From sequence record DRR723986_3165: a stretch of 46,733 nt of DNA, one strand, 5' to 3'. The position numbers were made by a program, and so were the translations under genes. Each line of letters opens with the position of its first letter. The stretch's first letter is position 1. Shown piece by piece: positions 1 through 46,733 of this stretch. A model generated the notes under the pieces. That model made no database searches, was not told the DNA's origin, and worked only from the letters and a program-made list of their open reading frames with translations.

Positions 1-594
1 GTCCTTCGGATTCCGCACACACTGGCTCTTTAGCTAGCAATCGCGACCGTGGAGTTCCAGAAGAACCCGCATTTACCCCAAAAACCTTAAAGTCAAAGCC
101 CGCGATTCTCTGCACGCAATCACCTGAAACAAGCAAAACAGATCATTCTGGCGTTTAGTGCATCGAAAAAACAAGGCGAGTCTTCCGATAGACAGCAAGT
201 GCCGAAGACTGTTGGCATTCCCGTTGGTGCGTCAGCACAGAGTGCTGACGCTTTTGACGTCCAAAAATCTTCACTGCAGATAGGCTTTCCCACGGATTTT
301 GACAATTGGGCAAAATTCGCTTAGGATGCGTGCAGAGGAATCTGCCACCTTTGGGAAGCATGTCGGGCGGAAGCTCGTCCCTTCCGGCCAGTTTGCACGC
401 TTAAGGCCCGCACTTTGACGTACTGCGTTCCTGGCTTGGATTCCTCAAAACCCCACCTAGCCCATCGGGCTCCCACCTAAACCCCACCGAATATCCGAAC
501 AAGTTGCCACAGCTTCAACGGGCGACCAGTTCAGATTCATTTGCTTGGCCCCGGCCAATCATTTTCACCACTGATGCAATAACGGAGTTGCACG

Positions 595-1893
595 ATGAAA
601 TGCTTCGGAAATCGTCTGTCCCGGCGGTCCGCCCTTACCGTTGGCGCCTTCGGAGGCCTCACCCTTGCAGAGCTTTTGCGTGCACGCAGTGTTCTTGGCG
701 ATCAGAAACACTACGACTTTATTCCGGCAAAGGCCGAAAGCGTCATCCACGTCTTCTTGCCCGGCGGGATGGCTCATCAAGAATCCTGGGATCCGAAACC
801 ATATAGTCCGCTCGAGTATCGCGGCGAGATGGGGACGATCAAGACAAACACCGGTGAAGTTGTCAGTAAGACACTACCGAAGCTGTCGCAGTGTGCCGAC
901 AAGTATACCATCATTCGCTCGATGACTCACGGCGAAGCGGCCCACGAACGCGGCACGCACAATATGTTTACGGGCTACAAGCCCAGTCCAGCTCTAGTCT
1001 TCCCGAGCTTTGGCAGCGTGGTCAGCCATGAGTACGGACCGCGGAATAACTTGCCACCTTACATCTGTATTCCGAATCGTCCCAATGAGTTCGCCGGAAG
1101 CGGATACCTGTCGAGTTCTTACGGTCCGTTCGCGCTCGGCGCCGATCCCGCTCGCAGCAACTTTAAAGTTCAGGATCTGAACCTTGCCGGTGGTGTCGAC
1201 GCGGAACGCTTCGCCCGTCGGCAAGAGGCCCTTGAGTCGGTCAACGGATACTTTGCCGCTCGGCACAATGCTGACTCCGTCACCGCCATGGATAGCTTTT
1301 ACGAGCGAGCTTACAGCCTGATCAATTCGCAGAAAGCTCGAGAGGCTTTCGAGATCGAAAAGGAAGATGACAAGCTGCGCGACCGCTATGGACGCAATCA
1401 AGCTGGTCAACGGCTTTTGTTAGCCCGTCGCCTGGTGGAAGCTGGTGCTCGCTTCGTCAGCATGACCTACGGCGGCTGGGACATGCACAACGACATTTCG
1501 ACCAACTTTAACCGTCAGATGCCCTCGCTCGATCAAGGGCTTGCAGCGCTACTGAACGATTTGGATTCACGTGGCATGCTAGACAAAACGCTCGTCATGG
1601 TTTCCAGCGAGTTCGGGCGCACGCCAAAGATCAACTCCACGGCAGGTCGTGACCACTGGCCGAAGGTCTTCAGCGTCATGCTAGCCGGCGGTGGTGTAAA
1701 ACGTGGTTACGTCCACGGGACCAGCGATCCAACTGCCGCAGAACCTGATTTGGATCCAGTTTCACCGGAGAATTTGGCGACGACGATGTACCATCTGCTT
1801 GGGATCGTGGCCGACAAGGAGCTGATGGCTCCAGGCGATCGACCGGTCGAGATCGTCGATGGTGGCAAAGTTGTCAAGGAACTGCTCGCCTAG
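595..1893 (+). CDS. DUF1501 domain protein with Tat-like signal
   Basis: N-terminal SRRSAL twin-Arg; family motifs LPGGMAHQESWDPKP, LLARRLVEAGARFV, GGWDMH, SEFGRTPKIN, GRDHWP. Confidence 0.92.
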   Translation: MKCFGNRLSRRSALTVGAFGGLTLAELLRARSVLGDQKHYDFIPAKAESVIHVFLPGGMAHQESWDPKPYSPLEYRGEMGTIKTNTGEVVSKTLPKLSQCADKYTIIRSMTHGEAAHERGTHNMFTGYKPSPALVFPSFGSVVSHEYGPRNNLPPYICIPNRPNEFAGSGYLSSSYGPFALGADPARSNFKVQDLNLAGGVDAERFARRQEALESVNGYFAARHNADSVTAMDSFYERAYSLINSQKAREAFEIEKEDDKLRDRYGRNQAGQRLLLARRLVEAGARFVSMTYGGWDMHNDISTNFNRQMPSLDQGLAALLNDLDSRGMLDKTLVMVSSEFGRTPKINSTAGRDHWPKVFSVMLAGGGVKRGYVHGTSDPTAAEPDLDPVSPENLATTMYHLLGIVADKELMAPGDRPVEIVDGGKVVKELLA

Positions 1894-2058
1894 GCGCGCG
1901 GTAGCGTCTACGGAAGTTCTTGAAGGGTTTCGCCCGACTCTTCGCTTCCTTGTGCTAGCCCGCTGTTCGCCGCCGCGGGCAGCGCGCTAATCCACTTTTG
2001 GCAGCATTAAATCGGTTTCCAGATTACTGGCATCGCTTGCGGATAGGACACACAGGTA

Positions 2059-4482
2059 ATGAAGACTCGCTCATCCATCATGCGGATCTGTGCTTGGGCT
2101 CTAGCAGCATCGTTCTGCCAAGTTGCCGACGCAGATGATCCGTCCCTGACTCGTTTTAGCCCACCCGGATTCGGTCGCGGCGAAACTGTCGAGATGACGA
2201 TTTCCGGTGCGAGGATCGGCGACGCCACCAAGCTACTCATTTATGAAGCTGGCGTGACGTGCGAATCGCTGGAAGCCAAAGATTCTAAGACGGTAATTGC
2301 CAAGCTGAACATTGCACCGGACTGCCGGCCTGGCTTGCACGCAGTACGCTTGGCGACGAAAACGGGCATCAGCAACCTGCGATATCTTGGCGTGTCACCG
2401 CTGAAGCAAATCGCTGAATCGGAACCCAACAGTGATTTTGAGAAACCGCAACCAGTCGAGCTGGGTTCGACGGTCTCGGGTGTAATCAAGACCGAAGACG
2501 TGGACTACTTTTCGGTCGAGCTTGCGGAAGGTCAGTCGGTTACCATCGAGCTGGAAGGCCTGCGACTTGGCACCGAATTCTTCGACCCTTTCGTTGCCGT
2601 ACTAGATCAAAATCGATTTGAACTCGCCAGCAGCGATGACGCTCCACTGGTCCAGCAGGACTGCATCTGCTCTTACACGGCCGAGAAGGCTGGGAAGTAC
2701 ATTGTTGCCGTCCGCGAGAGCAGCTTTGGTGGCAATGACCGCTGCCAGTACCGAGTACATATCGGCGACTTTCCTCGTCCAGTATCGATCGTTCCGGCAG
2801 GAGGTCAGCCCGGTGAGAAAATCAATGCAACGCTAGTCGACGCCTCAGGTGCAACTTGGCAGCAGGAGATCCAGTTGCCTGAAGTTGCTGGAGAATTTGA
2901 ATTCGTCGCTGAGCGGGACGGCAAGTTGGCGCCTTCTCCGAATACGCTCCGCGTTGCGGCGATGCCAAACGCAATGGAAACAGAGCCCGATGCGGATCGC
3001 GGCAGCCTGGTCGCTCTCGACACGCCCGTTGCCCTAAACGGAGTTCTGCAAGAGGAAGGCGACATTGATTGGTTCAAGATCAAAGGCAAAAAGAACCAAC
3101 AACTCGATATTACTGTCTTTGGTCGCAAAGTTCTGCGCTCGCCCATCGATAGCTGGATAGAAGTACACAAGGCCTCAGGCGGACGCATTAGTCTGAACGA
3201 TGATTCCGGTGGGCCAGACAGTCGTATTGAGCGGCTGAAGCTTCCCGAAGATGGTGAGTATCTGATCGCCATCCGTGATCAACTCCGCGAGGGCTCCGCT
3301 AGCCACGCGTATCGTATTGAAGTCTCTCCGCCGCAGCCGTCCCTTCGACTGACCATCGACGAACTGCAGCGATATTTTTCGCAGACCATATCGGTGCCGC
3401 GAGGCAGTCAGATGGCTGTACTACTTAGAGCCTACCGCAAGAATTTCGGCGGAGAGCTTGCTCTACTTCTCGAAGATCCACCGGAAGGGGTCAGCATCGA
3501 GATTGGGAACGTGGCGTCCAATGCCAGCTACATTCCTCTGATGATCAAAGCGGCAGCGGATGCCCCGATCGATGCCAAGCTAACGCGTTTGGCTGCTCAA
3601 ACAACTGCTCCGGATAAGCCGGTCACGAAGGGAGCCTTGGATCAGCGCACGATGCTGGTCCGCGGCCGCAACAATCGTGACATGTGGGGCCACACCACCG
3701 ACCAACTTGCTCTCGCGGTGACCGAGGAGCTGCCGTTTTCGATCGAGGTCGAGCAACCCAAGGTTCCAATCGTCCGCGGTGGACAAGGACACTTTATCGT
3801 TCGAGCGAAGCGGAAAGAAGGCTTCAAAGAGCGGATCTATCTGAAGACGGTCTACAACCCCAGCGGCACGTCGACCAGTGGTTCGATTCGCATTGAGGGC
3901 GATAAGACAGAGGTGAAGGTTCCGGTAACAGCCAACACAAAGGCTGCCATCGGTAGCTTCCCAGTCGCGATCCTCGCCCGAGCGAAGGCCCGCGATGCAC
4001 TGACCTGGGTCTCCGCTCCAATGATCAATTTGCCGGTCGAAGACTCTTACTTCAACTTCAAGTTCGTCAAGGCTGTCGTTGAATCGGGCAAGTCTGGAAC
4101 GATCACTATAGGGGTCGAAGCCAAGCGTCCTCCGCAGGGCACCGTCGAGATGGAGTTGGTTGGACTGCCCGCTGGTGTTTCTTGCACGGCCGCGACGACA
4201 AAATGGGAAGAAGGTCAAACGCAGGTCACCTTCCCCATTGATGTCGGAGCGAAAGCAAAAGTCGCTCCACACAAAACGTTGTACGTAAAGGCTCGTATCA
4301 TTCGGCCAGAGGGCACCATTCAGCAGACCGCTGGTCGAGGAGAATTGCAAGTCACTGCTCCGGTAGCTCAGATCGCCGCGAACACAAAACCTAAGACGAA
4401 GGCCCCGCAGCAGCCTGCTGCAAAGCCGCTCAGTCGCCTCGAGCAACTTCGGCAAGCAAAATCAGGCGGTGGTCAGCAATAA
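2059..4482 (+). CDS. Secreted PPC (pre-peptidase C-terminal) / Ig-like repeat protein
   Basis: Signal peptide; two ExEP(N/D)...G.I/L....DVD/DIDWF PPC-like repeats; typical position after DUF1501. Confidence 0.8.
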   Translation: MKTRSSIMRICAWALAASFCQVADADDPSLTRFSPPGFGRGETVEMTISGARIGDATKLLIYEAGVTCESLEAKDSKTVIAKLNIAPDCRPGLHAVRLATKTGISNLRYLGVSPLKQIAESEPNSDFEKPQPVELGSTVSGVIKTEDVDYFSVELAEGQSVTIELEGLRLGTEFFDPFVAVLDQNRFELASSDDAPLVQQDCICSYTAEKAGKYIVAVRESSFGGNDRCQYRVHIGDFPRPVSIVPAGGQPGEKINATLVDASGATWQQEIQLPEVAGEFEFVAERDGKLAPSPNTLRVAAMPNAMETEPDADRGSLVALDTPVALNGVLQEEGDIDWFKIKGKKNQQLDITVFGRKVLRSPIDSWIEVHKASGGRISLNDDSGGPDSRIERLKLPEDGEYLIAIRDQLREGSASHAYRIEVSPPQPSLRLTIDELQRYFSQTISVPRGSQMAVLLRAYRKNFGGELALLLEDPPEGVSIEIGNVASNASYIPLMIKAAADAPIDAKLTRLAAQTTAPDKPVTKGALDQRTMLVRGRNNRDMWGHTTDQLALAVTEELPFSIEVEQPKVPIVRGGQGHFIVRAKRKEGFKERIYLKTVYNPSGTSTSGSIRIEGDKTEVKVPVTANTKAAIGSFPVAILARAKARDALTWVSAPMINLPVEDSYFNFKFVKAVVESGKSGTITIGVEAKRPPQGTVEMELVGLPAGVSCTAATTKWEEGQTQVTFPIDVGAKAKVAPHKTLYVKARIIRPEGTIQQTAGRGELQVTAPVAQIAANTKPKTKAPQQPAAKPLSRLEQLRQAKSGGGQQ

Positions 4483-4593
4483 AGCCACCGCTAACCGCCT
4501 TGCGAACCAGCCAATAGCCCATCCCCTCCGAGATCGCATCAATCCCAGCGATTTCCTGATCCCACCGATTGTCAGAATCAAAGAGACGATGCA

Positions 4594-7158
4594 ATGAAGT
4601 CGACAGTCCTCACGCCCACCGGGAACCATGTAGCCCGCCGCCTCGCTCACGCGACCATGAGTTTCGCGATTACCTGCTTGGCGACGTCTACTGTGGTGGC
4701 CGACGGCGAAGCAGACAAGAAAGCGGGCCAGCCGAATGCTGGTGAAGCAGTTGTCGAGAAAGCTGCGGACGCCAAACCACCGCAGCCACCAACGAAGGCT
4801 ACCGTTGAATGGACCGAGGTGCGACTCTACCCGCAGGAAATCAGTCTCTCCGGTTCGACGGATTACCAAGGCGTTGTTGCAATCGCGTTTCGCAGCGATG
4901 GTGTCACCAAGGATATTACAGAAGAGGCCGAGTTCAGTTTCGGCGATGATAAAATTGCGTCTGTCGATGGTGCTGTCATCAAGCCGCTCTCCGGCGGTGA
5001 GACAAAACTTCAGGTTGCATGGAGCGGCCACACTGCTGCTAGCGACGTAAAGGTCGCTTCGCCGGACGTTGCTCGCCCAGTCAGCTTCCATCTGGACGTC
5101 ATGCCAGTTCTGACTAGAACAGGTTGCAACACCGGTTCTTGCCACGGTGCCGCACGCGGAAAGGACGGCTTCCGTTTATCGCTCTTCGGTTTTGATCCAG
5201 TTGGCGATCACGAGCGGATTACGCGAGAGATCGGCATTCGTCGCATCAACCTGGCTCGCCCCGAACAGAGCCTGGTTTATCTGAAGGGTATTGGAGGCGT
5301 ACCGCACTCCGGCGGCACGCGAATGGAACCGGACAGCGAGTACGCAAAAACGCTGCTTGAGTGGCTTGAAGCGGATGCAAAACTGGACGAAGGCACACCT
5401 CCAACATGCACGAAGGTTGAGCTGTTTCCGCCTGAAGCCGTGCTCGAAGGCGACGAGGCAACTCAGCGAATGGTCGCCGTCGCTCACTACAGCGATGGAA
5501 CCACAAGGGACGTCACATCTCTCGCCGCCTTCACCACCAACAACGCTCGAACCGCCGATGTTGATGACCTCGGGCGAGTTTCCGCTGGTGTGCGAGGCGA
5601 AGCGTTCGTGATGGCTCGCTTCGATACTCACACCGTCGGCTCGCAGATTCTGGCTCTGCCCGCGGGGCTTGAATACACCGCTCCACCAATAACAGGTAAC
5701 TACATCGATCAGTTGGTTGGTGAGAAACAGAAGAAACTCCGGATTCTCCCTAGTCAGATTTGCTCCGATGAAGAATTCTTGCGCAGAGCAACGATCGACA
5801 TCGCTGGCCAGCTTCCAACCGAAGAAGAGTACACTGCGTTCATCAATGACAATTCGCCCAGCAAACGCGCTCAGTTAATCGATCGCCTGCTGCAGCGGAA
5901 AGAATTCAGTGAGATCTGGGCCATGAAGTGGGCGCAGCTCCTACTGGTAAAGAGCAACAACCAAGTCAGCTACAAGGCGGCGTTCCTGTACTCAAGTTGG
6001 CTAACCAATGCACTAGCGACCGACACGCCGATTGATGCAATCGTTCGTGACTTGATCGCATCCAGTGGAGGTGTTTTCGAACGGCCCGCGACCAATTTTT
6101 ATCAGGTCGAACGCGACACGCTGAAGACATCTGAAAACGTCGCTCAAGTATTCATGGGCATCCGAACGCAATGTGCGCAGTGCCATAACCACCCATTCGA
6201 CCGGTGGACTATGGATGACTACTACGGTTTTGCGTCCTTCTTTTCGCAGATCGGACGCAAGACTGGCGAGGACTATCGCGAGATTATTGTTTACAACCGC
6301 GGCGGCGGCGAAGTCAACCATCCCGTCACCAAGAAGCCTATTCCGGCCACGTTTTTGGGCGGTGACCAAGCGGACGTGAAGGGGCGAGACCGCCGAGAGG
6401 CGTTGGCACAGTGGCTGACAAGCAAGGAGAATCCATTCTTTGCAAAGAGTATCGCCAATCGTGTTTGGGCACACTTCATGGGCGTTGGCATTGTCGACCC
6501 AGTTGACGATATCCGCGTTTCTAACCCAGCCAGCAACCCGGCCCTTTTCGAGGAGCTTGGAAAGCGTTTTGCGGATTACGATTTCGATTTGAAACAACTC
6601 GTCCGCGATATCTGTAACTCACAGGCCTATCAACGAAGCACGATTACAAATCCAACCAACGGACTGGATACACGGAACTACGCTTTTGCGATGCCACGAC
6701 GTGTTCCGGCGGAAATGTTGCTGGATTGCATTTCCCAGGCGACTTCGACACAGGATAAATTCCGGGGCCTACCGGCAGGTGCGCGGGCGGTTCAGATCGC
6801 CGATGGAGCAACCAGTAATTATTTCCTGACGACCTTTGGCCGCTCGCCACGAACCACGGTCTGCGAGTGTGAAGCGAGCACGGATCCATCGTTGTCACAG
6901 GCGTTGCACTTGATCAATGGTTCAACAACGGCTGGCAAAATCGCGCAAGGCAAGCTGGTGAACACTTGGGTTGAACAAGAGCTGTCAGTGCCGGAAATGA
7001 TCGAAAAGATCTACATTCGTTGCCTCAGCAGAAAACCAACTGAAGAAGAAACCAATCGCTTAACTAAACTAGCTGGTGCGGCCGACAACGTGCGGCTTGG
7101 CGTCGAGGATGTCTTCTGGGCGGTTCTCAACAGTCGCGAATTCATGTTCAACCACTAG
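4594..7158 (+). CDS. DUF1549/DUF1553 (PSCyt2/PSD1) protein with Big_2-like Ig domains
   Basis: GCNTGSCHG, FLRRATIDIAGQLPT, CAQCHNHPFDRW, ANRVWAHFMGVGIVDPVDD, YQRS, CECE, C-terminal WAVLNSREFMFNH. Confidence 0.93.
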   Translation: MKSTVLTPTGNHVARRLAHATMSFAITCLATSTVVADGEADKKAGQPNAGEAVVEKAADAKPPQPPTKATVEWTEVRLYPQEISLSGSTDYQGVVAIAFRSDGVTKDITEEAEFSFGDDKIASVDGAVIKPLSGGETKLQVAWSGHTAASDVKVASPDVARPVSFHLDVMPVLTRTGCNTGSCHGAARGKDGFRLSLFGFDPVGDHERITREIGIRRINLARPEQSLVYLKGIGGVPHSGGTRMEPDSEYAKTLLEWLEADAKLDEGTPPTCTKVELFPPEAVLEGDEATQRMVAVAHYSDGTTRDVTSLAAFTTNNARTADVDDLGRVSAGVRGEAFVMARFDTHTVGSQILALPAGLEYTAPPITGNYIDQLVGEKQKKLRILPSQICSDEEFLRRATIDIAGQLPTEEEYTAFINDNSPSKRAQLIDRLLQRKEFSEIWAMKWAQLLLVKSNNQVSYKAAFLYSSWLTNALATDTPIDAIVRDLIASSGGVFERPATNFYQVERDTLKTSENVAQVFMGIRTQCAQCHNHPFDRWTMDDYYGFASFFSQIGRKTGEDYREIIVYNRGGGEVNHPVTKKPIPATFLGGDQADVKGRDRREALAQWLTSKENPFFAKSIANRVWAHFMGVGIVDPVDDIRVSNPASNPALFEELGKRFADYDFDLKQLVRDICNSQAYQRSTITNPTNGLDTRNYAFAMPRRVPAEMLLDCISQATSTQDKFRGLPAGARAVQIADGATSNYFLTTFGRSPRTTVCECEASTDPSLSQALHLINGSTTAGKIAQGKLVNTWVEQELSVPEMIEKIYIRCLSRKPTEEETNRLTKLAGAADNVRLGVEDVFWAVLNSREFMFNH

Positions 7159-7367
7159 TTGCATGCGGCGGCGGGTTCACAAAGAGCTGCCAGTTGCACG
7201 AGTTTCCTGTTGCACCGTCGCGTCGCTAGAACACGAACTAGAACGCAAGTCGGATGCTTCCGTGCTCAAGCAGTCCCCGCGCGTGCTGCGCAAGCCACCG
7301 ACCTGGCCAAGCATTAGATCTACCAGTCAACAAACCAAATCGGTAAGAGATTGTTGCGAGCGCGAGT

Positions 7368-9617
7368 ATGAACATTAAGAGAACAGTTGTGAGACTCCGA
7401 TTGCCATTGCTCTGCGCCATCGCCTACGCAGGAGCCACTCTGGCACCAGTTCACGCTGACGAAAAGAAGGCTGAGAAGAAGATTACTTTCGATGATCACA
7501 TCAAGCCAATCTTTCGCGAGCACTGCACAACCTGTCACAGCGAAAGTGATAAAGAGAGCGACCTCGCACTGGACAGCTACTCGGCAACATTGATTGGCGG
7601 TTCTGGCGGTGAAGTGGTCGCTGAAGGTGACGCATCGAGTTCGCGTCTAATTGCACTGGTAGAACACTCCGAAGGGCCCTACATGCCGCCGGACTCGGAC
7701 CCGATCCCCAAGGCGCAGATTGACCTACTAAAGCTGTGGGTTGACCAGGGAATGCCAGAAAACAGCGGCAGCAAAATCAAGCGAAAGAATACCGCTGCGG
7801 CAGCAATGCTCTCCACCAGCTCGCTCGGAAAACCCGAGGGACCACCGCCAATGCCCAAGTCCTTGCTGAAGGAAGTGGTGACATACACGGATCGTGCCGC
7901 GGCAGTATCCGCAATGGCAGCCAGCCCTTGGGCGCCCCTTGTGGCCGTTGGTGGTCAAGAGCAGGTGGTTCTCTACCACGCCGATACGTCGGAGATGCTT
8001 GGCGTGATTCCTTTCCCAGAGGGCGAGCCGCAAAGCATCACATTTACTCGCGACGGAAAACAGATCCTGATCGGTGGCGGACGACATAGCCATTCAGGTT
8101 GTGCCGTGTTGGTCGACATCGAAAGCGGTCAGCGCATCACCAAAGTTGGTGACGAGCTGGATATCGTCTTGGCGGCTGACATTTCTCCTGACAAGACGCG
8201 TATCGCACTTGCCGGCCCTCAAAAGACGGTTCGCGTTTTCGATAGCCTGTCCGGCGAGGTCGTTCACGAATTGAAGAAACATACCGATTGGGTGTTTAGC
8301 TTGCGTTACAGCCCCGACGGCGTTCTGCTGGCTTCCGGGGATCGCAGTAATGGTCTGGTTGTGTGGGAGGCCGACACCGGGCTGATTTATTCCGAACTCA
8401 AAGGGCATCGCGGCGCGGTTCGGTCGATCGATTTTCGCCCTGACTCAAATGTCCTAGCCAGCGCATCGATGGACGGCACGCTGAAGACGTGGGACATGTT
8501 TGAGAGCAAGCAGCTCAAGAGTTGGAACGCTCACGGTGGTGGTGCTACAGCAGTTTGTTATGCCATCAATGGGCAGATTGCATCAAGCGGCCGAGATCGC
8601 AAAGTTAAACTGTGGGACGGCAATGGTAAAATGCTCAAAGAGTTCCCAGGACTCAGCGACTCAGGATTGGAAGTTGCCATTACCGGCGACGCTCGCCGAG
8701 TCGCTGGCGGAGACTGGAATGGTGGCATCATGCTCTGGGACACCGCCGATCCGAAGCGGCGAATTCAGTTGGTTAGCAATCCTGTTTCGATCGAAACACG
8801 GCTTGCACGAGCGACAGAAGCGGCGAAGAGAGCGATTGCAGCCTACCAGACCGCTGAAGCTGCAGCCCAGCAGGCGGCCGAGCAGCTAGCCGCCCAGACC
8901 AAGCAGCATCAGCAACTGTCTTCGAGCCTTTCTGAGTCACGCAAGACGCTGGCGTCATCGGAGCAGCTTAGTGCGACGCTGACTGCTGAGACGACGGAAC
9001 TCTCGGACAAGATCAAGCAACTTGAACAACAGATCGCGGCGCTTAGCACTCAGAAGAAAGCGAAGCTTGCGAAGTTGCAGGCAGTGAATGCAGAGATCCC
9101 AGTCCAGAAAAAGGTAATCGCCGCCACAGAACAAAAACTTGGTGAGGCCGACAAGCGGCTAAAGGCGATCAAGACGGCTAGCGAAAAGGCCAGTGAATCG
9201 CTTGCCGCAGTTACCAAACAACGTGATGCAGCAAACGCTCGGGTCGCCAAAGCGCAGCAAGCCAAAGACGAACTTGTAGCCACTACAAAGCGTTTGCGTG
9301 AATCGAACGAGGTCGCCGCGAAGCGAGTGGCAACCATTGAATCGGCAATTTCCGACGCTACCAAGGTTACAGAGTCGCTCAAGGAAGCTGATGCGTCCAA
9401 CGCCGAGCAGTTGAGCAAGATCGAAGAGCAGATCCAAAAGTTGAGCGCCGAACTCGCCAAGGCTCAGCAGGCTCGCGAGGCAACAGCGGCCAAGCTAAAA
9501 GAGTCAACAGCCGCGTTAGACGAACTTTCCGGGAAGCTTGAAGAGGCCCAGGGAGAAGCCATTGAGGCCGAAGAAAAACTCAAACTGCATGAGACTGCGT
9601 ACGGCAAGCGGCAGTAG
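7368..9617 (+). CDS. Planctomycete cytochrome c domain + WD40 repeats + long coiled coil
   Basis: Signal peptide; IKPIFREHCTTCH...MPP...LWVDQG (PSCyt1-like); GH/WD repeats (HTDWVFSLRYSPDG, HRGAVRSIDFRPD); Ala/Glu/Lys/Gln-rich heptad tail. Confidence 0.9.
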   Translation: MNIKRTVVRLRLPLLCAIAYAGATLAPVHADEKKAEKKITFDDHIKPIFREHCTTCHSESDKESDLALDSYSATLIGGSGGEVVAEGDASSSRLIALVEHSEGPYMPPDSDPIPKAQIDLLKLWVDQGMPENSGSKIKRKNTAAAAMLSTSSLGKPEGPPPMPKSLLKEVVTYTDRAAAVSAMAASPWAPLVAVGGQEQVVLYHADTSEMLGVIPFPEGEPQSITFTRDGKQILIGGGRHSHSGCAVLVDIESGQRITKVGDELDIVLAADISPDKTRIALAGPQKTVRVFDSLSGEVVHELKKHTDWVFSLRYSPDGVLLASGDRSNGLVVWEADTGLIYSELKGHRGAVRSIDFRPDSNVLASASMDGTLKTWDMFESKQLKSWNAHGGGATAVCYAINGQIASSGRDRKVKLWDGNGKMLKEFPGLSDSGLEVAITGDARRVAGGDWNGGIMLWDTADPKRRIQLVSNPVSIETRLARATEAAKRAIAAYQTAEAAAQQAAEQLAAQTKQHQQLSSSLSESRKTLASSEQLSATLTAETTELSDKIKQLEQQIAALSTQKKAKLAKLQAVNAEIPVQKKVIAATEQKLGEADKRLKAIKTASEKASESLAAVTKQRDAANARVAKAQQAKDELVATTKRLRESNEVAAKRVATIESAISDATKVTESLKEADASNAEQLSKIEEQIQKLSAELAKAQQAREATAAKLKESTAALDELSGKLEEAQGEAIEAEEKLKLHETAYGKRQ

Positions 9618-9749
9618 ACATGCGCTGCACGCACTGGTCGCAGCAAGCACCGAGGTTTTGTCAGCAGAATCGCGTCCACTGGCGACCGGCGTTTTGCTTG
9701 AGCGGTCCGGTGATGACGACTCGAGCAATGGTTACTCACGCGACAATTA

Positions 9750-11051
9750 CTATTCTCGCGACACAGTAAAGTGTTGGCCGCCGCGGACAACGACACACGA
9801 GCGGTCACCGATCAGCGTCTGGAGCTGCTGTTCGCTTTCGACGCTTCCCGCTCCCAAGCTTTCGATCTTGTCCGCATTCAGCCCGCTGGCCAAAAAGAGC
9901 TCATAATCTTTGAGCGTGGATAGAATGACCTGTGCGACCAGCGTATCGTCCGCCGTGTCTTGGCTCAGCTTCTTTTCAAGTTGCTCAGGCTCTGCCCCAA
10001 CAGTTGAAAGCCGGCGAAGGCTCTTTCCGAGCGGCGTTGTCACGGCGGAGCAAACAACGATCGTGCCGCGCATTTTGACCAGGGGTTGGACGGCAACAAT
10101 CGCTCGTGCCACACCAAGCCAAGTGTGCTGGGTAGCATCGCCACTCAGACTTACGACAGCAACGTCCGCCTCGGCGAAGCAGCGCTCGGAGTTATCACCT
10201 GGCGACGCATCCTCTTGTGAAGCACTGCATTGCCAGATTGATCGCATCGCCTCCTGCACCTGTGACTCAATTTCCCCGGGGGCCCCGCAGTACACGTTTG
10301 CAACTTGGCCCGACGCGGCTGGGACGACTTGCACCGTTGCCAATACTCCAAGCCACCAAGCTGCTTTGTCGCACACTTCGCGAAGCTTACCTCGCTGCGA
10401 GTCCGACTGAAGCTTGTTGAGTGTGAGCGTCCTTCCCAGGGTGGCCCGGTCACTGATAAGCGGATAAATGCTGTAGCACCCGAGCCCATCAAGCGATTCG
10501 TTGGATCTTGCACAGCAAACCGGAATAACCACGTCCGCTTCAACAAGGAGCCGGTTCATGTAGATCGGATCTGCAGAATCGGCCGCAGCCAAATAGGCAA
10601 GCTGCTCTTGGTTGTCAGCGTCATGCAATTCAACGGCCACATCCAAGCCAGCGGTGACGAAAGTCGCGGCAAGGCTTTCGCGAACACTCTCCGATGCATC
10701 AGAAAGCAGAACCGATAAATTTTCGGCCCGCAAGCCGCGCTCCGTAAGCCACTTGGCGACGATAACAACGCTATCGTTCAATTCTGGCAGCGTGCCATCA
10801 ACGGCAAGGACAACAGTATCGCCAGGCACAATTGCCTGATCGATAGGCGGAAACCCAACCGGCGCGCTAAGTGCTTGATGGAACATCGCTTGCAGGGCAT
10901 CCTTACGCGCTGCACTGTCTCCGCTCGTGGCTGCCGGGATGTTCTCGACGTCTCGAGTTGCCATCGAACTGTCGGGCACGACAGAAACAGACGTTAGATC
11001 GTTGAGCTGCCAACGCTTGTTGCCGAATGCGATTTCCAAACTGGTCGCCAT
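9750..11051 (-). CDS. Lactate racemase LarA N-terminal domain (DUF2088) homolog, apparently degenerate
   Basis: ALSAPVGFPPIDQAIVPGDTVVLAVD, HDAD...YL, YMNRLLVEADVVI, AIVAVQPLVKMRGTIVV. Confidence 0.75.
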   Translation of the reverse strand: MATSLEIAFGNKRWQLNDLTSVSVVPDSSMATRDVENIPAATSGDSAARKDALQAMFHQALSAPVGFPPIDQAIVPGDTVVLAVDGTLPELNDSVVIVAKWLTERGLRAENLSVLLSDASESVRESLAATFVTAGLDVAVELHDADNQEQLAYLAAADSADPIYMNRLLVEADVVIPVCCARSNESLDGLGCYSIYPLISDRATLGRTLTLNKLQSDSQRGKLREVCDKAAWWLGVLATVQVVPAASGQVANVYCGAPGEIESQVQEAMRSIWQCSASQEDASPGDNSERCFAEADVAVVSLSGDATQHTWLGVARAIVAVQPLVKMRGTIVVCSAVTTPLGKSLRRLSTVGAEPEQLEKKLSQDTADDTLVAQVILSTLKDYELFLASGLNADKIESLGAGSVESEQQLQTLIGDRSCVVVRGGQHFTVSRE

Positions 11052-11273
11052 TGTTGGCCTTGCTTGCGAAAAGGTTTAGGTACGTTTGGAAAAGGAATGA
11101 ACTGCGTGCTGCATGAGGCACACTAAGAGGCCGCGCAAGCAGCCAACTCGTAACTGGGGGCGATCTGTGTGCCGCTTTATTTTAATGGTCGCCTGCGATC
11201 CGCCTACCGCACTAAATTTGCATGCCAATCCACGCTGGTTGCCTATCGGCGGTTTATTGATAAGCTTCTGAAC

Positions 11274-12746
11274 ATGAAAACACCATACTCAGCAATTGAA
11301 ATCGGCCGACGCATTGCCTCTGGTGAAATGACTAGCGCAGAGGCGACTGAGGCTTCCCTTGAATCGATTCGGAAGACGGATGCCCAAATCGGGGCCTTCA
11401 CGCATGTTTGTGAAGAGTTTGCCATGGAGACCGCCTCTGAGGTGGATCGGCAGATTAAGGCCGGGAAACTGCGAGGACCTTTGGCTGGCGTTCCCGTTGC
11501 GATCAAAGATGTGCTGTGCACCAAGTTCGCGCCGACAACTTGTGGATCCCGAATGCTGGCCGAGCACCAGTCGCCCTACAATGCGACAGCCGTCGAGAAG
11601 ATGTTGGCTGCCGGAATGGTTCCGCTCGGCAAGACGAACATGGACGAGTTTGCCATGGGCGGTAGCACGGAAACCAGTCATCACGGGCTGACTCGCAATC
11701 CTTGGAATACCGAAAAGACGGCCGGCGGAAGCAGCGGTGGCGCAGCGGCGGCCATCGCTGCCGGACAGGCTCCACTTTCGATCGGCTCGGACACGGGTGG
11801 TTCGGTTCGTCAGCCAGCGGCCTTTTGTGGCGTTCTTGGACTCAAGCCGACGTATGGACGCATCAGTCGTTATGGCTTGGTCGCTTTCGCCAGTAGCCTT
11901 GATCAAGTTGGTCCACTGGGGACAACCGCGGCTGACCTTGCTGCAACGATGGAAGTGCTTGCTGGCCACGACCCACGCGACAGTACGTCCCTCTCGGAGG
12001 CAGTGCCTAGCTACACTGGCGAACTTGACTCTGGGGTTGGCGGACTGAAAGTAGGTATCATCGCTGACCACGCTGGACACAACGAACTGAATCCGGAGAT
12101 TCGCAAGGCGGTTGATTCTGCCAAGTCGGCTCTACAGGAATGTGGGGCTGAGATCGTTGAAGTCCACTTGCCTCACACGCAGTATTCCGTTCCAGCTTAC
12201 TATGTCATTGCACCGAGCGAAGCGAGCGGAAACCTGTCTCGTTACGATGGCGTGCACTATGGCTATCGAACAGAGGGGGAACACCGAGGTGGTCCGCTGG
12301 ATGAAATGATTTCGGCCAGCCGCAGTGAAGGCTTCGGGGACGAAGTGCAACGCAGAATCATGCTTGGGACCTTCGCGCTCAGCTCCGGCTACTATGACGC
12401 GTACTACAAAAAAGCTCTTCAGGTTCGCCGGCTAATCGCTGGCGATTACCTCAAGGCATTCGAACAAGTCGACTTGCTACTTGGCCCAGTCACTCCGTCA
12501 ACCGCATTCGGTCTGGGCGAGAAAATTGACGACCCAGTGCAAATGTACCTGGAAGATCTATTCACCGTGGGTGCAAACCTAGCTGGCGTTCCGGGCATTT
12601 CCCTTCCAACCGGTCTGAGCAGCGATGGCCTGCCGCTTTCGGTGCAACTACAAGCTCCCTTACTCGGCGAGTCGACTCTCCTGCGCGCGGCTCACGCGTT
12701 GGAGCAACAGGGGCTCGTTCAGTGCGAACTCGCGCCTTCGGCATAA
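11274..12746 (+). CDS. gatA: Asp-tRNA(Asn)/Glu-tRNA(Gln) amidotransferase subunit A
   Basis: Amidase signature GKTNMDEFAMG, GGSSGG, GSDTGGSVRQPA, EVQRRIMLGTFALSSGYYDAYY; start moved to ATG 11274. Confidence 0.97.
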   Translation: MKTPYSAIEIGRRIASGEMTSAEATEASLESIRKTDAQIGAFTHVCEEFAMETASEVDRQIKAGKLRGPLAGVPVAIKDVLCTKFAPTTCGSRMLAEHQSPYNATAVEKMLAAGMVPLGKTNMDEFAMGGSTETSHHGLTRNPWNTEKTAGGSSGGAAAAIAAGQAPLSIGSDTGGSVRQPAAFCGVLGLKPTYGRISRYGLVAFASSLDQVGPLGTTAADLAATMEVLAGHDPRDSTSLSEAVPSYTGELDSGVGGLKVGIIADHAGHNELNPEIRKAVDSAKSALQECGAEIVEVHLPHTQYSVPAYYVIAPSEASGNLSRYDGVHYGYRTEGEHRGGPLDEMISASRSEGFGDEVQRRIMLGTFALSSGYYDAYYKKALQVRRLIAGDYLKAFEQVDLLLGPVTPSTAFGLGEKIDDPVQMYLEDLFTVGANLAGVPGISLPTGLSSDGLPLSVQLQAPLLGESTLLRAAHALEQQGLVQCELAPSA

Positions 12747-12868
12747 CAAATCACTGGGCCTGCACGGCAGGTCGTACAAAACTAGCGTGAGTGGCTACTG
12801 CGTATGGCGCTCGCCCTAAACAACACTACCCGAACCCTCAAACACCTTCGGAATCGGCAAAGCCAATT

Positions 12869-14347
12869 ATGTCCGACCCATCCTATAAAGTCATTGTTGG
12901 CCTCGAAGTACACGTCCAACTGAGCACACAGACAAAACTGTTTTGTTCGTGCAGCACGCAATTCGGAGCCGAACCAAATACTCAGGTCTGCCCAGTGTGC
13001 CTTGGACATCCTGGCGCCCTGCCTGTGATGAACGAGAAAGCCGTTGAACTAGCCATTCAAACAGGCGTGGCACTCAATTGCGAAATGGCTAGGTTTACGA
13101 AGTGGGATCGCAAGAACTACTTCTATCCGGACTTGCCCAAGGGATATCAAATCAGCCAGTTTGATCAACCGATCTGCGGTCCCGGCTATCTGGATTTCCC
13201 CGATCCAGACGCTCCAAGTGAAACGATGCGTGTGCGACTCATTCGCGCGCACCTGGAAGAAGACGCCGGCAAGAGCATGCACGATGAGGCTGCTGGAAAG
13301 GCGGACAGTCGTATTGATCTAAACCGAACCGGGACGCCATTGCTTGAGATCGTTTCGGAACCGGATATCAGATCACCACAAGCGGCGAAAGCTTACCTGA
13401 CCGAACTGCGATTGCTGCTAACATACCTTGGTGTTTCCGACTGCAACATGCAAGAAGGCAGCCTGCGATGTGACGCGAACATCAACTTGCATATTGAATC
13501 CGACGCCAAGACGATTGCAACGCCCATCGTCGAAGTCAAGAACTTGAATAGTTTTCGTGCCGTTGAGCGGGCTCTAGCGTACGAAACGACTCGTCAATTG
13601 ACAGCATGGAAGAAGAGCGGGCAAACCATTGACGATGCCCCCAAGCAGACTCGTGGTTGGGATGACGCTGCCGGTGTGAGCGTCGCTCAGCGGGAGAAGG
13701 AAGAGTCGAGCGACTATCGCTACTTTCCCGATCCGGATCTGGTACCGCTGGTCATCAGTGAAGAACAATTGGAAGACGCGAAGAGCAACCTAGGGGAACT
13801 ACCCGCTGATGTGCGCCGTCGGCTCGAAGAGGACTTGGGGCTAAAGCCGTACGACGCCGATGTCATCGCCTCCCAGGGGCGCGCATTGGTGGGCTACTTT
13901 GATGCCGTGATTGCTGCAGGCGCCGCCGCGAAACGGACCAGTTCTTGGATGCAACAAGATGTCTTGCGAACGCTCAAGGAAAACGACTGGACCATTGACG
14001 CTTTCCCACTGTCAGCGACCGCACTGGCAGAGCTACTGAAAGCGATCGAAGGCGGTGACCTGGATAACTCACGAGCGAAAGAGGTTTTCCAGTTGATGCT
14101 CGACAAGCCGGCGACAACCGTCGAAGCGGCCATGAAAGAGCTTGGTATCGAGGCCGTCGATGCTGGCGAAATCGAGACCTTATGCAACGAATTGCTTGAC
14201 GAGAACCCAAAGGTTGTGTCGCAGGTCTTGGACGGCAACGCCAAAGCGGTCGGCGCGCTGATTGGTGCCGCCAAAAAGAAAAATCCAAACGCCGATCCGC
14301 GCCTGGTGCGTGAAACTTGCTTGAAGCTGATTGAATCACGCCGCTAA
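12869..14347 (+). CDS. gatB: Asp-tRNA(Asn)/Glu-tRNA(Gln) amidotransferase subunit B
   Basis: GLEVHVQL, DRKNYFYPDLPKGYQISQ, HLEEDAGK, EGSLRCDAN, DYRYFPDPDL; start moved to ATG 12869. Confidence 0.97.
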   Translation: MSDPSYKVIVGLEVHVQLSTQTKLFCSCSTQFGAEPNTQVCPVCLGHPGALPVMNEKAVELAIQTGVALNCEMARFTKWDRKNYFYPDLPKGYQISQFDQPICGPGYLDFPDPDAPSETMRVRLIRAHLEEDAGKSMHDEAAGKADSRIDLNRTGTPLLEIVSEPDIRSPQAAKAYLTELRLLLTYLGVSDCNMQEGSLRCDANINLHIESDAKTIATPIVEVKNLNSFRAVERALAYETTRQLTAWKKSGQTIDDAPKQTRGWDDAAGVSVAQREKEESSDYRYFPDPDLVPLVISEEQLEDAKSNLGELPADVRRRLEEDLGLKPYDADVIASQGRALVGYFDAVIAAGAAAKRTSSWMQQDVLRTLKENDWTIDAFPLSATALAELLKAIEGGDLDNSRAKEVFQLMLDKPATTVEAAMKELGIEAVDAGEIETLCNELLDENPKVVSQVLDGNAKAVGALIGAAKKKNPNADPRLVRETCLKLIESRR

Positions 14348-14362
14348 GGCTGAAGTGCCAAC

Positions 14363-15214
14363 ATGCCGCTCTTCGCACTGCTAACCGACTTTGGCACCGT
14401 GGATCCCTACGTCGCACAGATGAAAGGGGTGCTACTGCGGGACTGCCCCGGTGCGAACATCTGTGATGTTTCACATCACATTCAGCCGCAGGACGTCGCC
14501 TCCGCCGCATGGGTTCTATCCAAAACCATGCCCCACTTCCCCGAGAAGACGATTTTCGTTGGTGTTGTCGATCCAGGCGTTGGGACCGACCGCCCAATCA
14601 TCGCCGCTGAGATTGGTCGATGGCTGTTCGTTGGCCCCGATAACGGTTTAGCATCTTTGGCAATTCAAAAGTTTGACGCTCCACGAATCGTAGCCATCAA
14701 CCTGCAGCTTTGTGCGATTAACGATGCGAGCAACACATTCCACGGTCGCGACATCATGGCACCCATTGCGGCCAGACTGGGCTCGGGAACTGCCATCGAT
14801 TCCCTCGGACAACGGCTAGCGTCGATTCAACCTCTGCATCGATTCACAGTCGAAAATCCTCCAGACGCCAAGGTTTCAGCAGACCGTCGTAGCCTGCGAA
14901 CTGCGGTGCAGTACATTGATCGATTCGGCAATGTTGTACTTGCGAGTGACTCTTGCGCAGTCGAACCATGGACCTGGCTAACGGAAGCCGAGGAACTGCA
15001 GGTGGTTGTTGATCCTGACCAGCTAGAAACTCCTGGCCGACGACCCCACGTCGCGCGGAGAGTAACCACCTACGGCAATGCCAAGGAAGGAACGCTGGTT
15101 CTGCTTGAGGGCAGCCAAGGGCAATTCGAACTCGCGGTAACGGGTGGTTCCGCCGCTCAACTGCTGTCCGCAAAAGTTGGCGATGCCGTCGAGCTACTGC
15201 GCAGCAACACTTAA
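14363..15214 (+). CDS. SAM hydroxide adenosyltransferase (DUF62, SAM hydrolase/halogenase family)
   Basis: LLTDFG, VVDPGVGTDR, GPDNG, SNTFHGRDI, YIDRFGN. Confidence 0.92.
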   Translation: MPLFALLTDFGTVDPYVAQMKGVLLRDCPGANICDVSHHIQPQDVASAAWVLSKTMPHFPEKTIFVGVVDPGVGTDRPIIAAEIGRWLFVGPDNGLASLAIQKFDAPRIVAINLQLCAINDASNTFHGRDIMAPIAARLGSGTAIDSLGQRLASIQPLHRFTVENPPDAKVSADRRSLRTAVQYIDRFGNVVLASDSCAVEPWTWLTEAEELQVVVDPDQLETPGRRPHVARRVTTYGNAKEGTLVLLEGSQGQFELAVTGGSAAQLLSAKVGDAVELLRSNT

Positions 15215-15251
15215 ATTCGCAGGCACTTGCGTCGGGGATACAGCACGACAG

Positions 15252-16325
15252 CTATGGAGCCGAATCAGCTTTTTCACGATTCCTGCGAAGCTGACCACAG
15301 GCTGCATCGATACCGTCCCCCTTGCGTTGACGGAACATGACGTTGATGCCGCCTTCTAAGAGCGTCGTGCGAAAATCGTGTATCGCATCAGCCGACGGGG
15401 TTGCAAACGGCAGGCCTTCCACTGGATTGTAAGGAATGACATTCAACATGCTCACGCGGCCACGCAACAACTGCACCAACTGTTTCGCACATTCGGTCGA
15501 ATCATTAATTCCTTGCAGAAGAACGTACTCGAACGTTAGCCGACGTCCCGTTGCATCGAAGTAGCGATCCGCGGCGGCAAGGATGTCATCGATTCCGATC
15601 TTCTTGTTCACTGGCACCAAGTCATCACGCAATTCATTGTTCGGGGCATGAAGACTGATCGCAAGATGAAATGGCGTCGAGTGCTTAGCCAGGCGATCAA
15701 TTGAAGCTGGAAGCCCAACAGTGCTGATCGTGATCCGGCGCGGACTAATGCCCAGCCCCTTTGGATCTCGGGCCACTTCCAACGCAGCGAGGACGCTGTC
15801 CAAATTGGCAAGCGGCTCGCCCATGCCCATCATCACAATGTGGCTCAAGCGTTCTGCAGTGGGCAACAATCGTTGGAGCCGCAGCATCTGCTCAAGGATC
15901 TCGCCTCGGGACAAATTGCGGTCAACGCCATCCAGGCCGCTTGCGCAAAAGACGCAGCCCATCGCACAGCCGACTTGACTACTTACACAAATCGAACGTC
16001 GGTCTTCCTCACGCAGCAATACGCATTCGACCCTGCCACCGTCGGACAAATTGAACAGCAACTTTTCGGTGCCATCGTCCGACGTTTGGTGAGCGGCAAT
16101 GGCTGACGACCAAATTCGGAACGAAGCAGCCAAAGTCTCTCGCAGGGCCTTCGGAAGATCGCTCATGTCTTCGAACGATTCCGCTCGCCGCTCAAGCAAC
16201 CAGCCCTGGATCTGTAGCGCTCGGTACTTGGGCTGCCCGTTCGCGCCTAGCCATTTTTGCAGCTCTGGCAGAGTTAGGTCCAGGATGTGCGGCCGTGCGT
16301 CGTCTTTTTGAGGAGGAGTTTTCAT
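15252..16325 (-). CDS. rlmN: Dual-specificity RNA methyltransferase RlmN (radical SAM)
   Basis: CVSSQVGCAMGCVFC, MGMGEP, ISLHAP, FEYVLL, AACGQL; start at ATG 16325. Confidence 0.96.
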   Translation of the reverse strand: MKTPPQKDDARPHILDLTLPELQKWLGANGQPKYRALQIQGWLLERRAESFEDMSDLPKALRETLAASFRIWSSAIAAHQTSDDGTEKLLFNLSDGGRVECVLLREEDRRSICVSSQVGCAMGCVFCASGLDGVDRNLSRGEILEQMLRLQRLLPTAERLSHIVMMGMGEPLANLDSVLAALEVARDPKGLGISPRRITISTVGLPASIDRLAKHSTPFHLAISLHAPNNELRDDLVPVNKKIGIDDILAAADRYFDATGRRLTFEYVLLQGINDSTECAKQLVQLLRGRVSMLNVIPYNPVEGLPFATPSADAIHDFRTTLLEGGINVMFRQRKGDGIDAACGQLRRNREKADSAP

Positions 16326-16528
16326 TCCTCTAGTTTGGTCGCTTCTTCCCGATTCTGGAAGTGCGGACACCCACGGACCGGCTGCCGCGGATACTTCGGC
16401 CAACCCGGCACCTTGGAACCCAGTTGGCAAAGCATGAACGTTGAGCCCGTGCCGCTAACAATAACTCGCCCATTTTGGCAACTACTGCACTGGCTGAGAT
16501 TCAAGAGCGTTGGTAGCTGCTGAGACAT
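16322..16528 (-). CDS. Small four-Cys hypothetical protein
   Basis: CSSC-x16-C-x19-C with PKYPRQPV; stop overlaps the rlmN start (ATGA). Confidence 0.65.
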   Translation of the reverse strand: MSQQLPTLLNLSQCSSCQNGRVIVSGTGSTFMLCQLGSKVPGWPKYPRQPVRGCPHFQNREEATKLEE

Positions 16529-16674
16529 AAATCCGTAGTCAGATCGCGAAGAATCATCCTGGCGAGCGTCCGCCACGCGGCGCTGCTCTTCATTTGCCTA
16601 CGGTAGCGGAGCGTCAATGCCTTCGGAAGAGCGACAGCGCAAGCACGCCCCAGAGCGACCTCAACCGTGTTTAT

Positions 16675-18282
16675 CTATTTCGCGATCCGCTGGAGAACCG
16701 CCAGTTTTCTCAAGGTTCCTTTCGCGGTAAAAAAATCCTCGGTGAGTTCAAACGGGCTAATTTGGTACTGCTGAGGAATCGCGTACCCCGGAAAACCACT
16801 TTCCGAAGCATCTTCGCTGGCCGAGGTTCTCAGCCCTTCTACGATTGCATCCCAATCCTGCCGCGAAAACTCACCTCGCGGCCATAGATAAGCAGTCAGG
16901 GTGCTGACGCGAGGCTTGTCGACTCCCTCGACTTGAAGCCCGATGACACAATGAACCACATTGGCAGATTGCTCGATAAAGTTTTCAATCTCCTGCGGGT
17001 CCACGTTCAACCCATTGCTAAGCGTCAGTCGGCGGTTCTTGCGCCCCACAATTCGTACTCGGCCATTGGGGGCGATCGTCGCCAAGTCGCCCGTCGGTAA
17101 CCAACCATCGCTCATCGTAGCGGGCCCATCATCACCAATGCGACCACTCAACAAGCTCGGGCTCCGAACGATAAGCTCGCCGCCAGTGGTCAACCTGATC
17201 TCGACACCTTGGACTGGAAAGCCAACATCACCCTGCCGCTGACTCCCATCGCGTCCGGAACAGACAACCGGCCCAGCTTCAGACATGCCGTACCCTTGAA
17301 TCGGTGGAAGTCCATGATCGGCCAAACGCTGCCAAAGTTCTTCACTCAGCGCTGCACCGCCAACCTGCAGAAGCCGCATGCGATTTCCGAGCGCGGTCGG
17401 CTGCTCATCCAGCAGGGCAGCGACCCGATCGGCTAGCAGCGGCACTAAGTTGACGAGCGTTGGATTCAGTTGTTTGCAAAAGACTGAAAACTGCTTCCAA
17501 GCTGGGCAAAGCGCTAGCCCACCACCGGTGATGACCCACGTGGCAAGCTCACACGTTCGAGCGTAAGCATGTGAGAAGGGCAAGACATTGATGCGGACAT
17601 CGGTAGAATGCTGAGGCGCGGCATCAAGCTTGGCTCGGGCATTCTGCTCAACTGCGACGTGGCTCAGAATCACGCCAGCCGGACTACCCGTTGAGCCTGA
17701 GGTAAAGAGAATACTTCCATCCTGCTTTGGGTCCATCGCGAGGGCGCGCTGCTGCAGATCTTCAGTCGAAAAAGGAAGCCGCCCCGGTAACGCCTTCACC
17801 GCCTGGGCGTCCGTAATCAGCCGAGATGCTCCAGCCCGGCGCGACATCTCACTCCCACGCGCAGAGGTTTCACGAGCATCGATTGCAGCATGAACTACGC
17901 CCAGGCTTTGACACGCTAGTTCGATAGCGACCCACGTTTCCGAGTTCGCCAACTGCGTCGCGATCACCGGCGGGTCCGTCTGTTTTCCGCGAGCCGCAGA
18001 GAGCTTTTCGCGGACACTTGAGCAGTCTTCTACGATCCAGTTCGCAACCTGCGTCACCCGCTGCGCAAGTTGTCCCCAGGTTAACCAGCACAGCCCTGGT
18101 CCACGAGCACTATCGTCGAAAGAATCAGCGTCGAAAGAAGCAGCGGCTGCAGAGTCATCGACTACACAGAGTGCTCGAGACTCAGGACGTTCTGATACTT
18201 GGCGCCAAAAATGCCTGGCCAATGAACTACCTGCGAATGAACAGCCCGCAGACGAATGACCAGAAGTCTCGTAGAGCGACAT
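16675..18282 (-). CDS. AMP-binding (acyl-CoA synthetase-like) enzyme
   Basis: LFTSGSTG, LPFSHAY, QGYGMSEA, GWLPTGDL, IVGRK; start is ATG 18282 or GTG 18318. Confidence 0.88.
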   Translation of the reverse strand: MSLYETSGHSSAGCSFAGSSLARHFWRQVSERPESRALCVVDDSAAAASFDADSFDDSARGPGLCWLTWGQLAQRVTQVANWIVEDCSSVREKLSAARGKQTDPPVIATQLANSETWVAIELACQSLGVVHAAIDARETSARGSEMSRRAGASRLITDAQAVKALPGRLPFSTEDLQQRALAMDPKQDGSILFTSGSTGSPAGVILSHVAVEQNARAKLDAAPQHSTDVRINVLPFSHAYARTCELATWVITGGGLALCPAWKQFSVFCKQLNPTLVNLVPLLADRVAALLDEQPTALGNRMRLLQVGGAALSEELWQRLADHGLPPIQGYGMSEAGPVVCSGRDGSQRQGDVGFPVQGVEIRLTTGGELIVRSPSLLSGRIGDDGPATMSDGWLPTGDLATIAPNGRVRIVGRKNRRLTLSNGLNVDPQEIENFIEQSANVVHCVIGLQVEGVDKPRVSTLTAYLWPRGEFSRQDWDAIVEGLRTSASEDASESGFPGYAIPQQYQISPFELTEDFFTAKGTLRKLAVLQRIAK

Positions 18283-18311
18283 GCTGTTCTCTGGCTCCAG
18301 AGATCCGCGGA

Positions 18312-19481
18312 CTACCACGCTTCAGCCGATGTACTACCTTGCCGAACAATGCGTTCGTGCTGGCTGTCACAGAAACGATCCGTCATGCCGCCAATGTACT
18401 GACCCGCAGCAGTCTGCGGGCTCAAATTGTCAGCGATCCCGCGAAAACGCTCTGGCAAAATCTCGGGCCGAGAGACCAGCCGCTGGAAAAGAGACTGGAC
18501 ACGATCAGAAGCGGCCTTGCGGACTTTCATCAGCGTTTCGTGGCGATAAACGTGGTCAAACAAGAACTGTGACAGTTGCTCACGCTGCGATGCGACAACC
18601 GGTGACATGCTCAGTTCGACGCCAAGCTCACTGACGGCCCGCCAGTCGAGCCCCTCCAGCGTGGCAAGCTTTGACTTCGCCGCTTCGAGCAGGTCCACAA
18701 TTTGAACATCGATCAAGCTATGCACCAGAGACTGGCGCAGTCCGCCAGCAGTGCGCGAATGCCCTCGCGACTCACCATACTCCAGAGCAATCTGGATGAG
18801 CTCCAGGGATTCTAGCTGTTCAATGTGGAGCAGGTCGAGCGCGAGTGCGTCGTCAACATCATGAGCGTTGTAAGCGATGCTATCAGCCAGATCAACAACC
18901 TGCACCTCCAGCAGCGGAGTGCAACCTTCGTGAGTGATGCGGAACTGCTGACCAGACAAGACTTCCTTGGTCAAGTTCAGCCCAGGGTAAGTTGTGTAGC
19001 GAGTCTCCAAGCGCTCAACCAACTCTAGGGCGAACGAATTGTGCGAAAACCCACCATGCTCTTGCAGGCACTCATCAAGTGCATCTTCGCCACTATGGCC
19101 ATACGGTGGGTGGCCGATATCATGCAACAACGCAAGAGCTTCGACCAAGTCCTCGTTGAGCTGCAGAACGCGGGCGATCGTTCGCGCGATATTCGCGACT
19201 TCGTGTGTGTGCGTCAGGCGGGTGCGATGGTAGTCACCCATCTCGCCAGTGAAGACCTGCATCTTGCCGCTCAAGCGCCGAAACGCGGAACTATGCAAAA
19301 TTCTGTCGCGATCCCGCTGGAATGGACTCCGGTACGCATGCTGGGGCTCGTCATAACGCCGCCCCGCAGACTGGCTGGAACGCATCGCATACGAAGCCAA
19401 CAAAGCCGACTCGCGTTTCTGCCAAGGTGCGATGCCACCGACGGGGCGTTCTTGCTGTTGAGCGGTCGAGCTTGTCGTCAT
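18312..19481 (-). CDS. dgt: Deoxyguanosinetriphosphate triphosphohydrolase-like HD protein
   Basis: RSPFQRDRDRILHSSAFRRL, RTRLTHT, HDIGHPPYGHSGE, ADSIAY..HDVDD, YIGGMTDRF; start uncertain (19481 or 19520). Confidence 0.93.
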   Translation of the reverse strand: MTTSSTAQQQERPVGGIAPWQKRESALLASYAMRSSQSAGRRYDEPQHAYRSPFQRDRDRILHSSAFRRLSGKMQVFTGEMGDYHRTRLTHTHEVANIARTIARVLQLNEDLVEALALLHDIGHPPYGHSGEDALDECLQEHGGFSHNSFALELVERLETRYTTYPGLNLTKEVLSGQQFRITHEGCTPLLEVQVVDLADSIAYNAHDVDDALALDLLHIEQLESLELIQIALEYGESRGHSRTAGGLRQSLVHSLIDVQIVDLLEAAKSKLATLEGLDWRAVSELGVELSMSPVVASQREQLSQFLFDHVYRHETLMKVRKAASDRVQSLFQRLVSRPEILPERFRGIADNLSPQTAAGQYIGGMTDRFCDSQHERIVRQGSTSAEAW

Positions 19482-20074
19482 AGCCTGCGAAGTCTTGCCA
19501 AGAGAGTGTCGGTTTTCCATGGAATATGCGACCAATTCAAGTGCTGCCTGGGCCACAATTAATGCAAGCATTCATTGTTTCGGCGCTGCGACATGAAAGC
19601 TTCGCTAGAACAACGCACGGTCGGAAGCTCAGCGAGCATAGGTCAATGCGAAGTCTGGTTGGACTGACCGCTAGAGTTGCGTTATCGTCTGGCTCTTGCC
19701 ACCGAGATTATAGAAAGTTTGCCAGCAAAGCTGCGCGAGAAATTGCCGCTACGGCTTGCTCGGTACCGGTCGCTCCGACAATCCTACTGGGCCACAACGA
19801 CAGATTGCTGAATAGCAGGCGTTCGTTTGCCCGTAGCGAACATGCTGACAAGCCCATAAGCCGAGCTAGGACTGGATATGCGGGTCTACAGGCAATTCAC
19901 CGAGGGCGCGACGTCGACCGAATTGCATGCAAAACATTGTTCACAGCTAGCATCATGCCGTGTTTGGATTGCTAGCAAACAAGCACAAATAATTCCATCG
20001 GTTTTTTCCACCAGCGGGACACTTGGTACCGTCAGCCAGAACCGCCTAAGTTGATTCCCAGATAGAAACCACTC

Positions 20075-20608
20075 ATGTTAAAAGCCGTCTATATCATATT
20101 GGCAGTCTTGATCGTTGGCTCAATTGTGCAAGCGATGGTGTACTATCCAATGATGCCAGAGCGGATTGCGTCACACTTTCGCCCCGACGGAACACCAGAC
20201 GGCTTCAGTTCCAAGATGCGATTCTTGGTAGCGCTTGTATCGGTCAACGTTGGGACGTCGGTAGTCCTGATTGTCACAGCACGTCTCATTCACCGCTTGC
20301 CCAATTCATTGATCAACGTCCCGTACAAGGATTATTGGCTTGCCGATGAGCGGCGGCGTGAATCACTGGTCTTCATAGAGGCGGCGATGCTCTGTACTGG
20401 CATTCTGACCGTCTTGCTATTCATGGGCATTGCGCACTTAACTCTCTTGGCCAATCAGGACGGGCAAGCTCGCATTGAACCGGTTTGGCTGGGCGGTTTG
20501 ATCGGCGGCTACATTTTCTCCGTCATGGCAACCACCGTCGCCATCCTCTCTCGTTTCAGCCGCCCTCCGAAGCAACCCACCGACAGCCCCAGCGCAACAG
20601 ATCGATAG
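20075..20608 (+). CDS. DUF1648 family membrane protein
   Basis: MPERIASHF...GTPDGFSSK after the first TM helix; INVPYKDYW; about 4 TM helices. Confidence 0.85.
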   Translation: MLKAVYIILAVLIVGSIVQAMVYYPMMPERIASHFRPDGTPDGFSSKMRFLVALVSVNVGTSVVLIVTARLIHRLPNSLINVPYKDYWLADERRRESLVFIEAAMLCTGILTVLLFMGIAHLTLLANQDGQARIEPVWLGGLIGGYIFSVMATTVAILSRFSRPPKQPTDSPSATDR

Positions 20609-20856
20609 GCCAACCACACGGATCGCCTCAACAGCCCCGCCGCATCACTATGCACATACAATCCGTAGTGCAGACAACCTGCCTGCCACCACCTCACTCG
20701 CCGTTGCCCCCGGGGCAATATATTGAACCAGGTGCGGCTGCCAAAACCCACGACGGTGGGGCTCCACCTTACCGTCCCACACCAACGAAAAAACAAGCAT
20801 AATTCTACTGGCGAACCGCTCGCGGGCGGGACCTACGGCGGTGTTCGTGCCGGGGG

Positions 20857-21360
20857 CTAGCCGAATACTCTGTGATAGATTTCGTAGCCTCCCCTCAACA
20901 ACAATAGAAAACAACCGAAGAAACTGTAGACGCATGCAGATGCAAAAGTTGCCGCGGCGTAGTCAACGTTTAGAATTCTTAGTTCGAAGGTTTCGAGGGG
21001 AGTGTTGTTATACGGTGGTTTTGATGCGAATAAAACCTCAGTCGTAAAAACAGAGTGACGTTCGTAAACTTGACGCAATTCCTTTTGAGTATAGTTGATG
21101 TCCGAAGCTCTCGCGGAGAACCGTTGCCCATCTATGAGTCCCGAGAACTCAATATTCCCTTTGCGACTCCTTTTGACTGAATCGATATGGAAATTCGCAG
21201 TCGTGTAACGTTCTTTGTTCAGTATGTATACCCATGTGCACAGTTGACCCCTCGCTGTCAGCATGAAAACACATGCACCGAGACAAAAAAGGACAAAGAG
21301 ACCAAAGGGCGTGGTGAAGTAGTGCGTGACTTTTGCCATATTAAGTGTCGAGCGGTTCAC
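20857..21360 (-). CDS. Hypothetical membrane protein (N- and C-terminal TM helices), AT-rich
   Basis: 167-codon ORF; GGAG upstream of GTG; two hydrophobic segments around a soluble loop; composition differs from its neighbours. Confidence 0.6.
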   Translation of the reverse strand: MNRSTLNMAKVTHYFTTPFGLFVLFCLGACVFMLTARGQLCTWVYILNKERYTTANFHIDSVKRSRKGNIEFSGLIDGQRFSARASDINYTQKELRQVYERHSVFTTEVLFASKPPYNNTPLETFELRILNVDYAAATFASACVYSFFGCFLLLLRGGYEIYHRVFG

Positions 21361-21415
21361 GTAACTTTAAACTCCATAACTGACTACGGTGCAGCGTCTC
21401 TAACTTGAGCTATTT

Positions 21416-21550
21416 TCACTTGCAACAATCATTACCTGTTGGCGACATCGGAAATACACAGGGACCTCCAAGTTTCAATCCGTAGTCAATTGAAGCTCTA
21501 ATTGTCCCAGTGAAATCAACTCCGTAATCTAAGTCTATGTCGCGTGTCGC
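21416..21550 (-). pseudogene. Possible 3' remnant of a truncated gene (ends ...GNDCCK*)
   Basis: 44-codon open frame without a start codon at its 5' end, AT-rich, directly upstream of the 20857-21360 gene. Confidence 0.3.
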
Positions 21551-21572
21551 CTATTGACTCAGCGTGAATTTT

Positions 21573-21649
21573 GCCGACGGCACCGATTGAAATTTGCTGA
21601 ATCAAGACACGTGAGAGGCTGGCCCGTTGGGCCGCCGACGGCACCGATT
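21573..21649. repeat. 16-bp perfect direct repeat GCCGACGGCACCGATT x2
   Basis: Copies at 21573-21588 and 21634-21649, 45-bp spacer. Confidence 0.9.
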
Positions 21650-22046
21650 ACGATTACGCTTGGTTGGTCAAGGCACATTCGCTTCTAACCATTTCAGCAC
21701 CACTCTGTCACACTCTGCCGTGACGTAGCCAACCAAACGAACAAATAGGCTAGCAGTTCTTCGTGGTGCGTCAGGGCAAAGCCGCGAACCGCCTTAAACT
21801 TTCTAGCGGCAAGCGAAGGCGATCCCGGAAGCAACTAGAGGATACTTGTCGAAATTCGACAGTCAGAATTTGAGTAAGTTCTAAAACAAGCGATGATGAT
21901 GGGCTACAATCCAGGCTTTCTGAATTCGCCGCTTGCGGGAGCAACTCTTGGGTGCTGAGATTTTTCAAGCCATAGCGCAGATTCCGCGCGTCGTGTTATC
22001 CCAAAATTGGGGTGATTCTCAGATCAAATTCATCGATCTGGGATTC

Positions 22047-23534
22047 ATGCTCGGGCAAGCGCCTGATGCAGTGGATTCAGCCGACGCGGGCTCAATGGCA
22101 GCAGGAGCCGAAAGTAGCTGGAATCTGCTCGATCTCGGTGTCTCGCCCTGGCTGGTTATTTTTGCAGTTCTAGGACCACTACTACTGCTTGTTCTGACGT
22201 TGCGCATTTACCCAACGCAGCGTCTGACCAGTATGCTGGGCGTACTGGCGTTCTTGGGGGCCCTGATTGTTTTCGTTCTACCGTCAGCCTGGCTGCCGTA
22301 CAGCTTTGGAGTGCTACTGCTGCTGTCTGGGGCAATGGCCGCGTTCATACTGGTCGATCTGTTGACGATCCCGAGTACGAGAGATCTATCGGTCAGCCGG
22401 CAAATGGCCCGCGTTGCTTCAATCAACAAACCACATGTGACGAAGCTGACTTTAGACAATCGTTCGAACCGATCATTCCGAGCGCGAATTGTTGAAGATG
22501 CCGCCGATGGACTGCTTCTCGACCCACCATTTCATTCCACGACAATACCGTCTGACAAGCGCACGATTCTTGAGCAAACGGCTACACCGCATCGCCGCGG
22601 AGCGTTCCAGCTCAAGAATGTCTATATTGAGTTATCAAGTCTGTTTCAGTTCTGGCGCAGGCAGTGCGAACTTGAATGTGAGTCGGAGTTGCATGTTTAC
22701 CCAGACATCCGCCAGATTTCAGAGTATGCCTTGCTGGCCAGAACCAATCGGCTAAGTCAGATTGGCGTTAGGCGAACAAGGAAGGCGGGGCAGGACAACG
22801 ATTTTGAGCGGCTGCGCGATTACCAACGTGATGACAATTACCGTCATATCGATTGGCGTAGTACGGCCCGTCGCCAGAAAATGACCGTTCGGCAATTTCA
22901 GACCGACCAAAGCCAGCGTGTTATATTCCTGCTGGATTGCGGCCGGATGATGACGAATGAGCACGACAACCTGAGCCTGCTGGATTATTCACTGAATGCG
23001 ATTCTCATGCTCAGCTACGTCGCTCTTGATCAGGGCGATTCAGTTGGAATGTTGGCGTTTTCCGATTCGGTGCATACGTACGTGCCGCCCGCCAGCGGTC
23101 GCAAGCAGATGAACCGCTTGTTGCATGCAGGATTCGATCAGTTCCCGCAACTCGTCCAGTCGAGGTTTGACGAAGCGTTCCTGTACCTGAGTCAACACTG
23201 CAGACGCAGGTCGCTTGTCGTGTTGGTATCGAATGTAATTGACGAAGTGAACGCGGCTCAGATTCAGAATTACATGCAGAACTTGGTTGGCAGCCACTTG
23301 CCGTTGTTGGTTCTCTTGCGCGATCACCAGATATTTTCTGCCGCAGACTATCCTACTTCGGATGATGAGCTTGTTTTCCGAAGTGCGGCCGCTAGCCAAT
23401 TACTATTGTGGCGCAACGAAGTGATTCGGAACGTCGAAGCACGCGGAGCGATGACCTTGGACGTCTTTCCCGAGCAAATGACTGCATCAATGGTAAATCA
23501 GTACCTCGAAATCAAAGCACGCCACCTGCTCTAG
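22047..23534 (+). CDS. DUF58 domain protein (MoxR-associated, vWA-like) with N-terminal TM helices
   Basis: RRGAFQL, VYPD, DFERLRDYQRDDNYRHIDWRSTARR, LLDCGRMM, GDSVG; start uncertain. Confidence 0.9.
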   Translation: MLGQAPDAVDSADAGSMAAGAESSWNLLDLGVSPWLVIFAVLGPLLLLVLTLRIYPTQRLTSMLGVLAFLGALIVFVLPSAWLPYSFGVLLLLSGAMAAFILVDLLTIPSTRDLSVSRQMARVASINKPHVTKLTLDNRSNRSFRARIVEDAADGLLLDPPFHSTTIPSDKRTILEQTATPHRRGAFQLKNVYIELSSLFQFWRRQCELECESELHVYPDIRQISEYALLARTNRLSQIGVRRTRKAGQDNDFERLRDYQRDDNYRHIDWRSTARRQKMTVRQFQTDQSQRVIFLLDCGRMMTNEHDNLSLLDYSLNAILMLSYVALDQGDSVGMLAFSDSVHTYVPPASGRKQMNRLLHAGFDQFPQLVQSRFDEAFLYLSQHCRRRSLVVLVSNVIDEVNAAQIQNYMQNLVGSHLPLLVLLRDHQIFSAADYPTSDDELVFRSAAASQLLLWRNEVIRNVEARGAMTLDVFPEQMTASMVNQYLEIKARHLL

Positions 23535-23561
23535 ATTCTGCCTCCGGCAACCTAGCTCCGG

Positions 23562-25883
23562 CTAGCTCCACGATAGATCGTGATCGTCCAAGGGTAGGTC
23601 GCGAATTCGTTTGCCCGTTGCGGCGAAGATTGCGTTGCAAACTGCCGGAGCGAAGCTTGGCACGCCGGTTTCGCCAACGCCTGCTGGAGCAGCAGTGCTT
23701 TCGACGACTTCGACGTGGATGTTTTTCGGCGAGTCCGACATCTTTGCAACTGGGTAGCTGTCAAAGTTCGTTTGTTGGGCAACGCCGTTCTTGAAAGTGA
23801 TTTTCCCATATCGCACTTGGGTGGTGCCCATGATGGCCGCTCCTTCCACCTGCGAAACAACCCGATCAGGACTGACGATCGTTCCTGCATCGAGTGCAAC
23901 CCAGACGTTTGGAATGATTACGGTACCGCCCTTGGTTACTTCCACTTCTACGACATGTCCCGTGTAGCCGAGGAAGGAACGAGCACACGCGATTCCGAGT
24001 CCTCTGCCTTGAGGTAGTTCCTTGCGATTCGCCCAGTCTGCCATCTCGGCACTGCGCCGCAAGACATGCTTAAGCCGCGCGATGTCACAAGGGTAGTCTT
24101 TCTCCGATGCACCTCGGTTACCAAGTCCCTCGGCAGCAAGGTCCATGATTCGGTCTTCGCCCAGCAGGTCGAGGAGGTATTCCAAAGGATCGCGCCCAGC
24201 CTGATGGGCCAGTTCGTCGGCAAACGAGCTAACCGCAAAATTCTGCTGGATGTGGCAGACGGATCGCAGCCAGCCGATTCGAGTGTGCGCCAGAGATTTG
24301 CCTGATTCCAGTTGGATGTTTGGGATTGCAAAGGGCAGGTCGGTGTGCCCCATCTCTGCTTCCCAGGCCGCAGGCTGGTCGGCGCCCTCTTGGAAGGTTG
24401 ATGTGATCGTCGGGTACGCAACGCGTTGCAGCCAAGCCGATGGGTTGCCCTTCTCGTCCAGGGACGCTTCGCAGTGAATCGCGGCGATGGCGTGGTAGTA
24501 ATCGTGGAGTAAATCGTCTTCGCGCGTCCAAGTGACGTGGACGGGGCGTTTCATTTTCCGCGACAGCATTGCCGCCTCGACGCAATAGTCAGGCTTGCTC
24601 TTTCGACCGAATCCAGCGCCGAGAAGAGTAACGTTGACAAGCACTTCGTCCTCAGGGATCTCCATGGCTGGCCCTACAGCCTGCTGAACTGCCTGTGGGT
24701 TTTGGGTCGCAGCCAGTACGTGGCACGAAGTCACGTTGCCGCTGTCATCGGTTTTCACGTCCGCGACCGCACAAGTTGGTTCCATGGGGGCGTGCGACAA
24801 GTGAGGTACAGAGTATTGCGCCGCGAGAGTCTTCTCGGATTCACCGAGTGGTTCGAAGCCTTGGCCGACCTTTCGAATGATCGTTCCGGGCTTCTGCACA
24901 GTGGCTTTGAGCTGCTTCGCAAATTCGTCGGTGTCATAGTTCGCATTGTCACCGTCGTTCCACTCGATATCCAGGGCTTCTCGACCCTGCAATGCAGCCC
25001 AAGTATTCTTGGCCAAGACGGCAACTCCGCCGAGCGGTTGGAAGAGTGGAGCGCCCTTGAATCGCGGAAGCTCGACAACGTCGACTACGCCAGGAACTTC
25101 GCGGGCGGCTGCGTCATCGAAGCTGACCACGGTGCCGCCAACGACTGGTGGGCGTGCGACGACGGCAAACAGTTGCCCTGGCATCCTCGCGTCGATTCCA
25201 AAAACTGCCTTCCCAGTGAGGATGTCGTCCATATCGGTGATGGGTGCATCTTTACCGATGTATTTCCACTCACTACGCGGTTTGAAGGAGAGCTCGCTCT
25301 CTTTGGGCGGTTCCAACTTCCGCGCGATTTCGACCAGCTCTCCGTAAGGTATCGACTGGTCCGATCCCTTGACGTGGACGGCATGGTCTTTACCGTAGCA
25401 CTTCGATGCGTCGATACCTAGTTTTTGAGCGGCCGCTCGCTCCAGCATGGTGCGGGCCGTAGCGCCGGCCGAGCGCATGCGATCGAAGAAGAAGCGAATG
25501 CTATTGGATCCGTCGGTGTTTTGGTCGCCAAGTCGCTTGTCACCGCGGGCTTGTTGAATCTCCACTTTCGACCAATCAGCCTCAAGCTCATCAGCCAACA
25601 CGCGCGGAAGACCGGTGCGAATTCCTGTTCCCATTTCGCTTCGGTGAGCTACACAAGTGACAGTGCCGTTTGGAGCGATCGCGACAAAGAAGTCTGGCGA
25701 GAAACTGTCTGCGTCAAAGTTTGTGCCGTCGACGAGCGTTTGTTGGGCTTGGGAAAATTTGCCCATCAAGACCAGCGAACCTGCGGATACGCCCGCCAAG
25801 AACTTACGGCGGCTGAAACCAGGTTTGGTGACTTGTTGATCCGCAAGCGTACTTGTCATTAGTTCTCGGAGTGAGTTGCTCAT
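23562..25883 (-). CDS. Xanthine dehydrogenase family molybdopterin-binding subunit (IorB-like), Tat signal
   Basis: [49 protein letters not shown]...[20 protein letters not shown]. Confidence 0.93.
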
Positions 25884-26341
25884 TGGTTCATCTCCTTGGC
25901 AGCAGCTTTAACGGCTTCGCGAATTCGTGGGTACGTACCGCAGCGGCAGATGTTCCACATTTCCGACTCGATATCTTCATCGCTTGGGACGCCGTCAGCC
26001 GCCTTCAACATTGCTGCCGCCATCATCATTTGCCCAACTTGGCAGTAACCGCACTGGGGAACATTGTGTTCTCGCCAAGCTTTCTGAACCGGATGCGAAG
26101 CGTCTTCAGACAAACCTTCGATCGTCGTGACTTCAGAATCGCCTATTTCGGAAAGATCCGTTACGCAAGATTGCACCGCGTCGCCATCAACATGGACGGT
26201 ACACGCGCCGCATTCCGAAACGCCGCAACCATATTTTGTCCCAGTCAATCCAAGATGGTCGCGAAGGACCCACAGCAAAGGAGTGTCTTCGGGGACTCCT
26301 GACACATCATGTTCCTTGCCGTTGACCTTTATCTTCGCCAT
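25880..26341 (-). CDS. (2Fe-2S)-binding small subunit (IorA-like)
   Basis: [41 protein letters not shown]; 4-bp overlap with the large subunit. Confidence 0.95.
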
Positions 26342-26626
26342 ATTTCTAGCCTCTTACCCAAATAAGATATGCCCAGGTCCGCAAGCGATTGCTGGTTCGT
26401 TGCGTGCTGGAGTCCACCGGCCATTATACCGGTTCACGCCCCCTACTGGGACCGCAACTCGGGAGGCAGCATGGCAAATCGGAGTTCCATGCCGTTGGGG
26501 TTGAAGGTGGCTAGTGCGGTTACAAGGTGAACGCAGCCGGAGGACACGTCGGCTTAGCGAAGGCGATTCGTAGCTTCTGCCACAGCAAATTGAAGCTCAG
26601 CGTGCGGTGCAGTTGCGACAAGGCGG

Positions 26627-26980
26627 CTATTCGGTGGCCTTTGGCGAACTGTCGACTGTCGGTACGCGAAACTGCCAAGCGGCCCAGCCAGCTACCGCGG
26701 CACCAAGAACGATAAACCGCAGGGGGCTCCGGCGTGGCGCACCGCCTCCAGCTTCCGTCGGCAGAAAGAAAACGCTTATTCCGATCCCAGCAATGGCAAG
26801 GCCGAGAAGCACGATCCCTGCGTAAACGAAAGTCGACTTGCCGCTCCGGTGCCGTGTGTCGCATTCGTTGCACACAAAGCCTGGCTTCCGGGAGAATTGA
26901 TTTGGTGGAAGCGCCGCCAAATCCCCACTGCCGCAAGCAGTGCAGTAGCCATTAGTGCTGCTTTCGGATGGCTCACTCAT
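26627..26980 (-). CDS. Small zinc-ribbon + two-TM membrane protein
   Basis: CTAC-x20-CNEC followed by two hydrophobic helices. Confidence 0.65.
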   Translation of the reverse strand: MSEPSESSTNGYCTACGSGDLAALPPNQFSRKPGFVCNECDTRHRSGKSTFVYAGIVLLGLAIAGIGISVFFLPTEAGGGAPRRSPLRFIVLGAAVAGWAAWQFRVPTVDSSPKATE

Positions 26981-27128
26981 TTGTTAACTCTCTAAGTTGA
27001 CCTTACACGACTCGTATCACCGGTGACCTGTTACGTAGGCTACTCGTTGTGCAAGCTGGTGTCAACCTTCAAGCCGTTCAGGACAGCCATGCCCGGTACG
27101 TTGCTGGGCAGAGCTGGTGCTGCTGAGG

Positions 27129-28307
27129 TTAGTCGCGGGTGACTTCGATTACGAATAAGCACTGGGCGCCTTCGAGGGGTGCGGCGGCGAGGATGCTGGG
27201 CGTGCCTGGCACCAAACGCATCTGTACATCGGCCGACGTGAGAATCACCACCGGAGAAGGTCTGGCGACTCTCAAGCTCAAGCTGAGCTTCAAGGCTTCG
27301 GAATCATCAGCACTGGAACTGACCATCCCGCTTGCCGATAACTGGAAGGGCTGGCTGTCCAGCAAAGCGTTTCCCTCGACGCTAAATTCGCTCGGTTTGT
27401 CAGATACACTCGAGCGACAAAGCATCTGCGATACGAGAGTTACATCCCCAAATCCCAACGCCGAAGCTCGATCCGCGACTGCCTGATAACGCTTCGGAAC
27501 GTTGCGACTCTCCGTATCATCGCTTGCTACGACAAACATGGCCGTCGTGACCACGTAATCGCGAGAACCTGAACCGGCCACCTGCGATTGAGTTTGAACG
27601 TTCTGAAGCAACAATTGGTAGCGCTTTGAAAATGCGTCGACTGCTTCCTTTTTCCCGCGAACAATAGCCATCTTCATGTCGGGCACATAATCAACTTCGA
27701 CGTCCATCTCGTTGGCGACACCGCCCATGATCTGTGCTATTGAACGCTCGCTTGATTTGTCAACTTCCATGGGGATGACCTGCGAAGAATTCGAAGTGTC
27801 TTGGGCGTCCAGCAACTGGAGGATCGCGTCCACTGATTCTAGTTCGTCACCTGTCGCAGTGACAAAAAGCCGATTTAGTCGTTCATCCGCCGTCACATCG
27901 GCTCGAATTGAATGCGTCGCCAGCATCTGCTGGAGTACACGAGCTGTCTCCCTCGCTTGGGCGTATTTGAGCTCGAATGCTTTGACACTCCGCTTGTCAT
28001 CTTTCTTCGGAGCCGGCTTACCAGGTACGTCAAGATTCTCAACAAGATCTTTCAGTGTATCAAGCTGTTCCTTGGTGCCGCGCACCAGGAGAGAATTCGT
28101 AGCCTGTTCGGCAGCAATCGTCGGTCCCTCGCGGCCGAGTAATTCTTCGATTGCCGACGCTAGCTCGCGTGCAACCGTGTGCTCAATCCTCAGAACTTGC
28201 ACCAGTTGTTGCGGAGGGGGGGGCTCAAGTTGTCCTTGTGAAATACCCGCCAAGGGGCACGCAAGGGTCAGCATTGCGAGCGTGAGTAGCTGTACGTGAT
28301 TTCGCAT
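27129..28307 (-). CDS. Secretin N-terminal (NolW-like) repeat protein with a short C-terminal domain
   Basis: Signal peptide; repeats TNSLLVRGTKEQLDTLKDLVENLD and LKYAQA...DERLNRLFVTATGDELESVDAILQLLD. Confidence 0.8.
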   Translation of the reverse strand: MRNHVQLLTLAMLTLACPLAGISQGQLEPPPPQQLVQVLRIEHTVARELASAIEELLGREGPTIAAEQATNSLLVRGTKEQLDTLKDLVENLDVPGKPAPKKDDKRSVKAFELKYAQARETARVLQQMLATHSIRADVTADERLNRLFVTATGDELESVDAILQLLDAQDTSNSSQVIPMEVDKSSERSIAQIMGGVANEMDVEVDYVPDMKMAIVRGKKEAVDAFSKRYQLLLQNVQTQSQVAGSGSRDYVVTTAMFVVASDDTESRNVPKRYQAVADRASALGFGDVTLVSQMLCRSSVSDKPSEFSVEGNALLDSQPFQLSASGMVSSSADDSEALKLSLSLRVARPSPVVILTSADVQMRLVPGTPSILAAAPLEGAQCLFVIEVTRD

Positions 28308-28345
28308 CAATTGTTTTCCTGTGAAGGTAGTGTGTGAAAAATAAG

Positions 28346-29044
28346 TTAACGGACGGACACGCGCGTCCCAGTTGGTAGTACCCAGTAAAACGGAATATCT
28401 TCGGATTCATCTTGCTGTACAATCTCATAGCCGTTTTGGGCCCTGAGGCTGATAGCAGGGGTGGGCGAAGATTGCAATGGAAACGCTGCAGCGACATCGA
28501 TCGCTCCGGTTCTGCCGCTTGACAATTCACTGGTTGCCGAATCAGCGTCTCGTTCGGGGGGCTGTAAGTCTGTAATTTCGAGATTCTCAATAGGCTGCGC
28601 CGGAATTTTGTCGTGACTTGCTGTTTCGTCCAGCAGCGATGGACCAAGCGTGAAGCACAGCAACAGGCTCGCCGCTAAGGCGCCTCCCAGAAGCCACAAC
28701 GCCGAAGTTCTGCGGGCGGTGCCTTGGTTCGGACTGGGCTGCAAGCCGTTGACAAACGCTGGGTCGGAAAACTGAGCTGGGGCGGGAATCAGAGCTTCAG
28801 GTATACTGATGTTGGCGTTGGCCGACAGGAGCGCTCTGTCCATATCACCGGCCCAGTCGTATTGCCCCGCGGCCGCCGCTGCGGCGCACGCGGGGCAATT
28901 CTCAAGATGCGATTCAATTTCAACCCAGTCGATATCGCTGGCAGTATCAACACTCGTAATATCGGTGTCGGATGCAGCCATGAGTGTCGACATTACCAGT
29001 CGGCATTCGTCGGGGAGTCCACCCGTTCGCACTGATTCACTCAT
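28346..29044 (-). CDS. Putative zinc-binding (zf-HC2/ZAS) transmembrane anti-sigma factor
   Basis: HLENCPAC (HxxxCxxC), single TM helix, directly downstream of the ECF sigma gene. Confidence 0.8.
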   Translation of the reverse strand: MSESVRTGGLPDECRLVMSTLMAASDTDITSVDTASDIDWVEIESHLENCPACAAAAAAGQYDWAGDMDRALLSANANISIPEALIPAPAQFSDPAFVNGLQPSPNQGTARRTSALWLLGGALAASLLLCFTLGPSLLDETASHDKIPAQPIENLEITDLQPPERDADSATSELSSGRTGAIDVAAAFPLQSSPTPAISLRAQNGYEIVQQDESEDIPFYWVLPTGTRVSVR

Positions 29045-29089
29045 AAGTTAATCTCTTGGTAGTCTTTGGTTGGGATCGCTTCGAGCAGT

Positions 29090-29623
29090 TCAGTTTGGCT
29101 TGGATCGCAGTTCACTGCTTGTTGATAATTTCTCCGGCGACAGCTCCGGCATGGCCCGACGCATCCGCGCCCGTGCAACGCACAAACTCGCTTTGACCGC
29201 GTCGGGCCGAATCTGAAGTATGCTGGCGATCTCAGAAGCTTCCATCTGTTCACATGCTGTCAAGTACAAAACGCTCCGCTGACGGTCGGGCAGCTTGTCT
29301 AGCAACCGTAGGCTAAGGGCGACATCTTCTTTCAACTCGAGTTGGTGTTCAGCAGAAACTGCCGCACCCGGCTGTTCAATCTTCCCGCTTTGCAGGACCG
29401 CCGTGCGCCGCGAGTTTTTCCGCACCTGATCGTGAAAGCAGTTTGACGCCGTGCGAAAAAGCCAGACTCTTATCGCTTTGCCATCGGATGTGACTGGTGG
29501 ATTTGCAAGTGCTCGGAGGACCGTTTCTTGCATTAAATCCTCCGCCCAGTGCACGTCGCCCTTCGTCAAGCGCAGCGCGAAACGATAAACGTTCGGCAAC
29601 TGCACTTCGATGGCTTCGCGCAT
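29090..29623 (-). CDS. ECF RNA polymerase sigma factor
   Basis: Region 2 VYRFALRL..AEDLMQETVLRA..WLFRTASNCFHD; region 4 LDKLPDRQRSVLYL..EIASIL..VKASLCVARARMRR. Confidence 0.93.
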   Translation of the reverse strand: MREAIEVQLPNVYRFALRLTKGDVHWAEDLMQETVLRALANPPVTSDGKAIRVWLFRTASNCFHDQVRKNSRRTAVLQSGKIEQPGAAVSAEHQLELKEDVALSLRLLDKLPDRQRSVLYLTACEQMEASEIASILQIRPDAVKASLCVARARMRRAMPELSPEKLSTSSELRSKPN

Positions 29624-30043
29624 TCAGTCTTTCCGCAACAAACCGCCCAGCTTCCGGCGATCCTGAGCTTCCCGTCGGCCATGAATGATGTCTGCTAAGA
29701 ATAGACGTTCTGGTCGAGGCTGGCGTAAAAAGGAATCCGCAGATTTTCTGAAATGCGGGCTTCAAGTTGCCTATTTGGGTCCTCAAGGACGCGTAGCGGA
29801 CAACGACCGGCAGATTGATCATTGGTTTGCACGGCAAGTGGACGCTCTTGGGGCCCGGTTTCGCTGGATGTTCCAGCGCGGTAGATTCATCGGCATCGGA
29901 AAGTGCGGCTGGCAGAAGCCAAAAGAGTCAGCATTGGCTGCAAAAGGCACGCTGAACAGACTACAGCGCACTGCGAACGATCAATCCGTCCGGCTAGATC
30001 CGTGGCCAGGCGACACGAAACACGCATGACGCAGGAAATGACT

Positions 30044-31465
30044 ATGTCCGAGTTGCTTCGATTCGATCCATCAGGTGCTTTTATTCCCGAAACGGGCCTC
30101 GAAACCAGCGATGTAGCAAGCCTGGGTTCAACGCTAGAAAAACTGCGTGACGAAGTCTGCGATATCGATGTCAAAATGCTGGCTGGAGAAATCGCAACTC
30201 CCGAGGAGAAACAGCCTCTGGACGCAGGCTTTTACATGATGCCAGAACGGCTGCTTGCCGAATACGAGGCAGATCGAAGCGGTAGTGAGTTGGCGCGCAT
30301 TCTAGCGTTCACCAAACAGATGATGACAAAGGTGGATCGGGTGGTAGTTCTCGGCATCGGCGGCTCCTACATGGGAGCCCGAGCGCTGATGGACGCCTGC
30401 TGCCAGCCCTACTTTAACGAACTCTCACGCGGAGATCGCGGCAGCCGCCCACGAATTTACTTCGAAGGCAACAACGTCGACAACGATGCAACTCAAGGTC
30501 TAATGCACTTACTCGGGGCAAACCGCGACCATGTTGCTACGGGCGTCGACGATAGTTGGGGCCTTGTCGTGATCAGCAAGAGCGGCGGAACCTTGGAAAC
30601 CGCAAGTGCGTTCCGGCAATTCTTGGCAGCCCTCGAGACGAGCTGTGGCGGTGATGCTGAGAAGATTCGAGAACGATTGATTCCAGTCACCGGTGCCTCG
30701 GGCAAGCTGTACGACTTTGCCACAGAATTAGGGTGCAAAGACATCTTCCCCGTACCCGATGGCGTTGGCGGAAGGTTCTCGATCCTAAGCGCTGTTGGAT
30801 TGGTGCCAGCGGCGTTGATGGGCATCAATGTCATGAAGCTGCTCCAAGGAGCTGCCGCGATGAACGAGCACTTCCGTACAGCCAAGGCGGCTGACAATGT
30901 TGTGCTGCAGTACACCGCTGTGAACCATTTGATGGAAATCAAACGCGGTGCCAACATCCGGCTGCTCAGCATGTGGAGCAAGGCTTTGGAAAGTGCTGGC
31001 ATGTGGTACGACCAGTTGCTGGCCGAGAGCCTTGGGAAAGCCGAGAAGGGCGCGATGCCTCTAACAACGGTTAACACTCGCGATCTGCATTCCCGGCACC
31101 AGCAGCATCAAGAGGGACGCCGCGACAAGATTGTCAACAATGTCATCGTTGAAAAGTATCGATTCGACGCCCTACCGATCGGCGCACGTGATTCTGATCC
31201 CGACACCTTGAATGATATCGCGGACAAAACGCTTCCGGACATCATGAAGGCTGCGATTGACGGTACAAACCAAGCACTTCGCGATGATGGGCGACCATCT
31301 ACGAACATTCATTTGCCGGTTGTCGACGAGTACACGATGGGCCAGTACTTCCAGATGCTAATGCTCGCGACCGTAGTCGAGGGGCGACTATTGGGGCTGA
31401 ATCCCTATGGACAACCGGGTGTTGAAGCGTACAAGAAGAACATGAACAGAAACTTGGGACGTTAA
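30044..31465 (+). CDS. pgi: Glucose-6-phosphate isomerase
   Basis: GIGGSYMG, ISKSGGTLET, VGGRFSILSAVGL, QLLAESLGK, DLHS, NPYGQPGVEAYK; AGGA upstream of the ATGs at 30038/30044. Confidence 0.93.
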   Translation: MSELLRFDPSGAFIPETGLETSDVASLGSTLEKLRDEVCDIDVKMLAGEIATPEEKQPLDAGFYMMPERLLAEYEADRSGSELARILAFTKQMMTKVDRVVVLGIGGSYMGARALMDACCQPYFNELSRGDRGSRPRIYFEGNNVDNDATQGLMHLLGANRDHVATGVDDSWGLVVISKSGGTLETASAFRQFLAALETSCGGDAEKIRERLIPVTGASGKLYDFATELGCKDIFPVPDGVGGRFSILSAVGLVPAALMGINVMKLLQGAAAMNEHFRTAKAADNVVLQYTAVNHLMEIKRGANIRLLSMWSKALESAGMWYDQLLAESLGKAEKGAMPLTTVNTRDLHSRHQQHQEGRRDKIVNNVIVEKYRFDALPIGARDSDPDTLNDIADKTLPDIMKAAIDGTNQALRDDGRPSTNIHLPVVDEYTMGQYFQMLMLATVVEGRLLGLNPYGQPGVEAYKKNMNRNLGR

Positions 31466-32154
31466 TGCACATGAGTGTAAAGCTTCTGTGGCACGGCCAC
31501 TCAACCTGGGAATTACACACCGGCGAGCATCGGATTATTGTTGATCCGTTTCTCACCGAGAACCCCTCCGCCAAGGTGGCTGCTTCGGAAATACGCGTCG
31601 ACCATGTTCTGCTTACGCACGGGCATTTTGACCATGTCGCCGATGCGGCTGAAATCGCAAACGCCAACGAGGCGATGCTGGTTGCAAACTTTGAAATCGC
31701 CAACTGGTTTGCATCCAACGCTAACGTCAAGAACACACTTGGTATGAATCTAGGCGGCAAGGCTGTGCTGCCCTTCGGTTCCGCCAAGATGACACTGGCG
31801 CACCATTCCAGCCAGCTTCCAGACGGGAGTTATGGTGGCAACCCAGGTGGCTTTCTTGTCGAAACGGCAGGAAAGAAGATCTACTTCGCCGGCGACACCG
31901 CGCTCTTCTCTGATTTGGCGCTGTTGGCTGATGAGGAAGTTGATGTTGCTATTTTGCCCATCGGGGATCTGTTCACGATGGGGCCAGAAGATAGCGTCAA
32001 AGCAGCGAAGATGATTGGTGCCCCCAAGGTTGTCCCAATGCACTATGGCACTTGGCCGCCCATCGAACAGGACACTGACAAGTGGGCGGAGGCAATTACG
32101 GCTGAAGGCATGACGCCGATTGTCCCCAAGGTGGCTGAAGCCTTCGATGTTTAG
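31465..32154 (+). CDS. Metallo-beta-lactamase fold metal-dependent hydrolase (UPF0173-like)
   Basis: WHGHS, VDPF, THGHFDH, AHHSS, AGDT, LPIG..FTMG, PMHYGTW; TAATG overlap with pgi. Confidence 0.92.
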   Translation: MHMSVKLLWHGHSTWELHTGEHRIIVDPFLTENPSAKVAASEIRVDHVLLTHGHFDHVADAAEIANANEAMLVANFEIANWFASNANVKNTLGMNLGGKAVLPFGSAKMTLAHHSSQLPDGSYGGNPGGFLVETAGKKIYFAGDTALFSDLALLADEEVDVAILPIGDLFTMGPEDSVKAAKMIGAPKVVPMHYGTWPPIEQDTDKWAEAITAEGMTPIVPKVAEAFDV

Positions 32155-32290
32155 GACTTAGCAAGGATCTTCGCAGACGCAGGACTCGCAGCATCCCGCC
32201 GCAACAGCCATTTTCAGGTGGCCGGTGCAGTCAAGATCAGCCAAGCGTTTGAGCTAGATGGTGGCAAGTAGGACAATAGCCGCGGTGCAT

Positions 32291-33982
32291 CTAGGAGAAG
32301 AACCGACGCATCGCCGTGAACCGGAGAGCCATTCTGGCAAACCGAAGCCAGGGAGCTGGCCGCCCGGCTCGCTCCCAAAGTCTGGGCAATTCATCTTCGG
32401 TAAGCTCACCACTGCGGTCTTCATCGAAGCGTTCCAAGCGATTCCACCGAGACTCGCCCAACTCCGCCTCGCTCAATCCGCCGCTCATGTCGGCATCGAA
32501 GCGATCAAACCGTGACTGCGTTCGGAAGTCCTCGAATTCTTCGAAGGATATCCCGCCGCTCGCGTCAGTGTCGGCGGTCTGCAAGCGATTCCAACGAGCG
32601 GTGCCAAGCTCATCTTCTGTTAGTTCGCCGCTATCATCGATGTCCTGGGCTCGAAAAACGTCCAACCTTAAGGCTGCAATTCTTTCGTGGATCTCATCCA
32701 GCGATATGGCATCATCACCATTGGCGTCGAGCCCATAAACCAGCAGCCGCTGCCAGAGCACATCCGGAACCCCCTCCTGGGTCAGCAAGCCATCATCGCT
32801 CGTGTCGACAACTGGAAATAACTCGGTTGCAATTCGCTGCAATCGACCGACCAAGGTTCCGCGTTCATGGTCCAATTCCATTTGATTGTCATCTTCTGCG
32901 GGATTCTCACTAGTCTCGTCCTCGCCAGTGTTCTCTTCGTTGGCTGCGGTTCCGTCACCTTCCCTGGTGACACCATCAACAGAGTCGTCAGCACCGTCTC
33001 GCTGGCCGTCCGATGCCGTGTCAGCGGCCGAGTTCAATTCGTTTACAACCATCAAGGCATCCATCGGAGTGATGCTGCCATCGTTGTCGGTGTCACATTG
33101 GTGGTCGCTACTGTGATCCCCGGAGTTAATGGTGTTGATGATCAACAGGACATCGATCGGGCTGACTGATTCGTCACCATTGACGTCCCTTGGGTGCACA
33201 TGGTTGTGCATTGAGTTGCTGGGCTGAAAGACGACAATTACGCCTCCACCAAACGATGCGCTGCCGTCAAAACGACGAGTGGACCAGCGACGAAATCGCT
33301 CTGCAAATTGGCGTATTCTGTCTTCGATGCTCGACGTGGAAACTTGGTCGACGGGATCCGTTTCGGGCGTGTCATCCGTTGGTAGGACATCATTCTCAAG
33401 CGGCAAAGCTGGGGCGTAGAGCGACTGTATTGCAGCGACGTCGGAATCACTCAGCCCAACGAAGAACTCGTTTGGCGATATCGTCGGTGCGAGAATGCTG
33501 TCTTCATGGTCATGGTCGTGCCCGAGACCAAGCGAATGGCCAATTTCATGAACGGCTACGGAGACCAGATCAAAAGCACGGCTTCCGAGGGCATTGCCAA
33601 CTTCCCACCGCTCCGCAATGTCAAACTGGATATCACCAGCAACGATGGGAGAATTCAGATCGTCGGGAAAATAGGCTTGGGCCAGAGTGCCGCCGCTGCC
33701 ATCGAGTGGAATGAAACTGATATCAATGCTGTTGCGAAGTCCAGGTGTATCGACTCGCTCAAAAGTGATGTCGGCTGCTTCCTCCCAGGCACCGAATGCT
33801 GTCTCCACAGCCGCATCTACCTGTGCTTGCGAGAGAGTTGGAGGTGCATTGGCAATGTGGTAGGTCAGCTCGGCTGAACCAAGTCCGGGGCCGTCCCAGC
33901 CAAGACTCGCAGCGAGAACTCGGCGATCTTCGAGTGTCTCAAATCCGCTAACGCGACAGCCCTTGCATTGCCTAAATTTCAT
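32291..33982 (-). CDS. Matrixin (M10-like) metalloprotease with dockerin and EF-hand repeats
   Basis: ETLEDRRVLA planctomycete leader motif; DGSGGTLAQAYFP, HEIGHSLGLGH; DVNGDESVSPID/DTDNDGSITPMD dockerin pair; about six DxDxSGxLxxxE loops. Confidence 0.88.
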   Translation of the reverse strand: MKFRQCKGCRVSGFETLEDRRVLAASLGWDGPGLGSAELTYHIANAPPTLSQAQVDAAVETAFGAWEEAADITFERVDTPGLRNSIDISFIPLDGSGGTLAQAYFPDDLNSPIVAGDIQFDIAERWEVGNALGSRAFDLVSVAVHEIGHSLGLGHDHDHEDSILAPTISPNEFFVGLSDSDVAAIQSLYAPALPLENDVLPTDDTPETDPVDQVSTSSIEDRIRQFAERFRRWSTRRFDGSASFGGGVIVVFQPSNSMHNHVHPRDVNGDESVSPIDVLLIINTINSGDHSSDHQCDTDNDGSITPMDALMVVNELNSAADTASDGQRDGADDSVDGVTREGDGTAANEENTGEDETSENPAEDDNQMELDHERGTLVGRLQRIATELFPVVDTSDDGLLTQEGVPDVLWQRLLVYGLDANGDDAISLDEIHERIAALRLDVFRAQDIDDSGELTEDELGTARWNRLQTADTDASGGISFEEFEDFRTQSRFDRFDADMSGGLSEAELGESRWNRLERFDEDRSGELTEDELPRLWERAGRPAPWLRFARMALRFTAMRRFFS

Positions 33983-34394
33983 TCCGAGCATCCCTTTGGA
34001 ATTATTGAGTTGGCGGCTGAATTGTACCAAAGCGTCGCAGCTCGCCATAGACTTTTGCTCCGAACTTGCTCAGTGCTATCAAGAGGTGCAGGGAGCCGAT
34101 CGCATATCAAGTGAGCTAGCCATCTCACCGAGAACCGGTGCCACTTGGGGTGCGACGCTTAAGAACAACAGGGCGAAGGACGCCACGAAACGTCACGCTT
34201 AAACGTAATAATTCTTCGCGCAGCGGCAGTTTTCGAGCAGCAAACGAAAACGTCCTTAAGCCGCGATCGCTATTTATGCGGGCGCTTCGATCTGCTACAC
34301 GTCGCAGTAAGGAACTGACATTTCAGAAAGCTAGCAATGCTACTGGCGGCCCGACATGGCTCATAGCTCGTGCTAGATTTAGAGGGAATTATAG

Positions 34395-36068
34395 ATGGTT
34401 TACCCATCAGCAATTCGACGGATCGCTGTCCCCGCCATCGTTGGCAGCAACTGCTCGGTAGTCTTGTTGGCATGTTTTGTCGCTGGAGTTGCCGGTGTCG
34501 CCAATGCGCAGTCGCCCAAGCCCGCTCCGTGGCAATCCGCGCCAGCTCTTCCGGCTCAACTTCCGACTCAACAGTCCTCAGGAGCGGTAGCTTACACACC
34601 GCTTCCGGGCGGGCAGCCCACTGGCCAGCAACGCACACAAACGGTCGCAAGTCCCGACAGCGTACCGGTCAATCGCATTGTTAGCCTTCCAGCTCCCCCG
34701 GCATCGCGTGGGCCAGTTGCCAGCTCGAGCCCTCGGAATACTCAGCCAACAGCCGCCCCACAAGGCCTTATGTTGCCGCCACTTCCGGTAGGCCCGGTGA
34801 CCCAGGTCCCAAACCAAGCCGCTGGGCCTGCTGCAATGGGACTCGTTGCGGCCAGTCCTGACGCCTCGGGATCAGGGCCAACTCCATTCCTGCCAACTCA
34901 AAATCCGCCACAGCAGGCGCAGAATGGCCCACTGCCTGGAGGTGGATTCCCAGGTGCGAAGCTACCCGCCGGCTTGCCGCCGGGGCAGCTCGGGCAGCAA
35001 CCTGTGGCCAATCAAACACAAAACACGGGGCAACCCGCTCCGCCGGTAGCACGACCACTCAAAGGTGGCGAACTGGTCGCTGTCGTTGGGACCGAACATG
35101 TCCTGGCAGGCGACATGAGTGTTTTTGTCGACCCGATCATCGAGAAGAATCGAGACAAGCTGCCTTCGCAAGCGGCCGTCGACCAGTTGCGAACGCAGCT
35201 CACCAGGCAGGTGCTCAAACAGTACATCGAAATCAAAGCGATGTATCTGGAATTCTTCCGCGACATGGTCGGCACCAAGCCACCCAGTGAACTTGATGCG
35301 ATGAAAGAACAAGTCGTTACGCGAGCAACCAAGATCTTTTACGAGAAACAGGTTCCAACGCTCTACGATCGCTACAAAGTAAAGACCCCCGTTGAGCTTG
35401 AACGGAAACTTGCAGAGAAGTCGCTCTCATTGACGACGATGCGCAATCAGTTTATCGAACAAGTCCTGTCGGCTGAGTACGAGAACAAGTACATTCCGCG
35501 GCGGTTTGAAATCTCTCGCCGCGAACTGCTCGACTATTACCGCGCTCATGCCAGCGAATGGAACATGAAGGCACGAGCGAAATGGCGCGAGATTTCGATT
35601 CGTTTTGATCGTCACGATCCTGCCACCGCGAAGACATTGATTGACAATCTGCATCGGCAGATCTTCCTCGGCGGTAAGCCCTTTGATGCCGTTGCGCGGG
35701 AAAGTTCTGAAGGTTTCACTGCCTCAGATGGCGGAATGTATGACTGGACAACACAGGGAAGCCTCAAGAGCAAGGTTATTGAACAGGCGATCTTTACGCA
35801 GCCTCTCAGGCGCTTGAGCGCGATCATTCAGGACGACGTTGGACTGCACATCATTGAAGTGCTTGAACGAGAGGACGCTCACGTGAAATCATTCCCGGAC
35901 GCTCAAGAAGAGATCCGCGAAATCATCTCACGACAGAAGAGCGAAAAGGCCAAGGAAAAACTGCGCAGCGACGTGCTGAAACGCACGCCCGTTTGGACGC
36001 TATGGCCCGAAGATCTCAAGGACCTGCCTCGCGTACATCCATTGACGCGTACCGCATCAGCGCCCTAG
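34395..36068 (+). CDS. Parvulin/SurA-like peptidyl-prolyl isomerase with a Pro/Gln-rich N-terminus
   Basis: FDAVARESSEGFTASDGGMYDW, GSL..IEQAIF, GLHIIEV; SurA N-like VAVVGTEHVLAGD. Confidence 0.85.
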   Translation: MVYPSAIRRIAVPAIVGSNCSVVLLACFVAGVAGVANAQSPKPAPWQSAPALPAQLPTQQSSGAVAYTPLPGGQPTGQQRTQTVASPDSVPVNRIVSLPAPPASRGPVASSSPRNTQPTAAPQGLMLPPLPVGPVTQVPNQAAGPAAMGLVAASPDASGSGPTPFLPTQNPPQQAQNGPLPGGGFPGAKLPAGLPPGQLGQQPVANQTQNTGQPAPPVARPLKGGELVAVVGTEHVLAGDMSVFVDPIIEKNRDKLPSQAAVDQLRTQLTRQVLKQYIEIKAMYLEFFRDMVGTKPPSELDAMKEQVVTRATKIFYEKQVPTLYDRYKVKTPVELERKLAEKSLSLTTMRNQFIEQVLSAEYENKYIPRRFEISRRELLDYYRAHASEWNMKARAKWREISIRFDRHDPATAKTLIDNLHRQIFLGGKPFDAVARESSEGFTASDGGMYDWTTQGSLKSKVIEQAIFTQPLRRLSAIIQDDVGLHIIEVLEREDAHVKSFPDAQEEIREIISRQKSEKAKEKLRSDVLKRTPVWTLWPEDLKDLPRVHPLTRTASAP

Positions 36069-36083
36069 AGCGATTTTTCCTGA

Positions 36084-36118
36084 CCGGCGTCATAACTCTT
36101 ACATTCGCTTGATGCCGG
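36084..36118. terminator. Inverted repeat after the PPIase gene (possible terminator or operator)
   Basis: CCGGCGTCA-17 nt-TGATGCCGG; no + strand U-tract. Confidence 0.35.
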
Positions 36119-36326
36119 AAATCCTCCATCTTCGCTGATCGCTTTCGGCGGCGCGACACAAAAATGGCATCGATTTGGGACTTATTGCGCATGGAAATCC
36201 TAGGATCGGGGTACCAGCGCAGGGCGAAGGCAGCGACTTGCGGTGGTCTTTCGATTGCGTTCCACCGGGAAAGTTTCCAGTGGGGCCAACAGCCATCTTC
36301 TAGTTCAGATCGCCGGAGTACCCAGA

Positions 36327-36668
36327 ATGAATTTCAAGCGTACCACCACCAAACGTCCGCGCAGGCGCGGCTTCTCTCTCCTTGAATTGCTAGCCGTTGT
36401 GACCATCCTCGGTGTCATTGCCGCTGTTGTCGTTCCGCGAATCTCGTCTTCGAAAACAGCCGCTCAAGAGCAGGTGAACAAACAGAACATTGCGGAGATC
36501 AATGGGGCCGTGGAACGCTGGTACTTCGACAAAGGCACCTGGCCGAGGCGCAATCTGTCGGATATCGGAGCAGATCCTGCCTACTTCCCCGAAGGTGTCC
36601 CGCGGAACCCAGTAGACAACAGCCGCTACCGCCTCGACAGCGACACCAAACGTGTCATCGTCAACTAG
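36327..36668 (+). CDS. Small type IV pilin / pseudopilin-like protein
   Basis: Class III signal RRRG|FSLLELLAVVTILGVIAAVVVPR; GGAG RBS before ATG 36327. Confidence 0.9.
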   Translation: MNFKRTTTKRPRRRGFSLLELLAVVTILGVIAAVVVPRISSSKTAAQEQVNKQNIAEINGAVERWYFDKGTWPRRNLSDIGADPAYFPEGVPRNPVDNSRYRLDSDTKRVIVN

Positions 36669-36690
36669 ACCTCAGCTTCCGCTTCCGGTG

Positions 36691-37485
36691 CTATGGCTTG
36701 ATAAGCTCCGACCCGTACTGTATCGCGGTCGCGAGCTTGGGACCAACCAGTTTGATTAGTTCAGCAGACGGAAGCTTCGTCCCAACGGCCGTGCAATAGT
36801 TTGTTCGCGATAGCCCGAGCGGAACCTCTTTGCTTGCCTCGGTCAGCATATCGAGCAATCGTTCTCGTTGCTCGGCATTCAGTCGTTTGTACTGAACGGT
36901 GTACCACTGAAGATGCGCGCGTTGGATCTCCAGCTTTTGATCTTCGGTAATCACTTTGCTGAAAATCTTGACGTAGATTGATTTCTCGCCATAAATCCTC
37001 GCCTTCATCTTCTTCTCCAACTCAGCAAGCGAAGCCGCGTTCCACTGAACCTCTTCATCGTTTGCACGAGCTGCATCTGTGGTAGCCAACCAACGCTTGA
37101 TGTCACGTTGCAAGGCACTTGCGTCCGCTTTTGCCGCGGTAAGAAGCTTTTCTTGTTGCTCCTTTGAAATCTTGCATGTCTTGCCGAGTTGCTTGAGAAG
37201 CCGCTTCGCGCGTATCTCTGCCTCTGCGACGATTTCGTTTTCAAGTGTGGAGCCTGGTTGTGACTCTGCCGTCGGATCTACTGCTTTCAGGCGAATACTG
37301 AATCGTCCGATGTCGTCGCCCAACCAGACACGGAAAGTCCTGGCAAACTCTATAGCGTCTCCCTCGGCGAACAATCCAATTGGCTGGATGACCACATTGT
37401 CGCGCTGAGCCACCGCGGGAGAAACCCAGCAAACTGCCAGAGTGCTGCTAATAAGCGAGCTAGTAAGTAGCGTCCGAAAGTACAT
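36691..37485 (-). CDS. Secreted hypothetical alpha-helical protein
   Basis: Signal peptide ending AVA-Q; 264-aa ORF filling the gap between convergent and divergent genes. Confidence 0.7.
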   Translation of the reverse strand: MYFRTLLTSSLISSTLAVCWVSPAVAQRDNVVIQPIGLFAEGDAIEFARTFRVWLGDDIGRFSIRLKAVDPTAESQPGSTLENEIVAEAEIRAKRLLKQLGKTCKISKEQQEKLLTAAKADASALQRDIKRWLATTDAARANDEEVQWNAASLAELEKKMKARIYGEKSIYVKIFSKVITEDQKLEIQRAHLQWYTVQYKRLNAEQRERLLDMLTEASKEVPLGLSRTNYCTAVGTKLPSAELIKLVGPKLATAIQYGSELIKP

Positions 37486-37583
37486 GCTCGATTCCTAAGA
37501 TGGACCACTCAGGGGCACACGTCTGCCCTCCCCAACTGATTTGATCATACCAGAAGCTTTCAAGACACGCTTTTCAAAGAGCC

Positions 37584-37615
37584 GCCGTGATAAGCGGGGC
37601 GCTGTGATAAGCGGG
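37584..37615. promoter_or_regulatory. Tandem direct repeat GCYGTGATAAGCGGG x2 (17-bp period), candidate operator
   Basis: Copies at 37584-37598 and 37601-37615 in the divergent intergenic region. Confidence 0.45.
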
Positions 37616-37796
37616 CGATTGCGTTTTATTGAGTCCACAAGATAATTGACGCCCCGAACCGCCGATGGCACTGGCAATATGCTGGTTTCTAAATCTCCAG
37701 CGGCGAAGCTGTGCTGGTGCCCAGTTTTGAAGCAGCCAGCTCTTGGCAATAACTCACTCGCCCACAAATCTCTCGAGCACGAACAAGGAGACCTCT

Positions 37797-38210
37797 ATGG
37801 TCAAGATCGACATCACTTATGAAGGCAATCTGCGATGCAAAGCCACTCATGAGCCTAGCGGCTGCGAACTTTCCACCGACGCGCCTAAGGATAACGAGGG
37901 CCTTGGCCAGTCGTTCTCGCCCACGGACCTGGTCGCCACCGCACTTGGTAGCTGTGTTGCAACCATTATGGGGATTTATGCGCGAAAGCATGACATTGAT
38001 CTGTCTGGGATGACGATCAACGTTGAAAAGCATATGTCCACCGACGCACCTCGGCGAATCGTCGCGCTTCCAGTTAAGATCGTCGTCCCCGTCACACTGA
38101 GCGAGCGTCATCGAGAATCCATGGAGCGAGCTGCCGGTCACTGCCCAGTGCACCAGAGCTTGCGAGCTGACATCGACGCACCACTTCATTTTTCCTACCC
38201 GGACAGCTAG
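37797..38210 (+). CDS. OsmC family protein
   Basis: TDAPKDNEGLGQSFSPTDLVATALGSC ... HCPVHQSL; AAGGAG RBS. Confidence 0.93.
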   Translation: MVKIDITYEGNLRCKATHEPSGCELSTDAPKDNEGLGQSFSPTDLVATALGSCVATIMGIYARKHDIDLSGMTINVEKHMSTDAPRRIVALPVKIVVPVTLSERHRESMERAAGHCPVHQSLRADIDAPLHFSYPDS

Positions 38211-38250
38211 CCGGTCCGATCGAGCTACAATTTTCCGAGCGAGAGATCAC

Positions 38251-39096
38251 ATGCAAGTTACGAAAGCTGTCATCACGGCGGCAGGCAATTCTAGGACTCA
38301 GTTACCCTTGCAGAGTGTTGTCGATCGTTCTGGACAAGTTCGAACGGCATTGGAGTTGTTAGTCGACGAGCTCACCGCGGCCGAGATTTCTCATCTGGCA
38401 ATTGTCGTTCGCCCTGGCCAGTCCGAGGCTTACGAGGCCGCTGCCGGCGATTCTGTACGCATTCAGTGTATCGAACAAGATTCACCGATAGGCTACGGCG
38501 ACGCAATTCTTCGCGCCGAAGAATTTGTGGGCGAGGACGCGTTTCTACACTTGGTCAGCGATCACCTGTACGTATCGCGGAACACAAAAACGTGCGCGCA
38601 GCAATTGATCGAAGTGGCCCAGGAAGAAGGCTGTTCCGTGTCGGCCGTTCAGCCAACGCGAGAGAACGAGCTTGCCTATTTTGGTGCAATCGGTGGTTCT
38701 CCGGTTCCTCGCTCAAGCAGCCTGTTCGAGGTTAAACAAGTGGTCGAAAAGCCCACGCCCACTCAGGCTGAGCAGTCGCTGATTGTGGCTGGCCAACGCG
38801 CCGGTTACTACCTGTGCTTGTTTGGCATGCATGTACTTACACCGAAGATCTTCGAGCTGCTGCGAGCAGACTTGGCGGCCGCGGACGGGACAATTGACCT
38901 TTCGACATCACTCAACCGTCTGGCTCAGAACGAGCGGTACTTGGCGGCAAAACTGGACGGCGTCCGCTACGACATCGGCGAGAAATACGGCCTACTCATC
39001 GCTCAGCTAGCCATCGCTCTTAGCGGTGACGATCGAGAGCGAATCCTAAGTGAGTTGGTCGAGCTGGTTGCCCGACAGCAATCACCGCAGATCTAA
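38251..39096 (+). CDS. GalU-like sugar-phosphate nucleotidyltransferase with a degenerate signature
   Basis: KAVITAAG, EQDSPIGYGDAIL, FLHLVSDHLY, VVEKP, RYDIG. Confidence 0.82.
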   Translation: MQVTKAVITAAGNSRTQLPLQSVVDRSGQVRTALELLVDELTAAEISHLAIVVRPGQSEAYEAAAGDSVRIQCIEQDSPIGYGDAILRAEEFVGEDAFLHLVSDHLYVSRNTKTCAQQLIEVAQEEGCSVSAVQPTRENELAYFGAIGGSPVPRSSSLFEVKQVVEKPTPTQAEQSLIVAGQRAGYYLCLFGMHVLTPKIFELLRADLAAADGTIDLSTSLNRLAQNERYLAAKLDGVRYDIGEKYGLLIAQLAIALSGDDRERILSELVELVARQQSPQI

Positions 39097-39158
39097 CCGA
39101 TGCATGCTTCTGTGCAATTGACTACAACACCTCGCCTGGTGAGCCGGTAGAGAATTCA

Positions 39159-42100
39159 ATGAACAATCGAACGCTGAACGACACGTCATTACTGGATGTC
39201 ATTGCCTCCAGCGACGAAGCGATCCGCAACCTATCGCTGGAACAGCTTTGTGAATCAGCCAGCCGGTCCGAATTGATGTCGGTCTGCGAAGACTTAGATG
39301 ATTTTAGACACAAGACGCAAAATCTCTACCATCGCGTTCGTGCGTTGTTTTTCCTGTATGCCATCCACCGCTTTCACTTGCCAGGCCGTTTGGAAGATCG
39401 CCAATCTGGCGTCATTCCGATTGAAGGCTATCGCCACCTTTTCCAACGGCGTTTCCCCGAGGCGCTTCGGTGTTTCCTGCAAGAGCAACGATCGGCGGGC
39501 CCGAGCGTCGCTCTGTCAAGCGCGCTGGCCAGCGGGTACCATCAGCTCGCCATTCAGACTCTCGCTGATCAGGTTCGCAAGAGTGTTCGAAGCGTGCGTG
39601 GAAATCAGTGGATGTTTCGCATCGGTCACCCGGCCGATACGCCGATTCGCATCCGCCCAGAGCTCAGAGAGAAAGACTCCCGCAATAGCTTTCCCGTACT
39701 CAGCGAACGGACGAGCGTGCGGATGGACTTTACACACAGTGCGTGGAGTGACATTTTCTTTCTTGGGATGGACTTCCCGGAAGGCGCACGCGTCATCAAC
39801 GCATCAATTGACTTGGGCGTGCAAGGAAAACACAACGCTCCCGAGCCACCGATCCACTGTACGTTTCGTGTTATCGAGAAGCCCGTTATCAAGCTAACGA
39901 GCATCGATCTGAATGCGACAGCAGAGATCGTTACGATTAGCGAGCTGTTTGATTTTGCTCATGACTATCTCGGACTCATCAAAGCGGCGGTGATTGCTGC
40001 CGGGATCGTGCCACCAGGCATGGAGGGATGTGATGCACCGGTTGCGAGAGTGCTCAAGCGCCTGGCCGGACCTGGACTAGGAATTGAGATCGTCAGTCGA
40101 GTCAACGGAATTCCCAAGGGCTCTCGGTTGGCCGTGTCCACAAACCTGCTTGGTTCGTTGATCTCACTGTGCATGCGGGCCACTGGTCAAGTCACTCAGT
40201 TGACCGGTCCGCTCGCGGAATCCGACCGAAGAATTGTCGCTGCCCGCGCGATCCTTGGTGAATGGCTGGGAGGCAGCGGCGGTGGTTGGCAGGATTCTGG
40301 TGGAATCTGGCCGGGGATCAAGCTGATTGAAGGTGCCTTGGCTACGGAGGGGGACGCCGAATTTGGTATCAGCCGAGGCAGGCTGCTGCCACAACACACT
40401 GTCCTGGACCAAGAGTCGTTGCCCACCGCATCGAAAAAGAAACTCCAGGAATCACTAGTGCTCGTTCACGGTGGTATGGCCCAGAACGTGGGGCCAATCT
40501 TGGAAATGGTCACAGAGAAATACCTGCTGCGCAGCCTGGACGAGTGGAAGGCCCGCCAGGAAGCGGTGCGCCGCGTTCAGCAAATCCTCGACGCACTGAA
40601 AGCCGGCGATATTCGGGCAGTTGGACAGTTTACCGATTCAAACTTTCGCGACCTGCTGCAACGGATCATTCCGTGGTGTACTAATCATTACACCGAACGG
40701 CTAATCGCGGCTTGCAAGGAAAAATACGGTGACGACTTTTGGGGCTTCTGGATGCTGGGCGGAATGGCCGGCGGTGGAATGGGATTCCTCTTCGATCCGA
40801 AAATCCGCCCCGAGGCAGCGCAATGGCTGGGCCGGAAGATGATCGAGGAAAAACGCGCGCTCGAATCGAGCCTGCCGTTTGCGATGGATCCAGTTGTCTA
40901 CGACTTTCGGATCAATGATGAGGGCACGACGGCGATTCTGTCTGACGCCGACGAAATGCCCACTGGCTATTTCCCGTTTACGATTCCTAGCCTACTGCGC
41001 AAGTCTAGCGATGAAATCACAGCCAGCGAGCGAGCCGATCTGGAGTACGTAGGCAGAACGCTCCAGCCAGTGGCAGCATCATCGACAGCAAAGCCCGATT
41101 CGGAACACTTGGTGTCCGAACTCATGGGGCGTTTGCTACCAACCAAGACTTTTGCCTCCAGTGATAATGACGACAGTTTGGCAAAACTGTTGGAAGCGAA
41201 CGGATTTGATCGCGATGAGCACGATGCGATCCGAGAGGACCTTCTTGCGGGCAGACTAGGACTCCGGCAAAACAGACTGCCAGCAAGTAGCCGGATCGAA
41301 GACGTTCAACCCGAAGACATCATCGATACTCGCAGTGGCTTTTCCCCATCCTTGGCGTCAGTCGGAGAAAAGGCGATTTCGTCAGGCGAAGTGGCCGTGG
41401 TGACGCTTGCCGCCGGTGTCGGCAGCCGATGGACACAGGGTGCAGGTGTAGTAAAGGCACTGAACCCCTTCCACAAGATCGACGGCGCGCATCGTAGCTT
41501 CTTGGATCTGCATACGGCGAAAGCAAAACTTGTCGGCGAGAAGTTCGGATTCTATCCCGCCCACATCGTTACCACAGGCTACATGACCGACGCGCCAATT
41601 CACGCAGCGGTCCAGGCGACTGACTACCCCGGTGCAAAATTTGTTTCCAGGGGCAAGAGTGTCGGTCTGCGTATGGTCCCGACGGTCTCGGATCTACAGT
41701 TTGCATGGGAGGAAATGCCCGAGCAAGTACTCGATCAGCAGCAAGAGAAAGTGCGGCAAAGCGCCCGTGCTGCTTTGCTCGACTGGGCCCGTGGTGCCGG
41801 CCAAGCAAGCGACTATACCGACAACTTGCCAATGCAATGCCTACACCCAGTAGGACACTGGTACGAAGTCCCCAACTTGCTCCGAAACGGCACGCTTCGC
41901 AACCTGTTGCAGCAACACCCGCAGACTCGCCACCTTTTGTTGCACAACGTTGACACTCTCGGCGCGACGCTCGATCCAGCAATCCTAGGACTTCACATGA
42001 CCAGCGGCTCCTGCTTGTCATTCGAAGTCATTTCTAGGCGATTGGAGGATCGCGGCGGAGGCCTGGCCAGAGTCGACGGTCGACCGCGACTTGTCGAAGG

Positions 42101-42503
42101 CCTCGCGATGCCCAGCGAAGAAGCTGAATTCAAACTGACTTATTACAATTCCATGACAACTTGGATCGATATAGATCGACTTCTCGATGTGTTTGGAATC
42201 ACCAGGGAAGATCTGAGCAGTGCACCGAAAGTTCAGCGGGCCGTTCGCAATATCGCTCGACGCATGCCAACCTACATCACTCTGAAGGATGTGAAGCGAA
42301 GATGGGGGAACGGGCAGGAAGATGTTTTTCCGGTTTGCCAGTTTGAAAAAATCTGGGGCGACATGACCGGGCTTCCCGAAGTTGATTGCCAGTACTTGGT
42401 CGTGCCAACGGTGCGTGGGCAACAAATGAAGGATCCAGCCCAACTCGACGGTTGGCTGCGTGATGGTTCTGCAGCCGAAGTAATTAAGCTTTGTAGTTTC
42501 TGA
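39159..42503 (+). CDS. Fusion of a GHMP (fucokinase-like) sugar kinase and a UDPGP-family pyrophosphorylase
   Basis: VRMDFTHSAWSD, IPKGSRLAVS, GSGGGWQD, MLGGMAGGG (GHMP); LAAGVGSRW..K, HPVGH, HNVDTL, DRGGGL, FEK (UDPGP-like). Confidence 0.85.
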   Translation: MNNRTLNDTSLLDVIASSDEAIRNLSLEQLCESASRSELMSVCEDLDDFRHKTQNLYHRVRALFFLYAIHRFHLPGRLEDRQSGVIPIEGYRHLFQRRFPEALRCFLQEQRSAGPSVALSSALASGYHQLAIQTLADQVRKSVRSVRGNQWMFRIGHPADTPIRIRPELREKDSRNSFPVLSERTSVRMDFTHSAWSDIFFLGMDFPEGARVINASIDLGVQGKHNAPEPPIHCTFRVIEKPVIKLTSIDLNATAEIVTISELFDFAHDYLGLIKAAVIAAGIVPPGMEGCDAPVARVLKRLAGPGLGIEIVSRVNGIPKGSRLAVSTNLLGSLISLCMRATGQVTQLTGPLAESDRRIVAARAILGEWLGGSGGGWQDSGGIWPGIKLIEGALATEGDAEFGISRGRLLPQHTVLDQESLPTASKKKLQESLVLVHGGMAQNVGPILEMVTEKYLLRSLDEWKARQEAVRRVQQILDALKAGDIRAVGQFTDSNFRDLLQRIIPWCTNHYTERLIAACKEKYGDDFWGFWMLGGMAGGGMGFLFDPKIRPEAAQWLGRKMIEEKRALESSLPFAMDPVVYDFRINDEGTTAILSDADEMPTGYFPFTIPSLLRKSSDEITASERADLEYVGRTLQPVAASSTAKPDSEHLVSELMGRLLPTKTFASSDNDDSLAKLLEANGFDRDEHDAIREDLLAGRLGLRQNRLPASSRIEDVQPEDIIDTRSGFSPSLASVGEKAISSGEVAVVTLAAGVGSRWTQGAGVVKALNPFHKIDGAHRSFLDLHTAKAKLVGEKFGFYPAHIVTTGYMTDAPIHAAVQATDYPGAKFVSRGKSVGLRMVPTVSDLQFAWEEMPEQVLDQQQEKVRQSARAALLDWARGAGQASDYTDNLPMQCLHPVGHWYEVPNLLRNGTLRNLLQQHPQTRHLLLHNVDTLGATLDPAILGLHMTSGSCLSFEVISRRLEDRGGGLARVDGRPRLVEGLAMPSEEAEFKLTYYNSMTTWIDIDRLLDVFGITREDLSSAPKVQRAVRNIARRMPTYITLKDVKRRWGNGQEDVFPVCQFEKIWGDMTGLPEVDCQYLVVPTVRGQQMKDPAQLDGWLRDGSAAEVIKLCSF

Positions 42504-42628
42504 TGTTGTTTGTGCACCGAAGGTCGAAGCAAACGATGCAGGATCTGGCAAGAAGCGGTCTCATTCTATAAACTCTTCGGCGTCGTCAATTCTGCCGTAA
42601 TGACATTTCTAGGACCGGGCAAAGTCAA

Positions 42629-43051
42629 TTGTCGGATCGCTCCCCCGCCTCAGCCGCTCATCAGCGAACTCGCCGTGACCACACCACGGAGACTGCCGAG
42701 GACTATGTCGAAGCGGTTGCTGAGATCGTAGCCAAGAAAGACTCATGTCGACTTCGGGATCTGGCGGCGCATTTCGGAGTAAGCCACGTTACGGCGAATC
42801 GCATTGTTGCACGTCTTGTTGGTGAGGGACTCCTCTCAACGGAGCCCTACCAGCCAATTCAGTTGACCGACGCTGGGGCGAAGCTGGCTGAAAAATGCCG
42901 CCAGCGACATGAGATCGTCTACCAGTTTCTGTTGAAGCTGGGGATTGATCCGGCGACTGCTGCCATCGATGCCGAAGGAATCGAGCACCACGTCAGCGCA
43001 AAGACGCTGGCCAAGTTCCAAGAGATAATCGACGACGGCCTGGCGAATTAG
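42629..43051 (+). CDS. mntR: Manganese-binding DtxR-family transcriptional regulator
   Basis: TAEDYVEAV, FGVSHVT, PYQPIQLT, RHEIVYQFL, DAEGIEHHVS; TTG start. Confidence 0.9.
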   Translation: MSDRSPASAAHQRTRRDHTTETAEDYVEAVAEIVAKKDSCRLRDLAAHFGVSHVTANRIVARLVGEGLLSTEPYQPIQLTDAGAKLAEKCRQRHEIVYQFLLKLGIDPATAAIDAEGIEHHVSAKTLAKFQEIIDDGLAN

Positions 43052-43245
43052 AACGATCGATCGCAAAGGGCCTGCGCGGCACGACCGCTAGAACCGTCAA
43101 TGTCGCGCCGCAATTCAATGATGAAAGCGATACGAACAGGCATGTCGCGTGGCCACGGGTTCGTGGGGTGTAAACTTCCGCAGGCCCCTTCGGACACATC
43201 CCAGATCGCACTTGTTCTACGTGCGATTCGCAATTGTTTCACGCC

Positions 43246-45003
43246 ATGCGCTTCATTGCTTCAAATCTACGCTTGGGGGTGAACCGCGACGTAAGAATCG
43301 TCGCTTGTCTATTCCTGGCCCTTGGCACTGCTTCTCTAGCCTACATCGCGCGCGTCCATGAAGTAACACATGACGCATTCCACGAAATGGCCCTTTACAG
43401 GCAATCGTTGATCGACGGCGCGATGCCGATGGACGACGCGTTTGCCTACACGGCAACGGTCAGCCCAAGCGTTCACCACGAGTGGGGGACGGGGGCGGTT
43501 CTCTACTTTGCAACAATGGGCACCGGACTTGGGTTAGTAGGCCTGTCGCTCTTGAAGTTACTGCTGATGGCCGCGCTGTGGCTCGCGCTCTATCGTGTTG
43601 CCCGCATGCGTGGAGCTCATCCGATTGTTTTCGCGCTGGTCGCCTTTGCGGTCTTTCCCGTGATGTGGGTCGGCTTCAGCACAATCCGCGCTCAACTCTT
43701 TACGCTGGTGTTTCTTGCTCTACAGATTTGGATGCAAGAGTGTGATCGGCGAGGTAGAAAGTTTTGGGTGCCTCTATGGCTAACCATGATGACGGCGTGG
43801 CTCAATCTGCACGCCGGATTTGTTGTGGGCATCGCCATGATGATCGCGCACTGTGGGGAAGCTGCTGTGCAGAGCATCCTCAATCGAAGTTCAGTCCGCG
43901 ACATCGGCCGCATGCACTGGCATCAGCTTGTCGCCGTTGTGGGCGTGATTTTCGTTCTGCCGATCAATCCATATGGCTGGAAGTACATTCCCTACCTAAT
44001 TCATGCTATCCGCATGCCGCGGCCGCTGATCCGTGAGTGGCAACCGATCTGGAATACTTACGCCCCGGAAGTGACCATTCTCTTGCTGGTGGCTGCTACG
44101 GTGATGCTGTTGCTGCCAGTCTTCAATGAGTACCGAAAAATCAGGGCGGCAAGTTCGTCGGTCGCCGATTCGTTTCGCAGACTTCGCGGCTGGCCCTTCT
44201 TGGCACTCGCGTTGGTGATGACGATCAAACACATTCGTCACGGTTCACTCTTTGGAGTGATCTGGCTAGCGTATGTTCCTGCTTGGTTGTCTCGCCTAGA
44301 GCTGGGCAAAATGCTGGTTGCACTGGTCGACTCGAAAAGAACTCTGATCATGAGAGCCAGTCTTGCCACAAGTGCGATGTGCGGAGGCTATGCTTGCTAC
44401 CACCAGTTCTATCGACCTACTATACCCGCCACACCTCTATACTCGACCAAGTGTTATCCTGTGGCAGCCGTCGACTACTTGGCTGATAGCGGATTCGAAG
44501 GCAACCTATTCACGCCATTCCATGCAGGTTCTTATGTTTCCTGGAGACTCGGAACTGACGTACAGGTGAGCTTTGATGGCCGTTATGAAGTGGCCTATGA
44601 AGAGCGTTTGATGGATGAGCAGCTCACAGCGTTGTCCGGCAAGGGCAAGTGGTGGGGCATGTTCGAGGAGTTTCCAACCGATGCCATGCTCATCCACCGC
44701 CGCGCGCCACTGTACGACACGCTGCTGGCGATCAGCGAAGGTGGTGGCGAGCTCCCCGAAACGCTCAGCGGTTGGTACTTGGCGTATAAGGATCCATCGT
44801 ACTTGATCTTCGCGGCACCGCAGCACCGAGAGGTGCTTAAAGCTGAGAACCCAAGACCGCTTCGCGACGGAGCATGGGAGGTATTTTCACCACGCTATTC
44901 CCATTGGGGCATGAACAAAGACAAGCGGAACGTGGGCAGTCAACAAGAAGATCAACAATCCCCAAAGCGATTCACGTCATTCTTGCCAACTGCCGAGCGA
45001 TGA
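43246..45003 (+). CDS. Multi-pass membrane protein, putative GT-C-type glycosyltransferase
   Basis: About 10-11 TM helices; HDAFHE after TM1, HHEWG, RAQLFT, WLNLHAGF, INPYG, EWQP, FDGRYE; soluble C-terminal domain. Confidence 0.7.
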   Translation: MRFIASNLRLGVNRDVRIVACLFLALGTASLAYIARVHEVTHDAFHEMALYRQSLIDGAMPMDDAFAYTATVSPSVHHEWGTGAVLYFATMGTGLGLVGLSLLKLLLMAALWLALYRVARMRGAHPIVFALVAFAVFPVMWVGFSTIRAQLFTLVFLALQIWMQECDRRGRKFWVPLWLTMMTAWLNLHAGFVVGIAMMIAHCGEAAVQSILNRSSVRDIGRMHWHQLVAVVGVIFVLPINPYGWKYIPYLIHAIRMPRPLIREWQPIWNTYAPEVTILLLVAATVMLLLPVFNEYRKIRAASSSVADSFRRLRGWPFLALALVMTIKHIRHGSLFGVIWLAYVPAWLSRLELGKMLVALVDSKRTLIMRASLATSAMCGGYACYHQFYRPTIPATPLYSTKCYPVAAVDYLADSGFEGNLFTPFHAGSYVSWRLGTDVQVSFDGRYEVAYEERLMDEQLTALSGKGKWWGMFEEFPTDAMLIHRRAPLYDTLLAISEGGGELPETLSGWYLAYKDPSYLIFAAPQHREVLKAENPRPLRDGAWEVFSPRYSHWGMNKDKRNVGSQQEDQQSPKRFTSFLPTAER

Positions 45004-45044
45004 CATTCGTTGCCTTAGGCCATTGGAGACGTACCAAATACGAA

Positions 45045-45075
45045 AAGAGGCGTCGGTATCACACCAACGCCTCTT
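45045..45075 (-). terminator. Rho-independent terminator between convergent genes
   Basis: Stem AAGAGGCGTCGGT / ACCAACGCCTCTT with short T runs on both strands. Confidence 0.65.
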
Positions 45076-45123
45076 CTGTGGTTCAAAGTCTTGTACTGAA
45101 ATTTTGACTCCAACGCGATGCGA

Positions 45124-46733
45124 TTAGAGAGCCATCAACGTTTCAAGTTTCGACTGGATGACAAACTGCCGATCTTCATTGGAGCCAGTTGCCAACGAAA
45201 CGCCCTCGTTGCCATCAAGCACAATCTGATACACCATCGACAACTCTTCTGCGGTCAGTAGCCCCATCGAGTTGTAAAGCCGTGCTTCGAACATTTTCCG
45301 CAGCGGCGTCACTGACTGGTCTGAAAGGATCGTTGCCATCCGAGCTTGAGCGTGTTTCGCAGCCATAGAGTTTGGCATTGGGATCACGCTCACTTCGCGG
45401 TCAAGCAAACCGTACAAGCGTTCAATATTCGCATCAAGCCCGTCGTCCTTCTCGCGAAACCGTGCTTTTTCAACATCAGTGTTGATCATCTGGCGGCTTG
45501 CACCAACGGTCTCTCCTGCAGCGTCGACGATGCGGACGGTGGTTTTGTTGGTAACAATGCGTGTTCTGTTATTCGTCTTCACGTCCATGTCGAATAGGAA
45601 CAGCACGTCGGCTCCCGACTCGGAAAATTTCTCAAGGATTTCTTTGCGATCGCCATCGCCAAGATAGGTCAAGCCAACGGCCAGCGACTGACCAGGCAAT
45701 GTGTTGGATTCAGCACGGGTTTCACCACCGCCACCGCCCATTCCTGGTCCGCCCATGCCCATTCCCGGGCCTGCACCACCGTAGCCTTCGTCGCCACCAT
45801 CATACATTCCGCCACCCATTCCACCTCCGCCGCCGTACATGCCGCCACCATATCCACCAGCCGCTGCCGCTAGGGCATCTGATTCCGGCTCGGCCAGGGT
45901 AGCATCGGCGAAGAGGGTACCGAATTTTCCGTCAGCCCAACGCGACTCAAATTCCGACACAACTCGCCCACCGAGTTCGCCAGTTAGAGATTCAAAAGTA
46001 CGCTTCGTCTCCGACTGCCCGTTTCGGCGACCACCGAATCCATCACCGTATCCACCGCCGCCGTAACCACCCCCGCCAGCGCCACTAAATTGACTGCTAC
46101 CGATTGGTTTCACATCCTTCATCGAATCAGGAACATCGACGACAACTGCTGCTGCGAATCGTAGTGCTGTGACCGGCTTGCGTCCTCGCATGTAGAACCC
46201 AACTTCGGAAAGTTGTTCTTTGACTGCCTCGGGATCCGATGAAACGAGGTGCGCGTAAAGAAACTCAATTCCTTGCTCTTGGTTGCCTGAACCGAATTTT
46301 CGTTTCGCCGTTGCGAGCAGGTCTTTCATCGCCTCTTCAGCGTCTGCTAACTCGGTCCGAATCCAATCGATGACCGCTTGCTTCTGCTGAGCGGGCGGTT
46401 GGCGTCGGCCTCGCGGCGGCATCGATCCCTCTTCCAGTACAGACGCTACTGATTCCCAGAGATCTGCGTTGTCGCCAACATGCGGGGTGACTTCCGCCAA
46501 GCTCACTTCGCCCTTAGTTTGCCCTCGCATGTGGCACGTGCTGCAGTTCTGGACTAGGAATTGGTTGACGTTGGCGAACGCCATTCCAGGCCTTGCTTGT
46601 CCCATACCTGGTCCGCCCATACCTGGAGCTCCCATGCCGGGCCCATCCATGCTCGCGCCCATTCCGGATTGCCCCATGCCCGGCCCGCTCACGCCTGGGC
46701 CTCCATAGCCCATGCCTTCGTCGCCGTAGCCTC
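45124..46733 (-). CDS. Gly/Met/Pro-rich low-complexity protein with a planctomycete cytochrome c domain (5' truncated by the window edge)
   Basis: Frame open to the window end; GPGMG repeats; FLVQNCSTCH...W..V...L..GSMPP...WI. Confidence 0.8.
   Translation of the reverse strand, partial: GYGDEGMGYGGPGVSGPGMGQSGMGASMDGPGMGAPGMGGPGMGQARPGMAFANVNQFLVQNCSTCHMRGQTKGEVSLAEVTPHVGDNADLWESVASVLEEGSMPPRGRRQPPAQQKQAVIDWIRTELADAEEAMKDLLATAKRKFGSGNQEQGIEFLYAHLVSSDPEAVKEQLSEVGFYMRGRKPVTALRFAAAVVVDVPDSMKDVKPIGSSQFSGAGGGGYGGGGYGDGFGGRRNGQSETKRTFESLTGELGGRVVSEFESRWADGKFGTLFADATLAEPESDALAAAAGGYGGGMYGGGGGMGGGMYDGGDEGYGGAGPGMGMGGPGMGGGGGETRAESNTLPGQSLAVGLTYLGDGDRKEILEKFSESGADVLFLFDMDVKTNNRTRIVTNKTTVRIVDAAGETVGASRQMINTDVEKARFREKDDGLDANIERLYGLLDREVSVIPMPNSMAAKHAQARMATILSDQSVTPLRKMFEARLYNSMGLLTAEELSMVYQIVLDGNEGVSLATGSNEDRQFVIQSKLETLMAL

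Follow-up and report, generated by a model that had tools for sequence, protein, structure and literature searches.

A predicted sugar kinase/NDP-sugar pyrophosphorylase fusion encoded beside a degenerate GalU-like protein

Two neighboring genes in a 46,733-nucleotide stretch of DNA (sequence record DRR723986_3165, hereafter the window) are predicted to encode an anomeric sugar kinase/NDP-sugar pyrophosphorylase and a non-catalytic partner for the activation of a free monosaccharide, a reading that we hold with a probability of roughly 0.6. In the proposed pathway, the GHMP kinase domain of the larger protein would phosphorylate the anomeric hydroxyl of the sugar with ATP as the donor by the mechanism of Fkp and WcbL, with Asp379 as the general base and Arg188, Ser327, and Mg2+ stabilizing the transferred phosphate. 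From the sugar-1-phosphate and an NTP, most likely UTP, the UDPGP domain at the C-terminus would then make the NDP-sugar. The helical N-terminal domain would buttress the kinase as an Fkp-type linker, and the GalU-like protein may be a sensor or regulator of sugar-1-phosphate or NDP-sugar comparable to GalF. A preliminary description of this DNA had noted no known characterization of such an architecture, and searches of the literature indeed yielded no characterized orthologue.

Gene Pair and Distribution

Both genes lie on the plus strand and begin with ATG. The GalU-like gene (38251..39096, 281 aa) is followed after a 62-nt spacer (39097..39158), the distance originally described, by the large gene (39159..42503, 1114 aa). 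The spacer holds no terminator-like site, and the two genes are probably co-transcribed. The fusion is not a chance open reading frame: at least 8000 relatives close to it in length came back from a word-indexed search, and relatives are encoded by 633 stretches of species-representative genomes. The GalU-like gene stands directly upstream of the large gene in 70 of 80 related loci, always in the same order and with a short gap. Nine of the other ten have less than 520 nt of upstream flank, and the tenth (genome L003) carries the partner elsewhere; the pair is thus adjacent in 70 of the 71 loci with enough flank, across six phyla. This tight conservation supports the pairing first proposed. 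The PVC setting suggested for it stood in part: synteny is kept there, but the module extends to Chloroflexota, Armatimonadota, Acidobacteriota, and Rhodothermota. In one phylum, 8 of 201 sampled genomes hold the partner and all 8 also hold the large gene. The partner is not universal among carriers, which counts against our reading: it was not found in 4 of 12 carrier genomes of this sample, all drafts, by a genome-wide profile or by inspection upstream of the gene. The suggested link to polysaccharide degradation was not upheld, as the module sits among housekeeping genes outside any polysaccharide-utilization locus, with no transporter, glycosidase, or glycosyltransferase in its neighborhood.

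Domain Structure of the Large Protein

All of the motifs named in the preliminary description are present in the 1114-aa protein where they had been placed: VRMD (aa 187-190), WSD (196-198), PKGS (319-322), GGGWQD (374-379), and GGMAGGG (534-540) in the kinase half, and LAAGVGSR (750-757), HPVGH (896-900), HNVD (929-932), and FEK (1062-1064) in the pyrophosphorylase half. The full-length AF2 model (pLDDT 89.2, pTM 0.86) resolves four parts: a helical domain (aa 1-175, 39159..39683, plus strand; helical over 11-154), a fucokinase-like GHMP kinase domain (aa 176-600, 39684..40958, plus strand) assigned by family, fold, and residue matches, a flexible linker (aa 601-663, 40959..41147, plus strand), and a UDPGP-type nucleotidyltransferase domain (aa 664-1114 with the stop codon, 41148..42503, plus strand). 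Confidence falls below a pLDDT of 50 only at residues 638-644 and 662-670. Structure prediction, put forward earlier as a check, therefore returned both the GHMP and the UDPGP fold with high confidence and strong matches to solved structures, and Foldseek agreed with VIA on the folds of the large protein. In the HMMER check, UDPGP exceeded its cut-off and NTP_transferase matched the small protein. Pfam GHMP_kinases_N was undetected in the large protein and GHMP_kinases_C reached 14.9 bits, under its cut-off of 21, which weighs against our reading. In the model, the helical domain is the structural equivalent of the Fkp helical linker subdomain that packs on the kinase. VIA aligned model residues 1-595 to Fkp 476-949 (Z 33.1, 464 residues), and the aligned model range was 150-595 against the kinase-only Fkp entry.

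Kinase Domain and Candidate Substrate

The fucokinase-like character originally assigned to the kinase is borne out by sequence and by fold. The kinase part of the NCBIfam Fkp model NF009948 matches residues 182-563 (E 5.6e-19), with the model as a whole scoring 67 bits against a cut-off of 721. A phmmer search of the PDB with the kinase domain matched Fkp entries only (3 of 3 matches at E<=10), and the family profile of the large protein matches Fkp at 1e-18 in the same database. VIA superposed the kinase domain on the fucokinase part of Fkp (9iip) with Z 35.9 over 355 of 361 residues (rmsd 2.9). The catalytic residues reported for Fkp in PMC11982464 (R592, E751, D762, and S719) align with R188, E368, D379, and S327, and the fucose contacts listed there (W599, D601, T602, and Q761) align with W196, D198, I199, and Q378. 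All of these residues of the large protein are invariant in the 29 aligned sequences except W196, which is kept in 25; the four sequences that lack it are the most divergent. WcbL employs an equivalent Arg/Asp pair, according to PMC4691232. The phosphate loop, KGSRLAVST in place of the AGSGLGTSS of Fkp, departs from the GHMP consensus.

Conservation of the Fkp fucose contacts makes a fucose-like sugar (of the L-fucose, D-arabinose, or L-galactose type) our best lead for the substrate. Fucose salvage would not be needed for GDP-fucose in the five carrier genomes checked, because GDP-mannose dehydratase is present in all of them. In five carrier genomes no canonical GDP-fucose pyrophosphorylase (PF07959) exceeds the cut-off, so that no candidates for the second step are visible other than the module's own transferases. 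The product of a fucokinase-type kinase is beta-L-fucose-1-phosphate. UDPGP-fold enzymes are known for alpha-D-sugar-1-phosphates and beta-L-arabinose-1-phosphate and, to our knowledge, not for fucose-1-phosphate, so the two halves of the protein have no obvious common substrate.

The modeled kinase resembles the heptose-7-phosphate kinase WcbL (Z 34.6) nearly as closely as it does Fkp, which weighs against our reading, and 3k85 (deposited as D-glycero-D-manno-heptose 1-phosphate kinase) follows at Z 30.2. These scores raise the possibility, which we consider unlikely, that the kinase acts like HddA and WcbL on a phosphorylated sugar (hexose-6-phosphate or heptose-7-phosphate). Its product would be a sugar-1,x-bisphosphate to be trimmed by a phosphatase encoded elsewhere, with the UDPGP domain then forming a UDP-sugar; such a route would resemble the heptose pathway and be independent of a mutase. 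The core family carries R323 in the phosphate loop, an Arg that could bind the extra phosphate, where Fkp and P0147, P0155, and P0161 (the three members whose phosphate loop could be read at this position) have Gly. In two distant long relatives, P0141 and P0159, the kinase-UDPGP unit is fused to a domain resembling ROK glucokinases, in one of them together with an inositol-monophosphatase-family domain, but both long fusions are predicted proteins only. Further, no heptokinase is among the PDB sequence matches, the fucose-contacting W-x-D and Q-D of Fkp are conserved, and no phosphatase or isomerase is linked to the module in the 80 loci.

Pyrophosphorylase Domain

The UDPGP-type nucleotidyltransferase proposed for the C-terminal half is supported by a Pfam UDPGP (PF01704) match at residues 895-1012 (31.1 bits against a cut-off of 22), by family profile matches to PDB UGPases at E 1e-23, and by VIA scores of Z 30-31 to UAP1 (model 664-1114) and UGPases (UGP over 679-1114). 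As modeled, the UDPGP catalytic core is complete. The G-x-G-S/T-R, P-x-G-H, N-x-D-x-L-G, and D-x-G-G loop motifs are conserved and align with fungal UGPase, as does the invariant Lys of L-K-D-V-K (K1043). The UGPase chain ranges aligned to the model by VIA end at about residue 380-420 and so leave the UGPase C-terminal beta-helix uncovered.

The public annotation of the large protein is "UTP--glucose-1-phosphate uridylyltransferase," and UGPases are the closest solved relatives of its C-terminal domain. It could accordingly be the cell's UDP-glucose pyrophosphorylase with a regulatory or vestigial kinase-like half, which we judge very unlikely. Canonical GalU exceeds its NCBIfam cut-off in 0 of 5 carrier genomes, and one carrier (G005) has no other UDPGP-family gene. 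The other four, however, also encode a standalone UDPGP protein (464-496 aa) whose PF01704 score of 112-172 bits far exceeds the 34-40 bits of the module. Sampling of two phyla, moreover, found the module in just 12 of 201 genomes and 9 of 151 (about 6%), which argues that it is not the general UGPase. Nor is a vestige expected to keep its kinase catalytic residues invariant across phyla at about 55-66% identity.

GalU-like Partner

The GalU-like protein has the fold of its namesake. Pfam NTP_transferase matches at E 7e-11, the AF2 model has a pLDDT of 89, and Foldseek gives TM 0.75-0.79 to YngB/GalU structures. The degeneracy noted in the preliminary description is plain in the nucleotide/pyrophosphate loop, where the GLGTR signature is lost (AAGNSRTQLPLQS where GalU has AAGLGTRFLPATK) while the sugar-phosphate half is invariant. 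Among 67 orthologues, Thr at the GalU T20 position and the Lys of LPATK are each found in none. Arg at the R21 position is found in 27, all of them among the 42 non-planctomycete orthologues and none among the 25 from Planctomycetota, the window's included. The Mg-binding Asp (D104), E166, and K167 are invariant, and D241, aligned to the Asp of GalU YDxG, is Asn or Ala in 38. In E. coli GalU, as reported in PMC4643126, T20M/R21H cuts the Vmax roughly a thousandfold, and Glc-1-P is bound by K202. With its fold and sugar-phosphate-binding half kept and the GLGTR signature lost, the protein is probably a partner with little or no catalytic activity, although the retained Arg suggests that it may keep some activity outside planctomycetes.

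A working nucleotidyltransferase with a remodeled loop, making a second NDP-sugar from the kinase product (with another nucleotide, for example), would give the module two active pyrophosphorylases. That LPLQ in the loop is invariant points to selection on the loop, the D104 and E166-K167 residues are kept, Arg is retained in 27 of the 42 non-planctomycete orthologues, and GalF, with a similar substitution, still has low activity according to PMC4643126. We nevertheless find this idea unlikely given the absence of the Thr and the LPATK Lys throughout, the loss of Arg in every planctomycete orthologue, the D241 replacements, and a galU (TIGR01099) score of 102 bits, one third of the 326.8 cut-off.

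Comparison with Known Systems

Among the closest counterparts of our predicted kinase/pyrophosphorylase is Bacteroides fragilis Fkp, a bifunctional L-fucokinase/GDP-L-fucose pyrophosphorylase (PDB 9IIT, 9IIP, and 5YYS). Like Fkp, the large protein would combine an anomeric sugar kinase and a sugar-1-phosphate nucleotidyltransferase in a single polypeptide, with structurally equivalent kinase and helical linker subdomains (Z 33-36), the same catalytic Arg/Glu/Asp/Ser, and three of the four listed fucose contacts (W599, D601, and Q761). Unlike Fkp, the large protein has Ile in place of T602 and the KGSRLAVST phosphate loop. As first described, the domain order is also opposite: the Fkp pyrophosphorylase is an N-terminal GFPP-family domain (PF07959) that includes a beta-helix, whereas the large protein has its pyrophosphorylase at the C-terminus and from an unrelated family, UDPGP, with no Pfam match to PF07959 reported for either window protein. 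Where Fkp has a domain before its linker, the window has a separate GalU-like gene product. That partner recalls E. coli GalF, a GalU paralogue with crippled activity, in its GalU fold, replaced T-R of GLGTR, and retained Glc-1-P-binding E-K pair (PMC4643126). GalF is far closer to GalU, however; the window protein (P0001) reaches 30.9 bits with the galF model, whose cut-off is 659, and differs from GalU in having a shorter stretch from the second strand to the third, 11 residues inserted behind the EKP motif, and no LPATK Lys. Zebrafish DrGKUP, a glucuronokinase/putative UDP-GlcA pyrophosphorylase, likewise fuses a GHMP sugar-1-kinase to a nucleotidyltransferase-like domain. As described in PMC3938481, its order is transferase then kinase, its transferase is not UDPGP but a short bacterial-type domain of ~260 aa whose activity could not be demonstrated, its kinase is a glucuronokinase, and it has no third component. 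Plant and trypanosomatid salvage uses the two chemistries and folds predicted here, a GHMP kinase and a UDPGP-type transferase (USP or UGPase); in published abstracts these are separate enzymes in plants, whereas the window module has them fused.

The gene pair and its surroundings

The module described here consists of two genes on the plus strand, one encoding a small GalU-like protein of 281 aa (P0001, window 38251-39096) and the other a large protein of 1114 aa (P0002, window 39159-42503). A terminator-like site was looked for in the 62-nt spacer between the two and none was found. The best-supported reading of the sequences is that P0002 would activate a sugar in two steps on one polypeptide, from sugar to sugar-1-phosphate to NDP-sugar, with the GalU-derived protein as a non-catalytic or weak partner. 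Every motif picked out in P0002 by the preliminary description was recovered, at residues 187-198, 319-322, 374-379, 534-540, 750-757, 896-900, 929-932, and 1062-1064.

DUF1501, PSCyt1/PSCyt2/PSD1, and other hallmark families identify the window as planctomycete DNA, and Pirellulaceae supply the closest relatives of P0002 among the matches listed. The genes at window 595-7158 (+) form a planctomycete-typical set without an assigned function: downstream of DUF1501 come, in this order, a pre-peptidase-C-domain protein and a PSCyt2/PSD1 (DUF1549/DUF1553) protein. Another protein of the window (585 aa, 32291-34048, minus strand) joins a matrixin (M10) metalloprotease domain to a type I dockerin and several EF-hand matches, a combination that is unusual for a planctomycete. 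Just ahead of the module, ORFs at 37689-38189 (-) and 37743-38210 (+) overlap on opposite strands; since the family match, to OsmC (E 2.6e-14), falls only on the plus-strand ORF, the 166-aa ORF on the minus strand is probably not a real gene. Between the end of the OsmC gene and the GalU-like gene there are 40 nt.

A fucokinase-like N-terminal half

The AF2 model of P0002, built on 29 homologues, has a pLDDT of 89.2 and a pTM of 0.86, with values below 50 only at residues 638-644 and 662-670. The GHMP fold anticipated in the preliminary description is predicted as a two-domain structure with strong matches to solved structures in both VIA and Foldseek (TMt 0.83 and 0.81 in the latter, in agreement with VIA). 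By VIA, model residues 150-595 match the fucokinase part of Fkp, the bifunctional L-fucokinase/GDP-L-fucose pyrophosphorylase of Bacteroides fragilis, at Z 35.9 (355/361 residues, rmsd 2.9); the heptokinase WcbL follows at Z 34.6, and galactokinases and mevalonate kinases match residues ~177-597 at Z of about 28-29. Model residues 1-595 also align to residues 476-949 of full-length Fkp (VIA, Z 33.1), which makes the helical first ~175 residues the counterpart of the Fkp helical linker subdomain, described in PMC11982464 as packing on the kinase.

Sequence searches point to the same relative. The NCBIfam Fkp model NF009948 matches residues 182-563 of P0002 (E 5.6e-19) through its kinase part only (model positions 611-949), and its score of 67.3 bits does not reach the whole-protein cut-off of 721. 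Searching the PDB with the kinase domain sequence returned Fkp entries exclusively (3/3 matches at E<=10), and the P0002 family profile retrieved UGPases at E 1e-23 (UGPase 8c0b) and Fkp at 1e-18. Of the family models proposed for checking at the outset, UDPGP was matched in P0002 and NTP_transferase in P0001; neither GHMP_kinases_N nor GHMP_kinases_C exceeded its gathering score in P0002, where the Pfam GHMP_kinases_C match reaches 14.9 bits under a cut-off of 21 and GHMP_kinases_N is not reported. The divergent relative P0155 does match GHMP_kinases_N.

As far as the consulted portion of PMC11982464 goes, D762 of Fkp is the general base, R592 and Mg2+ are stabilizers, the E751A and D762A variants are inactive, S719 and S720 lie at the metal, and W599, D601, T602, and Q761 contact fucose. 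An equivalent catalytic Arg/Asp pair, R13/D163, is given for WcbL in the portion consulted of PMC4691232. Mapped by phmmer sequence alignment rather than on a ligand-bound model, D762 corresponds to D379 of P0002, R592 to R188, E751 to E368, and S719/S720 to S327/T328; for the sugar contacts, W599 corresponds to W196, D601 to D198, T602 to I199 (a Thr to Ile change), and Q761 to Q378. Four of the five fucose-site residues (W599, D601, T602, Q761, and D762) are thus identical in P0002, and the core family conserves the corresponding positions. R188, D198, I199, S327, E368, Q378, and D379 are invariant in the 29-sequence alignment, and W196 is kept in 25/29, being absent from the four most divergent members (P0147, P0152, P0155, and P0161). 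The phosphate loop, KGSRLAVST, is atypical relative to AGSGLGTSS at Fkp 712-720, with Gly715 replaced by Arg and Gly717 by Ala, and keeps the Mg-binding Ser position (S327) and T328. It is itself conserved, with P319, S322, and L324-S327 invariant and I318, G321, and T328 at >=90%; the R323 position is Gly in three divergent members (P0147, P0155, and P0161).

An L-fucose-type sugar is favored as the substrate of P0002 because the Fkp fucose contacts are conserved in its sequence and only Fkp was found by sequence. The near-equal structural score of the heptokinase and the Arg of the phosphate loop leave room for other substrates, phosphorylated sugars included, as does the known chemistry of UDPGP enzymes.

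A UDPGP-type C-terminal half

The Pfam UDPGP family (PF01704) matches P0002 at residues 895-1012 with 31.1 bits, over the cut-off of 22. In the model, the UDPGP catalytic-core fold is complete, with residues 664-1114 matching fungal, insect, and human UAP1 at Z 30-31. Against AfUAP1, residues 667-1114 align to chain residues 54-484 (Z 30.7), and against A. fumigatus UGP, residues 679-1114 align to 56-420 (Z 30.1); UGPases in general score about 30, with aligned chain ranges that end near residue 380-420. The P0002 motifs AAGVGSR, HPVGHW, HNVDTLGA, RRLEDRGGG, and LKDVK (K1043) are conserved and align to fungal UGPase. We take the functional signature of the UDPGP enzymes to be G-x-G-T/S-x, P-x-G-H-G, N-x-D-N-L-G, K/R-x-x-D-x-K/G-G-G, and the Lys of N-x-K. 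Given the residue conservation in kinase and transferase, we infer that both halves of P0002 are catalytically competent.

The GalU-like partner

Besides NTP_transferase, P0001 matches the galU model TIGR01099 over model positions 92-259 only, and its 102.1 bits do not reach the equivalog cut-off of 326.8. Its GalU fold is predicted with an AF2 pLDDT of 89, and Foldseek comparison with YngB and with GalU from several species gives TM values of 0.73-0.79. A P0001 profile found YngB in the PDB at E 6e-33 along with GalU/RmlA structures, and no Fkp entry was among its 45 PDB matches (E<=10). The GFPP domain PF07959 had no reported match in either P0001 or P0002 at E<=1.

The sequence departs from GalU in the nucleotide/pyrophosphate loop, where AAG-N-S-R-T-Q-LPLQS of P0001 aligns to AAG-L-G-T-R-F-LPATK, so that the GLGTR motif (E. 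coli 17-21, with T20 and R21) is replaced by GNSRT. In the part seen of the GalF study (GalF being the E. coli GalU paralogue; PMC4643126), the T20M/R21H change lowers the Vmax of E. coli GalU by about three orders of magnitude, and E201, K202, Y218, and D265 belong to the Glc-1-P site. We tallied these positions in 67 orthologues, P0001 and the partners at 66 loci, after 4 loci with partial matches were dropped. The T20 position is never Thr (0/67) and is occupied by Gln in 54, His in 10, Arg in 1, and Asp in 2. Arg is kept at the R21 position in 27/67, none of them from Planctomycetota (0/25 vs 27/42 elsewhere), and the Lys of LPATK is Lys in 0/67. The Mg-binding Asp D104, together with H105, E166, K167, and H194, is invariant (67/67); E166 and K167 occupy the positions of the Glc-1-P-binding E201 and K202 of GalU. 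D241, which aligns with the Asp of the GalU Y-D-x-G motif and is probably the counterpart of E. coli D265, is Asp in 29, Asn in 36, and Ala in 2. The description of P0001 as a degenerate GalU is therefore justified across the 67 orthologues in that the loop has lost its usual constraint and the sugar-phosphate half remains constrained.

An analogy for the role of such a partner comes from a 2025 study (PMC12732313, seen in part), in which mutations in the pyrophosphorylase domain of FKP shift the substrate preference of the kinase. A control-free, alignment-free complex prediction for P0001 with P0002 residues 1-620 scored 0.00 and is neutral on whether the two associate.

Distribution and linkage

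Relatives of P0002 are abundant, with at least 8000 near-full-length proteins in the protein collection and at least 633 confirmed stretches in species-representative genomes; Fuerstiella marisgermanici, Horticoccus sp., and Pelagicoccus sp. are cultured carriers among the matches listed. The best 80 of these at least 633 loci are 55-66% identical and come from Planctomycetota, Verrucomicrobiota, Chloroflexota, Armatimonadota, Acidobacteriota, and Rhodothermota, with one in a bin that carries the label Nitrosopumilus. A FastTree of 67 rows, built after excluding 13 loci whose matches were partial or interrupted, groups the phyla with 7 label changes against a minimum of 5, a pattern suggesting that descent within lineages has been mostly vertical.

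The synteny survey suggested by the preliminary description upheld the pairing: a GalU-like gene lies directly upstream of the large gene in 70 of the best 80 loci (of at least 633). Among the 10 others, 9 have less than 520 nt of upstream flank, and the tenth (L003) has a partner, 60% identical, on another contig. When all ORFs of the 80 loci were clustered in search of a third conserved neighbor, only the two module genes emerged. The lineage-specific neighbors are housekeeping genes (PGK, pyruvate kinase, FolE2, PTPS, and SDR). PGK and pyruvate kinase adjoin the module in Verrucomicrobiota loci, and the window holds a 520-aa phosphoglucose-isomerase-like ORF at 29903-31465 (+) that Pfam PGI matches only in part (residues 140-380, E 1.4e-22); the recurrence of glycolytic neighbors may be coincidence.

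The module is patchy, occurring in 12/201 sampled genomes from the phylum of G001 and 9/151 from that of G003, both carrier genomes. All 8 genomes of the former sample with a partner at E<=1e-40 carry the large gene. A genome-wide profile search and inspection upstream of the gene did not find the partner in 4 of the 12 carriers, draft genomes in which absence is not proven; the more divergent members can evidently do without the partner. A search for natural P0001-P0002 fusions gave 6 longer-protein matches, 4 with both parts; all are irregular, at 528-1047 aa, and may have arisen from errors of assembly or gene calling. The long open frames of G167 and G202 lie in another frame than the GalU-like gene. 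Two distant relatives (33-37% identity), P0141 (2318 aa) and P0159 (2939 aa), carry the kinase-UDPGP unit with a ROK glucokinase-like domain, to which P0141 adds an inositol-monophosphatase-family domain.

That last fusion raised the idea of a myo-inositol-oxygenase route to UDP-GlcA, which we rejected because MIOX and the module are not associated. MIOX (PF05153) is present in 2 of five carrier genomes (L081, G001:C15:55494-56219; L082, G002:C6:1350324-1351052). Strong matches (355-378 bits) occur in 11/201 sampled genomes of the phylum vs 0/14 control genomes, and the 11 share only G001, the centre genome, with the 12/201 that carry the module.

Carrier genomes and the housekeeping alternative

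The five carrier genomes (G001-G005) are those holding loci L020, L006, L040, L065, and L015. No canonical bacterial GalU exceeds the NCBIfam cut-off in any of the five, and in 4/5 the best galU match is the small protein of the module itself. The fused protein could be imagined as the housekeeping UGPase of such genomes, but this is unlikely, since 4/5 also encode a separate UDPGP protein of 464-496 aa that scores 112-172 bits on PF01704, far above the fused domain (example positions for these GalU and stand-alone UDPGP observations are G002:C7:954286-955290 and G001:C2:890057-891052). This stand-alone protein may be the real UGPase of the carrier lineages; its eukaryote-type family matched 0/14 control genomes. 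A GFPP domain over cut-off was found in 0/5 carriers, and GDP-mannose dehydratase is present in 5/5, which does not discriminate between readings.

Comparison with known systems

A more far-reaching proposal, to which we give roughly one chance in five, is that of a re-wired Fkp relative, in which an undescribed route would lead from a fucokinase-type kinase to a UDPGP-fold transferase. Two products can be envisaged: an L-fucose-type sugar activated with UDP, which would be new to glycobiology, or GDP-fucose, in which case the transferase would be the first UDPGP-fold enzyme to make it. The GalU-derived pseudo-enzyme would stand in for the N-terminal pyrophosphorylase that was lost, as a subunit that senses sugar phosphates and controls the kinase allosterically. 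A full-text literature search found no description of this kinase-UDPGP plus GalU-like architecture, and in the main text, the part consulted, of a phylogenetic study of FKP, FUK, and GFPP (PMC12732313) the terms UDP, uridylyltransferase, Planctomyc-, and Verrucomicrob- are absent. Public names for P0002 relatives are 'UTP--glucose-1-phosphate uridylyltransferase', 'hypothetical protein', and one of fucokinase/pyrophosphorylase type.

Bifunctional sugar-1-kinase/pyrophosphorylases such as Fkp serve one-pot nucleotide-sugar synthesis and define cellular sugar recycling. The P0002 family, spread over several hundred species and six phyla (the phyla counted from the best 80 of at least 633 loci), could add a new biocatalyst and even a new nucleotide sugar, and knowing its sugar and nucleotide would correct the uridylyltransferase label. 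The module also offers a bacterial system in which to examine how a putatively dead nucleotidyltransferase stays on as the partner of a kinase. Compared with Fkp, the P0002 family is predicted to perform the same two chemistries with a eukaryote-type transferase fold and in the opposite domain order, and the module adds a conserved putative pseudo-enzyme partner.
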